The translations under genes were made by a program, and so were the position numbers. The notes beneath the pieces were generated by a model. That model did no database searches. It was not told the origin of the DNA and saw only the letters and a list, made by a program, of their open reading frames with translations. A stretch of 16,076 bases of DNA from a virus. Taxonomy: Duplodnaviria > Heunggongvirae > Uroviricota > Caudoviricetes. How positions within the stretch are numbered: position 1 is the stretch's first letter; the number at the start of each line of letters is the position of its first letter. The stretch lies in IMG/VR virus record IMGVR_UViG_2541047946_000010; one strand, written 5' to 3'. Shown here piece by piece: positions 1 through 16,076 of the stretch.

Positions 1-1284
1 TTACTTCTTCGCCTCTGCAACCACTTTACTACCCACGCCGCGGTTATTGTATTCCCACATGCGGTTGTAGTTAGTGTCATTCAGATTGCGCTGTATTTCG
101 TCGTTATCATCTACGCTGCCGGTATTACCCGCAAACGGACGATTAGAGATCACCGCATCGGCCCACGGTTTAGCCGTGTTAAAACCTTCGTTGATGGCGC
201 TATCACGGATCACCACCTGACCGTTGGTATTGGCATCAACATCCAGCGAGCGGCCCAGTTGCGCCACACCATCACCGAAAGCATTGAAACGGCTGTTTAC
301 GGCGAGGAAACCGTAGTAAATGTTGGACAGCGTAGCCGGTGCAAACACATACGCTTCTTGCTGAGTACGTGAGTTCACCACGCGGAATTCGGTGTTATCG
401 AACACCACTGCGCCGCGACCAGAAACGATATCCACATCCCCTTCAATGTAGCTGTTGGTCACCAGCGTACGCGGCTGACGATTCGTTTCCAGACGGTTCT
501 GCACACCGCTGTTGGTGACAAAGAAGGTGTTCTGACGACCGAGAATGTTAACGTTGTTAATCTGTACCTGGTCACCATCAGTACGCAGTGCCACCGCCGG
601 ATGGTTACCTGCATCTACGCTATCGCCCAGCGTGTTTTCGATGGTCAGATTTTGCAGTTGCAGGCCATTGTTTTGTGACCAGAAGACCGCAGAGCAGAGA
701 ACACCGATACTGTCGCTGCGTTTGCTCTGGCAGCTATCGTACATATACCACGCTGGTTTACCTGGCATATATTTGCCGCGCGGGTTGACGTCGTGACGCC
801 AGTCGGCAGGGCTCATGCCACCATCAAGGGAAAGCCCAATCTTCACATCAATCGGTTTTTCACCTGTACCGTACAGAGTAATTCCACCCGGAGCGGCAGG
901 GACATATACCGTTCCCTGATACTCACCAGGCATCACGGCAATATACTGGCGCTTGTTGGTACGCTTGATAATTGCCGCATCTACCGCCGCCTGAATCGTG
1001 GTATGCGTTACACCTTGAGTGCCCGCCGGGCCGACAACAAAGTCAGGTTGCGCAGGCAGGGTAATCGGGGAAGGATTCCACGCTGCAGCACCTGGTGTCA
1101 GGGATGCAAAATAGTGTTGAGCATCGAAATTCTGCGCTTCTTTTGCCGACAGAATCGGGCGAGAAGAGGTACCAGGCGCGGTTTGATCAGAAGGACGTTG
1201 ATCGGGCGGGGTTGAGCTACAGGCGGTCAGCGTCACGCCAAAAGCCAATGCCAGCGCCAGACGGGAAACTGAAAATGTGTTCAC
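1..1284 (-). CDS. ybhC: Host outer-membrane lipoprotein YbhC (pectinesterase-family), complete
   Basis: 427-aa ORF ending in TAA at 1-3; GTG start at 1282-1284 with GGAG about 8 nt upstream; N-terminal signal peptide with lipobox LTAC; recognised from memory as E. coli YbhC, the gene flanking attB-lambda. Confidence 0.88.
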   Translation of the reverse strand: MNTFSVSRLALALAFGVTLTACSSTPPDQRPSDQTAPGTSSRPILSAKEAQNFDAQHYFASLTPGAAAWNPSPITLPAQPDFVVGPAGTQGVTHTTIQAAVDAAIIKRTNKRQYIAVMPGEYQGTVYVPAAPGGITLYGTGEKPIDVKIGLSLDGGMSPADWRHDVNPRGKYMPGKPAWYMYDSCQSKRSDSIGVLCSAVFWSQNNGLQLQNLTIENTLGDSVDAGNHPAVALRTDGDQVQINNVNILGRQNTFFVTNSGVQNRLETNRQPRTLVTNSYIEGDVDIVSGRGAVVFDNTEFRVVNSRTQQEAYVFAPATLSNIYYGFLAVNSRFNAFGDGVAQLGRSLDVDANTNGQVVIRDSAINEGFNTAKPWADAVISNRPFAGNTGSVDDNDEIQRNLNDTNYNRMWEYNNRGVGSKVVAEAKK

Positions 1285-1309
1285 AGGTTGCTCCGGGCTA
1301 TGAAATAGA

Positions 1310-1418
1310 AAAATGAATCCGTTGAAGCCTGCTTTTTTATACTAAGTTGGCATTATAAAAAAGCATTGCTTATCAATTTGTTGCAACGAACAGGTCACTA
1401 TCAGTCAAAATAAAATCA
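1310..1418. other. attL: Prophage attachment site attL (bacterial arm, core, phage P' arm); core GCTTTTTTATACTAA at 1331-1345
   Basis: Exact 15-bp lambda att core at 1331-1345, followed by P'-arm-like sequence (GTTGGCATTATAAAAAAGCATTGCTTATCAATTTGTTGCAACGAACAGGTCACTATCAGTCAAAATAAAATCATT) with arm-type Int motifs (CAGGTCACTATCAGTCAAAAT); bacterial sequence on the left leads into ybhC. Confidence 0.85.
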
Positions 1419-2489
1419 TTATTTGATTTCAATTTTGTCCCACTCCCTGCCTCTGTCATCACGATACTGTGATGCCATGGTGTCCGACTTATGCCCGAGA
1501 AGATGTTGAGCAAACTTATCGCTTATCTGCTTCTCATAGAGTCTTGCAGACAAACTGCGCAACTCGTGAAAGGTAGGCGGATCCCCTTCGAAGGAAAGAC
1601 CTGATGCTTTTCGTGCGCGCATAAAATACCTTGATACTGTGCCGGATGAAAGCGGTTCGCGACGAGTAGATGCAATTATGGTTTCTCCGCCAAGAATCTC
1701 TTTGCATTTATCAAGTGTTTCCTTCATTGATATTCCGAGAGCATCAACATGCAATGCTGTTGGGATGGCAATTTTTACGCCTGTTTTGCTTTGCTCGACA
1801 TAAAGATATCCATCTACGATATCAGACCACTTCATTTCGCATAAATCACCAACTCGTTGCCCGGTAACAACAGCCAGTTCCATTGCAAGTCTAAGCCAAC
1901 ATGGTGATGATTCTGCTGCTTGATAAATTTTCAGGTATTCGTCAGCCGTAAGTCTTGATCTCCTTACCTCTGATTTTGCAGCGCGAGTGGCTGCGACCGG
2001 GTTTGTTGTTATATGGCCTTCAGCCATAGCCTCTCGGAATGCATCGCTCAGTGTTGATCTGATTAACTTGGCTGATGCCGCCTTTCCCTCGTCTATGTAT
2101 CCATTGAGCATTGCCGCAATTTCTTTTGTGGTGATGTCTTCAAGTGGAGCATCAGGCAGACCCCTCCTTATTGCTTTAATTTTGCTCATGTAATTTATGA
2201 GTGTCTTCTGCTTGATTCCTCTGCTGGCCAGGATTTTTTCGTAGCGATCAAGCCATGAATGTAATGTAACGGAATTATCACTGTTGATTCTCGCTGTCAG
2301 AGGCTTGTGTTTGTGTCCTGAAAATAACTCAATGTTGGCCTGTATAGCTTCAGTGATTGCGATTCGCCTGTCTCGGCCTAATCCAAACTCTTTACCCGTC
2401 CTTGGGTCCCTGTAGCAGTAATATCCATTGTTTCTTATATAAAGGTTAGGGGGTAAATCCCGGCGCTCATGACTTCGCCTTCTTCCCAT
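1419..2489 (-). CDS. int: Tyrosine integrase, lambda Int type
   Basis: 356-aa ORF; N-terminus MGRRRSHERRDLPPNLYIRNNGYYCYRDPRTGKEFGLGRD and C-terminal catalytic region (HELRSL...LLGH...Y) recognised as lambda Int; sits directly next to attL. Confidence 0.97.
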   Translation of the reverse strand: MGRRRSHERRDLPPNLYIRNNGYYCYRDPRTGKEFGLGRDRRIAITEAIQANIELFSGHKHKPLTARINSDNSVTLHSWLDRYEKILASRGIKQKTLINYMSKIKAIRRGLPDAPLEDITTKEIAAMLNGYIDEGKAASAKLIRSTLSDAFREAMAEGHITTNPVAATRAAKSEVRRSRLTADEYLKIYQAAESSPCWLRLAMELAVVTGQRVGDLCEMKWSDIVDGYLYVEQSKTGVKIAIPTALHVDALGISMKETLDKCKEILGGETIIASTRREPLSSGTVSRYFMRARKASGLSFEGDPPTFHELRSLSARLYEKQISDKFAQHLLGHKSDTMASQYRDDRGREWDKIEIK

Positions 2490-2685
2490 TTCTGATCCTC
2501 TTCAAAAGGCTACCTGTTACTGGTCGATTTAAGTCAACCTTTACCGCTGATTCGTGGAACAGATATTCTCTTCCATCCTTAACCGGAGGAGGGAATATCC
2601 TGCATTCGCGCACCCATCGACGAACTGTTTCAAGGCTTCTTGGGCGTCGCTGGCGAGCGTTCCACTCCTGAAGTGTCAAGTACAT
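2467..2685 (-). CDS. xis: Excisionase Xis
   Basis: 72-aa ORF MYLTLQEWNARQRRPRSLETVRRWVRECRIFPPP... recognised as lambda Xis; its 3' end overlaps the int start by 23 nt, as in lambda. Confidence 0.95.
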   Translation of the reverse strand: MYLTLQEWNARQRRPRSLETVRRWVRECRIFPPPVKDGREYLFHESAVKVDLNRPVTGSLLKRIRNGKKAKS

Positions 2686-2712
2686 CGCAAAGTCTCCGCA
2701 ATTACACGCAAG

Positions 2713-2732
2713 AAAAAACCGCCATCAGGCGG
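2713..2732 (-). terminator. Intrinsic terminator on minus strand between the 55-aa ORF and xis
   Basis: Minus-strand RNA would read CCGCC-UGAU-GGCGG followed by UUUUUU (plus-strand AAAAAACCGCCATCAGGCGG); the stop codon of the 55-aa ORF lies in the loop. Confidence 0.4.
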
Positions 2733-2892
2733 CTTGGTGTTCTTTCAGTTCTTCAATTCGAATATTGGTTACGTCTGCATGCGCTATCTGCGCCCATATC
2801 ATCCAGTGGTTATAGCAGTCGTTGATGTTCTCTGCTTCGATAACCCTGTTGAATGGCTCTCCATTCCATTCACCTGTGACTCGGAAGTGCAT
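2725..2892 (-). CDS. Small hypothetical protein, 55 aa (lambda xis-ea8.5 interval ORF)
   Basis: ATG at 2892 to TGA at 2725, translated by hand as MHFRVTGEWNGEPFNRVIEAENINDCYNHWMIWAQIAHADVTNIRIEELKEHQAA; below the 60-aa cut-off of the supplied ORF track; position matches a small ORF in lambda. Confidence 0.5.
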   Translation of the reverse strand: MHFRVTGEWNGEPFNRVIEAENINDCYNHWMIWAQIAHADVTNIRIEELKEHQAA

Positions 2893-2980
2893 TTATCATC
2901 TCCATAAAACAAAACCCGCCGTAGCGAGTTCAGATAAAATAAATCCCCGCGAGTGCGAGGATTGTTATGTAATATTGGGT

Positions 2981-3262
2981 TTAATCATCTATATGTTTTG
3001 TACAGAGAGGGCAAGTATCGTTTCCACCGTACTCGTGATAATAATTTTGCACGGTATCAGTCATTTCTCGCACATTGCAGAATGGGGATTTGTCTTCATT
3101 AGACTTATAAACCTTCATGGAATATTTGTATGCCGACTCTATATCTATACCTTCATCTACATAAACACCTTCGTGATGTCTGCATGGAGACAAGACACCG
3201 GATCTGCACAACATTGATAACGCCCAATCTTTTTGCTCAGACTCTAACTCATTGATACTCAT
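2981..3262 (-). CDS. ea8.5: Ea8.5-like protein (Cys/His-rich, putative zinc-binding)
   Basis: 93-aa ORF MSINELESEQKDWALSMLCRSGVLSPCRHHEG...CPLCTKHIDD, recognised as lambda Ea8.5; in the expected position upstream of xis. Confidence 0.85.
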   Translation of the reverse strand: MSINELESEQKDWALSMLCRSGVLSPCRHHEGVYVDEGIDIESAYKYSMKVYKSNEDKSPFCNVREMTDTVQNYYHEYGGNDTCPLCTKHIDD

Positions 3263-3367
3263 TTATAAACTCCTTGCAATGTATGTCGTTTCAGCTAAAC
3301 GGTATCAGCAATGTGAACCGCCCCGGGAATCCTGGAGACTAAACTTCCTGAGAAAGAGGTAAACAGG

Positions 3368-3694
3368 ATGACTAAAAATACTCGTTTTTCCCCTGAAGTC
3401 CGTCAACGGGCAGTCCGTATGGTTCTGGAAAGTCAGGGCGAATATGACTCACAATGGGCGACAATTTGTTCCATTGCTCCAAAGATTGGCTGTACGCCGG
3501 AGACTCTGCGTGTCTGGGTTCGCCAGCATGAGCGGGATACCGGGGGCGGTGATGGAGGGCTCACCACCGCTGAACGTCAGCGTCTGAAAGAGCTGGAGCG
3601 TGAAAATCGTGAACTGCGCCGCAGTAACGATATCCTTCGCCAGGCTTCCGCTTATTTTGCGAAGGCGGAGTTCGACCGCCTCTGGAAAAAATGA
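3368..3694 (+). CDS. IS3-family transposase OrfA (helix-turn-helix and leucine-zipper part)
   Basis: 108-aa [33 protein letters not shown]... recognised as IS629/IS1203-group OrfA; ends in an A6 run (AAAAAA at 3686-3691) that overlaps the orfB start. Confidence 0.93.
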
Positions 3695-4581
3695 TGCCAC
3701 TGCTGGATAAGCTGCGTGAGCAGTACGGGGTCGGACCGCTATGCAGCGAACTGCATATTGCCCCGTCAACGTATTACCACTGTCAGCAACAGCGACATCA
3801 TCCGGATAAACGCAGTGCCCGTGCGCAGCGCGATGACTGGCTGAAGAAAGAGATACAGCGCGTATACGATGAAAATCACAAGGTATACGGTGTGCGTAAA
3901 GTCTGGCGTCAGTTGTTACGGGAAGGTATCAGAGTGGCCAGATGCACTGTGGCACGTCTCATGGCGGTTATGGGACTTGCCGGTGTTCTCCGGGGTAAAA
4001 AGGTCCGTACGACCATCAGCCGGAAAGCCGTTGCCGCAGGCGACCGCGTAAACCGTCAGTTCGTGGCAGAACGACCTGACCAGCTGTGGGTGGCTGATTT
4101 TACTTACGTCAGCACATGGCAGGGCTTCGTCTATGTGGCGTTCATCATTGATGTGTTTGCCGGATACATTGTGGGGTGGCGGGTCTCATCGTCCATGGAG
4201 ACGACATTCGTGCTGGATGCACTGGAGCAGGCGTTATGGGCCCGTCGACCGTCCGGCACGGTCCATCACAGTGATAAAGGTTCTCAGTATGTATCGCTGG
4301 CCTACACACAGCGGCTTAAGGAAGCCGGATTACTGGCATCAACAGGAAGTACAGGCGACTCGTATGACAACGCGATGGCGGAGAGCATCAATGGTCTTTA
4401 CAAAGCGGAGGTAATACACCGTAAGAGCTGGAAAAACCGTGCAGAAGTGGAACTGGCCACACTCACGTGGGTGGACTGGTATAACAATCGACGATTGCTG
4501 GAAAGGCTGGGCCATACTCCTCCGGCAGAAGCAGAAAAAGCTTATTATGCTTCCATCGGAAACGATGATCTGGCAGCCTGA
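3691..4581 (+). CDS. IS3-family transposase OrfB (DDE catalytic domain), in -1 frame relative to orfA
   Basis: 296-aa ORF; DDE residues visible in [16 protein letters not shown] and [12 protein letters not shown]; starts with ATG overlapping the orfA TGA, consistent with programmed -1 frameshift fusion typical of IS3 elements. Confidence 0.93.
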
Positions 4582-4623
4582 GTTCACAGATAAAATACTC
4601 TCCAGGAAACCCGGGGCGGTTCA

Positions 4624-5469
4624 GAGCGTAATGTGGCAGATCTCGATGATGGTTACGCCAGACTATCAAATATGCTGCTTGAGGCTTATTCAGGCGCAGA
4701 TCTGACCAAGCGACAGTTTAAAGTGCTGCTTGCCATTCTGCGTAAAACCTATGGGTGGAATAAACCAATGGACAGAATCACCGATTCTCAACTTAGCGAG
4801 ATTACAAAGTTACCCGTCAAACGGTGCAATGAAGCCAAGTTAGAACTCGTCAGAATGAATATTATCAAGCAGCAAGGCGGCATGTTTGGACCAAACAAAA
4901 ACATCTCAGAATGGTGCATCCCTCAAAACGAGGGAAAATCCCCTAAAACGAGGGATAAAACATCCCTCAAATTGGGGGATTGCTATCCCTCAAAACAGGG
5001 GGACACAAAAGACACTATTACAAAAGAAAAAAGAAAAGATTATTCGTCAGAGAATTCTGGCGAATCCTCTGACCAGCCAGAAAACGACCTTTCTGTGGTG
5101 AAACCGGATGCTGCAATTCAGAGCGGCAGCAAGTGGGGGACAGCAGAAGACCTGACCGCCGCAGAGTGGATGTTTGACATGGTGAAGACCATCGCGCCAT
5201 CAGCCAGAAAACCGAATTTTGCAGGGTGGGCTAACGATATCCGCCTGATGCGTGAACGTGACGGACGTAACCACCGCGACATGTGCGTGCTGTTCCGCTG
5301 GGCATGCCAGGACAACTTCTGGTCCGGTAACGTGCTTAGCCCGGCCAAACTCCGCGACAAGTGGACCCAGCTCGAAATCAACCGTAACAAGCAACAGGCA
5401 GTCGTGACAGCCAGCAAACCAAAACTCGACCTGACAAACACAGACTGGATTTACGGGGTGGATCTATGA
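4624..5469 (+). pseudogene. O: Replication initiator O, 5'-truncated by the IS (first ~20 codons and promoter missing)
   Basis: The reading frame runs straight out of the IS right end (GGTTCA|GAG CGT AAT GTG GCA GAT CTC = ERNVADL...); remaining 281 codons match lambda O from residue ~21 to the C-terminus (…DWIYGVDL); first in-frame starts are GTG 4633 and ATG 4672; no upstream pR or ribosome-binding context. Confidence 0.85.
4918..5050. repeat. ori-lambda: four iterons (each an inverted repeat of TCCCTCAAAACGAGGGA type) plus adjacent AT-rich unwinding region
   Basis: Four tandem ~19-24-bp repeats (ATCCCTCAAAACGAGGGA / AAATCCCCTAAAACGAGGGATAAA / ACATCCCTCAAATTGGGGGATTGCT / ATCCCTCAAAACAGGGGGAC) followed by an A-rich tract (AAAAGACACTATTACAAAAGAAAAAAGAAAAGATTATT), located inside O as in lambda. 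Confidence 0.85.
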
Positions 5470-6167
5470 AAAACATCGCCGCACAGATGGTTAACTTTGA
5501 CCGTGAGCAGATGCGTAGGATCGCCAACAACATGCCGGAACAGTACGACGAAAAGCCGCAGGTACAGCAGGTAGCGCAGATCATCAACGGTGTGTTCAGC
5601 CAGTTACTGGCAACTTTCCCGGCGAGTCTGGCTAACCGTGACCAGAACGAACTGAACGAAATCCGCCGCCAGTGGGTTCTGGCTTTCCGGGAAAACGGGA
5701 TCACCACAATGGAACAGGTTAACGCAGGAATGCGCGTAGCCCGTCGGCAGAATCGACCATTTCTGCCATCACCCGGGCAGTTTGTTGCATGGTGCCGGGA
5801 AGAAGCATCCGTTATCGCCGGACTGCCAAACGTCAGCGAGCTGGTTGATATGGTTTACGAGTATTGCCGGAAGCGAGGCCTGTATCCGGATGCGGAGTCT
5901 TATCCGTGGAAATCAAACGCGCACTACTGGCTGGTTACCAACCTGTATCAGAACATGCGGGCCAATGCGCTTACTGATGCGGAATTACGCCGTAAGGCCG
6001 CAGATGAGCTTGTCCATATGACTGCGAGAATTAACCGTGGTGAGGCGATCCCTGAACCAGTAAAACAACTTCCTGTCATGGGCGGTAGACCTCTAAATCG
6101 TGCACAGGCTCTGGCGAAGATCGCAGAACTCAAAGCTAAGTTCGGACTGAAAGGAGCAAGTGTATGA
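5466..6167 (+). CDS. P: Replication protein P (DnaB helicase loader)
   Basis: 233-aa ORF MKNIAAQMVNFDREQMRRIANNMPEQYDEKPQ... recognised as lambda P; its ATG overlaps the O stop (ATGA). Confidence 0.95.
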   Translation: MKNIAAQMVNFDREQMRRIANNMPEQYDEKPQVQQVAQIINGVFSQLLATFPASLANRDQNELNEIRRQWVLAFRENGITTMEQVNAGMRVARRQNRPFLPSPGQFVAWCREEASVIAGLPNVSELVDMVYEYCRKRGLYPDAESYPWKSNAHYWLVTNLYQNMRANALTDAELRRKAADELVHMTARINRGEAIPEPVKQLPVMGGRPLNRAQALAKIAELKAKFGLKGASV

Positions 6168-6454
6168 CGGGCAAAGAGGCAATTATTCATTACCTGGGGA
6201 CGCATAATAGCTTCTGTGCGCCGGACGTTGCCGCGCTAACAGGCGCAACAGTAACCAGCATAAATCAGGCCGCGGCTAAAATGGCACGGGCAGGTCTTCT
6301 GGTTATCGAAGGTAAGGTCTGGCGAACGGTGTATTACCGGTTTGCTACCAGGGAAGAACGGGAAGGAAAGATGAGCACGAACCTAATTTTTAAGGAGTGT
6401 CGCCAGAGTGCCGCGATGAAACGGGTATTGGCGGTATATGGAGTTAAAAGATGA
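6164..6454 (+). CDS. ren: Ren protein (protection from Rex exclusion)
   Basis: 96-aa ORF MTGKEAIIHYLGTHNSFCAPDVAALTGATV... recognised as lambda Ren; ATGA overlap with the P stop. Confidence 0.9.
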   Translation: MTGKEAIIHYLGTHNSFCAPDVAALTGATVTSINQAAAKMARAGLLVIEGKVWRTVYYRFATREEREGKMSTNLIFKECRQSAAMKRVLAVYGVKR

Positions 6455-6480
6455 CCATCTACATCACTGAGCTAATAACA

Positions 6481-6510
6481 GGCCTGCTGGTAATTGCAGG
6501 CCTTTTTATT
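6481..6510 (+). terminator. Intrinsic terminator, lambda tR2 equivalent (between ren and ninB)
   Basis: GGCCTGC-TGGTAATT-GCAGGCC hairpin followed by TTTTTATTT on the plus strand. Confidence 0.6.
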
Positions 6511-6527
6511 TGGGGGAGAGGGAAGTC

Positions 6528-6968
6528 ATGAAAAAACTAACCTTTGAAATTCGATCTCCAGCACATCAGCAAAACGCTATTCACGCGGTACAGCAAATTC
6601 TTCCAGACCCAACCAAACCAATCGTAGTAACCATTCAGGAACGCAACCGCAGCTTAGACCAGAATCGAAAGCTTTGGGCTTGCCTTGGTGACGTCTCTCG
6701 TCAGGTTGAATGGCATGGTCGCTGGCTGGATGCAGAAAGCTGGAAGTGTGTGTTTACCGCAGCATTAAAGCAGCAGGATGTTGTTCCTAACCTTGCCGGG
6801 AATGGCTTTGTGGTAATAGGCCAGTCAACCAGCAGGATGCGTGTAAGCGAATTTGCGGAGCTATTAGAGCTTATACAGGCATTCGGTACAGAGCGTGGCG
6901 TTAAGTGGTCAGACGAAGCGCGACTGGCTCTCGAATGGAAAGCGCGATGGGGAGATCGGGCTGCATGA
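6528..6968 (+). CDS. ninB: NinB (Orf recombination mediator family)
   Basis: 146 aa from ATG 6528 (MKKLTFEIRSPAHQQNAIHAVQQ...), with a purine-rich ribosome-binding site GGGAGAGGGAAG upstream; the ORF-track start at 6510 is a TTG extension; recognised as lambda NinB. Confidence 0.9.
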   Translation: MKKLTFEIRSPAHQQNAIHAVQQILPDPTKPIVVTIQERNRSLDQNRKLWACLGDVSRQVEWHGRWLDAESWKCVFTAALKQQDVVPNLAGNGFVVIGQSTSRMRVSEFAELLELIQAFGTERGVKWSDEARLALEWKARWGDRAA

Positions 6969-7492
6969 CTATCAAATCAAATACGCCAGCACACGACAAG
7001 GACTGCTGGCAAACGCCGCTTTGGCTTTTTGATGCACTGGATATTGAGTTTGGATTCTGGCTGGATTCGGCAGCGAGCGACAAAAATGCTCTGTGCGCTC
7101 ACTGGCTAACTGAGGACGACGACGCGCTCAATTCTGAGTGGGTAAGCCACGGTGCAATCTGGAATAACCCACCGTACAGCAATATCAGGCCGTGGGTGGA
7201 AAAAGCCGCTGAGCAGTGTATACAACAGCGACAGACGGTAGTGATGCTTGTGCCAGAGGATATGTCTGTCGGATGGTTCAGCAAGGCTCTGGAGAGTGTT
7301 GACGAAGTTCGTATTATCACTGATGGACGGATTAATTTTATCGAACCATCGACAGGGCTGGAGAAGAATGGAAACAGCAAAGGCTCCATGCTGCTGATTT
7401 GGCGACCGTTCATCAGTCCTCGACGGATGTTTACTACCGTATCCAAAGCGGCATTGATGGCGATCGGGCAGGGCGTCAGGAGGGCTGCATGA
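6965..7492 (+). CDS. Phage orphan DNA N6-adenine methyltransferase (Dam-like)
   Basis: 175 aa from ATG 6965, which overlaps the ninB stop (ATGA); contains NPPY catalytic motif (WNNPPYS) and an upstream DxFxGxG-like region ([17 protein letters not shown]); occupies the position of ninC/ninD in lambda. Confidence 0.82.
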
Positions 7493-7665
7493 GACGACAG
7501 CGACGAAGCATCACCGACATAATCTGCGAAAACTGCAAATACCTTCCAACGAAATGCTCCAGAAATAAACGCAAGCTAATCCCAAAAGAATCTGACGTAA
7601 AAACCTTCAATTACACAGCCCACCTGTGGGATATCCGGTGGCTAAGATATCGTGCGAGGAAATGA
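7489..7665 (+). CDS. ninE: NinE
   Basis: 58 aa from ATG 7489 ([29 protein letters not shown]...), ATGA overlap with the methyltransferase stop; recognised as NinE; the longer ORF from 7399 in the track is an in-frame upstream extension. Confidence 0.8.
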
Positions 7666-8009
7666 CAATGGATTATTCACAGTTAAGTGATTTTGAAATT
7701 AACAGAATGGTAGGAGACATAATTTTTAAAGGCCTTTGGGCAAGTAAACCGGAAACATCAGGGAATAACACCAACAAATGGTATTACGGAAATGCTGATA
7801 CAACTTTTGAGCCATTAAATCATTTGCCTGACTACTGCAATGATCCGAGCGCTTCATGGCCGATTATTGAGAAATACAGGATTTCTATCTTAGACCAGTT
7901 AACTGAATGGTGTGTGGATGCAAAAGGCGTAAGCCCAATATTTGATACCAGACCTCTCCGCGCCGCCATGATTGTCTTTCTCCTGATGCAGGAGGCCAAT
8001 AATGCTTAG
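7662..8009 (+). CDS. Hypothetical acidic protein of unknown function (nin-region accessory ORF)
   Basis: 115 aa from ATG 7662, overlapping the ninE stop ([26 protein letters not shown]...); translational coupling with neighbours argues for a real gene; no recognisable motif; lambda has no counterpart between ninE and ninF. Confidence 0.6.
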
Positions 8010-8196
8010 CCCATCTCAATCCCTTCAATACCTGAAAGAAAGCATAGAGCGGGCTTCAATGTGCACAGAGTGGATTCTATCTAGGTTTAGCGCATACAGA
8101 AGATTGCCGGTAAAGGGCATGCCAAGCAAGTCGATGCTGCATATGCAAAAGAATGCGCGCTGGAAGGTATGGCGAGAACACAGGTTATGTGGCTAA
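8002..8196 (+). CDS. NinF-like small protein with divergent C-terminus (possible mosaic or frameshifted remnant)
   Basis: 64-aa ORF; the first ~18 residues ([18 protein letters not shown]) resemble lambda NinF, the rest does not; a different frame over 8091-8216 encodes ...[28 protein letters not shown], which I recall as the C-terminus of DLP12 YbcO (DUF1364). Confidence 0.4.
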
Positions 8197-8215
8197 AAGA
8201 GGGGGTTATTAAGGC

Positions 8216-8578
8216 GTGAATACCTACAGCATCACATTACCCTGGCCTCCGAGCAATAATCGCTATTACCGCCATAATCGCGGGCGCACGCACGTCAGCG
8301 CAGAGGGGCAGGCATACCGCGATAACGTCGCCCGAATCATTAAAAACGCAATGCTGGATATCGGCCTGGCTATGCCTGTGAAAATCCGCATTGAGTGCCA
8401 CATGCCGGATCGCCGTCGCCGTGACCTGGATAATCTGCAAAAAGCCGCTTTTGACGCACTCACTAAAGCAGGTTTCTGGCTGGATGATGCTCAGGTCGTT
8501 GATTACCGCGTTGTGAAGATGCCTGTTACCAAAGGTGGGAGGCTGGAACTGACCATCACCGAAATGGGGAATGAATGA
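8216..8578 (+). CDS. rusA: Holliday-junction resolvase RusA
   Basis: 120-aa ORF with GTG start, [41 protein letters not shown]..., recognised as RusA of DLP12/phage 82 type; it occupies the place of ninG/rap in lambda. Confidence 0.93.
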
Positions 8579-8715
8579 TGTTTGAGTTTAATATGGCAGA
8601 ACTTCTTCGCCACCGCTGGGGGCGTCTGCGCTTATATCGTTTCCCCGGTTCTGTTTTGACCGATTACCGAATACTGAAGAATTACGCCAAAACCCTGACA
8701 GGAACAGGAGTATGA
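8575..8715 (+). CDS. ylcG: Small protein YlcG-like (46 aa)
   Basis: Hand translation from ATG 8575 gives [46 protein letters not shown], stop at 8713-8715; overlaps the rusA stop; matches my recollection of DLP12 YlcG; below the ORF-track cut-off. Confidence 0.6.
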
Positions 8716-8800
8716 AGTCAGAGATAACAATCAACTAATACTGTTTTGTTGATTTTTGCTTGTAATTGGCGTTCTGGTCTGATTTTTGTGGAGTAAGTTG

Positions 8801-9184
8801 ATGCGTGATATTCAGATGGTTCTTGAGCGTTGGGGTGCGTGGGCGGCTAATAATCATGAAGATGTGACCTGGTCGTCCATTGCCGCCGGTTTTAAGGGAT
8901 TAATTCCTTCAAAAGTAAAATCTCGCCCGCAATGTTGTGACGATGACGCGATGATCATTTGCGGGTGCATGGCCCGTCTGAAAAAGAACAACAGCGATTT
9001 ACACGATTTATTAGTAGATTATTATGTATGTGGTATGACATTCATGTCACTGGCAAGTAAGCATTGCTGCTCGGATGGTTATATCGGGAAAAGGTTACAG
9101 AAGGCTGAGGGCATAATTGAAGGGATGTTAATGGCATTAGATATCCGGTTAGATATGGATATCGTTGCTAATAATTCTAATTGA
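8801..9184 (+). CDS. Q: Late-gene antiterminator Q (short QuuD/phage-21-like type)
   Basis: 127 aa from ATG 8801 with GGAG 7 nt upstream ([24 protein letters not shown]... with Cys-rich [12 protein letters not shown]); the ORF-track start at 8786 is a TTG extension; lies immediately upstream of the late promoter region and lysis genes. Confidence 0.85.
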
Positions 9185-9202
9185 TATGCAATTGTTTACT
9201 AA

Positions 9203-9235
9203 AAGTTATTAAAAATGGGGCGTGGAAACGCCCCC
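9203..9235 (-). terminator. Intrinsic terminator on minus strand, likely 3' end of the porin transcript
   Basis: Minus-strand RNA would read GGGGCG-UUUCCA-CGCCCC followed by AUUUUUAAUAACUUUU. Confidence 0.45.
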
Positions 9236-9321
9236 AAAATAAAGGGTAATATATAACAGAAGGTTTATATAGTAAGAAGCAAGGTAGTGCTTCTAAAGGA
9301 AGTGGCTTGAGGGCTCCACTT

Positions 9322-9361
9322 ATATGTTGCGGAGGCAAAGCCTCCCGCAACATATCTTTTT
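9322..9361 (+). terminator. Intrinsic terminator on plus strand downstream of Q (tR'-like); also a 3' stem-loop of the convergent porin gene
   Basis: ATATGTTGCGGAGGC-AAA-GCCTCCCGCAACATAT (about 15-bp stem with one bulge) followed by CTTTTT. Confidence 0.6.
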
Positions 9362-9372
9362 CGTAAGTCAGA

Positions 9373-10455
9373 TTAGAACTGATAAACCAGACCTACAGCG
9401 ACGATGTCGTCGGTATCAATACCAGCTGTTTTGGTAAACTTACTATCGTCAATTAAGTTGATTTTGTAATCAACAAAAGTAGACATGTTTTTATTAAAGT
9501 AGTAAGTAGCACCGACATCGACATACTTGACTAAGTCTCGGTCACCATGAACACCAAGGTCTTTACCTTTTGACTGAAGGTAAGCAACAGATGGGCGCAG
9601 ACCGAAGTCAAACTGATATTGTGCTACTGCTTCAAAGTTTTGTGCTTTGTTTGCAATATGGTTATTACCAAAAACGGTCATATTCTGAGTTTCAGAATAT
9701 GTGGTAGCCAGATAGATATTGTTCGCATCATATTTCAGGCCTGCAGCCCATACTTCCGCATTTTTGCCGGAGGCATTGAATTTGCTCTTACCATAGGCGA
9801 CCTGACCGTCAGTGCGATCTGATTTAGCATAGGTTGCACCCACGCCGAATCCTTCATACTCATAAGTAGTGGAGAAACCGAAACCATCACCATTGGCTTC
9901 AGTTACGTCAGTGCGGTCATTTTTACCCTGATACTGAGCAGCAAAGTTCAGGCCATCGACCAGACCAAAGAAGTCGTTGTTACGATAAGTTGCAACACCA
10001 GTAGTGCGACCAGTCATGAACACATCTGTTTGGGTCCAGGTATCACCACCGAATTCTGGCAGAACGTCAGTCCACGCACCGATGTCGTATGCTACACCGT
10101 AGTTACGGCCGTAATCGATGGAGCCGTAATCACCAAATTTCAGGCCTGCAAATGCAAGACGGGTTTTGTCTTTGGAAGAACCTTGAGATTCAGCACGGTT
10201 GCCTTTGAATTCATATTCCCACTGACCGAAACCAGTCAGTTGATCGTTGATTTGGGTTTCACCTTTGAAGCCAAGACGGGCATAAGTAGTATCACCATCA
10301 TCTGCATCATTAGAGGAGAAGTAGTGCTTGGCATTAACTTTCCCGTATAGATCCAGCTTGTTACTGTCTTTATTATAAATTTCAGCTGCCTGAGCAGACA
10401 TCGCCATCAGTACTGATGCAGCTACAGCAGAAATTGCCACTGTTAATTTTTTCAT
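9373..10455 (-). CDS. nmpC: Phage-borne OmpC-family general porin (NmpC/Lc-like moron)
   Basis: 360 aa from ATG 10455 with AAGGG ribosome-binding site; signal peptide [23 protein letters not shown] followed by [17 protein letters not shown]-terminal ...VGLVYQF with terminal Phe; classic 16-strand porin hallmarks; the upstream Met at 10515 lacks a ribosome-binding site and is rejected. Confidence 0.92.
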
Positions 10456-10880
10456 TGTACGCCCTTTTTTTGAACTATTATTAAAAAATGATGTCACTGC
10501 GCGATAAATATTCATCTAATCAATGTGATTATTTCAAGATGTAAGTTTTAGTTTCTCATTTAATTTGTGAAGTAGATCTCTATTTTTATCTGAACCTTTT
10601 CTATCTAATCCTATTCATGGCTCTTGTCTGAACAAAAATAAATCTATTAGCTAATTTATATTAATGGCACTTATTTATAAGTGCTCTATAATTCTTTAGC
10701 TTAATTTAAACAAACTAAAAATAACATCGGAAATTATTAACTGATTATTTGTTGAAGTTTTCTTATGTATTTGTGGTGGTGTTTTGAACACTCGGTGGCA
10801 TTCTCACAAATATCATTTAGTAGTTTACGTACGTAAAAAATTGGTTATGCTGTTAAGAGTGGTTACTTCGTCACACAGCT
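10456..10880 (-). promoter_or_regulatory. AT-rich porin upstream regulatory region (promoter not precisely mapped)
   Basis: About 425 bp of visibly AT-rich non-coding DNA upstream of the porin start, contrasting with flanking phage genes; typical of horizontally acquired morons and of porin control regions. Confidence 0.35.
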
Positions 10881-10881
10881 T

Positions 10882-10912
10882 AAACCCGCCGTCGAGCGGG
10901 TTTTTCCATTTT
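10882..10912 (+). terminator. Intrinsic terminator on plus strand upstream of the lysis cassette
   Basis: AAACCCGC-CGTCGA-GCGGGTTT followed by TTCCATTTTTT. Confidence 0.5.
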
Positions 10913-11043
10913 TTGAGTCTCGATATTAGCTGATAACCCAATACCTGAGTTATTCACTGACTCCGAATCTGTTACGTTTCTGCCTTTATTGCGATACGTA
11001 ATATCCCCTTAATTTACACCCGCTTTGTCTGCGAGGTGGGGTT

Positions 11044-11259
11044 ATGAAATCCATGGATAAGTTAACAACGGGTGTCGCCTATGGCACCTCAGCAGGTAGT
11101 GCCGGTTACTGGTTTTTACAGCTGCTCGATAAAGTCACGCCCTCACAGTGGGCAGCAATAGGTGTGCTGGGTAGCCTGGTATTTGGCCTGCTGACGTACC
11201 TGACAAACCTTTATTTCAAGATTAAAGAAGATAAGCGCAAGGCTGCGAGAGGTGAATAA
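11044..11259 (+). CDS. S: Class II holin (pinholin, phage 21 S type) with dual-start motif
   Basis: 71 aa, [26 protein letters not shown]...; Met1-Lys-Ser-Met4 dual start; two hydrophobic segments; GAGGTGG ribosome-binding site; recognised as the S21/EssD family. Confidence 0.9.
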
Positions 11260-11756
11260 TGCCTCCATCATTACGAAAAGCCGTTGCTGCTGCTATTGGT
11301 GGCGGAGCAATTGCTATAGCATCAGTGTTAATCACTGGCCCAAGTGGTAACGATGGTCTGGAAGGTGTCAGCTACATACCATACAAAGATATTGTTGGTG
11401 TATGGACTGTATGTCACGGGCATACAGGAAAAGACATCATGCTCGGTAAAACGTATACCAAAGCAGAATGCAAAGCCCTCCTGAATAAAGACCTTGCCAC
11501 GGTCGCCAGACAAATTAACCCGTACATCAAAGTCGATATACCGGAAACAATGCGCGGCGCTCTTTACTCATTCGTTTACAACGTGGGTGCTGGCAATTTC
11601 AGAACATCGACGCTTCTTCGCAAAATAAACCAGGGCGATATCAAAGGCGCATGTGATCAGCTACGTCGCTGGACATATGCTGGCGGTAAGCAATGGAAAG
11701 GTCTCATGACTCGTCGTGAGATTGAGCGTGAAATCTGTTTGTGGGGTCAGCAATGA
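11259..11756 (+). CDS. R: SAR endolysin (T4-lysozyme-like muramidase with N-terminal signal-arrest-release domain)
   Basis: 165 aa; Gly/Ala-rich N-terminal transmembrane segment [20 protein letters not shown]; catalytic E-x8-D-x5-T pattern in [18 protein letters not shown]; start overlaps the holin stop (TAATG). Confidence 0.9.
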
Positions 11757-12214
11757 ACAGAGTAACCGCGATTATCTCCGCTCTGGTTATCTGCATCATC
11801 GTCTGCCTGTCATGGGCTGTTAATCATTACCGTGATAACGCCATTACCTACAAAGCCCAGCGCGACAAAAATGCCAGAGAACTGAAGCTGGCGAACGCGG
11901 CAATTACTGACATGCAGATGCGTCAGCGTGATGTTGCTGCGCTCGATGCAAAATACACGAAGGAGTTAGCTGATGCGAAAGCTGAAAATGATGCTCTGCG
12001 TGATGATGTTGCCGCTGGTCGTCGTCGGTTGCACATCAAAGCAGTCTGTCAGTCAGTGCGTGAAGCCACCACCGCCTCCGGCGTGGATAATGCAGCCTCC
12101 CCCCGACTGGCAGACACCGCTGAACGGGATTATTTCACCCTCAGAGAGAGGCTGATCACTATGCAAAAACAACTGGAAGGAACCCAGAAGTATATTAATG
12201 AGCAGTGCAGATAG
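11753..12214 (+). CDS. Rz: Rz inner-membrane spanin
   Basis: 153 aa from ATG 11753, overlapping the endolysin stop; N-terminal transmembrane segment, coiled-coil-like middle; recognised as lambda-type Rz. Confidence 0.88.
11973..12155 (+). CDS. Rz1: Rz1 outer-membrane lipoprotein spanin, embedded in the +1 frame of Rz
   Basis: 60 aa [20 protein letters not shown]... with lipobox VVGC and proline-rich mature part ([16 protein letters not shown]); lies entirely inside Rz. Confidence 0.82.
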
Positions 12215-12245
12215 AGCTGCCCATATCGATGGGCAACTCATGCAA

Positions 12246-12539
12246 TTATTGTGAGCAATACACACGCGCTTCCAGCGGAGTATAAATGCCTAAAGTAATA
12301 AAACCGAGAAATCCATTTACGAATGTTTGCTGGGTTTCTGTTTTAACAACATTTTCTGCGCCGCCACAAATTTTGGCTGCATCAACAGTTTTCTCCTGTC
12401 CAATTCCCGAAACGAAGAAATGATGGGTGATGGTTTCCTTTGGTGTTACTGCTGTCGGTTTGTTTCCAACAGTAAACGTCTGTTGAGCACATCCTGTAAT
12501 AAGCATTGCCAGAGCGGCAGAAAACAACATTTTTTTCAT
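12246..12539 (-). CDS. bor: Bor lipoprotein (serum-resistance-associated)
   Basis: 97 aa from ATG 12539 (MKKMLFSAALAMLITGCAQQTFTV...), lipobox ITGC; recognised as lambda Bor; the ORF-track start at 12587 is an upstream extension. Confidence 0.9.
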   Translation of the reverse strand: MKKMLFSAALAMLITGCAQQTFTVGNKPTAVTPKETITHHFFVSGIGQEKTVDAAKICGGAENVVKTETQQTFVNGFLGFITLGIYTPLEARVYCSQ

Positions 12540-12655
12540 CTTATTATCCTGCATTGTTAAAAACGGCAGAATCCTATGTGACAACAATTAAACGATAGTT
12601 AAATGGATTGATGAAAATTAAAACTATATAGGTGGATGCTCAGCCTATTGGAGGA

Positions 12656-12664
12656 GGGGGGGGG
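12656..12664. repeat. G9 homopolymer tract within a purine-rich run (GGAGGAGGGGGGGGG)
   Basis: Nine consecutive G at 12656-12664, about 117 bp upstream of the bor start codon, in non-coding DNA. Confidence 0.9.
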
Positions 12665-12901
12665 CACTCAGAATCCTGTGGAATGAAATAAACCGCTCTA
12701 TCTGTCCATTACCCTTTTAGCTGCGCTGTATCGTCGCCGTATTCCCGCATTAACCATGACCGTAGCCCGACGGGGAATTCCTTCTGCGTGAGTGTGCGGG
12801 AATAATCAAAAACGATGCACACCGGGTTTTACTGTGCTGACAGACGCAGGGTTACCCTCATAGTCGCTTTTCCGGTGCGATGGTGGAAGAAACCGGGATG
12901 T

Positions 12902-13096
12902 TCATCCATCATCACTTTGGATTGATGTATATGCTCTCTTTTCTGACGTTAGTCTCCGACGGCAGGCTTCAATGACCCAGGCTGAGAAATTCCCAGACCC
13001 TTTTTGCTCAAGAGCGATGTTAATTTGTTCAATCATTTGGTTAGGAAAGCGGATGTTGCGGGTTGTTGTTCTGCGGGTTCTGTTCTTCGTTGACAT
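12902..13096 (-). CDS. Small basic protein, probable ribbon-helix-helix DNA binder (YlcI/DUF3950-like)
   Basis: 64-aa ORF MSTKNRTRRTTTRNIRFPNQMIEQINIALEQKGSGNFSAWVIEACRRRL...; basic N-terminus followed by an RHH-like strand-helix pattern; lies just upstream of cos on the opposite strand. Confidence 0.6.
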   Translation of the reverse strand: MSTKNRTRRTTTRNIRFPNQMIEQINIALEQKGSGNFSAWVIEACRRRLTSEKRAYTSIQSDDG

Positions 13097-13249
13097 GAGG
13101 TTGCCCCGTATTCAGTGTCGCTGATTTGTATTGTCTGAAGTTGTTTTTACGTTAAGTTGATGCAGATCAATTAATATGATACCTGCGTCATAATTGATTA
13201 TTTGACGTGGTTTGATGGCGTAGATGCACGTTGTGACATGCAGATGATA

Positions 13250-13470
13250 ATTATTATCATTTTGCGGGTCCTTTCCGGCGATCCGACAGGTTACGGGGCG
13301 GCGACCTCGCGGGTTTTCGCTATTTATGAAAATTTTCCGGTTTAAGGCGTTTCCGTTCTTCTTCGTCATAACTTAATGTTTTTATTTAAAATACCCTCTG
13401 AAAAGAAAGGAAACGACAGGTGCTGAAAGCGAGCTTTTTGGCCTCTGTCGTTTCCTTTCTCTGTTTTTGT
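13250..13470. other. cos: Cohesive end site cos: cosQ, cosN (GGGCGGCGACCT at 13296-13307) and cosB with three R elements
   Basis: Exact lambda 12-nt cohesive-end sequence preceded by ...CCGACAGGTTACG; downstream heptamers CGTTTCC (13348), GGAAACG (13409, inverted) and CGTTTCC (13449) match the R3/R2/R1 layout, with an AT-rich IHF-like tract between the first two. Confidence 0.88.
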
Positions 13471-13484
13471 CCGTGGAATGAACA

Positions 13485-14004
13485 ATGGAAGTCAACAAAA
13501 AGCAGCTGGCTGACATTTTCGGTGCGAGTATCCGTACCATTCAGAACTGGCAGGAACAGGGAATGCCCGTTCTGCGAGGCGGTGGCAAGGGTAATGAGGT
13601 GCTTTATGACTCTGCCGCCGTCATAAAATGGTATGCCGAAAGGGATGCTGAAATTGAGAACGAAAAGCTGCGCCGGGAAGTTGAAGAACTGCGGCAGGCC
13701 AGCGAGACAGATCTCCAGCCAGGGACTATTGAGTACGAACGCCACCGACTTACGCGTGCACAGGCCGACGCACAGGAGCTGAAAAATGCCAGAGACTCCG
13801 CTGAAGTGGTGGAAACCGCATTCTGTACTTTCGTGCTGTCGCGGATCGCAGGTGAAATTGCCAGTATTCTCGACGGGATCCCCCTGTCGGTGCAGCGGCG
13901 TTTTCCGGAACTGGAAAACCGACATGTTGATTTCCTGAAACGGGATATCATCAAAGCCATGAACAAAGCAGCCGCGCTGGATGAACTGATACCGGGGTTG
14001 CTGA

Positions 14005-14030
<26 letters not shown>
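13485..14030 (+). CDS. Nu1: Terminase small subunit Nu1
   Basis: 181-aa ORF MEVNKKQLADIFGASIRTIQNWQEQGMPVLRGGGKGNEVLYD... recognised as lambda Nu1 (winged-HTH N-terminus). Confidence 0.97.

Positions 14031-16076
<2,046 letters not shown>

Follow-up and report, generated by a model that had tools for sequence, protein, structure and literature searches.

At the classical lambda attachment site of an Escherichia coli chromosome lies a lambda-like prophage in which a complete copy of IS629 stands in the place of the whole early and immunity region, and we show that the deletion is IS629-associated. The two sides of this insertion sequence correspond to points that are some 9 kb apart in intact relatives, with no target-site duplication between them. 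Two routes could leave such a scar, and of these we favour an insertion of IS629 into the replication gene O followed by a deletion made by its transposase. From what has been lost, it is a sound inference that the prophage would be non-inducible.

Prophage and its chromosomal setting

The window, by which we mean the whole stretch of 16,076 nucleotides that was analysed, matches the chromosome of E. coli MMC-J-0105 (NZ_CM128543.1, 3511083-3527158, minus strand) over its full length, with two single-base differences (15420 and 15444), both synonymous and both in the terminase large-subunit gene. Positions 1-1349 are chromosome (ybhC) and attL; that the window opens in chromosomal ybhC is a point added to the earlier reading. 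The far end of the prophage, which matches position 49016 of the phage PhiR11_1, abuts ybhB and the bio operon (ybhB-bioA), and an att core lying between ybhC and ybhB/bio is the arrangement of a lambdoid prophage at the lambda attachment site.

The gene order of lambda is kept, and identity to lambda is 98.5-98.7% on both sides of the insertion sequence. The nearest intact relative is PhiR11_1 itself, deposited as a complete phage (PV340547.1): window positions 1350-3313 equal its positions 1-1964 with 100% identity, and positions 4624-16076 equal 11259-22709 with 99.9% identity. After the att core the minus strand carries int, xis, a small open reading frame and ea8.5; on the right the retained block begins within O (Table 1). 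The int, xis, Q, lysis and terminase genes are 99.9-100% identical to their PhiR11_1 counterparts, so the initial annotation was right to list integration, antitermination, lysis and packaging functions as kept. Also intact are P, the nin genes, the head and tail genes, a porin gene and iss/bor. Three further IS insertions lie in the tail-fibre region of the prophage, outside the window.

Table 1. Features of the window around the IS629 scar and the phage genes retained on either side
Feature	Position	Strand	Evidence or remark
ybhC, chromosomal host gene beside the lambda attachment site, not phage	1..1284	-	RefSeq annotation; 100% match to MMC-J-0105
attL core GCTTTTTTATACTAA, left end of the prophage	1331..1345	+	exact match to lambda att core 27724-27738
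int, integrase, intact	1419..2489	-	ORF list; 100% to PhiR11_1, 98.7% to lambda
xis, excisionase, intact	2467..2685	-	ORFs, annotation, PhiR11_1 comparison
ea8.5, final phage gene before the left breakpoint	2981..3262	-	
Left breakpoint, 51 bp (3263..3313) upstream of the ea8.5 start codon	between 3313 and 3314		lambda 29706; PhiR11_1 1964
IS629, complete, 1310 bp	3314..4623	+	99.9% over all 1310 bp to annotated 'IS3 family IS629'
IRL, left terminal inverted repeat	3314..3338	+	23/25 bases match the right repeat
orfA, transposase DNA-binding part	3368..3694	+	Pfam HTH_Tnp_1, E = 6e-13
Programmed -1 frameshift signal, ALIL pseudoknot, after slippery A-run GGAAAAAATGA	3649..3765	+	Rfam RF01497
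orfB, transposase catalytic part, open reading frame	3691..4581	+	Pfam rve (DDE), E = 5e-28
IRR, right terminal inverted repeat	4599..4623	+	
Right breakpoint	between 4623 and 4624		lambda 38740 = O nucleotide 55; GAG = codon 19
O, replication gene, minus its first 18 codons	4624..5469	+	lambda/PhiR11_1 alignment; Pfam Phage_rep_O
P, replication gene, intact; heads the retained rightward block P, ren, nin genes, Q	5466..6167	+	
Q, late antiterminator (annotated quuD), intact, severed from pR	8801..9184	+	
S, R, Rz lysis genes, intact	11044..12214	+	
Nu1 and A terminase genes, intact	13485..15930	+	

The IS629 copy at the scar

The element had been described as IS629-like; it is IS629 itself, as judged by its full-length identity to the depositor-annotated elements of the Stx-phage records LC567824.1 and LC567828.1. 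Its span had been given as 3314-4672, of which the start holds and the end does not, the last 49 bp of that interval belonging to O. The terminal repeats are imperfect, 25 bp long, and run from a 5'-TG start to a CA-3' end (TGAACCGCCCCGGG..). The ALIL pseudoknot scores 120 bits against a threshold of 50, and the programmed frameshift is present in the RefSeq annotation as well. Full-length identity, terminal repeats, the orfA/orfB frameshift and the HTH and rve domains are thus all found together in this copy, which is apparently functional on these features. The one property of IS629 that it lacks is the target-site duplication of 3-4 bp, its flanks being ATG and GAG, and this absence is a matter of the history of the scar copy and not of its identity.

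Junctions and the size of the loss

The scar reads ..CAGCAATG / IS / GAGCGTAATG.., or, with the ends of the element written out, ..GGTATCAGCAATG / TGAACC..GGTTCA / GAGCGTAATGTGG.., and a 3- or 4-bp repeat is absent: neither ATG against GAG nor AATG against GAGC is a repeat, which agrees with the initial annotation of the 3-bp flanks as non-matching. The left flank had been placed just upstream of ea8.5, where the alignment to lambda also puts it. The right flank does lie inside the 5' end of O, at codon 19 and not at about codon 21 as first proposed. The separation of the two points in lambda, earlier estimated as about 9 kb, comes to 9033 bp between the aligned breakpoints, and in PhiR11_1 to 9294 bp.

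In PhiR11_1 this block holds ea22, several small genes, exo, bet, gam, ea10, ral, sieB and N, then two unnamed genes in the position that rexAB has in lambda, then cI, cro, cII and the first 18 codons of O. The early and immunity region is absent as had been claimed, with the correction that the list of lost genes should have, for rexAB, the two unnamed genes of the nearest relative. Every base of the window is assigned, to ybhC/attL, to PhiR11_1 or to IS629, and therefore cI, cro, N, cII, pL and pR cannot be present in it; the statement that the prophage has no repressor, no N and no pL or pR stands on this assignment.

In every intact relative examined, lambda and PhiR11_1 among them, some 9 kb separates the two flanks, and the pattern is therefore not a chance one. 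The scar, with an exact and complete IS end, no duplication, and flanks non-contiguous in intact relatives, has the recognised mark of an IS-associated deletion, such as an adjacent deletion, and the earlier view that this was not a simple insertion is supported in both its parts, the missing duplication and the distance between the flanks.

The sister strain

E. coli LC-1302-2020 (NZ_CP091756.1), a strain of sequence type 10 with a hybrid Illumina and Nanopore assembly, harbours this prophage too, inserted at the identical site, and over >30 kb the two versions differ by 0 to 2 bases. The strain has the IS2-type and ISEc23 insertions in common with MMC-J-0105 and is devoid of the IS629 copy that MMC-J-0105 has in its side tail-fibre gene. 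At its own early-region scar the same IS629 (100% identical) lies inverted, ..int GATTCTC / IS(reverse) / CGTAATGTGG.., with the left breakpoint at a point equivalent to window position 2292, inside int and 1021 bp further left. On the other side the IS is within 3 bp of the point at which O is broken in MMC-J-0105, and the O-side GAG is gone. When this allele is read on the strand of the IS, GAG again follows the right IS end, a coincidence that is ambiguous because CTC is native int sequence there.

The LC-1302-2020 allele cannot be the ancestor of the window allele because it holds less DNA. As to the opposite direction, we tried adjacent deletion, homologous exchange, replicative inversion and tandem-dimer junction reactions, and on paper none of these single events derives it from the window allele. 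Its origin would take either an adjacent deletion combined with a new inverted copy or the collapse of a head-to-head intermediate. The comparison shows that IS629 has been active at the scar locus since MMC-J-0105 and LC-1302-2020 diverged, and the two look like two stages of a stepwise deletion series. We regard as quite unlikely a more elaborate version, with the two isolates as successive steps of IS629 erosion, in which GAG, as the 3-nt donor spacer of the circle, may have guided re-insertion at the CTC site in int. If it were true, either through 5' flaps of the circle that favour complementary triplets or through an IS that flips with its 3-bp flank, it would be an undescribed feature of target selection in copy-out/paste-in elements.

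Controls and genome searches

The IS629 copy in the side tail-fibre gene (stf) of the same prophage (L006 15616-16925) is 100% identical to the scar copy. Its flanks are collinear and repeat TAA perfectly as a 3-bp duplication, and at the vacant site of the sister strain TAA occurs once; therefore IS629 normally makes 3-bp duplications, with the scar copy as the exception, and has moved since the divergence of the strains. As a recombination partner in the deletion this copy was rejected, having its own TAA duplication and with O to stf collinear with PhiR11_1. The IS2-type element and ISEc23 further right have collinear surroundings, and at the two sites about 6 and 9 bp of the flank alignments overlap, as would be expected of target duplications.

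Each scar junction, searched with 300-bp queries among 5426 complete E. coli genomes, was found in MMC-J-0105 only, and in the same genomes there was no precursor with a simple GAG-flanked IS629 in O. Exact junction patterns with 0-3 bp of slack gave no match in metagenome, species-representative or viral contigs. The apparent sharing of the IS/O junction by ECO2947 was rejected: this genome has a different IS629 isoform (94.8%) between ren and ninB, and the apparent junction arose from the merging of separate pieces by the search. A consensus scan for an outward promoter at the IS/O junction found none, which is weak evidence either way.

The segment of PhiR11_1 from N to the 5' end of O (7564-11258, which makes up 3.7 kb at the right end of the missing 9.3 kb) was nearly whole in only seven genomes, a set without MMC-J-0105. 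This means that the DNA was lost and not moved, and a relocation of the early region within the genome was rejected on this ground. The same result bears on the possibility of an artefact, in which the early region would really be present between two IS629 copies and the assembler would have collapsed it. Copies of an IS are classic sites of assembly errors, but a collapse normally breaks a contig and does not remove 9 kb of unique sequence, the block from N to the 5' end of O is absent from the MMC-J-0105 assembly, and LC-1302-2020, assembled independently, is also without the whole early region and with different junctions. We consider such an artefact very improbable.

How the deletion may have arisen

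It is somewhat better than an even chance, with a probability of roughly 0.55, that IS629 was inserted into O and that its transposase then produced an adjacent deletion in the leftward direction. According to this scheme a single IS629 copy would have entered the 5' end of O at the GAG triplet, the transposase would have linked the left end of the IS with a target 9.3 kb leftward on the same molecule, just upstream of ea8.5, and the DNA in between would have been lost. The signature to be expected is a complete and exact IS with the old junction IS/GAGCGT, a new junction AATG/IS and no duplication, and it matches the observation. Junctions of possible precursors or intermediates would be O-5'..CAGGAG/IS, IS/(A)ATGTTTATG, int..CTC/IS/CTCGCTG, and head-to-head IS..ACGCTC or GAGCGT..IS. 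We favour insertion into O followed by adjacent deletion because it takes two events only, because the O junction is nearly conserved in the sister strain and because of the precedent of IS150.

This last element, also of the IS3 family, was followed in the long-term evolution experiment, where 14 of 68 events were deletions, from 14 bp to 48,894 bp in length (PMC11708052). A duplication accompanied none of the 14, and every one was traced to an insertion, then an adjacent deletion and sometimes an extension of it (PMC11708052). For IS629, two reports describe adjacent deletions, from a few bases to >40 kb, that arise when the transposase works in concert with the excision enhancer IEE (PMC9943667; bioRxiv 10.1101/2023.06.07.543989), and the second of them treats the way in which copy-out/paste-in elements make adjacent deletions as still debated (bioRxiv 10.1101/2023.06.07.543989).

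A missing duplication has two recognised causes, adjacent deletion and recombination between IS copies (PMC11708052). Both had been named in the initial annotation, and they are the right candidates, which, yielding the same product, are not separable with certainty. In the second route two independently inserted and directly oriented IS629 copies, located upstream of ea8.5 and within O respectively, would have undergone RecA-dependent recombination that deleted 9.3 kb along with one copy; the survivor would be a hybrid IS, with the left flank of one copy and the right flank of the other. The structure of the ends would be identical to that left by an adjacent deletion, because of which the sequence alone does not tell the two apart. 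Suitable copies could have been at hand: the genome has about 20 IS629-end-bearing sites (23 places), one IS629 more is already in this very prophage, the element prefers prophages (PMC3271280), and in other strains its isoforms are repeatedly found in the cII/O neighbourhood of lambdoid prophages. Against this, recombination takes three events and not two, neither the single insertions nor the two-copy intermediate appeared among the 5426 complete genomes or in the metagenome, species-representative and viral contigs, and in the IS150 series all duplication-free deletions of an IS3-family element came from a single earlier insertion (PMC11708052). Recombination between two copies is thus for us a possible but clearly less probable origin.

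The order of the two junctions can be asked as well. In the sister strain the junction on the ea8.5 side is lost, and on the O side no more than 3 bp separates the IS from the breakpoint, which suggests that the O side is the older one; the argument is weak, because the IS of the sister is inverted and its O junction shifted by 3 bp. The same observation, equally weakened by the inversion, speaks against a deletion in the reverse direction, where IS629 would have come first to the site upstream of ea8.5, duplicating ATG or AATG, and its right end would then have been transferred rightward into O. Such a course would leave the same signature of a complete IS, no duplication and flanks 9 kb apart, and we hold it to be unlikely.

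Relation to known systems

The scar is an ordinary instance of what is already well described, namely duplication-free copies of IS629 and IS-linked prophage deletions. In O157:H7 genomes a duplication was present at 21 of 47 IS629 sites, and 62% were in prophages (PMC3271280). Compared with the reports on EHEC/O157:H7 (PMC3271280; PMC9943667 citing Ooka 2009, Kusumoto 2011), it is the same element (99.9%) with the same preference for lambdoid prophages, likewise with a duplication at fewer than half of its copies and with flanking deletions of a few bases to >40 kb. The host is not EHEC but a commensal or clinical strain resembling sequence type 10; the prophage lies at the lambda attachment site, and its breakpoints are strain-specific. 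Among other genomes, E2865 has an IS629 isoform without duplication that is bordered by a truncated sieB and by cII; N, cI and cro are missing there, and about 20 more genomes show a similar match geometry, as seen from the match layout alone. In MS 119-7 an IS629 isoform is simply inserted 2 bp upstream of the O start, with the duplication TTA.

With the IS150 deletion series the scar has in common a complete IS at the joint, no duplication, deletions to 49 kb and a stepwise history (PMC11708052). There the earlier insertion was observed in frozen ancestors, whereas the searches for a precursor of the present scar gave none. The later stage in our pair of strains also has an inverted IS. For IS30 and IS911, junctions of two inverted repeats drive intramolecular deletions and inversions whose starting point is exactly the border of the IS inverted repeat, and some copy-out/paste-in elements favour insertion beside an existing IS end (PMC9333248). 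A preference of this kind, if IS629 shared it, could explain why the junction of the sister strain is 3 bp from the old one; end-targeted insertion of IS30, however, gives head-to-tail junctions only (PMC9333248), and the IS of the sister strain is inverted.

Some of the gene names in the annotation of the window (quuD, essD, rrrD, rzpD, nohD) are of the DLP12 type. DLP12, Rac and Qin, the cryptic lambdoid prophages of K-12, are defective through the loss of regulatory or replication functions, and they keep int/xis, Q-like antiterminators, lysis genes and accessory genes such as the porin and bor/iss. Compared to them the prophage described here is far less decayed, with a full set of head and tail genes and 99.9% identity to PhiR11_1, and for its inactivation a single dated event, marked by an IS, can be named.

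Consequences for the prophage and its host

The immunity module (cI, cro and the operators) and N are absent from the prophage, which makes it a defective one, and the PhiR11_1 version of them, as part of the block from N to the 5' end of O, is absent from the genome. With cI, cro, cII, N, pL, pR, nutL/nutR and the start of O all lost, there would be no immunity and no induction by repressor cleavage, and the origin would be unable to fire. In the remnant of O, the annotated start and the first usable start codon is a GTG at 4633, codon 22; the iterons of ori should still lie at about 4918-5002, as predicted by transfer of lambda coordinates. Neither the early nor the late operons would be transcribable from their own promoters, and the recombination genes have gone as well. 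The int and xis genes would not be expressible from pL or pI, and Q would be unreachable from pR, so that int, xis, Q and the lysis, head and tail genes are probably silent cargo. The retained genes could nevertheless be rescued through recombination with an incoming lambdoid phage.

For annotation the case has a practical side, in that prediction tools may label such an element as intact by its head, tail and lysis genes, despite the lack of a repressor and of early promoters and despite the truncated O. The pair of sister strains may serve as a natural substrate for studies of IS629 rearrangements. For the biology of these bacteria, it is a clean and fully mapped case in which an active insertion sequence has made a working temperate phage, in a single step, into a prophage that is silent and locked in, and from which the host retains accessory genes of the phage (the porin and iss/bor) together with its structural genes.

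Sister-strain allele and activity of IS629

Comparison of the junctions with those of E. coli LC-1302-2020, a strain near-identical to the one from which the window derives (MMC-J-0105), revealed the same IS629 as the copy in the scar left by loss of the early/immunity region, but in inverted orientation. The left junction of this element lies within int (flank ending ..GATTCTC) and the right one, where the flank reads CGTAATG, 3 bp deeper in O than that of the window; in both strains the triplet adjoining the right IS end is GAG. The two alleles cannot be interconverted by one known event.

A second IS629 occupies the side tail-fibre gene of the MMC-J-0105 prophage and is bordered by a perfect 3-bp duplication, TAA. 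The corresponding site is empty in LC-1302-2020. This insertion must therefore have arisen after the strains diverged, and the clone has a currently active IS629. In total the MMC-J-0105 prophage carries four IS elements, of which the IS2-type element and ISEc23 are common to both strains. The surrounding sequence is otherwise collinear, with brief flank overlaps at both sites that are consistent with target duplications. The IS2 of PhiR11_1, the nearest intact phage relative, sits at another site than the IS2-type element.

IS elements and accessory genes of the prophage and of related loci (L006, MMC-J-0105 prophage to the right of the window; L004, L008 and L009, prophage loci of the strains named)
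Feature	Location	Strand or orientation	Remarks
IS2-type element	L006 about 12900-14250		right arm, beyond window; tail-fibre/accessory region
ISEc23	L006 about 10000-12500		right arm, beyond window; tail-fibre/accessory region
IS629, second copy	L006 15616-16925	opposite	beyond window; 100% identical to scar copy
IS629, LC-1302-2020	L004 5293-6602 (NZ_CP091756.1)	inverted	corresponds to window 2292 and 4627
IS629 isoform, E2865	L009 2841-4150 (NZ_AP018808.1)		95.8% identical; no duplication
IS629 isoform, MS 119-7	L008 2841-4150 (NZ_CP146653.1)		2 bp upstream of O start codon
OmpC/NmpC-type porin gene	window 9373-10515	(-)	between Q and lysis genes
iss/bor serum-resistance lipoprotein gene	window 12246-12587	(-)	after Rz

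Accessory genes and small differences

The disabled prophage still holds accessory genes for a porin and the iss/bor lipoprotein. At 12656-12657, in the interval separating bor/iss from the gene that follows, the window has two G bases more than PhiR11_1; the sister strain has them too. The public RefSeq record of the source strain differs from the window at 15420 and 15444 (window C for T and A for G), both synonymous third-codon positions of the terminase large-subunit gene, where PhiR11_1 and the sister strain match the record.

IS629 in other lambdoid prophages

The same phenomenon is seen independently at the E. coli E2865 locus, in a different lambdoid prophage: here an IS629 isoform lies between truncated sieB and cII, N, cI and cro are gone, and the flanks (..GGATGGAG to the left, GCGTGATG.. 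to the right) form no target duplication. Judging from the geometry of search matches, about 20 further genomes resemble E2865. The isoform of E. coli MS 119-7 is bordered by a TTA duplication, with cI, cro and cII intact. Taken together with the other cases, this insertion suggests that the cII/O neighbourhood of lambdoid prophages is a repeated target of IS629, or that such insertions are repeatedly kept there.

Follow-up and report, generated by a model that had tools for sequence, protein, structure and literature searches.

The replication genes of a lambdoid prophage of Escherichia coli begin, in the DNA analysed here, at an IS element joined to codon 19 of the initiator gene O. Probably this locus is the scar left when a PhiR11_1/lambda-like prophage at the lambda attachment site very recently underwent an IS-mediated deletion, with a pristine origin left inside a replicon that is most likely silent. 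The event is ordinary prophage decay of an already known kind. The locus is an example of the grounding of lambdoid prophages by IS629-group elements and has little significance beyond annotation.

Results

Source of the window and the prophage around it

The window (the whole stretch of DNA that was analysed, 16,076 nucleotides) matches the chromosome of E. coli MMC-J-0105 (NZ_CM128543) with 99.99% identity over 16076 bases. The window begins in ybhC. In the annotation of this chromosome the prophage genes that follow are int, xis, a 55-aa orf, ea8.5, an IS3-family element, a 'replication protein', P and ren, then ninB, dam, ninE, ninX, rusA, ylcG, quuD, a porin, lysis genes, bor/iss and terminase. 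The attL core lies between ybhC and int, which places the left prophage end at the lambda attachment site (Table 1). Among viable phages the closest relative of the prophage is Escherichia phage PhiR11_1 (PV340547), whose bases 1-1965 correspond to window 1350-3314 with 100% identity (against lambda 27724-29706 the retained left arm is 98.7% identical). Its bases 11259-22709 correspond to window 4624-16076 with 99.9% identity, with zero differences from 4624 to 10681. The sole indel across these 11.4 kb is an insertion of GG at window 12656-12657, which in PhiR11_1 coordinates falls between bor and the next small orf. Two items of late-region cargo are intact, an OmpC/NmpC-like porin (9373-10515, minus strand) and the bor/iss serum-survival lipoprotein (12246-12587, minus strand), and these parts of the prophage may still be of value to the host.

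Table 1. Positions of the features in the window, with the evidence for each.
Feature	Position	Strand	Evidence or detail
attL core, lambda att common core GCTTTTTTATACTAA	1331-1345	+	exact match, none expected by chance; ybhC/int annotation in NZ_CM128543
Prophage left arm (retained)	1419-3262	-	Pfam Lambda_ea8_5, Phage_integrase
int	1419-2489	-	
xis	2467-2685	-	
55-aa orf	2725-2892	-	
ea8.5	2981-3262	-	
Left deletion junction	3313-3314	.	window 3313 = lambda 29706, just past ea8.5
IS3-family element, IS629/IS1203 group, 1310 bp	3314-4623	+	inverted repeats, ALIL pseudoknot, transposase model
IS orfA	3368-3694	+	orfA/orfB frameshift (-1)
IS orfB	3691-4581	+	orfA/orfB frameshift (-1)
Right deletion junction	4623-4624	.	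IS right end joined to lambda 38740, first base of O codon 19 (GAG)
O remnant, lambda O residues 19-299 + stop	4624-5469	+	translation; one substitution, G278V
ori iterons ITN1-4, 18 bp each	4918-5002	+	4918-4935, 4938-4955, 4962-4979, 4985-5002
AT-rich unwinding region + inverted repeat	5003-5073	+	AT-rich ~5003-5044 (GC 0.28-0.30), A-rich top strand
P (helicase loader), 233 aa, full length	5466-6167	+	3 substitutions vs lambda; PF06992 209 bits
ren, 96 aa, full length	6164-6454	+	1 substitution vs lambda
Intrinsic terminator	6480-6513	+	stem 8 pairs (6 GC), then TTTTTATTT

The IS element and the deletion junctions

The element lies in the orientation of O-P-ren. Its terminal inverted repeats (beginning TGA) match at 23 of the first 25 positions, an ALIL frameshift pseudoknot is found at 3649-3765 (Rfam, 120 bits), and the transposase matches NF033516 (NCBIfam IS3 transposase, 316 bits) and contains rve (DDE) Pfam domains. 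By inverted repeats, frameshift and DDE transposase it belongs to the IS629/IS1203 group of the IS3 family. About 23 places in the same chromosome match it.

No 3-bp target duplication surrounds the element, the left flank being AATG and the right flank GAG. Since the duplication is absent and the two flanks derive from lambda 29706 and 38740, the structure is a deletion junction and not a simple insertion. The left junction is ambiguous by one base, as the T at 3314 fits the IS end and the phage alike. The missing interval, lambda 29707-38739, comprises 9033 bp in lambda coordinates and ~9.3 kb in PhiR11_1. According to the annotation of lambda and PhiR11_1, it held ea22, exo, bet, gam, kil, cIII, ral, sieB and N, the cI immunity region including pL and pR, cro, cII and its ice site, oop/pO, nutR and O codons 1-18. 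A first reading made from the sequence alone (hereafter the sequence-only reading) had stated that O was truncated at its N-terminus by ~20 codons, together with its start, ribosome-binding site and pR transcription. The truncation is confirmed, at 18 codons rather than ~20 (window 4624 is the first base of codon 19), and the O ATG, its AGGAG ribosome-binding site and pR all lie in the deleted interval. That reading had not described the ~9 kb IS-flanked deletion itself, by which cI, cro, cII, N and oop/pO were lost as well, together with the whole early-left operon. The junction recurs in assemblies made independently of one another (CM128543, OZ038772 and a draft contig whose end lies within the IS), so it is real and no assembly artefact.

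The proposed course of events is that an IS629-group (IS3-family) element arrived at O codon 18/19 and that ~9 kb was then removed, either by an adjacent deletion from the left end of the IS or by recombination with a second copy; the two routes are equally possible. [quoted passage not shown] Without cI, N, cII, pL and pR the prophage would be non-inducible and non-excisable, locked in the chromosome. The identity of 4624-10681 to the viable PhiR11_1 indicates that the deletion is recent, and it carries no selection signal.

The origin, P and ren

The claim that all four iterons and the AT-rich region are intact holds at the level of single bases. The iterons are identical to those annotated in lambda NC_001416 and were also recovered as a four-copy family by an independent repeat search; direct comparison of 5003-5060 gave identity to lambda, and no differing base occurs from 4897 to 5189. 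GC content is as low as 0.275-0.30 at 5000-5059, and the AT-rich region is followed by a 12-nt inverted repeat (5046-5057 / 5062-5073). Thus the four iterons, the AT-rich region and the inverted repeat of ori-lambda are present inside O, and the rightward transcription from pR is missing. The iterons encode O residues 117-145, that is, the end of the winged helix and the start of the linker. By coordinate conversion, the linker at residues 132-168 corresponds to window 5017-5127, just downstream of the iterons and over the AT-rich region and the inverted repeat.

P and ren, likewise said to be intact, are full length (Table 1), and at the DNA level both match the viable phages 2G7b and PhiR11_1 with 100% identity. 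The ATG of P overlaps the O stop codon (ATGA). The strong intrinsic terminator after ren we take, by its position, to be lambda tR2.

The O remnant keeps the conserved parts of the initiator

The substitution G278V, the only one in the remnant, is also present in PhiR11_1, whose DNA is identical here; residues 132-299 otherwise equal those of lambda. PF04492 matched the remnant at model positions 2-95 of 95 with 123.2 bits, where full-length lambda O scores 123.4 bits, and the aligned region (lambda O residues 22-115) is complete. TIGR01610 (phage_O_Nterm) matched over 1-95 of 95 with 132.8 bits. The sequence-only reading had spoken of a truncated iteron-binding domain fragment; this description does not hold, since both domain models are matched at essentially full length and the C-terminal half of the protein, which binds P (PMC6022878), is present as well. 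What the remnant has of a lambda O-type initiator is the winged-helix origin-binding domain and the C-terminal P-interaction domain; what it lacks is the N-terminal degron tail and an expressible gene with a start, a ribosome-binding site and an early promoter.

The missing codons include the whole ClpX N-motif-1 degron of O, TNTAKILNFGR at residues 2-12 (PMC12723719, PMC8138137). An exhaustive family search returned 8137 relatives of O. For most of these proteins the start of the conserved core lies at residue 20-26 in their own numbering, which makes an N-terminal tail of ~20 residues a family feature, and the beginning of the tail is loosely conserved. In the alignment the core starts at lambda residue 22. 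About nine of the 150 listed family representatives start directly at the core (MADCDDGY..., MAEIENGY...), as an O' started at GTG would do (M-ADLDDGY...).

An AlphaFold model of residues 19-299 (mean pLDDT 81) gave low confidence to lambda residues 19-29, a first helix at 34-42 and a winged helix extending to ~108. The origin-binding domain was predicted as helices and a beta-hairpin with pLDDT >90, followed by a disordered linker (132-168, pLDDT <50) and a confident helical C-terminal domain (183-282). Foldseek with this model returned weak winged-helix matches, and no solved O structure was found by sequence search. A 2007 crystallisation paper by Struble reportedly gives residues 19-139 as the minimal origin-binding domain of O.

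Candidate starts and transcription of the remnant

The sequence-only reading had proposed that O-like protein could be made only by read-through from the IS and initiation at GTG 4633 or ATG 4672. These two codons, lambda V22 and M35 respectively, are indeed the first start codons after the in-frame TAA 4591-4593. The orfB gene is in the same frame as the O remnant, with two stops between them (TGA 4579 and TAA 4591). An upstream in-frame start restoring a full-length O was looked for and none was found; TAA 4591-4593 rules out such a product. RefSeq lists the remnant as a 278-aa 'replication protein' (WP_021572736.1) starting at GTG 4633, and a start at this codon leaves 21 residues missing. 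Ahead of GTG 4633 the only SD-like motif is GGGGCGG of the IS end, at a distance of 12-13 nt, and the context is structured (-15.4 kcal/mol). For ATG 4672 there is no SD pairing (+0.4), and its context is the most structured of the candidate starts near the 5' end (-24.4 kcal/mol). The native starts of O, P and ren all have well-placed SD pairing. The product from GTG 4633 would be a near-complete initiator minus the N-terminal tail and degron; that from ATG 4672 would keep the C-terminal domain but be without the conserved ADLDDGY motif and the first part of helix 1. O(22-299), if made, is more likely to supply O function than to block it.

No sigma-70-like promoter was predicted within 3200-6600, a hybrid promoter at the IS right end included, by a scan that is insensitive: weak promoters escape it, and the IS's own weak promoter was missed too. 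The earlier description of the remnant as promoterless is probably right. Transposase promoters of the IS3 family are weak (PMC9330008), and the right ends of such elements can bear outward -35 elements or promoters (PMC9330008, PMC8860574); for outward promoters of IS629 and for published N-terminal truncations of O, the literature search returned only general statements on the IS3 family. Transcription of the transposase runs toward the O remnant and no terminator was predicted between orfB and the remnant, so some transcription over O' and the origin is plausible. Such weak read-through would cross O', the origin, P and ren and end at the tR2-like terminator, where it should stop because N and nutR are deleted. 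This terminator should shield the nin, Q and late regions from the IS.

Related loci and independent IS629-group insertions

The exact IS-O junction was present in one of 5426 complete E. coli genomes, that of the source strain only, and the identical 278-aa protein was found on at least 41 contigs in a wider collection. In OZ038772 (locus L006, ~3206-5468) the same IS-O' junction occurs with orfB interrupted at the equivalent of window ~4100-4108; the insert of ~2.3 kb encodes a 507-aa reverse transcriptase/maturase (RVT_1 + GIIM) and is a group II intron.

Strain LC-1302-2020 (NZ_CP091756; locus L009 5700-7030, window 2292 / 3313-4626) has the same prophage and the same IS isoform with the IS inverted. 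Its IRL abuts CGTAATGTG (O codon 20), exactly 3 bp further into O than IRR stands in the window, and the other IS end lies within int at CTC (window 2290-2292), so that the deletion is larger. This arrangement may have arisen when a second, inverted copy inserted into int and its IRL then attacked 3 nt outside the old IRR, by the figure-eight chemistry of the IS3 family. In the same strain (L009 6960-7868) RefSeq lists a 302-aa 'replication protein', WP_439330445.1, which starts at an ATT within the IS end and continues through the inverted repeat into O'. This seems to be an artefact of annotation and not a real fusion; both RefSeq entries, of 278 and 302 aa, are better read as decapitated O genes.

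FDAARGOS_1249 (NZ_CP069459, locus L010) carries the same prophage with immunity and full-length O kept. An IS2 is inserted there (2356-3700) 33 bp to the right of the left junction of the window, and an identical IS629-like isoform (15778-17089) lies between a truncated dam and a truncated rzpD. The genes from ninE through R (ninE, Q, porin, S, R) are gone, which is another route to a grounded prophage.

Other IS629-group insertions at or near the start of O were also seen. In MS119-7 (locus L003, ~8060-8067), whose copy is 95.5% identical overall to the isoform in the window, an independent insertion lies 2-3 bp upstream of the O ATG; in a Shiga-toxin-producing E. coli (STEC) group the insertion is inside cII; and a metagenome contig (locus L008, 1-60) has one at O codon 22. 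This codon-22 junction was absent from the complete genomes, and a metagenome scan found the same contig only. The clustering of IS629-group insertions at the cII/O boundary may be due to a hot spot, to the IS load or to recurrent selection against expression of O.

Discussion

Taken together, the results are best explained by a recent deletion that left the origin intact and its replicon without means of initiation. The replicon would be unable to fire by itself: there would be no useful level of initiator, and the transcription required in cis would be gone with pR. Published work established that O and P supplied in trans fail to fire a prophage origin without pR transcription in cis, that trace expression of P from a plasmid is lethal, and that cells die when a lambda origin that cannot be excised fires (PMC6022878). 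This lethality, together with the persistence of the allele in several isolates, argues for silence, and for P being essentially silent here. The host chromosome has no second lambda-type O locus, and thus no resident full-length O acts in trans. The sequence-only reading had called the origin probably dead, and judged from the DNA a silent or dead origin is most likely.

A counter-point to silence is that the degron is lost and all conserved parts of the initiator are kept, so that even rarely translated product could accumulate. One may then suppose that IS read-through or a weak hybrid promoter transcribes O'-P-ren and that a stable O(22-299), started at GTG 4633, is a cryptic functional initiator. 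We regard this as quite unlikely. The complete PF04492 and TIGR01610 matches, the core that starts at lambda residue 22, the representatives (~9 of the 150 listed) that begin right at it, the low model confidence at residues 19-29 with a first helix only from 34, the entire deletion of TNTAKILNFGR (PMC12723719, PMC8138137) and an IS oriented as O' with no predicted terminator in between all speak for it. They are set against the lack of a predicted promoter, a GTG start in structured mRNA with its SD-like motif 12-13 nt off, the weakness of IS3-family transposase promoters (PMC9330008), and a ~20-residue tail that most family members keep and that therefore probably matters; unregulated origin firing and trace P are moreover lethal (PMC6022878), yet the lineage persists in several isolates. 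If such an initiator were made, it could cause low-level firing of the chromosomal origin, with transcriptional activation supplied by the same transcript, and could complement O-defective lambda-replicon phages. That a degron-less, long-lived O(22-299) has let the IS turn the phage origin into a secondary chromosomal origin, weak and independent of repressor, or into a helper of related phages is highly improbable; it would be an unusual rewiring of a phage origin, and nothing here points that way. Just as improbable is interference with superinfecting lambda-type phages, which the sequence-only reading had suggested for a fragment of O; here the idle origin or a defective O' would titrate O or P, or, in a variant, a product from ATG 4672 or further downstream would do so, retaining the P-binding domain without DNA binding. 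An ordinary lambda lysogen, with its single silent copy of the origin, still supports heteroimmune lambda-replicon phages; it is classical knowledge that a single prophage ori-lambda does not stop them. A plasmid-borne lambda origin does block lambda replication (PMC4488673, PMC3349717), O-P interactions can abolish O complementation (PMC6022878), and the M35-started product would have the composition that the variant calls for, without ADLDDGY and the beginning of helix 1 and with the C-terminal domain. The published origin effects, however, were obtained with plasmid-borne origins, and the Hayes system also needed oop/pO (PMC3349717), which is deleted here; ATG 4672 has neither SD pairing nor an open context (-24.4 kcal/mol), and for an event too recent there is no conservation signal. 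The suggestion is thus unsupported.

Somewhat more room, though still as a doubtful alternative, may be given to selected domestication, in which the deletion rose because it removed the lethality of induction (kil, uncontrolled O/P-driven replication, lysis) and kept the porin and bor/iss. The allele would then be a natural counterpart of laboratory survivors defective in replicative killing, in which O and P have been hit by insertions or deletions (PMC6022878). The independent hits of IS629-group elements in the cII/O 5' region of other strains, and the different ways in which sister strains inactivate the same prophage, agree with this explanation, but recurrence may equally reflect IS load (~23 matching places here) or target preference, and the exact junction was found in only one of 5426 complete genomes. 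Sequence 100% identical to that of a living phage, moreover, holds no signal of selection; since the right arm is still so, the intactness of P, ren and the origin is uninformative in this respect. Spread by drift and spread through lost induction lethality would look alike in the DNA. Under the preferred reading, that of a recent deletion scar with a silent replicon, the remnant is of use as a natural 'tail-less, degron-less' O allele, with which one may ask whether the O tail is needed beyond turnover.

Compared with the replication module of lambda, the locus has the same gene order, the ATGA overlap of O and P, identical iterons and AT-rich region, full-length P and ren and a tR2-like terminator after ren. 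Residues 19-299 of O differ by one substitution, and codons 1-18, including the ClpX degron, are absent; so are the O ribosome-binding site, pO/oop, cII with the ice site, cro, pR, cI, N and nutR, and no autonomous replicon is possible. With PhiR11_1 the DNA is 100% identical over O'-P-ren and on to 10681. The late region resembles that of DLP12, a cryptic prophage of K-12 (rusA, ylcG, quuD, porin, essD, rrrD, rzpD). The junction has the form of the IEE-promoted 'type d' adjacent deletions of IS629/IS1203-type elements, in which likewise an intact IS with frameshifted orfAB stands at the junction, a multi-kb block is lost on one side and there is no target duplication (PMC9330008, PMC8860574); the isoform here is ~94% identical, over the 80-nt right end, to the O157 copies annotated as IS1203 family. 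The RK- cryptic lambda prophages of the Hayes laboratory are also non-excisable fragments, retained in the chromosome, in which initiation was lost by insertion or deletion in O (PMC6022878). The present locus differs from them in that the immunity region is deleted too, so that no repressor is needed, while the origin and P are wild type and the structural genes appear intact.

Follow-up and report, generated by a model that had tools for sequence, protein, structure and literature searches.

The window, that is the whole stretch of 16,076 nucleotides that was analysed, is a lambda/DLP12-like prophage adjoining ybhC, with the integrase at its left. One strand carries, in this order, O, P, ren, ninB, dam, ninE, ninX, rusA, ylcG and Q (Table 1). 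With the replication genes on one side and Q on the other, all in the same orientation, and in an array of genes tightly packed by ATGA overlaps, dam is a member of the nin region. As read in the sequence and its translation, the open reading frame starts with the ATG at 6965-6967, ends with the TGA at 7490-7492, and encodes a product of 175 aa. The ATG overlaps the TGA stop codon of ninB (6966-6968), and the stop codon in turn overlaps the ATG of ninE (7489-7491), so that an ATGA is found at either end of the gene, at 6965-6968 and 7489-7492. The identity of the two neighbors is supported by Pfam, with E=1e-54 for the match of ninB to PF05772, and E=3e-40 for the match of ninE to PF05322. An earlier note, made from the sequence alone, had described a 175-aa ORF with an NPPY motif between ninB and ninE, and ATGA overlaps at both ends. 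The translation and the two Pfam matches agree with the former statement, and the overlaps can be read directly in the DNA.

Stop/start overlaps of the same type occur in the window at 5466, 6164, 6965, 7489 and 8575, and are a general trait of nin regions (PMC8022706). That dam is translationally coupled to its neighbors may be reasonably surmised from the overlaps. Such coupling would not be peculiar to dam, since ATGA overlaps are common across nin regions. A longer reading of the gene, 195 aa from the in-frame GTG at 6905, was considered and rejected, because both the homologues and the RefSeq annotation begin at the ATG at 6965. The antisense ORF at 7099-7446 (115 aa) has been treated as a chance ORF.

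Table 1. Features of the dam locus and of the surrounding prophage. Positions are those of the 16,076-nt window.
Feature	Position	Strand	Remarks
IS3-family element, 1310 bp	3314..4623	+	41-nt terminal inverted repeats, orfA/orfB, ALIL frameshift pseudoknot
Intrinsic-terminator-like hairpin and T-run, between ren and ninB	6480..6513 (hairpin 6480-6503)	+	
ninB/orf recombination mediator, 5' neighbor of dam	6528..6968	+	PF05772; 96% nt identity to lambda ninB
Boundary repeat, copy 1, GGGCTGCATGA	6958..6968	+	last ninB codons and ATGA overlap with dam
dam, 175-aa phage N6-adenine DNA methyltransferase (PF05869 / TIGR01712)	6965..7492	+	profiles; 99% identity to VT2-Sakai orf32
Q16-T17-P18, putative motif X	7010..7018	+	T17 and P18 invariant
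L33-D34-S35-A36-A37, putative AdoMet-binding motif I equivalent	7061..7075	+	L33, D34 and A36 invariant
NPPY, N68-P69-P70-Y71, catalytic motif IV	7166..7177	+	invariant in 29 homologues; after beta strand 64-67 in the model
Boundary repeat, copy 2, GGGCTGCATGA	7482..7492	+	last dam codons and ATGA overlap with ninE
ninE, 3' neighbor of dam	7489..7665	+	PF05322

The dam product matches PF05869 (Dam) with E=2e-65, the score being 220 bits where the cut-off is 28.1, over positions 1-167 of the 169 in the profile. For TIGR01712, the equivalog family of phage N-6-adenine-methyltransferases, E=2e-79 and the score is 264.8 bits where the cut-off is 97.05, over all the positions of the profile (1-165 of 165). 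Because of these E-values dam cannot be taken as a chance ORF. Among PHROGs the match is phrog_111, 'DNA methyltransferase' (7e-88), and the top PADLOC models are labelled 'orphan methyltransferase'. A Pfam search at E <= 0.01 found no family other than PF05869 for the product, and no match to PF02086. The scores lie far over the curated cut-offs and uphold the notion, put forward in the earlier note, that the protein is an N6-adenine DNA methyltransferase; the profile search against phage Dam families, which the note had suggested as a check, thus matched methyltransferase families, namely PF05869 and TIGR01712.

The gene is widespread. DNA at least 95% identical to dam resides in 1,566 of 5,426 complete E. 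coli genomes, where it is annotated as 'phage N-6-adenine-methyltransferase', and matches at 100% are found in the strains LC-1302-2020 and MMC-J-0105. The ninB-dam-ninE segment matches 423 phage records: the identity is 100% in phages 2G7b and PhiR11_1, and about 98% in mEp043, HK140, Sf101 and SfI, and many Stx phages match too. The methyltransferase family was detected by tblastn in 1,910 phage records, which include T1-like, Klebsiella, Vibrio, Lactococcus and Staphylococcus phages. The dam gene is already known, being routinely and correctly annotated in lambdoid phages and in E. coli prophages, and no novelty can be claimed for a gene annotated in thousands of records. The protein database searched also hosts fusion-like entries, in which the methyltransferase domain is joined to NinE (233 aa, a cluster of 41 members), or to CII, RusA, NinB or Q domains. 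Frameshifts at ATGA overlaps, mosaic joints or gene-calling artefacts may account for them.

Homologues of the dam product were aligned in a shallow set of 29 sequences, with identities of 59% or more. NPPY occurs only once in the protein, at residues 68-71. The conserved residues T17-P18, L33-D34-x-A36 and N68-P69-P70-Y71 plausibly follow the order motif X, motif I, motif IV typical of gamma-type amino-methyltransferases. Accordingly ordered, Q16-T17-P18 would be the N-terminal 'xTP' motif X of these enzymes, and LDSAA (residues 33-37) the putative equivalent of the AdoMet-binding motif I. The LDxAA element and the strand preceding NPPY lie only about 30 residues apart. The AlphaFold2 model built on the 29 homologues (pLDDT 76, pTM 0.79; of low confidence at residues 1-5, and at 35-45 in the loop after the putative motif I) features alternating helices and strands after NPPY. 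The product has the fold of Class I AdoMet-dependent methyltransferases, the fold matches being all weak and remote. Neither the alignment nor the model shows, past the catalytic core, anything like a separate target-recognition domain. Searches of PDB sequences, carried out with the protein and with the 29-sequence profile, detected no related solved structure for the family; matches to SdiA and to designed proteins were dismissed as due to chance.

In E. coli Dam, T4 Dam and DpnM, DNA recognition is assigned to a domain of its own. In contrast to the window enzyme, these proteins belong to the alpha class (PF02086) and are about 100 residues larger, with chains of 241-258 residues. They exhibit no detectable sequence homology to the window enzyme, and their chains are absent from the PDB matches obtained by phmmer and by the 29-sequence profile. 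Likeness between the dam product and the Dam/T4 Dam family is found at the level of the fold only. Among phage Dam proteins, only those of T2 and T4 are homologues of the cellular Dam (PMC7139368). The designation 'Dam-like' used in the earlier note is therefore half appropriate: it holds for the target, which according to the article passages quoted below is common to both enzymes, and does not hold for descent, homology to E. coli and T4 Dam being undetected at the sequence level. In the case of the window enzyme, 'Dam-like' should be taken to mean that the reported target is the same, and not to imply shared ancestry with the host Dam. In view of the 175-aa length, the lack of a recognition domain, the shortened AdoMet-binding half and the lack of a detectable solved structure, there is a slim chance that PF05869/TIGR01712 enzymes read GATC in a manner unlike that of the structurally characterised Dams, for example by loops of the catalytic domain, or as a dimer.

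The closest guide to the target is orf32 of the Stx2 phage VT2-Sakai (NP_050531.1), whose product is identical to the dam product at 173 of 175 residues. The two gene copies differ by 8 synonymous and 2 non-synonymous changes, and the window enzyme has D51 for A and N135 for K; positions 51 and 135 both fall outside the invariant or nearly invariant columns of the 29-homologue alignment. Since orf32 is the sole methyltransferase annotated in the VT2-Sakai record, it has been equated with M.EcoVT2Dam, the VT-2 enzyme reportedly cloned by Radlinska and Bujnicki in 2001. In VT2-Sa/VT2-Sakai, M.EcoVT2Dam is, as in the window, a protein of 175 aa encoded in the ninB-ninE slot and delimited by ATGA overlaps. 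At the nucleotide level VT2-Sakai and the window are 98% identical in dam and 94% in ninE, but only about 49% in ninB. The host elements also differ, the window dam residing in a defective lambda/DLP12-like prophage, and M.EcoVT2Dam in a Stx phage; the same protein is found in Phi24B, and in 933W-type and HK97-type phages as well. According to PMC6602927, 'M.EcoVT2Dam is known to target 5'-GATC-3'', and PMC7139368 includes VT-2 among the phages for which GATC-methylating activity 'has been shown'. Given the 173/175 identity to an enzyme reported to be GATC-specific, the target becomes predictable, and GATC, the site of the host Dam, is most likely the sequence whose adenine the dam product methylates. 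The opinion that the protein does not reveal its target has consequently to be abandoned, as far as the two passages go: GATC can be deduced from the 99% identity to orf32 (PMC6602927, PMC7139368). A DpnI/MboI-type assay has been applied by the VT-2 group to a different phage enzyme (PMC7556043).

A more distant relative is the Dam protein of the virulent phage T1 (ST20, 237 aa), annotated as similar to the Dam of Haemophilus phage HP2. The two proteins are 33% identical over 158 aa (E=4e-27) and have the TP, LDxAA and NPPY motifs in common, but T1 Dam is extended by 45 residues at the N-terminus and has an insertion ahead of the last strands, and its genomic context is unlike that of the window dam. 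T1 Dam is a characterised enzyme, and figures among the phage GATC methyltransferases in a passage of PMC7139368 which refers to Scherzer et al. 1987.

Other activities may be envisaged. The enzyme could be active with a different or relaxed specificity, approaching for example non-specific adenine methylation, and the lack of a separate recognition domain is in line with this view. However, just two substitutions, neither at a conserved column, distinguish the product from VT2-Sakai orf32, and to our knowledge the non-specific adenine methyltransferases described all belong to other families, which counts against a relaxed specificity. It is true that in some methyltransferase families small changes alter specificity (discussion in PMC6602927), that non-specific adenine methyltransferases exist in phages (PMC7556043), and that M.EcoGI and M.EcoGII are listed as non-specific (PMC6602927). 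Yet T1 Dam, which is listed as a GATC methyltransferase (PMC7139368), is still alignable to the product at 33% identity, and overall a change in specificity appears very improbable. That the main substrate is RNA, or anything other than DNA, is scarcely credible: the fold matches are all weak and remote, and the best ones are mostly DNA N6-adenine methyltransferases, and methylation of GATC in DNA is reported, in passages of PMC6602927 and PMC7139368, both for the 99%-identical enzyme and for T1 Dam.

The borders of dam are marked by an exact 11-bp direct repeat, GGGCTGCATGA, which brackets the gene and is present in just two copies in the whole window. A synthetic dam-less junction, obtained by deleting from the ninB-ninE region the DNA between the repeats, finds one contiguous match, 96-97% identical, in JEP4, CUS-3, HK106 and mEp234; phages carrying dam match the same sequence in two pieces. 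The junctions of dam-less phages read ...GGGGAGACAGGGC(G/T)GCATGAGACGACAG..., and correspond exactly to the predicted boundary. In lambda the gene order is ninB, ninC, ninD, ninE. The window and lambda are identical at 424 of 441 nt (96%) in ninB, and at 162 of 177 nt in ninE, and the intervening DNA is unrelated. The sequence GGGCTGCATGA is found also at the ninB/ninC junction of lambda and at the ninB/dam junction of VT2-Sakai. The ninC-ninD pair of lambda occupies the same slot as the window dam, starting from the same GGGCTGCATGA boundary at the ninB end, but the content of the slot differs: the lambda genes (ninC is annotated as PAPS-reductase-like) are unrelated to dam, and the slot measures 1006 bp in lambda and 524 bp in the window. 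In other phages it is empty. The proposal that dam replaces ninC/ninD turns out to be correct, as in lambda ninC-ninD lies between ninB and ninE and starts at the same boundary. Since the repeats, the dam-less junctions and the boundaries in lambda and VT2-Sakai all agree, dam is, on the basis of these comparisons, an optional cassette apparently exchanged at a conserved boundary sequence.

No endonuclease partner was found among the flanking genes, which are ren, ninB, ninE, ninX, a DUF1364 remnant, rusA, ylcG and quuD. Further 3' are located a porin gene, lysis genes, bor/iss and terminase genes. The interval 4596-16076 is 99.9% identical to an annotated RefSeq locus, in which no nuclease partner is present either. 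Lacking an adjacent cognate endonuclease gene, dam does not belong to a type II restriction-modification system. The hypothesis of a hidden restriction partner was rejected, because all the neighbors fall into known phage families. The protein had been called an orphan methyltransferase, and both the absence of a nuclease among the neighbors and the best PADLOC models favor this definition.

An insertion sequence has altered the prophage upstream of dam. A 93-aa ORF at 2981-3262 on the minus strand, which we take to be lambda ea8.5, lies between the integrase stretch and the IS3-family element. The ALIL pseudoknot of the latter, at 3649-3765, is the only Rfam match in the window, and no RNA family was found by Rfam in or near dam. 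The element is joined directly to the O gene, which presumably lacks about the first 21 codons of lambda O, and stands in place of the prophage DNA that ran from ea8.5 to about codon 22 of O. The genes cI, cro and N, and the promoters pL and pR, are absent from the window prophage, which is therefore defective. The lost segment comprises the immunity region, along with the normal promoter and the antiterminator for dam. In the strain LC-1302-2020 the same IS is inverted and the region corresponding to 2293-3312 of the window, from the 5' end of int to the IS and with the 93-aa ORF included, is missing, the rest being 99.9-100% identical; the difference fits an IS-mediated rearrangement. The IS/O junction of the window was found as a single piece in just one complete genome, MMC-J-0105, among the records listed. 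Other parts of the prophage deserve mention. The ninX-rusA interval, at about 8002-8219, hosts a 64-aa ORF with no Pfam match and a DUF1364 pseudogene fragment devoid of the N-terminus, identified by transfer of the RefSeq annotation; both hint at additional decay, or at mosaic joints, within the nin region. An OmpC/NmpC-type porin gene (9373-10515, minus strand) comes directly after the gene for the Q antiterminator and is oppositely oriented, and a Bor/Iss lipoprotein gene (12246-12587, minus strand) comes after the lysis genes. Both are typical lysogenic-conversion cargo of DLP12-like prophages.

Expression of dam in the window prophage is doubtful, and could derive only from IS read-through or from weak internal promoters. 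Transcripts coming from upstream must read through the strong terminator-like hairpin, presumably the counterpart of lambda tR2 by its position, to reach dam, because the hairpin lies 5' of ninB, and no strong promoter-like site was found between the hairpin and the gene. It is an even matter whether dam is at this locus a silent relic, intact in sequence, unexpressed and adding nothing to the methylation of the cell; this reading covers expression at the window locus, and not the identity of the gene. The replacement by the IS of all the DNA from ea8.5 up to where O begins, the hairpin without a strong promoter-like site before dam, and other decay in the nin region, the DUF1364 remnant included, speak for silence. 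On the other hand, the ORF is uninterrupted and shows no difference from the RefSeq copy, and the transposase genes of the IS face O-P-ren-nin, a direction which makes read-through into dam possible. Moreover, the Phi24B homologue has been detected in lysogen cultures, and the expression of the identical Phi24B gene changes significantly on induction (PMC3342100). There is also a slim possibility that IS read-through expresses dam constitutively, and that the dynamics of GATC methylation in the host are altered as a result. Since the surrounding prophage is defective, an effect of dam on the methylome of the carrier strain should not be assumed.

We are highly confident that dam encodes an orphan AdoMet-dependent GATC N6-adenine methyltransferase, carried as an optional cassette between ninB and ninE, which likely completes the methylation of phage DNA and is probably poorly expressed in this prophage. 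The product is a stand-alone member of PF05869/TIGR01712, the family which includes M.EcoVT2Dam and T1 Dam, and consists of a single minimal catalytic domain. Because a separate target-recognition domain is lacking, GATC would be recognized by the catalytic domain itself, or through oligomerisation. In an intact lambdoid phage, dam would be part of the delayed-early, N-dependent pR operon, 3' of a tR2-like terminator, and the enzyme would be made after infection or induction, at a time when phage replication may outpace methylation by the host Dam. Its likely job would be to complete the GATC methylation of phage DNA. The host Dam leaves the virion DNA of lambda and P22 under-methylated, and replication that proceeds faster than methylation is a possible cause (PMC8022706). 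The phage could benefit by being shielded from methylation-sensitive GATC endonucleases, by escaping cleavage by MutH at un- or hemi-methylated GATC, or by Dam-dependent regulation; what phage Dam enzymes do is, according to PMC7556043, still little understood. Recombination at GGGCTGCATGA would swap dam in and out between ninB and ninE, and the window copy is probably a poorly expressed passenger after the IS-linked loss of pR, N and the repressor. The window contains 42 GATC sites against the 62-72 expected from composition, with one site in the IS element and one in dam. The depletion is mild and general across the window, with nothing specific to dam.

The discovery value of dam is small, as lambdoid phages and E. 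coli prophages carry the gene as a standard component, and an almost identical enzyme has already been characterised, according to the papers cited. Its exchange implies no new principle: within the known mosaicism of lambdoid phages, the dam cassette is a clean example of how nin genes are exchanged at ATGA boundaries.

Follow-up and report, generated by a model that had tools for sequence, protein, structure and literature searches.

The nin region of lambdoid phages is known to be shuffled among genomes, and it has been debated whether its joints are caused by illegitimate or by homologous recombination (PMC4118853, PMC3945230). The novel joints of these mosaics are abrupt switches between segments of different phages. 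They usually lie at gene borders, the gene order (orf/ninB ... resolvase ... Q) is kept across them, and they are tolerated in viable phages.

Two small genes of this region are relevant here. NinF of lambda and P22 (Pfam PF05810, PHROG 672) is encoded after ninE or ninX and before a junction-resolvase gene. Its core is Cys-rich and zinc-ribbon-like (CxxC...CxxCC) and is represented by a 25-position Pfam model, which matched residues 20-44 of P22 NinF with 50.4 bits. YbcO (DUF1364) is a putative nuclease of the His-Me finger (HNH) type (PMC5714182) with a structure entry (PDB 3G27). In DLP12 and phage 82, the end of ybcO overlaps the start of rusA in the sequence GTGA.

Here, we analyzed a 16,076-nucleotide stretch of viral DNA (IMG/VR record IMGVR_UViG_2541047946_000010), which is called the window below. 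Its content is the early-right (nin) region of a lambdoid E. coli prophage. The 1.1 kb around the joint described below is 99.8-100% identical to the chromosomes of Nissle 1917, UTI89, S88, APEC O1, and others. The gene order and coordinates were taken from the PGAP annotation of identical genomes and are as follows.

6528-6968: ninB (PGAP)
6965-7492: N6-adenine methyltransferase gene (PGAP)
7489-7665: ninE (PGAP)
7668-8009, + strand: ninX (DUF2591), intact (Pfam Phage_P22_NinX, E = 7e-17; PGAP 'NinX family protein')
8002-8219: the scar, consisting of a 64-aa open reading frame (ORF64) and a ybcO remnant, between ninX and rusA
8216-8578, + strand: rusA, intact (Pfam RusA, E = 7e-23; PGAP)
8575-8715: ylcG (PGAP)
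8801-9184: quuD (PGAP)
9373-10515, reverse strand: porin gene (PGAP)

The porin gene downstream of quuD is intact, nmpC/ompC-like, and encodes 380 aa; its counterpart in the DLP12 prophage of K-12, nmpC, is broken by IS5.

The scar was divided into the following parts.

7990-7995, + strand: AGGAGG, which served ninF as its Shine-Dalgarno sequence and lies 6 nt upstream of the start codon at 8002 (read from the sequence)
8002-8064, + strand: ninF 5' remnant of P22 type, codons 1-21, which stops at the first Cys codon of the zinc-ribbon core
8002-8196, + strand: ORF64, chimeric, with an ATG start
8065-8129, no strand: piece X, 65 nt of foreign DNA that is neither ninF nor ybcO
8088-8090, + strand: TAG closing the ybcO frame upstream of the remnant (read from the sequence)
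8110-8113, no strand: recurrent rearrangement point GGTA|AAGG
8130-8219, + strand: ybcO (DUF1364) 3' remnant, codons 68-96 and stop, without a start codon, pseudogene
8132-8136, no strand: CGATG, microhomology of the X/ybcO joint, common to the Stx-phage form of X and to ybcO
8199-8205, + strand: GAGGGGG, the rusA Shine-Dalgarno sequence inside the kept ybcO remnant, where DLP12 is identical

The borders of these parts were located by nucleotide alignment. Positions 7855-8064 are 93.8% identical to ninX and the initial 63 nt of ninF in P22, but beyond 8064 the similarity is lost; P22 carries AGGACG where the window has AGGAGG. Positions 8130-8700 are 99.1% identical to K-12 DLP12 from the 3' end of ybcO through rusA to ylcG. 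With the ybcO allele of PhiR68_2 (VDAAYAKE), identity begins exactly at 8130, which is Val68 of YbcO, and two substitutions are found farther downstream. The ybcO alleles showed 96-100% nucleotide identity to the remnant, and the E values of the matches (1e-59 to 1e-90) are far beyond chance. ORF64 is therefore made up of 21 codons of ninF, about 22 codons of X, and 21 codons of ybcO in the +1 frame. Its start overlaps the ninX stop by 8 nt, and its stop codon (8194-8196) sits immediately before the rusA Shine-Dalgarno sequence. The ybcO frame is open over 8091-8219, and its first ATG, GTG, or TTG is the Met codon at 8169.

An earlier note on this DNA had reported the 64-aa ORF at 8002-8196, with a NinF-like N-terminus only, and in another frame the C-terminus of YbcO with a stop at 8088-8090 and no start before Met 8169. 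These statements agree with our results, except that the open ybcO frame, which the note had followed from 8091, is derived from ybcO only from 8130. The note had also suggested a recombination scar between a ninF and a ybcO-rusA module that left a chimeric or dead gene right before rusA. Our results support this view: the ORF is chimeric, and the ybcO fragment next to rusA is dead. The single crossover point that the note proposed to find by alignment was replaced by two borders, at 8064 and 8130, with 65 nt of foreign DNA between them.

We consider it very probable that the scar is a non-functional mosaic joint of the lambdoid nin region that was made by two successive illegitimate joins. 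It is an ordinary scar; such scars are well known from lambdoid phages, and existing annotation already lists the ybcO half as a pseudogene. Like the novel joints described above, it switches abruptly between segments of different phages, has one joint with a 5-nt microhomology, and keeps the gene order in viable phages. Unlike the usual ones, its joints lie inside genes and not at borders, two small genes are destroyed, and the two joints are just 65 nt apart. The new points are the three-part anatomy, the link to an allele of Stx phages in which ninF carries a cargo, and a recurrent breakpoint at 8112|8113.

The distribution of X was investigated in 50,697 phage records, 5,426 complete E. 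coli genomes, and IMG/VR, and only two contexts were found. Type A, the arrangement of the window, occurs in 591 of the 5,426 complete E. coli genomes (at least 95% identity), or about 11%, in 27 phage records, and on more than 100 IMG/VR and metagenome contigs. Type B was seen in 250 genomes as well as in Stx1 phages, for example AU6Stx1 and SH2026Stx1; between 8036 and 8136, it has 88% identity to the window.

ORF64 lies where NinF of lambda and P22 is found, after ninE/ninX and before a junction-resolvase gene, and shares the ribosome-binding site and start codon with it. The match to NinF covers the first 21-22 residues; the 58-position profile of PHROG 672 (NinF family) aligned with residues 1-22 only (E = 3.6e-4). 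However, the Cys-rich core (P22 residues 20-44), which is the very part recognized by Pfam NinF, is swapped for unrelated sequence, and ORF64 matched no family in Pfam or NCBIfam. It is a remnant, not a NinF. Because the ninF start signals are retained, ORF64 is probably translated, as a meaningless peptide that stops 20 nt before rusA.

Whether ORF64 could be a functional new small protein, that is, a NinF variant with a new C-terminus under selection, was the most serious of the alternatives, and we regard it as unlikely. The ribosome-binding site is strong and the start overlaps the ninX stop, but the NinF Pfam domain is absent and the final third is out-of-frame ybcO. The 64 codons are open in 99 of the 100 sampled type-A loci, which carries little weight given the low diversity. 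In the same 100 loci, the polymorphism of the ORF64 frame was 14 non-synonymous to 5 synonymous changes, approximately the neutral 3:1; W>G, C>S, E>G, and L>Q were at appreciable frequency, the first three of them at high frequency, and there was no sign of purifying selection. Viable phages also carry ORF64, as do about 11% of the complete E. coli genomes. However, a search of 5.8 billion proteins yielded 20 related clusters, all from E. coli and with 76-100% identity or partial, and many of these are frameshift, deletion, or IS variants. Neither full-length homologues in diverged genomes nor a synonymous excess, as a conserved small-protein family would have, were found. The ninF'-X of Stx phages is mostly stopped at codon 4; 33 of 37 type-B ninF' copies had lost the start codon or carried TAA at codon 4. 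The RefSeq name 'protein ninF' in ev207 and ev099 would favor a function, but PGAP dropped the gene, and its genomes skip a locus-tag number where ORF64 lies. Thus, ORF64 is best read as a by-product that preserves the translation signals of the flanking genes.

We compared how ORF64 is named in RefSeq records (NC_049949 and NC_049953 versus NC_049954, NC_049948, and the PGAP genomes). The annotation is inconsistent, being 'protein ninF' in some RefSeq/nr records, 'hypothetical protein' in others, and absent in the rest. The name 'protein NinF' stands despite the lost NinF domain; the ybcO fragment is correctly flagged.

Two variants of the ORF were also seen. In L085 (IMG/VR), at about 8017-8030, a 9-nt unit TCAATCCCT of the ninF 5' remnant is repeated in tandem to give three copies, an in-frame expansion. 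In P0016 (an ENA contig), the ORF continues as ...TEWIDVYKRQ..., which looks like read-through into a Nextera transposase adapter, and thus like a contaminated contig end and not biology.

The origin of X was explored by means of type B. In AU6Stx1, where the stretch is unannotated, the order is ninE, about the first 50 nt of lambda-type ninF, X, an AT-rich cargo, and the last 42 nt of ninF, after which come an HNH endonuclease gene and ninG. The cargo comprises about 2.7-2.8 kb and contains a 590-aa reverse-strand ORF (PHROG 9230, function unknown). Because X runs on into this cargo and then into the last 42 nt of ninF, X is the left edge of foreign DNA that took the place of the central part of ninF. 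The Stx1 allele and the window have the same ninF breakpoint and the same X (88% over 101 nt). In the Stx1 allele, X leads into the 2.8-kb insert and then into the ninF 3' end and ninG, and its ninF 5' part, which is of lambda type, has mostly decayed. In the window, by contrast, X breaks off after 65-72 nt and ybcO follows.

Some further features of the type-B loci were observed. The AU6Stx1 insert, which replaces the middle of ninF, corresponds to L128 963-3737 (NC_049921 about 15962-18736). Long AT-rich stretches without coding sequence, in which a (TTTCTA)n repeat is found, flank its 590-aa ORF, and ninG carries the HNH endonuclease gene as an insertion at its 5' end. In L114 (IMG/VR), an IS5 is inserted in the type-B X right after CTAGG, equivalent to about 8085 of the window.

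A single direct crossover between ninF and ybcO would require that X is merely diverged ninF or ybcO. This is very improbable, and we consider it already refuted. If X were diverged ninF, it should resemble the ninF 3' parts of lambda and P22, but 311-535 of 1000 shuffled sequences gave local alignment scores at least equal to that of X. The frame over 8091-8129 is open and continuous with the ybcO remnant, and with some DUF1364 genes of Klebsiella and Enterobacter the alignment extends leftward by another 2-3 residues; however, X is unlike ybcO upstream of codon 68, where every intact DUF1364 allele diverges completely. Moreover, it is 88% identical to the Stx1-phage stretch that runs on into unrelated AT-rich cargo. 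Both assignments of X, to diverged ninF and to a DUF1364 allele, were therefore rejected. One promising DUF1364-type match for X (H213) turned out to be a deletion derivative of the same scar, and no further source was found in the phages, the E. coli genomes, or IMG/VR.

The ybcO remnant (8130-8219) corresponds to the last 29 codons and stop of YbcO/DUF1364 of DLP12 and phage 82, with the same GTGA, in which the rusA GTG start overlaps the ybcO TGA. Nucleotide identity and this overlap indicate its descent from ybcO. In contrast to YbcO, codons 1-67 are gone, and with them the Cys and His residues that form the core for metal binding and catalysis, and there is no start codon and no intact ORF. 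The 29 kept residues are the C-terminal helix region only. Pfam YbcO (PF07102) aligned over positions 62-92 of 92 with 17.7 bits, below the gathering threshold of 29.9. The similarity to YbcO is clear, as the earlier note had proposed, and PGAP annotates 8130-8219 in identical genomes as 'DUF1364 domain-containing protein, incomplete, missing N-terminus', a partial pseudogene.

The ybcO frame is at -1 relative to ORF64 and is open over 8091-8219, so that a programmed -1 ribosomal frameshift could in principle produce a NinF'-X-YbcO' fusion. This is hardly credible, because no slippery heptamer (X XXY YYZ) is present in 8091-8196, the fold of 8080-8160, computed as DNA and not as RNA, has a z-score of 0.23 with no strong stem, and the His-Me finger core is missing from the 29 kept YbcO residues. 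An error of sequencing or assembly that breaks the frame of an otherwise intact gene, which has only its general possibility in its favor, has practically no chance. It is already refuted, since the arrangement recurs identically in 568-591 genomes that were finished independently, in 27 phage records, and on over 100 contigs from IMG/VR and metagenomes.

In several strains, full-length ybcO alleles with frameshifts or internal deletions were observed (P0017-P0020), so ybcO decays repeatedly even where it is untruncated. The frameshifted ones end in the same peptide as the ORF64 tail.

The mosaic joint destroys both small genes; the zinc-ribbon core of NinF and the metal-binding and catalytic parts of YbcO are gone. 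It keeps the ribosome-binding site and ATG of ninF and the ribosome-binding site and GTG of rusA. The expression of rusA would stay intact because its ribosome-binding site and start are spared, and we infer that joints sparing the translation signals of their neighbors are those that survive. No promoter, terminator, or unusual fold was found in the scar region. The scar is present in the induced, plaque-forming temperate phages 2G7b, ev017, ev207, ev099, mEp332, 1H12, and PhiR11_1. Therefore, neither NinF nor YbcO is needed for growth, and both are dispensable for viable phages.

The order of the two joins may be explained as follows. In types A and B, ninF is broken at the same point, and both carry the same derived substitutions shortly upstream of the ninF/X border; therefore, the ninF/X joint would be ancestral to both, and the ninF break at 8064|8065 would be older than the join to ybcO. 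Because the type-B X continues into the cargo, a derivation of type A from a type-B-like ancestor is the most parsimonious. In the first join, a foreign AT-rich cargo would have displaced the middle of an ancestral ninF and fused codons 1-21 to X. In the second, a point 65-72 nt into X would have met codon 68 of ybcO in a ybcO-rusA-ylcG-Q module of DLP12/phage-82 type at the 5-nt microhomology CGATG. This would have deleted the cargo, the remainder of ninF, and the first two thirds of ybcO. The proposed order is only the most parsimonious one.

The second joint can be read in some detail. The similarity of the type-B X reaches 8136, the ybcO identity starts at 8130, and CGATG at 8132-8136 is common to both. 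Since X and ybcO share CGATG, this is a microhomology joint, that is, illegitimate recombination; the parents are different, the border is abrupt, and the shared bases are few. Among the 80 best intact-ybcO loci of IMG/VR, no parent with both ninF'-X-cargo and ybcO-rusA was found. In all 80, intact ybcO is preceded by ybcN-ninE and never by ninF or X, and thus the second join was probably made between two different phage genomes.

The left sides of the two types also differ, being P22-type ninX-ninF' in the window, whereas Stx phages have lambda-type ninE-ninF'. The meeting point is a conserved stretch of the ninF 5' part, AAGAAAGC.T.GAGCGGGCTTCA, where the left side would have been swapped by homologous exchange. 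Homologous or relaxed homologous exchange, the general mechanism of which has been described (PMC3945230, PMC2327257), would give such a difference. Across the 100 type-A loci, X has 1 SNP in 65 nt, the ninF part 8 in 63 nt, and the ybcO part 13 in 90 nt. This pattern fits a single recent origin of X, with the flank variation imported from homologous intact alleles. The locus would thus be a dated two-step example of nin-region re-assortment, in which intragenic illegitimate joins are followed by homologous flank swapping.

X also contains a recurrent deletion endpoint, 8112|8113 (GCCGGTA|AAGGGCATGCC), which was found joined to at least eight different partners. In deletion derivatives of type-A prophages, varied left partners meet one right point, ...TA|AAGGGCATGCC. 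The cases are as follows.

Gene P, codon 33, joined at 8113 (L129)
Gene P, codon 47, joined at 8113 (L133, L134)
A cro-like HTH gene, joined at 8113 (L131)
An ea22-like gene, first point, joined at 8113 (L008, L135)
The same ea22-like gene, 23 nt further on, joined at 8113 (L139)
An ea22-side locus, joined at 8113 (L136)
A pL-operon locus, joined at 8113 (L137)
Reverse case, with the left side of 8112 kept and joined to ylcG at 8665 (L163)

The events are independent because the left partners are distinct. In addition, the right-hand haplotypes of L135, L129/L130, and L131/L132 match different canonical type-A haplotypes. When we scanned where homology to the window stops, seven distinct partners converged at 8111; about 27 other positions had one to three loci each. 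The multi-locus stop positions that were checked (6585, 7481, and 7496) have loci that share essentially one left flank.

Two further endpoints were used more than once. The first lies in gene P at about 5561-5567 (GCCGCAGGTA|CAG), with three uses and three partners (L129, L133, L023), namely ninX at 7939, X at 8112, and a cro-like gene; in sequence, this endpoint is similar to the one in X. The second, 8664|8665 in the 3' part of ylcG (GATTA|CCGAATAC), is the endpoint of two deletions, from 8112 (L163) and from about 8188 (P0002), both of which remove rusA. Nearly all breaks are directly 3' of a TA.

It is possible, though we put it forward only tentatively, that 8112|8113 is a site-specific break point that repeatedly seeds large deletions of the early region (ea22 to ninX) in this prophage family, and thus a built-in hotspot of prophage domestication. 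In this case, a nick could lead to the collapse of a replication fork and to repair by 1-4-nt microhomology; such a putative mechanism would fit the fixed end and the asymmetry. No DNA hairpin, promoter, terminator, or Chi was found at the hotspot. The hotspot was used in none of the 36 loci with the Stx-phage form of X, a number that carries no weight either way, and a metagenome scan for non-canonical left flanks found nothing. The recurrent breakpoint is the only lead to possible new biology in this locus. Enzymatic breakage here, if it occurs, would suggest that prophage decay has a source that is specific for a sequence.

One draft genome (GCA_041520495.1; L162 4113|4114) has an IS100 (IS21 family) at 8114|8115, only 2 nt away from the hotspot, and we considered it as a cause. 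It was rejected, because no complete genome carries it at this site and 99 distinct IS100 flanks had no target consensus; an apparent similarity of the flanks was an effect of ranking matches. A GTDB scan for IS100 ends gave 3 loci only.

A different pattern was observed at the 3' end of ninX. There, six loci with six left flanks (L108, L019, L023, L061, L138, L154) lose similarity to the window within 33 nt (7923-7956), which looks like a looser mosaic or deletion boundary zone.

Follow-up and report, generated by a model that had tools for sequence, protein, structure and literature searches.

The window analysed here, a stretch of 16,076 nucleotides, derives from a defective lambdoid prophage of Escherichia coli. 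It opens with a ybhC-like host gene (1-1284) and a lambda-type integrase gene (1419-2489), after which come an IS3-family element, the replication genes O and P, a Dam methylase gene, and then the Q antiterminator gene (8801-9184, plus strand), which is QuuD-like, matches the Pfam family Phage_antitermQ with 181 bits, and is annotated as quuD in identical genomes. The next gene is an intact phage porin gene of the NmpC/Lc type (9373-10455, minus strand), which is convergent with Q and positioned upstream of the P21-type holin gene at 11044; endolysin, spanins, and a Bor/Iss lipoprotein are encoded downstream of the holin. The resulting order, Q, porin, holin/endolysin/spanin, and bor, is that of DLP12 and phage 434B. 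The preliminary description placed an OmpC-family porin gene between Q and the lysis cassette, on the opposite strand, and this is confirmed by the open reading frame (ORF) and by Pfam and NCBIfam matches. The 1.45-kb segment around the porin is 100% identical in E. coli NCTC86 and in active temperate phages, such as 2G7b and PhiR11_1.

The porin ORF runs on the minus strand from an ATG at 10455 to a TAA stop codon at 9375-9373 and encodes 360 amino acids, including a signal peptide. The protein is a full-length general porin of the 16-strand type, scores 521 bits (cutoff 484) against the NCBIfam model of the OmpC subfamily with residues 8-360 covered, and is closest to Lc/NmpC. Compared with Lc of phage PA-2, it shows 91% identity, and the positions that differ are grouped in two short segments (residues 181-187 and 219-229); compared with OmpC of K-12, the identity is 63%. 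In contrast to the nmpC of K-12, which is interrupted by IS5 58 nt before the stop codon, the present gene is uninterrupted, and therefore porin and 3'UTR can be one transcript. In the promoter region, the position equivalent to a CRP site falls at 10563-10583 (minus strand), as mapped from the misc_binding feature at 1363-1383 upstream of lc in the PA-2 record J02580.1 through an alignment in which this region is almost invariant; the putative site, ATAGAGATCTACTTCACAAAT, contains a TCACA half-site. No sigma-70-like promoter was found on the minus strand within the 3' end of the porin gene, which fits co-transcription of the porin and its 3'UTR.

Beginning with the first base of the porin stop codon and ending shortly beyond the U-run of a terminator, a stretch of 167 nt (9209-9375, minus strand) is almost certainly the IpeX locus of the nmpC/lc type, an element already known and very common. 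In K-12, ipeX is annotated at NC_000913.3 574365-574531 on the reverse strand, likewise 167 nt (supplementary file 1, PMC8313858), with the first base of the nmpC stop codon again as the starting point. A global alignment of the two gives 158 identical positions out of 168 (94%), and by blastn, the 188 nt separating the porin stop codon from Q show 93.7% identity both to the nmpC-quuD interval of DLP12 in K-12 and to the sequence downstream of lc in PA-2. Position, strand, length, terminator, and gene neighbours are all shared with the ipeX of DLP12 (qsr') and PA-2, and the end of Q lies 26 nt from the U-run of the IpeX terminator. With this identity and synteny, the IpeX-like reading offered by the preliminary description is supported. 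The ten differences from the K-12 sequence fall in the 5' leader, the loop and bulge register of hairpin 1, the top of hairpin 2, the loop and base of hairpin 3, and the terminator loop, whereas the region proposed below as an antisense seed is identical save for one U in a U-run. A search of 8800-11100 against Rfam, at gathering and permissive thresholds, returned no family at its gathering score, the best matches being chance hairpins (E 0.4-3.8), and no model named IpeX was among the matches; the RefSeq table of MG1655 lists micF and micC, with no entry for ipeX.

The 3'UTR is present in 2510 of 5426 complete E. coli genomes (about 46%) and also in active lambdoid phages; a scan of IMG/VR with the porin as query yielded 80 nearly identical loci and no added diversity. 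Neither blastn nor a covariance model detected an IpeX-like 3'UTR at 80 chromosomal porin loci from Salmonella, Citrobacter, Enterobacter, Serratia, and others, and across the loci surveyed, the element appears to be confined to phage-borne porins. A record named 'Salmonella phage SPF_0923' was set aside, as it carries the chromosomal ydbK-ompN-uspF locus and not a phage porin module, and so was svsR, a prophage sRNA that represses lamB, which is situated in cI and is unrelated to IpeX. A diverged relative, about 60% identical, occurs downstream of an nmpC porin in phage P7, JL22, phi456, and 116 mostly P1-like plasmids, and the matched phage and plasmid records carry no annotated feature for it, nor is it named as an ipeX homologue in the literature consulted. 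The porin of this P7 type is homologous (81% at the amino acid level), and hairpins 1-3, an A/U-rich seed, and the terminator are present as in the lambdoid type; the P7 type differs in about 20 extra nt before the terminator and a poorly formed hairpin 4.

Folding of the 167 nt gives -53.6 kcal/mol, compared with -31.7 +/- 3.4 for 200 dinucleotide shuffles (z = -6.5), none of which equals the native value; the sequence therefore folds well beyond chance. Both minimum-energy and centroid folds consist of four hairpins and a terminator. The roughly 170-nt structured 3'UTR of the preliminary description holds in length, the U-run ending 162 nt after the stop codon, but the two structures named there are incomplete, as three further stem-loops lie between them. 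The two themselves are real: the bulged hairpin occupies exactly 9355-9322, and the GC stem (9234-9217) is followed by a U-run at 9215-9211. Hairpin 1 (9322-9355, minus strand, as are all those below) is the long bulged stem-loop, with an outer stem of 8 bp, a bulge, and a GC-rich inner stem of 6-7 bp in the minimum-energy fold. Because no U-tract follows it on the porin strand, it does not terminate the porin transcript, whereas on the plus strand, it is directly followed by CTTTTTC. Hairpin 2 (9300-9321), seen in both the minimum-energy fold and the alignment, has a stem of 6-8 bp and the loop CCCUCA, the same in seven of eight sequences and CCCUUA in E. albertii, and hairpin 3 (9273-9296) has a stem of 7-9 bp. 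Hairpin 4 (9250-9271) is a weak, all-A-U stem of 7 bp predicted by folding, which presents the loop ACCUUCUG, an anti-Shine-Dalgarno sequence in which CUUCU is unpaired with a probability of 0.98. The Rho-independent terminator (9211-9234), found by both terminator scan and folding, has a stem of 7 bp with six GC pairs and the tail ATTTTT, and the end of its U-run is UTR nt 162 here and in K-12 alike.

A covariance model trained exclusively on five lambdoid-type sequences, with the fold of the present 3'UTR as its structure, matches 9209-9375 with 189 bits and recovers the P7-type 3'UTRs over their full length (E about 1e-18). The model-guided alignment was used because MAFFT misplaced hairpin 1 of the P7 clade. 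In this alignment of eight distinct sequences, 95.5% of the cells form standard pairs and 19 of the 46 pairs are changed on both sides, figures that come from essentially two clades and from an alignment fitted to the model structure and thus leaning toward it. None of 500 shuffles reaches the observed values, and sliding the pairing partners reduces pairing to 38-51%. The outer helix of hairpin 1 is paired in all cells (100%) of the eight sequences, with two pairs changed on both sides in the P7 clade. The stem of hairpin 2 shows AU to GC and UA to AU compensatory pairs between the lambdoid and P7 clades around an almost unchanged loop. In hairpin 3, 97% of the cells are paired and three pairs have both sides changed, and in the terminator, five of seven pairs are changed on both sides in the P7 clade. 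Hairpin 4 is the weakest element of the architecture, with the lowest conservation of any helix (87.5% paired); support for hairpins 1-3 and the terminator is good.

According to a review (PMC12197685), transcription of IpeX starts at the porin promoter, and processing then yields a stable small RNA. This RNA is reported to lower OmpC and OmpF synthesis post-transcriptionally and to leave ompA unaffected, and repression in trans by the ipeX RNA alone has also been reported. The mechanism has been described as unclear, and two papers state that IpeX acts without base pairing or complementarity to ompC or ompF (PMC3617542, PMC10690425). It has been called Hfq-independent, with only one annotated likely-direct target, and the literature on Hfq dependence is otherwise mixed; in the present sequence, an A/U-rich UUUAUUUU precedes the terminator, the U-tail of which has only five U.

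A candidate seed is nevertheless apparent in IpeX nt 104-136 (9237-9269, minus strand), which are antisense to the ompC mRNA from -31 to -3, a segment comprising the MicC site and the Shine-Dalgarno sequence. The reverse complement of the seed, AAATAAAGGGTAATATATAACAGAAGGTTTATA, aligns with the ompC segments AAATAAAGG and CATATAACAGAGGGTTAATA at 27 of 29 bases, with one 4-nt insertion separating the two. Across the Shine-Dalgarno sequence, the match includes a run of 15 contiguous pairs with one G-U, a length reached by one shuffle in 1000. The similarity score of 32 is attained by none of 2000 dinucleotide shuffles and equals that of the validated MicC-ompC pair (32); in 50 kb of K-12 serving as background, the maximum is 23 among 3330 windows of 60 nt and 21 among 46 annotated start regions. 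These values concern a seed and targets that are A/U-rich, and pairing within hairpin 4 ties up part of the seed. The inner part of the seed, UAUUACCCU, is in addition antisense to the Shine-Dalgarno region of ompF; with its flanks, it matches ompF from -13 to +1 at 13 of 14 positions, a result reached by 39 of 2000 shuffles, so that the lambdoid IpeX-ompF match, taken alone, is only marginal. Antisense scores for ompA, phoE, and the leaders of both phage porins are at background. In full-length cofolding, the gain is -19.9 kcal/mol for ompC, -12.1 for ompF, -7.0 for ompA, and -8.8 for the leader of the phage's own porin. Windowed hybridisation energies computed without accessibility or similarity did not separate ompC and ompF from ordinary start regions, and whole-sequence duplex prediction produced meaninglessly long duplexes. 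Since these energies were non-discriminating, the targets were assessed by antisense similarity score, run length, shuffling, and cofolding of the full-length RNAs.

Several further observations bear on this seed. Published INTERFACE accessibility mapping finds IpeX nt 128-142, the linker, to be accessible, and this interval overlaps the proposed seed. Of 5426 genomes, 5365 carry an ompC leader with at least 99% identity. Between the lambdoid and P7 clades, no other conserved block of sequence is as long as the seed region. In the P7 type, where its sequence differs, it is complementary to ompF from -11 to +9 (reached by 6 of 2000 shuffles) and to ompC from -6 to +12 (4 of 2000), being displaced, relative to the lambdoid seed, toward the start region of ompF and the start codon of ompC. 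A hint at where the seed came from is given by ompN, whose leader and first codons can be aligned, over 51 nt, with the reverse complement of IpeX nt 84-132; this resemblance suggests that the seed may descend from the inverted 5' end of a porin gene.

The locus is best explained, with a probability of about 0.8, as a lysogenic-conversion module of phage porin plus IpeX, in which porins are replaced with the help of a co-transcribed silencer RNA. The identity of ipeX, its structure, and its complementarity to the two mRNAs are computed here, the repression of OmpC and OmpF is taken from published papers, and direct pairing is what we infer. In this scheme, the NmpC/Lc-type porin would be transcribed from its own CRP-influenced promoter, apart from the lytic circuit of the phage, on an mRNA that carries IpeX as its 167-nt structured 3'UTR and ends at the intrinsic terminator. 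Processed IpeX would then accumulate and the synthesis of OmpC and OmpF would fall, as the literature has it, so that the cell may exchange its two major porins for that of the phage. Hairpins 1-3 and the terminator would serve as a stabilising scaffold, with hairpin 4 and the pre-terminator linker as the antisense seed. The exposed loop ACCUUCUG and the bases following it are predicted to pair with the ompC mRNA from -31 to about -7, over the MicC site and the Shine-Dalgarno sequence, thereby blocking ribosome binding, and UAUUACCCU to pair with the Shine-Dalgarno region of ompF, a shorter match that plausibly needs Hfq. The leader of the phage porin is without these target sequences and would escape silencing.

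The mechanism preferred here, and a reasonably likely one, is that IpeX directly occludes the ribosome-binding sites of ompC and ompF by antisense pairing, on the grounds that the antisense match extends to ompC and ompF while ompA, phoE, and the phage porins remain at background. The main competing view is that IpeX acts indirectly, by titrating a protein (Hfq, ProQ, or another RNA-binding factor) or by triggering envelope stress, with the complementarity being an evolutionary leftover. The published statements that base pairing and complementarity are absent (PMC3617542, PMC10690425), the reported Hfq independence, and the single annotated likely-direct target all speak for it; four stable hairpins are possible protein-binding sites, and the match could be historical, given that nt 84-132 in reverse complement look like an entire porin 5' end, that of ompN included. 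However, the match lies exactly on the ribosome-binding sites of both reported targets, and not on those of ompA, phoE, or the phage porins, and it is as strong as that of the validated MicC-ompC pair. Moreover, the P7 clade keeps the complementarity with different nucleotides, which is unexpected of a decaying relic, and inspection of the sequences and folds by eye revealed no CsrA-type GGA loop motifs. Indirect action is judged rather unlikely.

A mainly cis-acting 3'UTR is less probable still. It would terminate and stabilise the porin mRNA, with hairpin 1 stopping convergent transcription from Q, and would have no significant role in trans at this locus. The strong intrinsic terminator agrees with such a role, as do the multiple 3' hairpins, which typically guard against exonucleases, and the CTTTTTC after hairpin 1 on the plus strand makes a plausible terminator for transcripts exiting Q. 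Yet a single terminator would suffice for termination, the P7 clade does not keep the A-run that precedes hairpin 1, and the seed and the loop of hairpin 2 are conserved in sequence across the clades while the stems covary. Trans repression by the ipeX RNA alone, as reported, also speaks against this reading. Finally, the 3'UTR contains an ORF of 58 amino acids (9353-9177, minus strand) that begins with ATG and might be taken to encode a small protein. Its start codon is inside the stem of hairpin 1 with no Shine-Dalgarno sequence, the ORF crosses the terminator into the 3' end of the Q gene, and the frame ends after 26 codons in K-12 and after 11 in P7; this ORF was rejected because it is not conserved, and a coding function can be regarded as exceedingly improbable.

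Returning to direct occlusion, the most complete form of the argument is that IpeX is a phage-borne functional mimic of both MicC and MicF, a proposition to which slightly better than even odds are given. The 3' part of the RNA would be an inverted porin 5' remnant, and its hairpin-loop anti-Shine-Dalgarno sequence and linker would occlude the ribosome-binding site of ompC through about 24-27 bp, plausibly without Hfq, and that of ompF through a shorter, Hfq-assisted duplex, while the phage porin escapes. The unlabelled clade of P7 and P1-like elements would retain the same scaffold by compensatory changes, with its seed re-tuned to the start codons of ompF and ompC, implying a cassette that moves between unrelated phage types and whose targeting evolves. 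The locus itself is ordinary, a textbook lysogenic-conversion module found in nearly half of the sequenced E. coli genomes; what is added to the known locus is a covariation-supported architecture, the unlabelled P7-type clade, and a concrete, testable pairing model. For twenty years, the action of the sRNA IpeX has gone unexplained and has been said to involve no base pairing; the match makes this question testable by a few point mutations, all the more so as it appears to be conserved in function, not in sequence, in a second phage lineage. OmpC and OmpF are the major porins, and besides admitting β-lactams to the cell, they serve many phages and colicins as receptors. A mobile cassette that replaces them is therefore relevant to superinfection exclusion and, in clinical strains, to antibiotic permeability.

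Among the known sRNAs that resemble IpeX, MicC is a chromosomal repressor of ompC; it pairs with ompC from -30 to -15, and IpeX is predicted to pair from -31 to -3, that is, with the same segment of the leader, and the two RNAs share the motifs GUUAUAU and CCUUUAUU. They have no overall homology, however, and the seed of MicC is the 5' end of a primary transcript, whereas that of IpeX is internal, made up of the loop of a hairpin and the linker toward the 3' end of an RNA that derives from an mRNA; the IpeX match also contains the 4-nt insertion and reaches over the Shine-Dalgarno sequence. MicF, the chromosomal sRNA by which ompF is repressed, pairs through its nt 17-28 with ompF from the Shine-Dalgarno to the start region, as would the UUAUUUAUUACC stretch of the P7 type, which is identical to these nucleotides of MicF at 12 of 12 positions, compared with 11 of 12 in the lambdoid type. 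The scaffold and genomic origin of MicF differ from those of IpeX, and the complementarity of the lambdoid type to the coding start of ompF is shorter. Similar to IpeX, InvR, the SPI-1 repressor of ompD, and DicF, a prophage 3'-derived sRNA, are horizontally acquired regulators of core-genome genes, and InvR likewise represses a major porin. In contrast, InvR is transcribed from a promoter of its own and the targets of DicF are genes of cell division and metabolism, and neither is related to IpeX in sequence.

Within ipeX, the RNA of the porin 3'UTR, the loop of hairpin 2 (9304-9309, minus strand) reads CCCUCA in seven of eight aligned sequences spanning both the lambdoid and the P7 clades, with CCCUUA in E. 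albertii, and the stem beneath it covaries while the loop sequence is kept. This loop is complementary to the UGAGGG or GAGGG Shine-Dalgarno sequences of ompF and ompC, but GCCCU is also a match to AGGGC of the phage porin itself. In the K-12-type ipeX allele of one IMG/VR contig (L137), one U of the hairpin 4 loop, within the seed region, is replaced by A (CCTTCAGTT), and this substitution would cost one pair of the proposed duplex with the ompC leader. In another (L105, 2598-3300), the porin and ipeX of an otherwise identical prophage are set apart by the insertion, 14 nt past the porin stop codon, of an IS200/IS605-family transposase gene flanked by hairpins, so that the two are naturally uncoupled.

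Other hairpins lie in and around the porin gene. When hairpin 1 is read on the plus strand (9322-9365), it is directly followed by CTTTTTC, and in this orientation it could terminate transcripts leaving the antiterminator gene Q, thereby protecting the porin gene against antisense transcription from the convergent direction. Other alleles and members of the P7 clade have a shorter A-run underlying CTTTTTC, or none. Within the porin coding sequence, a terminator-like hairpin (9679-9701, minus strand), with a 10-bp stem and a 3-nt loop followed by ACCGTTTTTG, is probably masked by translation. Further toward the lysis genes lies a sigma-70-like promoter (10664-10692, plus strand; ATGGCA-17-TATAAT) and, some 200 nt beyond it and just 5' of the holin gene, a strong intrinsic terminator (10882-10903, plus strand). 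The pair appears to represent pR', the late promoter dependent on Q, and its terminator tR'; in that case, the insertion of the porin/ipeX cassette separates Q from the promoter on which it acts, and the porin gene is not crossed by late transcription. Downstream of the lysis cassette, a gene for a Bor/Iss-family serum-resistance lipoprotein (12246-12587, minus strand) is a second lysogenic-conversion gene of the late region that holds the porin.

At the left end (1-2489), the integrase gene adjoins a ybhC-like host gene of the pectinesterase family; the integrase is of the lambda type and carries an Arm-DNA-binding domain. The prophage therefore appears to occupy the classical lambda attachment site. 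Between int/xis and the replication gene O lies an IS3-family element (3368-4581, plus strand), with ORFs of the HTH_Tnp_1 and rve types and a full-length Rfam match to the ALIL frameshift pseudoknot (3649-3765, plus strand; 120 bits). Neither the ORF list of the window nor the ten ORFs scanned show a cI/cro/N immunity region, so the prophage looks deleted and defective.

Among the records compared, GenBank ON032529.1 ('Salmonella phage SPF_0923') has its porin match within a ydbK-ompN-uspF-sitA block, a chromosomal gene order, and seems to include host DNA. Diverged IpeX-like 3'UTRs are located 3' of the nmpC porin in P7 (2677-2865), JL22, phi456, and 116 plasmids, whose hosts are E. coli, E. 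fergusonii, Klebsiella, and Salmonella; no annotated feature underlies any of these matches. Loci of this type include L166 1498-1688 and L167 1498-1677; in the latter, an E. fergusonii variant, the terminator differs and the match to ompF is longer still (-28..+9).

What the first reader, a model, noticed from the sequence alone, without database searches (positions are those of the whole stretch)
12588..12901. G9 homopolymer in the bor upstream region; bor-to-cos interval shorter than I recall for lambda
A run of nine G (12656-12664) lies about 117 bp upstream of bor in an otherwise ORF-free 314-bp stretch. Homopolymer tracts of this length are uncommon in enterobacterial DNA and are prone to slipped-strand length changes, which could alter bor expression or simply mark a sequencing-error hotspot. 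The bor-to-cos interval here is about 0.75 kb, whereas I recall about 1.7 kb in lambda, suggesting a module carried by lambda is absent.
Basis: partly seen in the sequence, partly recalled or inferred. Interest (0 to 1): 0.4.

Follow-up and report, generated by a model that had tools for sequence, protein, structure and literature searches.

The report
Slippery G-run upstream of prophage bor/iss
The nine-G run is real and changes length quickly among related E. coli prophages. It sits outside the bor/iss promoter in a dispensable spacer, so it is most likely a neutral slippage hotspot. The short bor-to-cos distance is simply the ordinary phage-434 layout.

Summary
Both observations are confirmed. 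G9 lies at 12656-12664, 117 bp upstream of the bor ATG. The bor-to-cos interval is 756 bp, against 1750 bp in lambda.

The window is a defective lambdoid prophage at att-lambda in E. coli MMC-J-0105. Its right end is 99% identical to phage 434. Lambda carries an extra 1056-bp module (lambdap78/lambdap79) that is absent here.

The G-run is hypervariable:
- It ranges from G5 to G10 in 103 relatives.
- In complete E. coli genomes the counts are G6 485, G7 203, G8 78 and G9 29.
- Copies with identical 800-bp flanks differ from G7 to G10.
- About 977 further genomes carry an interrupted form (AGTTGGGGR) at this position, and lambda lacks the whole spacer.

The run lies 51 bp beyond the site homologous to lambda's PhoP box. 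That is about -92 to -100 from the predicted transcription start. The length distribution shows no 3-nt periodicity. I conclude it is a neutral replication-slippage hotspot rather than a phase switch, but this has not been tested experimentally.

One unexpected item lies in the same "ORF-free" stretch. Positions 12722-12898 form a ~175-nt block conserved in hundreds of lambdoid and Stx phages and in Salmonella prophages. It always has the orientation of the late transcript. Covariation and a G·U bias support a + strand RNA structure. It has no Rfam match.

The parts
12246..12539 (-). bor / iss lipoprotein gene (97 aa)
   Evidence: Pfam Lambda_Bor, E = 3.7e-30. RefSeq annotates it as iss in the source genome.
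12571..12576 (-). Predicted -10 hexamer (TAGGAT) of the bor/iss promoter. This is an inference, not a mapped site.
   Evidence: It aligns with lambda TACGAT, 12 nt downstream of lambda's PhoP box. The generic sigma-70 scan found no - strand promoter here. That fits an activator-dependent promoter lacking a -35 element.
12589..12605 (-). Degenerate PhoP-box-like site, CATTTAACTATCGTTTA
   Evidence: It is positionally homologous to lambda's exact PhoP box TGTTTAGGGTTTGTTTA (lambda 46805-46821). It has 3 mismatches to the consensus and so is not found at 2 mismatches or fewer. borD belongs to the PhoP regulon (PMC5740661).
12594..12721 (.). Spacer of the 434/iss type. It is absent from lambda, which has 55 unrelated bp here.
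   Evidence: BLAST and MAFFT against lambda and 434. Phage vB_EcoS-569R6 shares the bor side up to GCCTATCGGAGG and then diverges, so the tract sits at a mosaic joint.
12656..12664 (+). G9 homopolymer, a hypervariable tract
   Evidence: Lengths of G5-G10 in 103 relatives. G6 485, G7 203, G8 78 and G9 29 in complete E. coli genomes. G7-G10 within one identical 800-bp flank haplotype. Interrupted as AGTTGGGGR in about 977 genomes.
12599..12667 (-). 22-aa mini-ORF (GTG start, MPPPSSNRLSIHLYSFNFHQSI) in which the tract encodes PPP. Probably not functional.
   Evidence: AGGA lies 6 nt upstream of the GTG. G7 and G8 shift the frame, and these make up 281 of the 795 exact-match complete genomes. There is no 3-nt periodicity in tract lengths.
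12722..12898 (+). Conserved ~175-nt non-coding block, a candidate structured RNA in the sense of the late transcript. P1 is 12728-12734 with 12812-12818. P2 is 12740-12749 with 12795-12804. A variable hairpin lies at about 12832-12849. The terminal hairpin is 12870-12876 with 12892-12898.
   Evidence: Found in about 400 phage records. It always has the orientation of Rz and starts 4-13 nt after the Rz stop codon where bor is absent. 9 of 24 pairs show compensatory changes and 97.1% of cells are paired, against 28-54% when the partners are slid. G·U-type cells number 177 against 12 A·C-type. RNAalifold recovers the helices on its own. No Rfam hit.
12902..13096 (-). YlcI/YnfO-family gene (DUF3950, 64 aa)
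   Evidence: Pfam DUF3950, E = 2e-20. Annotated ylcI in RefSeq. The same ORF is present but unannotated in lambda NC_001416.
13266..13307 (+). cosQ (13266-13272, by homology) and the 12-nt cohesive end GGGCGGCGACCT (13296-13307)
   Evidence: Sequence. The position corresponds to the cosQ feature annotated in phage 434 OL657226. This stretch is 95.6% identical to lambda 48092-48502.
13485..14030 (+). Terminase small subunit Nu1 (nohD)
   Evidence: ORF list. RefSeq annotation of the source genome.

Best explanation
The 314-bp stretch is the ordinary intergenic region between the bor/iss moron and the ylcI-like gene at the right end of a phage-434-type lambdoid prophage. The G9 is a mononucleotide repeat in a lineage-specific, dispensable spacer of about 128 bp that joins the bor promoter region to a conserved block.

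The proposed history is as follows. An ancestral interrupted sequence, GGAGGA-AGTTGGGGG, lost its interruption and became an uninterrupted G5/G6 run. Replication slippage then lengthened and shortened the run, at a rate that rises with run length. That produced the present G5-G10 polymorphism, of which this window's G9 is a rare long allele.

The run lies about 51 bp upstream of the degenerate PhoP-box-like site. That is roughly -92 to -100 from the predicted bor transcription start. Length changes therefore do not alter core promoter geometry, and they are most likely neutral for bor/iss expression.

The short bor-to-cos interval reflects the absence of a 1056-bp accessory module (lambdap78/ybcV-like and lambdap79/ybcW-like). 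Lambda carries that module between the conserved block and ylcI.

Shown: the tract, its polymorphism, its position, the layout, and the missing module. Inferred: the slippage mechanism, neutrality, and the promoter position.
For: Layout:
- The region is 99.1% identical to phage 434 over 1096 bp, differing by one 3-nt gap in the tract.
- Against lambda the homology falls into three segments, and lambda 47036-48091 is unmatched.
- The same short arrangement is the commonest among related loci and occurs in about 1,900 complete E. coli genomes.

Hypermutability:
- IMG/VR relatives carry G5 x4, G6 x46, G7 x27, G8 x14, G9 x5, G10 x3 and GGGAGG x4.
- Within the window's own exact 800-bp flank haplotype, lengths are G7 x5, G8 x4, G9 x1 and G10 x1. 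G6 haplotypes are nearly invariant.
- Complete genomes give 485, 203, 78 and 29 for G6 to G9, a smooth decay of about 0.4 per step.
- Phage PhiR11_1 is 99.9% identical to the window over 11.4 kb but carries G7.
- Replicate records agree: both 434 records give the same length, as do PhiR11_1 and PhiR11_1_star.

Dispensability:
- Lambda lacks the spacer.
- About 977 genomes have the interrupted AGTTGGGG(A/G) form.
- 569R6 diverges just before the tract, after GGAGG, four bases upstream of it.

Position relative to the promoter:
- Lambda has an exact PhoP box 53-69 nt upstream of the bor ATG.
- The homologous window site is 12589-12605.
- borD is PhoP-regulated (PMC5740661).

No coding constraint: G7 and G8 are as frequent as a monotonic decay predicts, with no excess at multiples of three.
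Against: - No transcription start site or expression data exist for this promoter type. The -10 element and the PhoP box are assigned by homology with lambda, and the window's box has 3 mismatches.
- Repeat tracts upstream of the -35 element can modulate promoters in other bacteria, so an effect on bor/iss cannot be excluded by sequence alone.
- A 22-aa - strand ORF with a plausible Shine-Dalgarno sequence reads the tract as PPP. It stays in frame in G6, in G9 and in one interrupted variant.
- Assembly errors at G-runs could inflate the apparent polymorphism in some records.
Confidence: 0.75

Rival explanations
1. The G-run is a contingency (phase or tuning) switch for the serum-resistance gene bor/iss. 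Slippage would change the spacing between an upstream element and the promoter, so that subpopulations express different Bor/Iss levels.
For: The tract is hypervariable and lies in the upstream region of a surface-lipoprotein gene. The 12-nt motif CAGAATCCTRTG overlaps the predicted -10 region of the bor promoter (12567-12578) and is repeated at 12669-12680, just beyond the tract. Something promoter-like may therefore sit upstream of the tract.
Against: The tract is not between -35 and -10 and does not overlap the PhoP-box-like site. It lies about 51 bp beyond that site. Lambda lacks it, and about half of E. coli copies have it interrupted. Lengths follow a smooth geometric decay with no favoured alleles. 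No promoter-like site flanks the tract. I found no report of such a switch.
Confidence: 0.08
2. The tract switches a small - strand ORF on and off. That ORF is 12599-12667 and encodes MPPPSSNRLSIHLYSFNFHQSI. It could be a polyproline leader peptide or micro-protein upstream of bor/iss. It is in frame at G6 and G9 and out of frame at G7 and G8.
For: The ORF is listed, and AGGA lies 6 nt upstream of its GTG. The interrupted EcPF20 variant keeps a 22-aa ORF, MPPTSSNSLSVHLYSFNFHQSI.
Against: It has a GTG start and no known transcript, and its 3' half overlaps the AT-rich bor promoter, which explains its conservation. The UPEC 536 variant truncates it through a 2-nt deletion. Lambda and 569R6 lack it. 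Tract lengths show no 3-nt periodicity.
Confidence: 0.04
3. The G9 and the apparent length variation are sequencing or assembly artefacts at a homopolymer.
For: Homopolymers are known error hotspots for 454 and long-read platforms (for example PMC4134206). A single assembly cannot be verified here.
Against: Exact G9 with identical flanks recurs in 29 complete genomes and in phage 2G7b. Independent records of the same phage agree on length. G7 accounts for 25% of exact matches, far above any consensus error rate. Other homopolymers in the same 800-bp flanks show no variation.
Confidence: 0.05

Closest known systems
Right end of coliphage 434 (OL657226/OL657227): Rz - bor - DUF3950 gene - cosQ/cos
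   Same: Same gene order, same 0.75-kb bor-to-cos interval, same spacer and same conserved block. Identity is 99.1% over 1096 bp.
   Different: 434 has G6 rather than G9, plus 7 substitutions. This window is a defective chromosomal prophage in which an IS3-family element replaces the exo-to-cII region.
Phage lambda bor-cos region (NC_001416, 46753-48502)
   Same: Both have bor, the conserved block (lambda about 46865-47035), an unannotated ylcI-like ORF, cosQ and cos.
   Different: Lambda carries an extra 1056 bp (47036-48091) holding lambdap78 and lambdap79. It lacks the spacer of about 128 bp that contains the G-run, having 55 unrelated bp instead. It has an exact PhoP box.
Chromosomal iss upstream region of the UPEC 536 / EcPF20 type
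   Same: Same spacer and flanks, found in about 977 complete E. coli genomes.
   Different: The tract position reads AGTTGGGG(A/G), an interrupted run of G4-G5. It is probably close to the ancestral, stable state.
Simple-sequence contingency loci, such as the poly-G/poly-C tracts in the Neisseria porA and opc promoters and the Bordetella fim promoters (from general knowledge)
   Same: A slippage-prone G/C homopolymer upstream of a surface-protein gene, with length polymorphism among close relatives.
   Different: In those loci the tract sits between -35 and -10 or inside the ORF and is maintained by selection. Here it lies about 80 bp upstream of the predicted -10, is dispensable, and shows a neutral-looking length distribution.
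Known prophage-encoded sRNAs of pathogenic E. coli (AgvB, AsxR, Esr41, STnc100, Pas sRNAs)
   Same: Like the conserved block at 12722-12898, they are non-coding elements carried in the late regions of lambdoid prophages.
   Different: The Pas sRNAs map next to the holin/lysozyme operon and within 10 kb of the antiterminator Q gene. AgvB, AsxR, Esr41 and STnc100 have Rfam models, and none of them matches this region. The block lies downstream of Rz.

Membership tests
Slipped-strand contingency (phase-variable) locus | A hypermutable simple repeat whose length differs among close relatives | tested here: met
   G5-G10 among relatives. G7-G10 within one identical 800-bp haplotype.
Slipped-strand contingency (phase-variable) locus | The repeat lies inside an ORF, between -35 and -10, or within a regulator site, so that length switches expression | tested here: not met
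   The tract is 51 bp beyond the PhoP-box-like site and about 80 bp from the predicted -10. No promoter-like hexamers flank it. The only ORF across it is a doubtful 22-aa one, and tract lengths show no 3-nt periodicity. The promoter position is inferred, not mapped.
Slipped-strand contingency (phase-variable) locus | The repeat is maintained across lineages | tested here: not met
   Absent from lambda, interrupted in about 977 E. coli genomes, and absent from 569R6.
Slipped-strand contingency (phase-variable) locus | Reversible ON/OFF or graded expression phenotype | not testable with these tools
   This needs reporter assays and serum-survival assays.
Lambdoid bor/iss moron | A Bor-family lipoprotein gene on the strand opposite the late operon, between Rz and the packaging region | tested here: met
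   Pfam Lambda_Bor, E = 3.7e-30. The gene order is Rz(+), bor(-), ylcI(-), Nu1(+).
Lambdoid bor/iss moron | Its own PhoP-dependent promoter with a (T/G)GTTTA-N5-(T/G)GTTTA box | tested here: inconclusive
   The box is exact in lambda. The homologous site in the window has 3 mismatches. Regulation has been shown only for K-12 borD (PMC5740661).
Phage-434-type right end, as opposed to the lambda type | bor is followed directly by the conserved block and the DUF3950 gene, without the lambdap78/lambdap79 module | tested here: met
Any Rfam RNA family (for the block at 12722-12898) | A covariance-model match at or near the gathering score | tested here: not met
   No hit in the block at E <= 10, for either the E. 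coli copy or the Salmonella copy.
Protein-coding gene (for the block at 12722-12898) | A conserved open frame with mostly synonymous, third-position variation | tested here: not met
   The + strand ORF (phrog_6954) is broken in the window and in lambda. Frame 1 of the - strand is open in 67 of 71 copies. It nevertheless shows 14 synonymous against 33 non-synonymous variants, spread 21/10/16 over codon positions 1/2/3, with pN/pS 0.59. Indels are not multiples of three.

The most novel reading that the evidence does not exclude
The conserved ~175-nt block inside the finding's "ORF-free" stretch (12722-12898, + strand) may be a previously undescribed structured RNA element of lambdoid phages. 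It would lie at the 3' end of the lysis cassette within the pR' late transcript.

Its proposed structure has a 7-bp closing helix and a 10-11-bp helix that together enclose a conserved internal region. A variable hairpin follows, and then a terminal 7-bp hairpin with a conserved 15-nt loop, GCGruGGUrGAAGAA.

Possible roles are as a processing or stability determinant, or as a regulator between the lysis genes and the morphogenesis genes. The G-run would then be only a neutral neighbour.
Probability: 0.5. Interest if true: 0.55.

Novelty: new member of a known kind. Interest (0 to 1): 0.3.

Why it matters
For the finding as stated, the practical value is modest.
- The tract is a fast-evolving marker that can separate otherwise identical prophage lineages.
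- It is a predictable source of 1-nt assembly discrepancies upstream of iss/bor, a widely typed ExPEC/APEC virulence marker.
- It should not be read as a regulatory switch without experiments.
- The "missing" lambda segment is normal mosaic variation.

The more useful outcome is the conserved block next to it. If it is a functional RNA, it would be a new, widespread cis-element of lambdoid and Stx-phage late transcription. It could be tested directly in lambda at 46865-47035.

Tried and rejected
- **Rfam.** I scanned the whole window at gathering score, and 12200-13500 plus the Salmonella copy at E <= 10. Nothing matched in the region. The only real hit is an IS3-family ALIL frameshift pseudoknot at 3649-3765.
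- **Tract as a promoter spacer.** No -35/-10 pair brackets the tract on either strand (and inspection).
- **Second bor promoter.** The direct repeat CAGAATCCTRTG (12567 and 12669) suggested a duplicated promoter. The similarity is only a 12-mer, with a poor -10 (CAGGAT), so I dropped it as unsupported.
- **Predicted promoter in the HK629 record.** TGGACA-N15-TACAAT lies on the - strand inside the block. Its hexamers are not conserved in the window (CGGTCA and TACGGC).
- **Coding readings of the block.** The + strand ORF (phrog_6954, labelled "Rz-like spanin") and the 37-aa - strand ORF called in several phage records were both rejected on stops, frameshifts and substitution pattern.
- **Thermodynamic stability of the block.** The z-scores are -0.39 (+ strand) and +0.20 (- strand), which is not informative.
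- **Terminal-hairpin motif as a general module-junction repeat.** Only lambda keeps a degenerate second copy.
- **Species-representative genome scan.** One hit, a 468-bp contig in a Thiomicrorhabdus assembly that is probably contamination.
- **Literature searches.** I looked for a bor/iss poly-G tract, the bor promoter and prophage sRNAs. Nothing covered this tract or the block. Casjens & Hendrix 2015 is not held.

Full report
**What the window is.** The window matches the E. coli MMC-J-0105 chromosome (NZ_CM128543.1, about 3.511-3.527 Mb, reverse strand) at 100% identity. The gene order is:
- the host gene ybhC (1-1284);
- int, xis and ea8.5;
- an IS3-family element (3368-4581, with its ALIL frameshift pseudoknot);
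- a truncated O gene, then P, the nin region and Q;
- a porin moron;
- the lysis genes, bor (annotated iss), ylcI, cos, Nu1 and A.

It is therefore a defective lambdoid prophage at att-lambda. The IS replaces the whole exo-to-cII region. From 4624 onward the window is 99.9-100% identical to the free phages PhiR11_1 and 2G7b.

**Checking the observation.** Nine G occupy 12656-12664, preceded by GGAGGA. The bor ATG is at 12539 on the - strand, 117 bp away. This is the only G/C run of 8 or more in the window. Eleven of 200 dinucleotide shuffles produce an equivalent run, so it is uncommon but not remarkable by composition alone. The lambda cohesive end GGGCGGCGACCT starts at 13296, which makes bor-to-cos 756 bp against 1750 bp in lambda. 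No ORF of 40 aa or more lies in 12588-12901, and RefSeq annotates nothing there. Both parts of the observation are confirmed.

**The short interval.** BLAST against lambda gives three homologous segments:

| Window | Lambda | Identity |
|---|---|---|
| 12200-12593 | 46413-46809 | 90% |
| 12719-12829 | 46865-46974 | 82% |
| 12885-13295 | 48092-48502 | 95.6% |

Taking into account the wider alignment of the conserved block, the lambda-specific segment is 47036-48091, 1056 bp. It holds lambdap78 (ybcV-like) and lambdap79 (ybcW-like). Conversely, the window has about 128 bp (12594-12721) where lambda has 55 unrelated bp.

Lambda's right junction retains a degenerate second copy of the block's terminal hairpin sequence, GTCCTGTTCGGAGGGAAGAACGCGGGA. 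That suggests the module was inserted or lost by recombination at this motif. This is an inference.

The short layout is that of phage 434, with 99.1% identity over 1096 bp and the same annotated features. It is also seen in 2G7b, mEp332, PhiR11_1 and Turner, and in about 1,900 complete E. coli genomes. It is the commonest arrangement among the related loci I sampled. It is known mosaic variation, not an anomaly.

**The G-run is hypervariable.** Phage 434 differs from the window by a 3-nt gap in the tract, G6 against G9. A pattern anchored on both flanks retrieved 102 IMG/VR loci. Together with 434, the lengths are G5 x4, G6 x46, G7 x27, G8 x14, G9 x5, G10 x3 and GGGAGG x4.

Grouping by exact 400+400-bp flanks is informative. 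The window's own haplotype (11 sequences) holds G7 x5, G8 x4, G9 x1 and G10 x1. Haplotypes with G6 are almost invariant: 8 of 9 in one, and 3 of 3 in each of four others. The tract therefore changes faster than any flanking base, and more so when it is long. That is the behaviour expected of replication slippage.

Exact-match queries against 5,426 complete E. coli genomes give G6 485, G7 203, G8 78 and G9 29. This is a smooth decay of about 0.4 per added G. Named phage genomes carry G6 (434, mEp332), G7 (PhiR11_1, Turner), G8 (PhiR68_2) and G9 (2G7b).

Records of the same phage agree with each other. The two 434 records match, and so do PhiR11_1 and PhiR11_1_star. Sequencing error is therefore not the general explanation.

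**The G-run is dispensable.**
- Lambda lacks the spacer entirely.
- About 977 further complete genomes, including UPEC 536 and EcPF20, carry a diverged form of the same spacer. There the position reads GGAGGA-AGTTGGGG(A/G)-CACTC, the same length as the G9 allele but interrupted.
- Phage vB_EcoS-569R6 shares the bor upstream region up to GCCTATCGGAGG and then diverges, which places the tract at a mosaic joint.

The simplest history is loss of the AGTT interruption followed by expansion and contraction.

**Position relative to the bor promoter.** Lambda has an exact PhoP box, TGTTTAGGGTTTGTTTA, 53-69 nt upstream of the bor ATG. K-12 borD belongs to the PhoP regulon (PMC5740661). The consensus used for the box is from general knowledge.

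The homologous site in the window, CATTTAACTATCGTTTA (12589-12605), has three mismatches. A TAGGAT hexamer follows 12 nt downstream (12571-12576). On this inferred geometry the tract lies 51 bp beyond the box, at about -92 to -100. No promoter-like hexamer pair brackets the tract on either strand. Length changes therefore do not alter core promoter spacing.

A 22-aa - strand ORF (12599-12667, GTG start, AGGA 6 nt upstream) reads the tract as PPP. However, G7 and G8 alleles, which break the frame, are as common as a monotonic decay predicts. UPEC 536 truncates the ORF, and its 3' half is simply the conserved bor promoter. I rate a regulatory or coding role for the tract as unlikely, about 0.1 in total, but it has not been tested.

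**An unexpected neighbour.** The right-hand 175 nt of the "ORF-free" stretch (12722-12898) is conserved at 75-100% in about 400 phage records. These include lambda, 21, 434, HK629, mEp460, many Stx1/Stx2 phages and Salmonella phage 29485. It is also present in at least 120 IMG/VR contigs.

Its left boundary is sharp, at TGCGC-GTATCGTC, against at least five unrelated left flanks. It always has the orientation of Rz and lies after the lysis cassette. It comes before whatever follows, which may be ylcI, Nu1, 933W-type terS, a TonB-like gene or lambdap78. In 29 loci without bor or a KilA-N gene it begins 4-13 nt after the Rz stop codon. This implies that bor is a moron inserted between Rz and the block.

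RNAalifold on 81 unique copies, and independently on 12 representatives, predicts four elements on the + strand:
- P1: GUAUCGU with ACGAUGC.
- P2: UAUUCCCGCA with UGCGGGAAUA.
- An inner CGYAG/CUGCG plus CCC/GGG stem.
- A terminal hairpin.

With eight Salmonella-type copies added, 9 of 24 pairs show compensatory double changes. In the Salmonella copies P2 becomes UAUCAUCGCA with UGCAAUGAUA. The terminal stem GUCCGGU/ACCGGAC becomes UCUCGAU/AUCGAGA, with four double changes and no mismatch, around a conserved 15-nt loop. Overall, 97.1% of cells pair, against 28-54% when the partners are slid. There are 87 double-change cells against 20.9 ± 4.8 in shuffles. The stricter count of covarying pairs is reached by 38 of 500 shuffles.

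Single-sided changes are overwhelmingly G·U on the + strand. There are 177 such cells, and 13 pairs have three or more sequences of this kind. A·C-type changes account for 12 cells and one pair. This argues for an RNA, or single-stranded, structure in the sense of the late pR' transcript rather than a duplex DNA palindrome.

Coding readings fail, and no Rfam family matches. Folding energy alone is unremarkable, and taxonomic breadth is narrow, so I put the structured-RNA reading at about 0.5. Its function is unknown. From its position, a 3' element of the lysis cassette, such as a processing, stability or read-through determinant, is the most economical guess.

**Verdict.** The G9 is real. It is a rare long allele of a fast-slipping, dispensable homopolymer in the phage-434/iss-type spacer upstream of bor/iss. 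It is most likely neutral (confidence 0.75). The short bor-to-cos interval is ordinary and already documented by phage 434. The finding itself is of low interest. The adjacent conserved block deserves an independent follow-up.

Noticed in passing
window 12722-12898 (+): A ~175-nt non-coding block conserved across lambdoid phages, Stx phages and Salmonella prophages. It always has the orientation of Rz and starts 4-13 nt after the Rz stop codon where bor is absent. Covariation and a G·U bias support a + strand RNA structure. It has no Rfam family.
   Followed up: partly
window 3263-4632: An IS3-family element (orfA 3368-3694, orfB 3691-4581, ALIL pseudoknot 3649-3765) sits between ea8.5 and a 5'-truncated O gene. 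It replaces the entire exo-bet-gam-N-cI-cro-cII region, so the prophage is defective. Exactly this junction occurs in only one complete genome, MMC-J-0105, which has 24 places matching this query, most of which is the IS.
   Followed up: partly
window 1-2685: The host gene ybhC (1-1284, weak Pectinesterase hit) lies next to lambda-type int (1419-2489) and xis (2467-2685). The prophage therefore sits at the classical att-lambda site.
   Followed up: yes
window 9373-10515 (-): A porin moron of 380 aa by ORF listing (Pfam Porin_1, E = 2e-151; RefSeq annotates a shorter CDS as ompC). It lies between the Q antiterminator gene and the lysis genes, as with Lc/NmpC in PA-2, DLP12 and 434.
   Followed up: no
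L002 2700-2895 (lambda about 48099-48294, - strand): Lambda NC_001416 contains an intact 64-aa YlcI/YnfO (DUF3950) ORF next to cos. The reference record does not annotate it.
   Followed up: partly
L005 about 2100 and L161 about 6640 (variants of the conserved block): Other long G-runs (G9-G10) have arisen independently inside variant copies of the block. Examples are CGCGGGGGGGGGCCC and GCGGGGGGGGGGAAGAA, where most copies read GGGTTTGT or GGGGGTGG. G-rich stretches in this neighbourhood repeatedly expand.
   Followed up: no
L222 (NZ_JACBGI020000059.1, 468-bp contig): The only hit among species-representative genomes is a 468-bp contig in a Thiomicrorhabdus heinhorstiae assembly, carrying the spacer with G7. 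It is very probably E. coli or phage contamination of that assembly.
   Followed up: no
phage records PV340547, PV340576, PP925837, PV340541; PHROG phrog_6954: Gene callers annotate spurious small CDSs over the conserved block. One is a 37-aa - strand ORF. The other is a 68-81-aa + strand ORF that PHROGs labels "Rz-like spanin". Neither behaves like a coding sequence.
   Followed up: yes
window 13404-13460: A 25-nt imperfect inverted repeat (84% complementary, 7-nt loop) lies between cos and the nu1 start, in the cosB region. It attracted only weak, spurious miRNA-family hits in Rfam.
   Followed up: no
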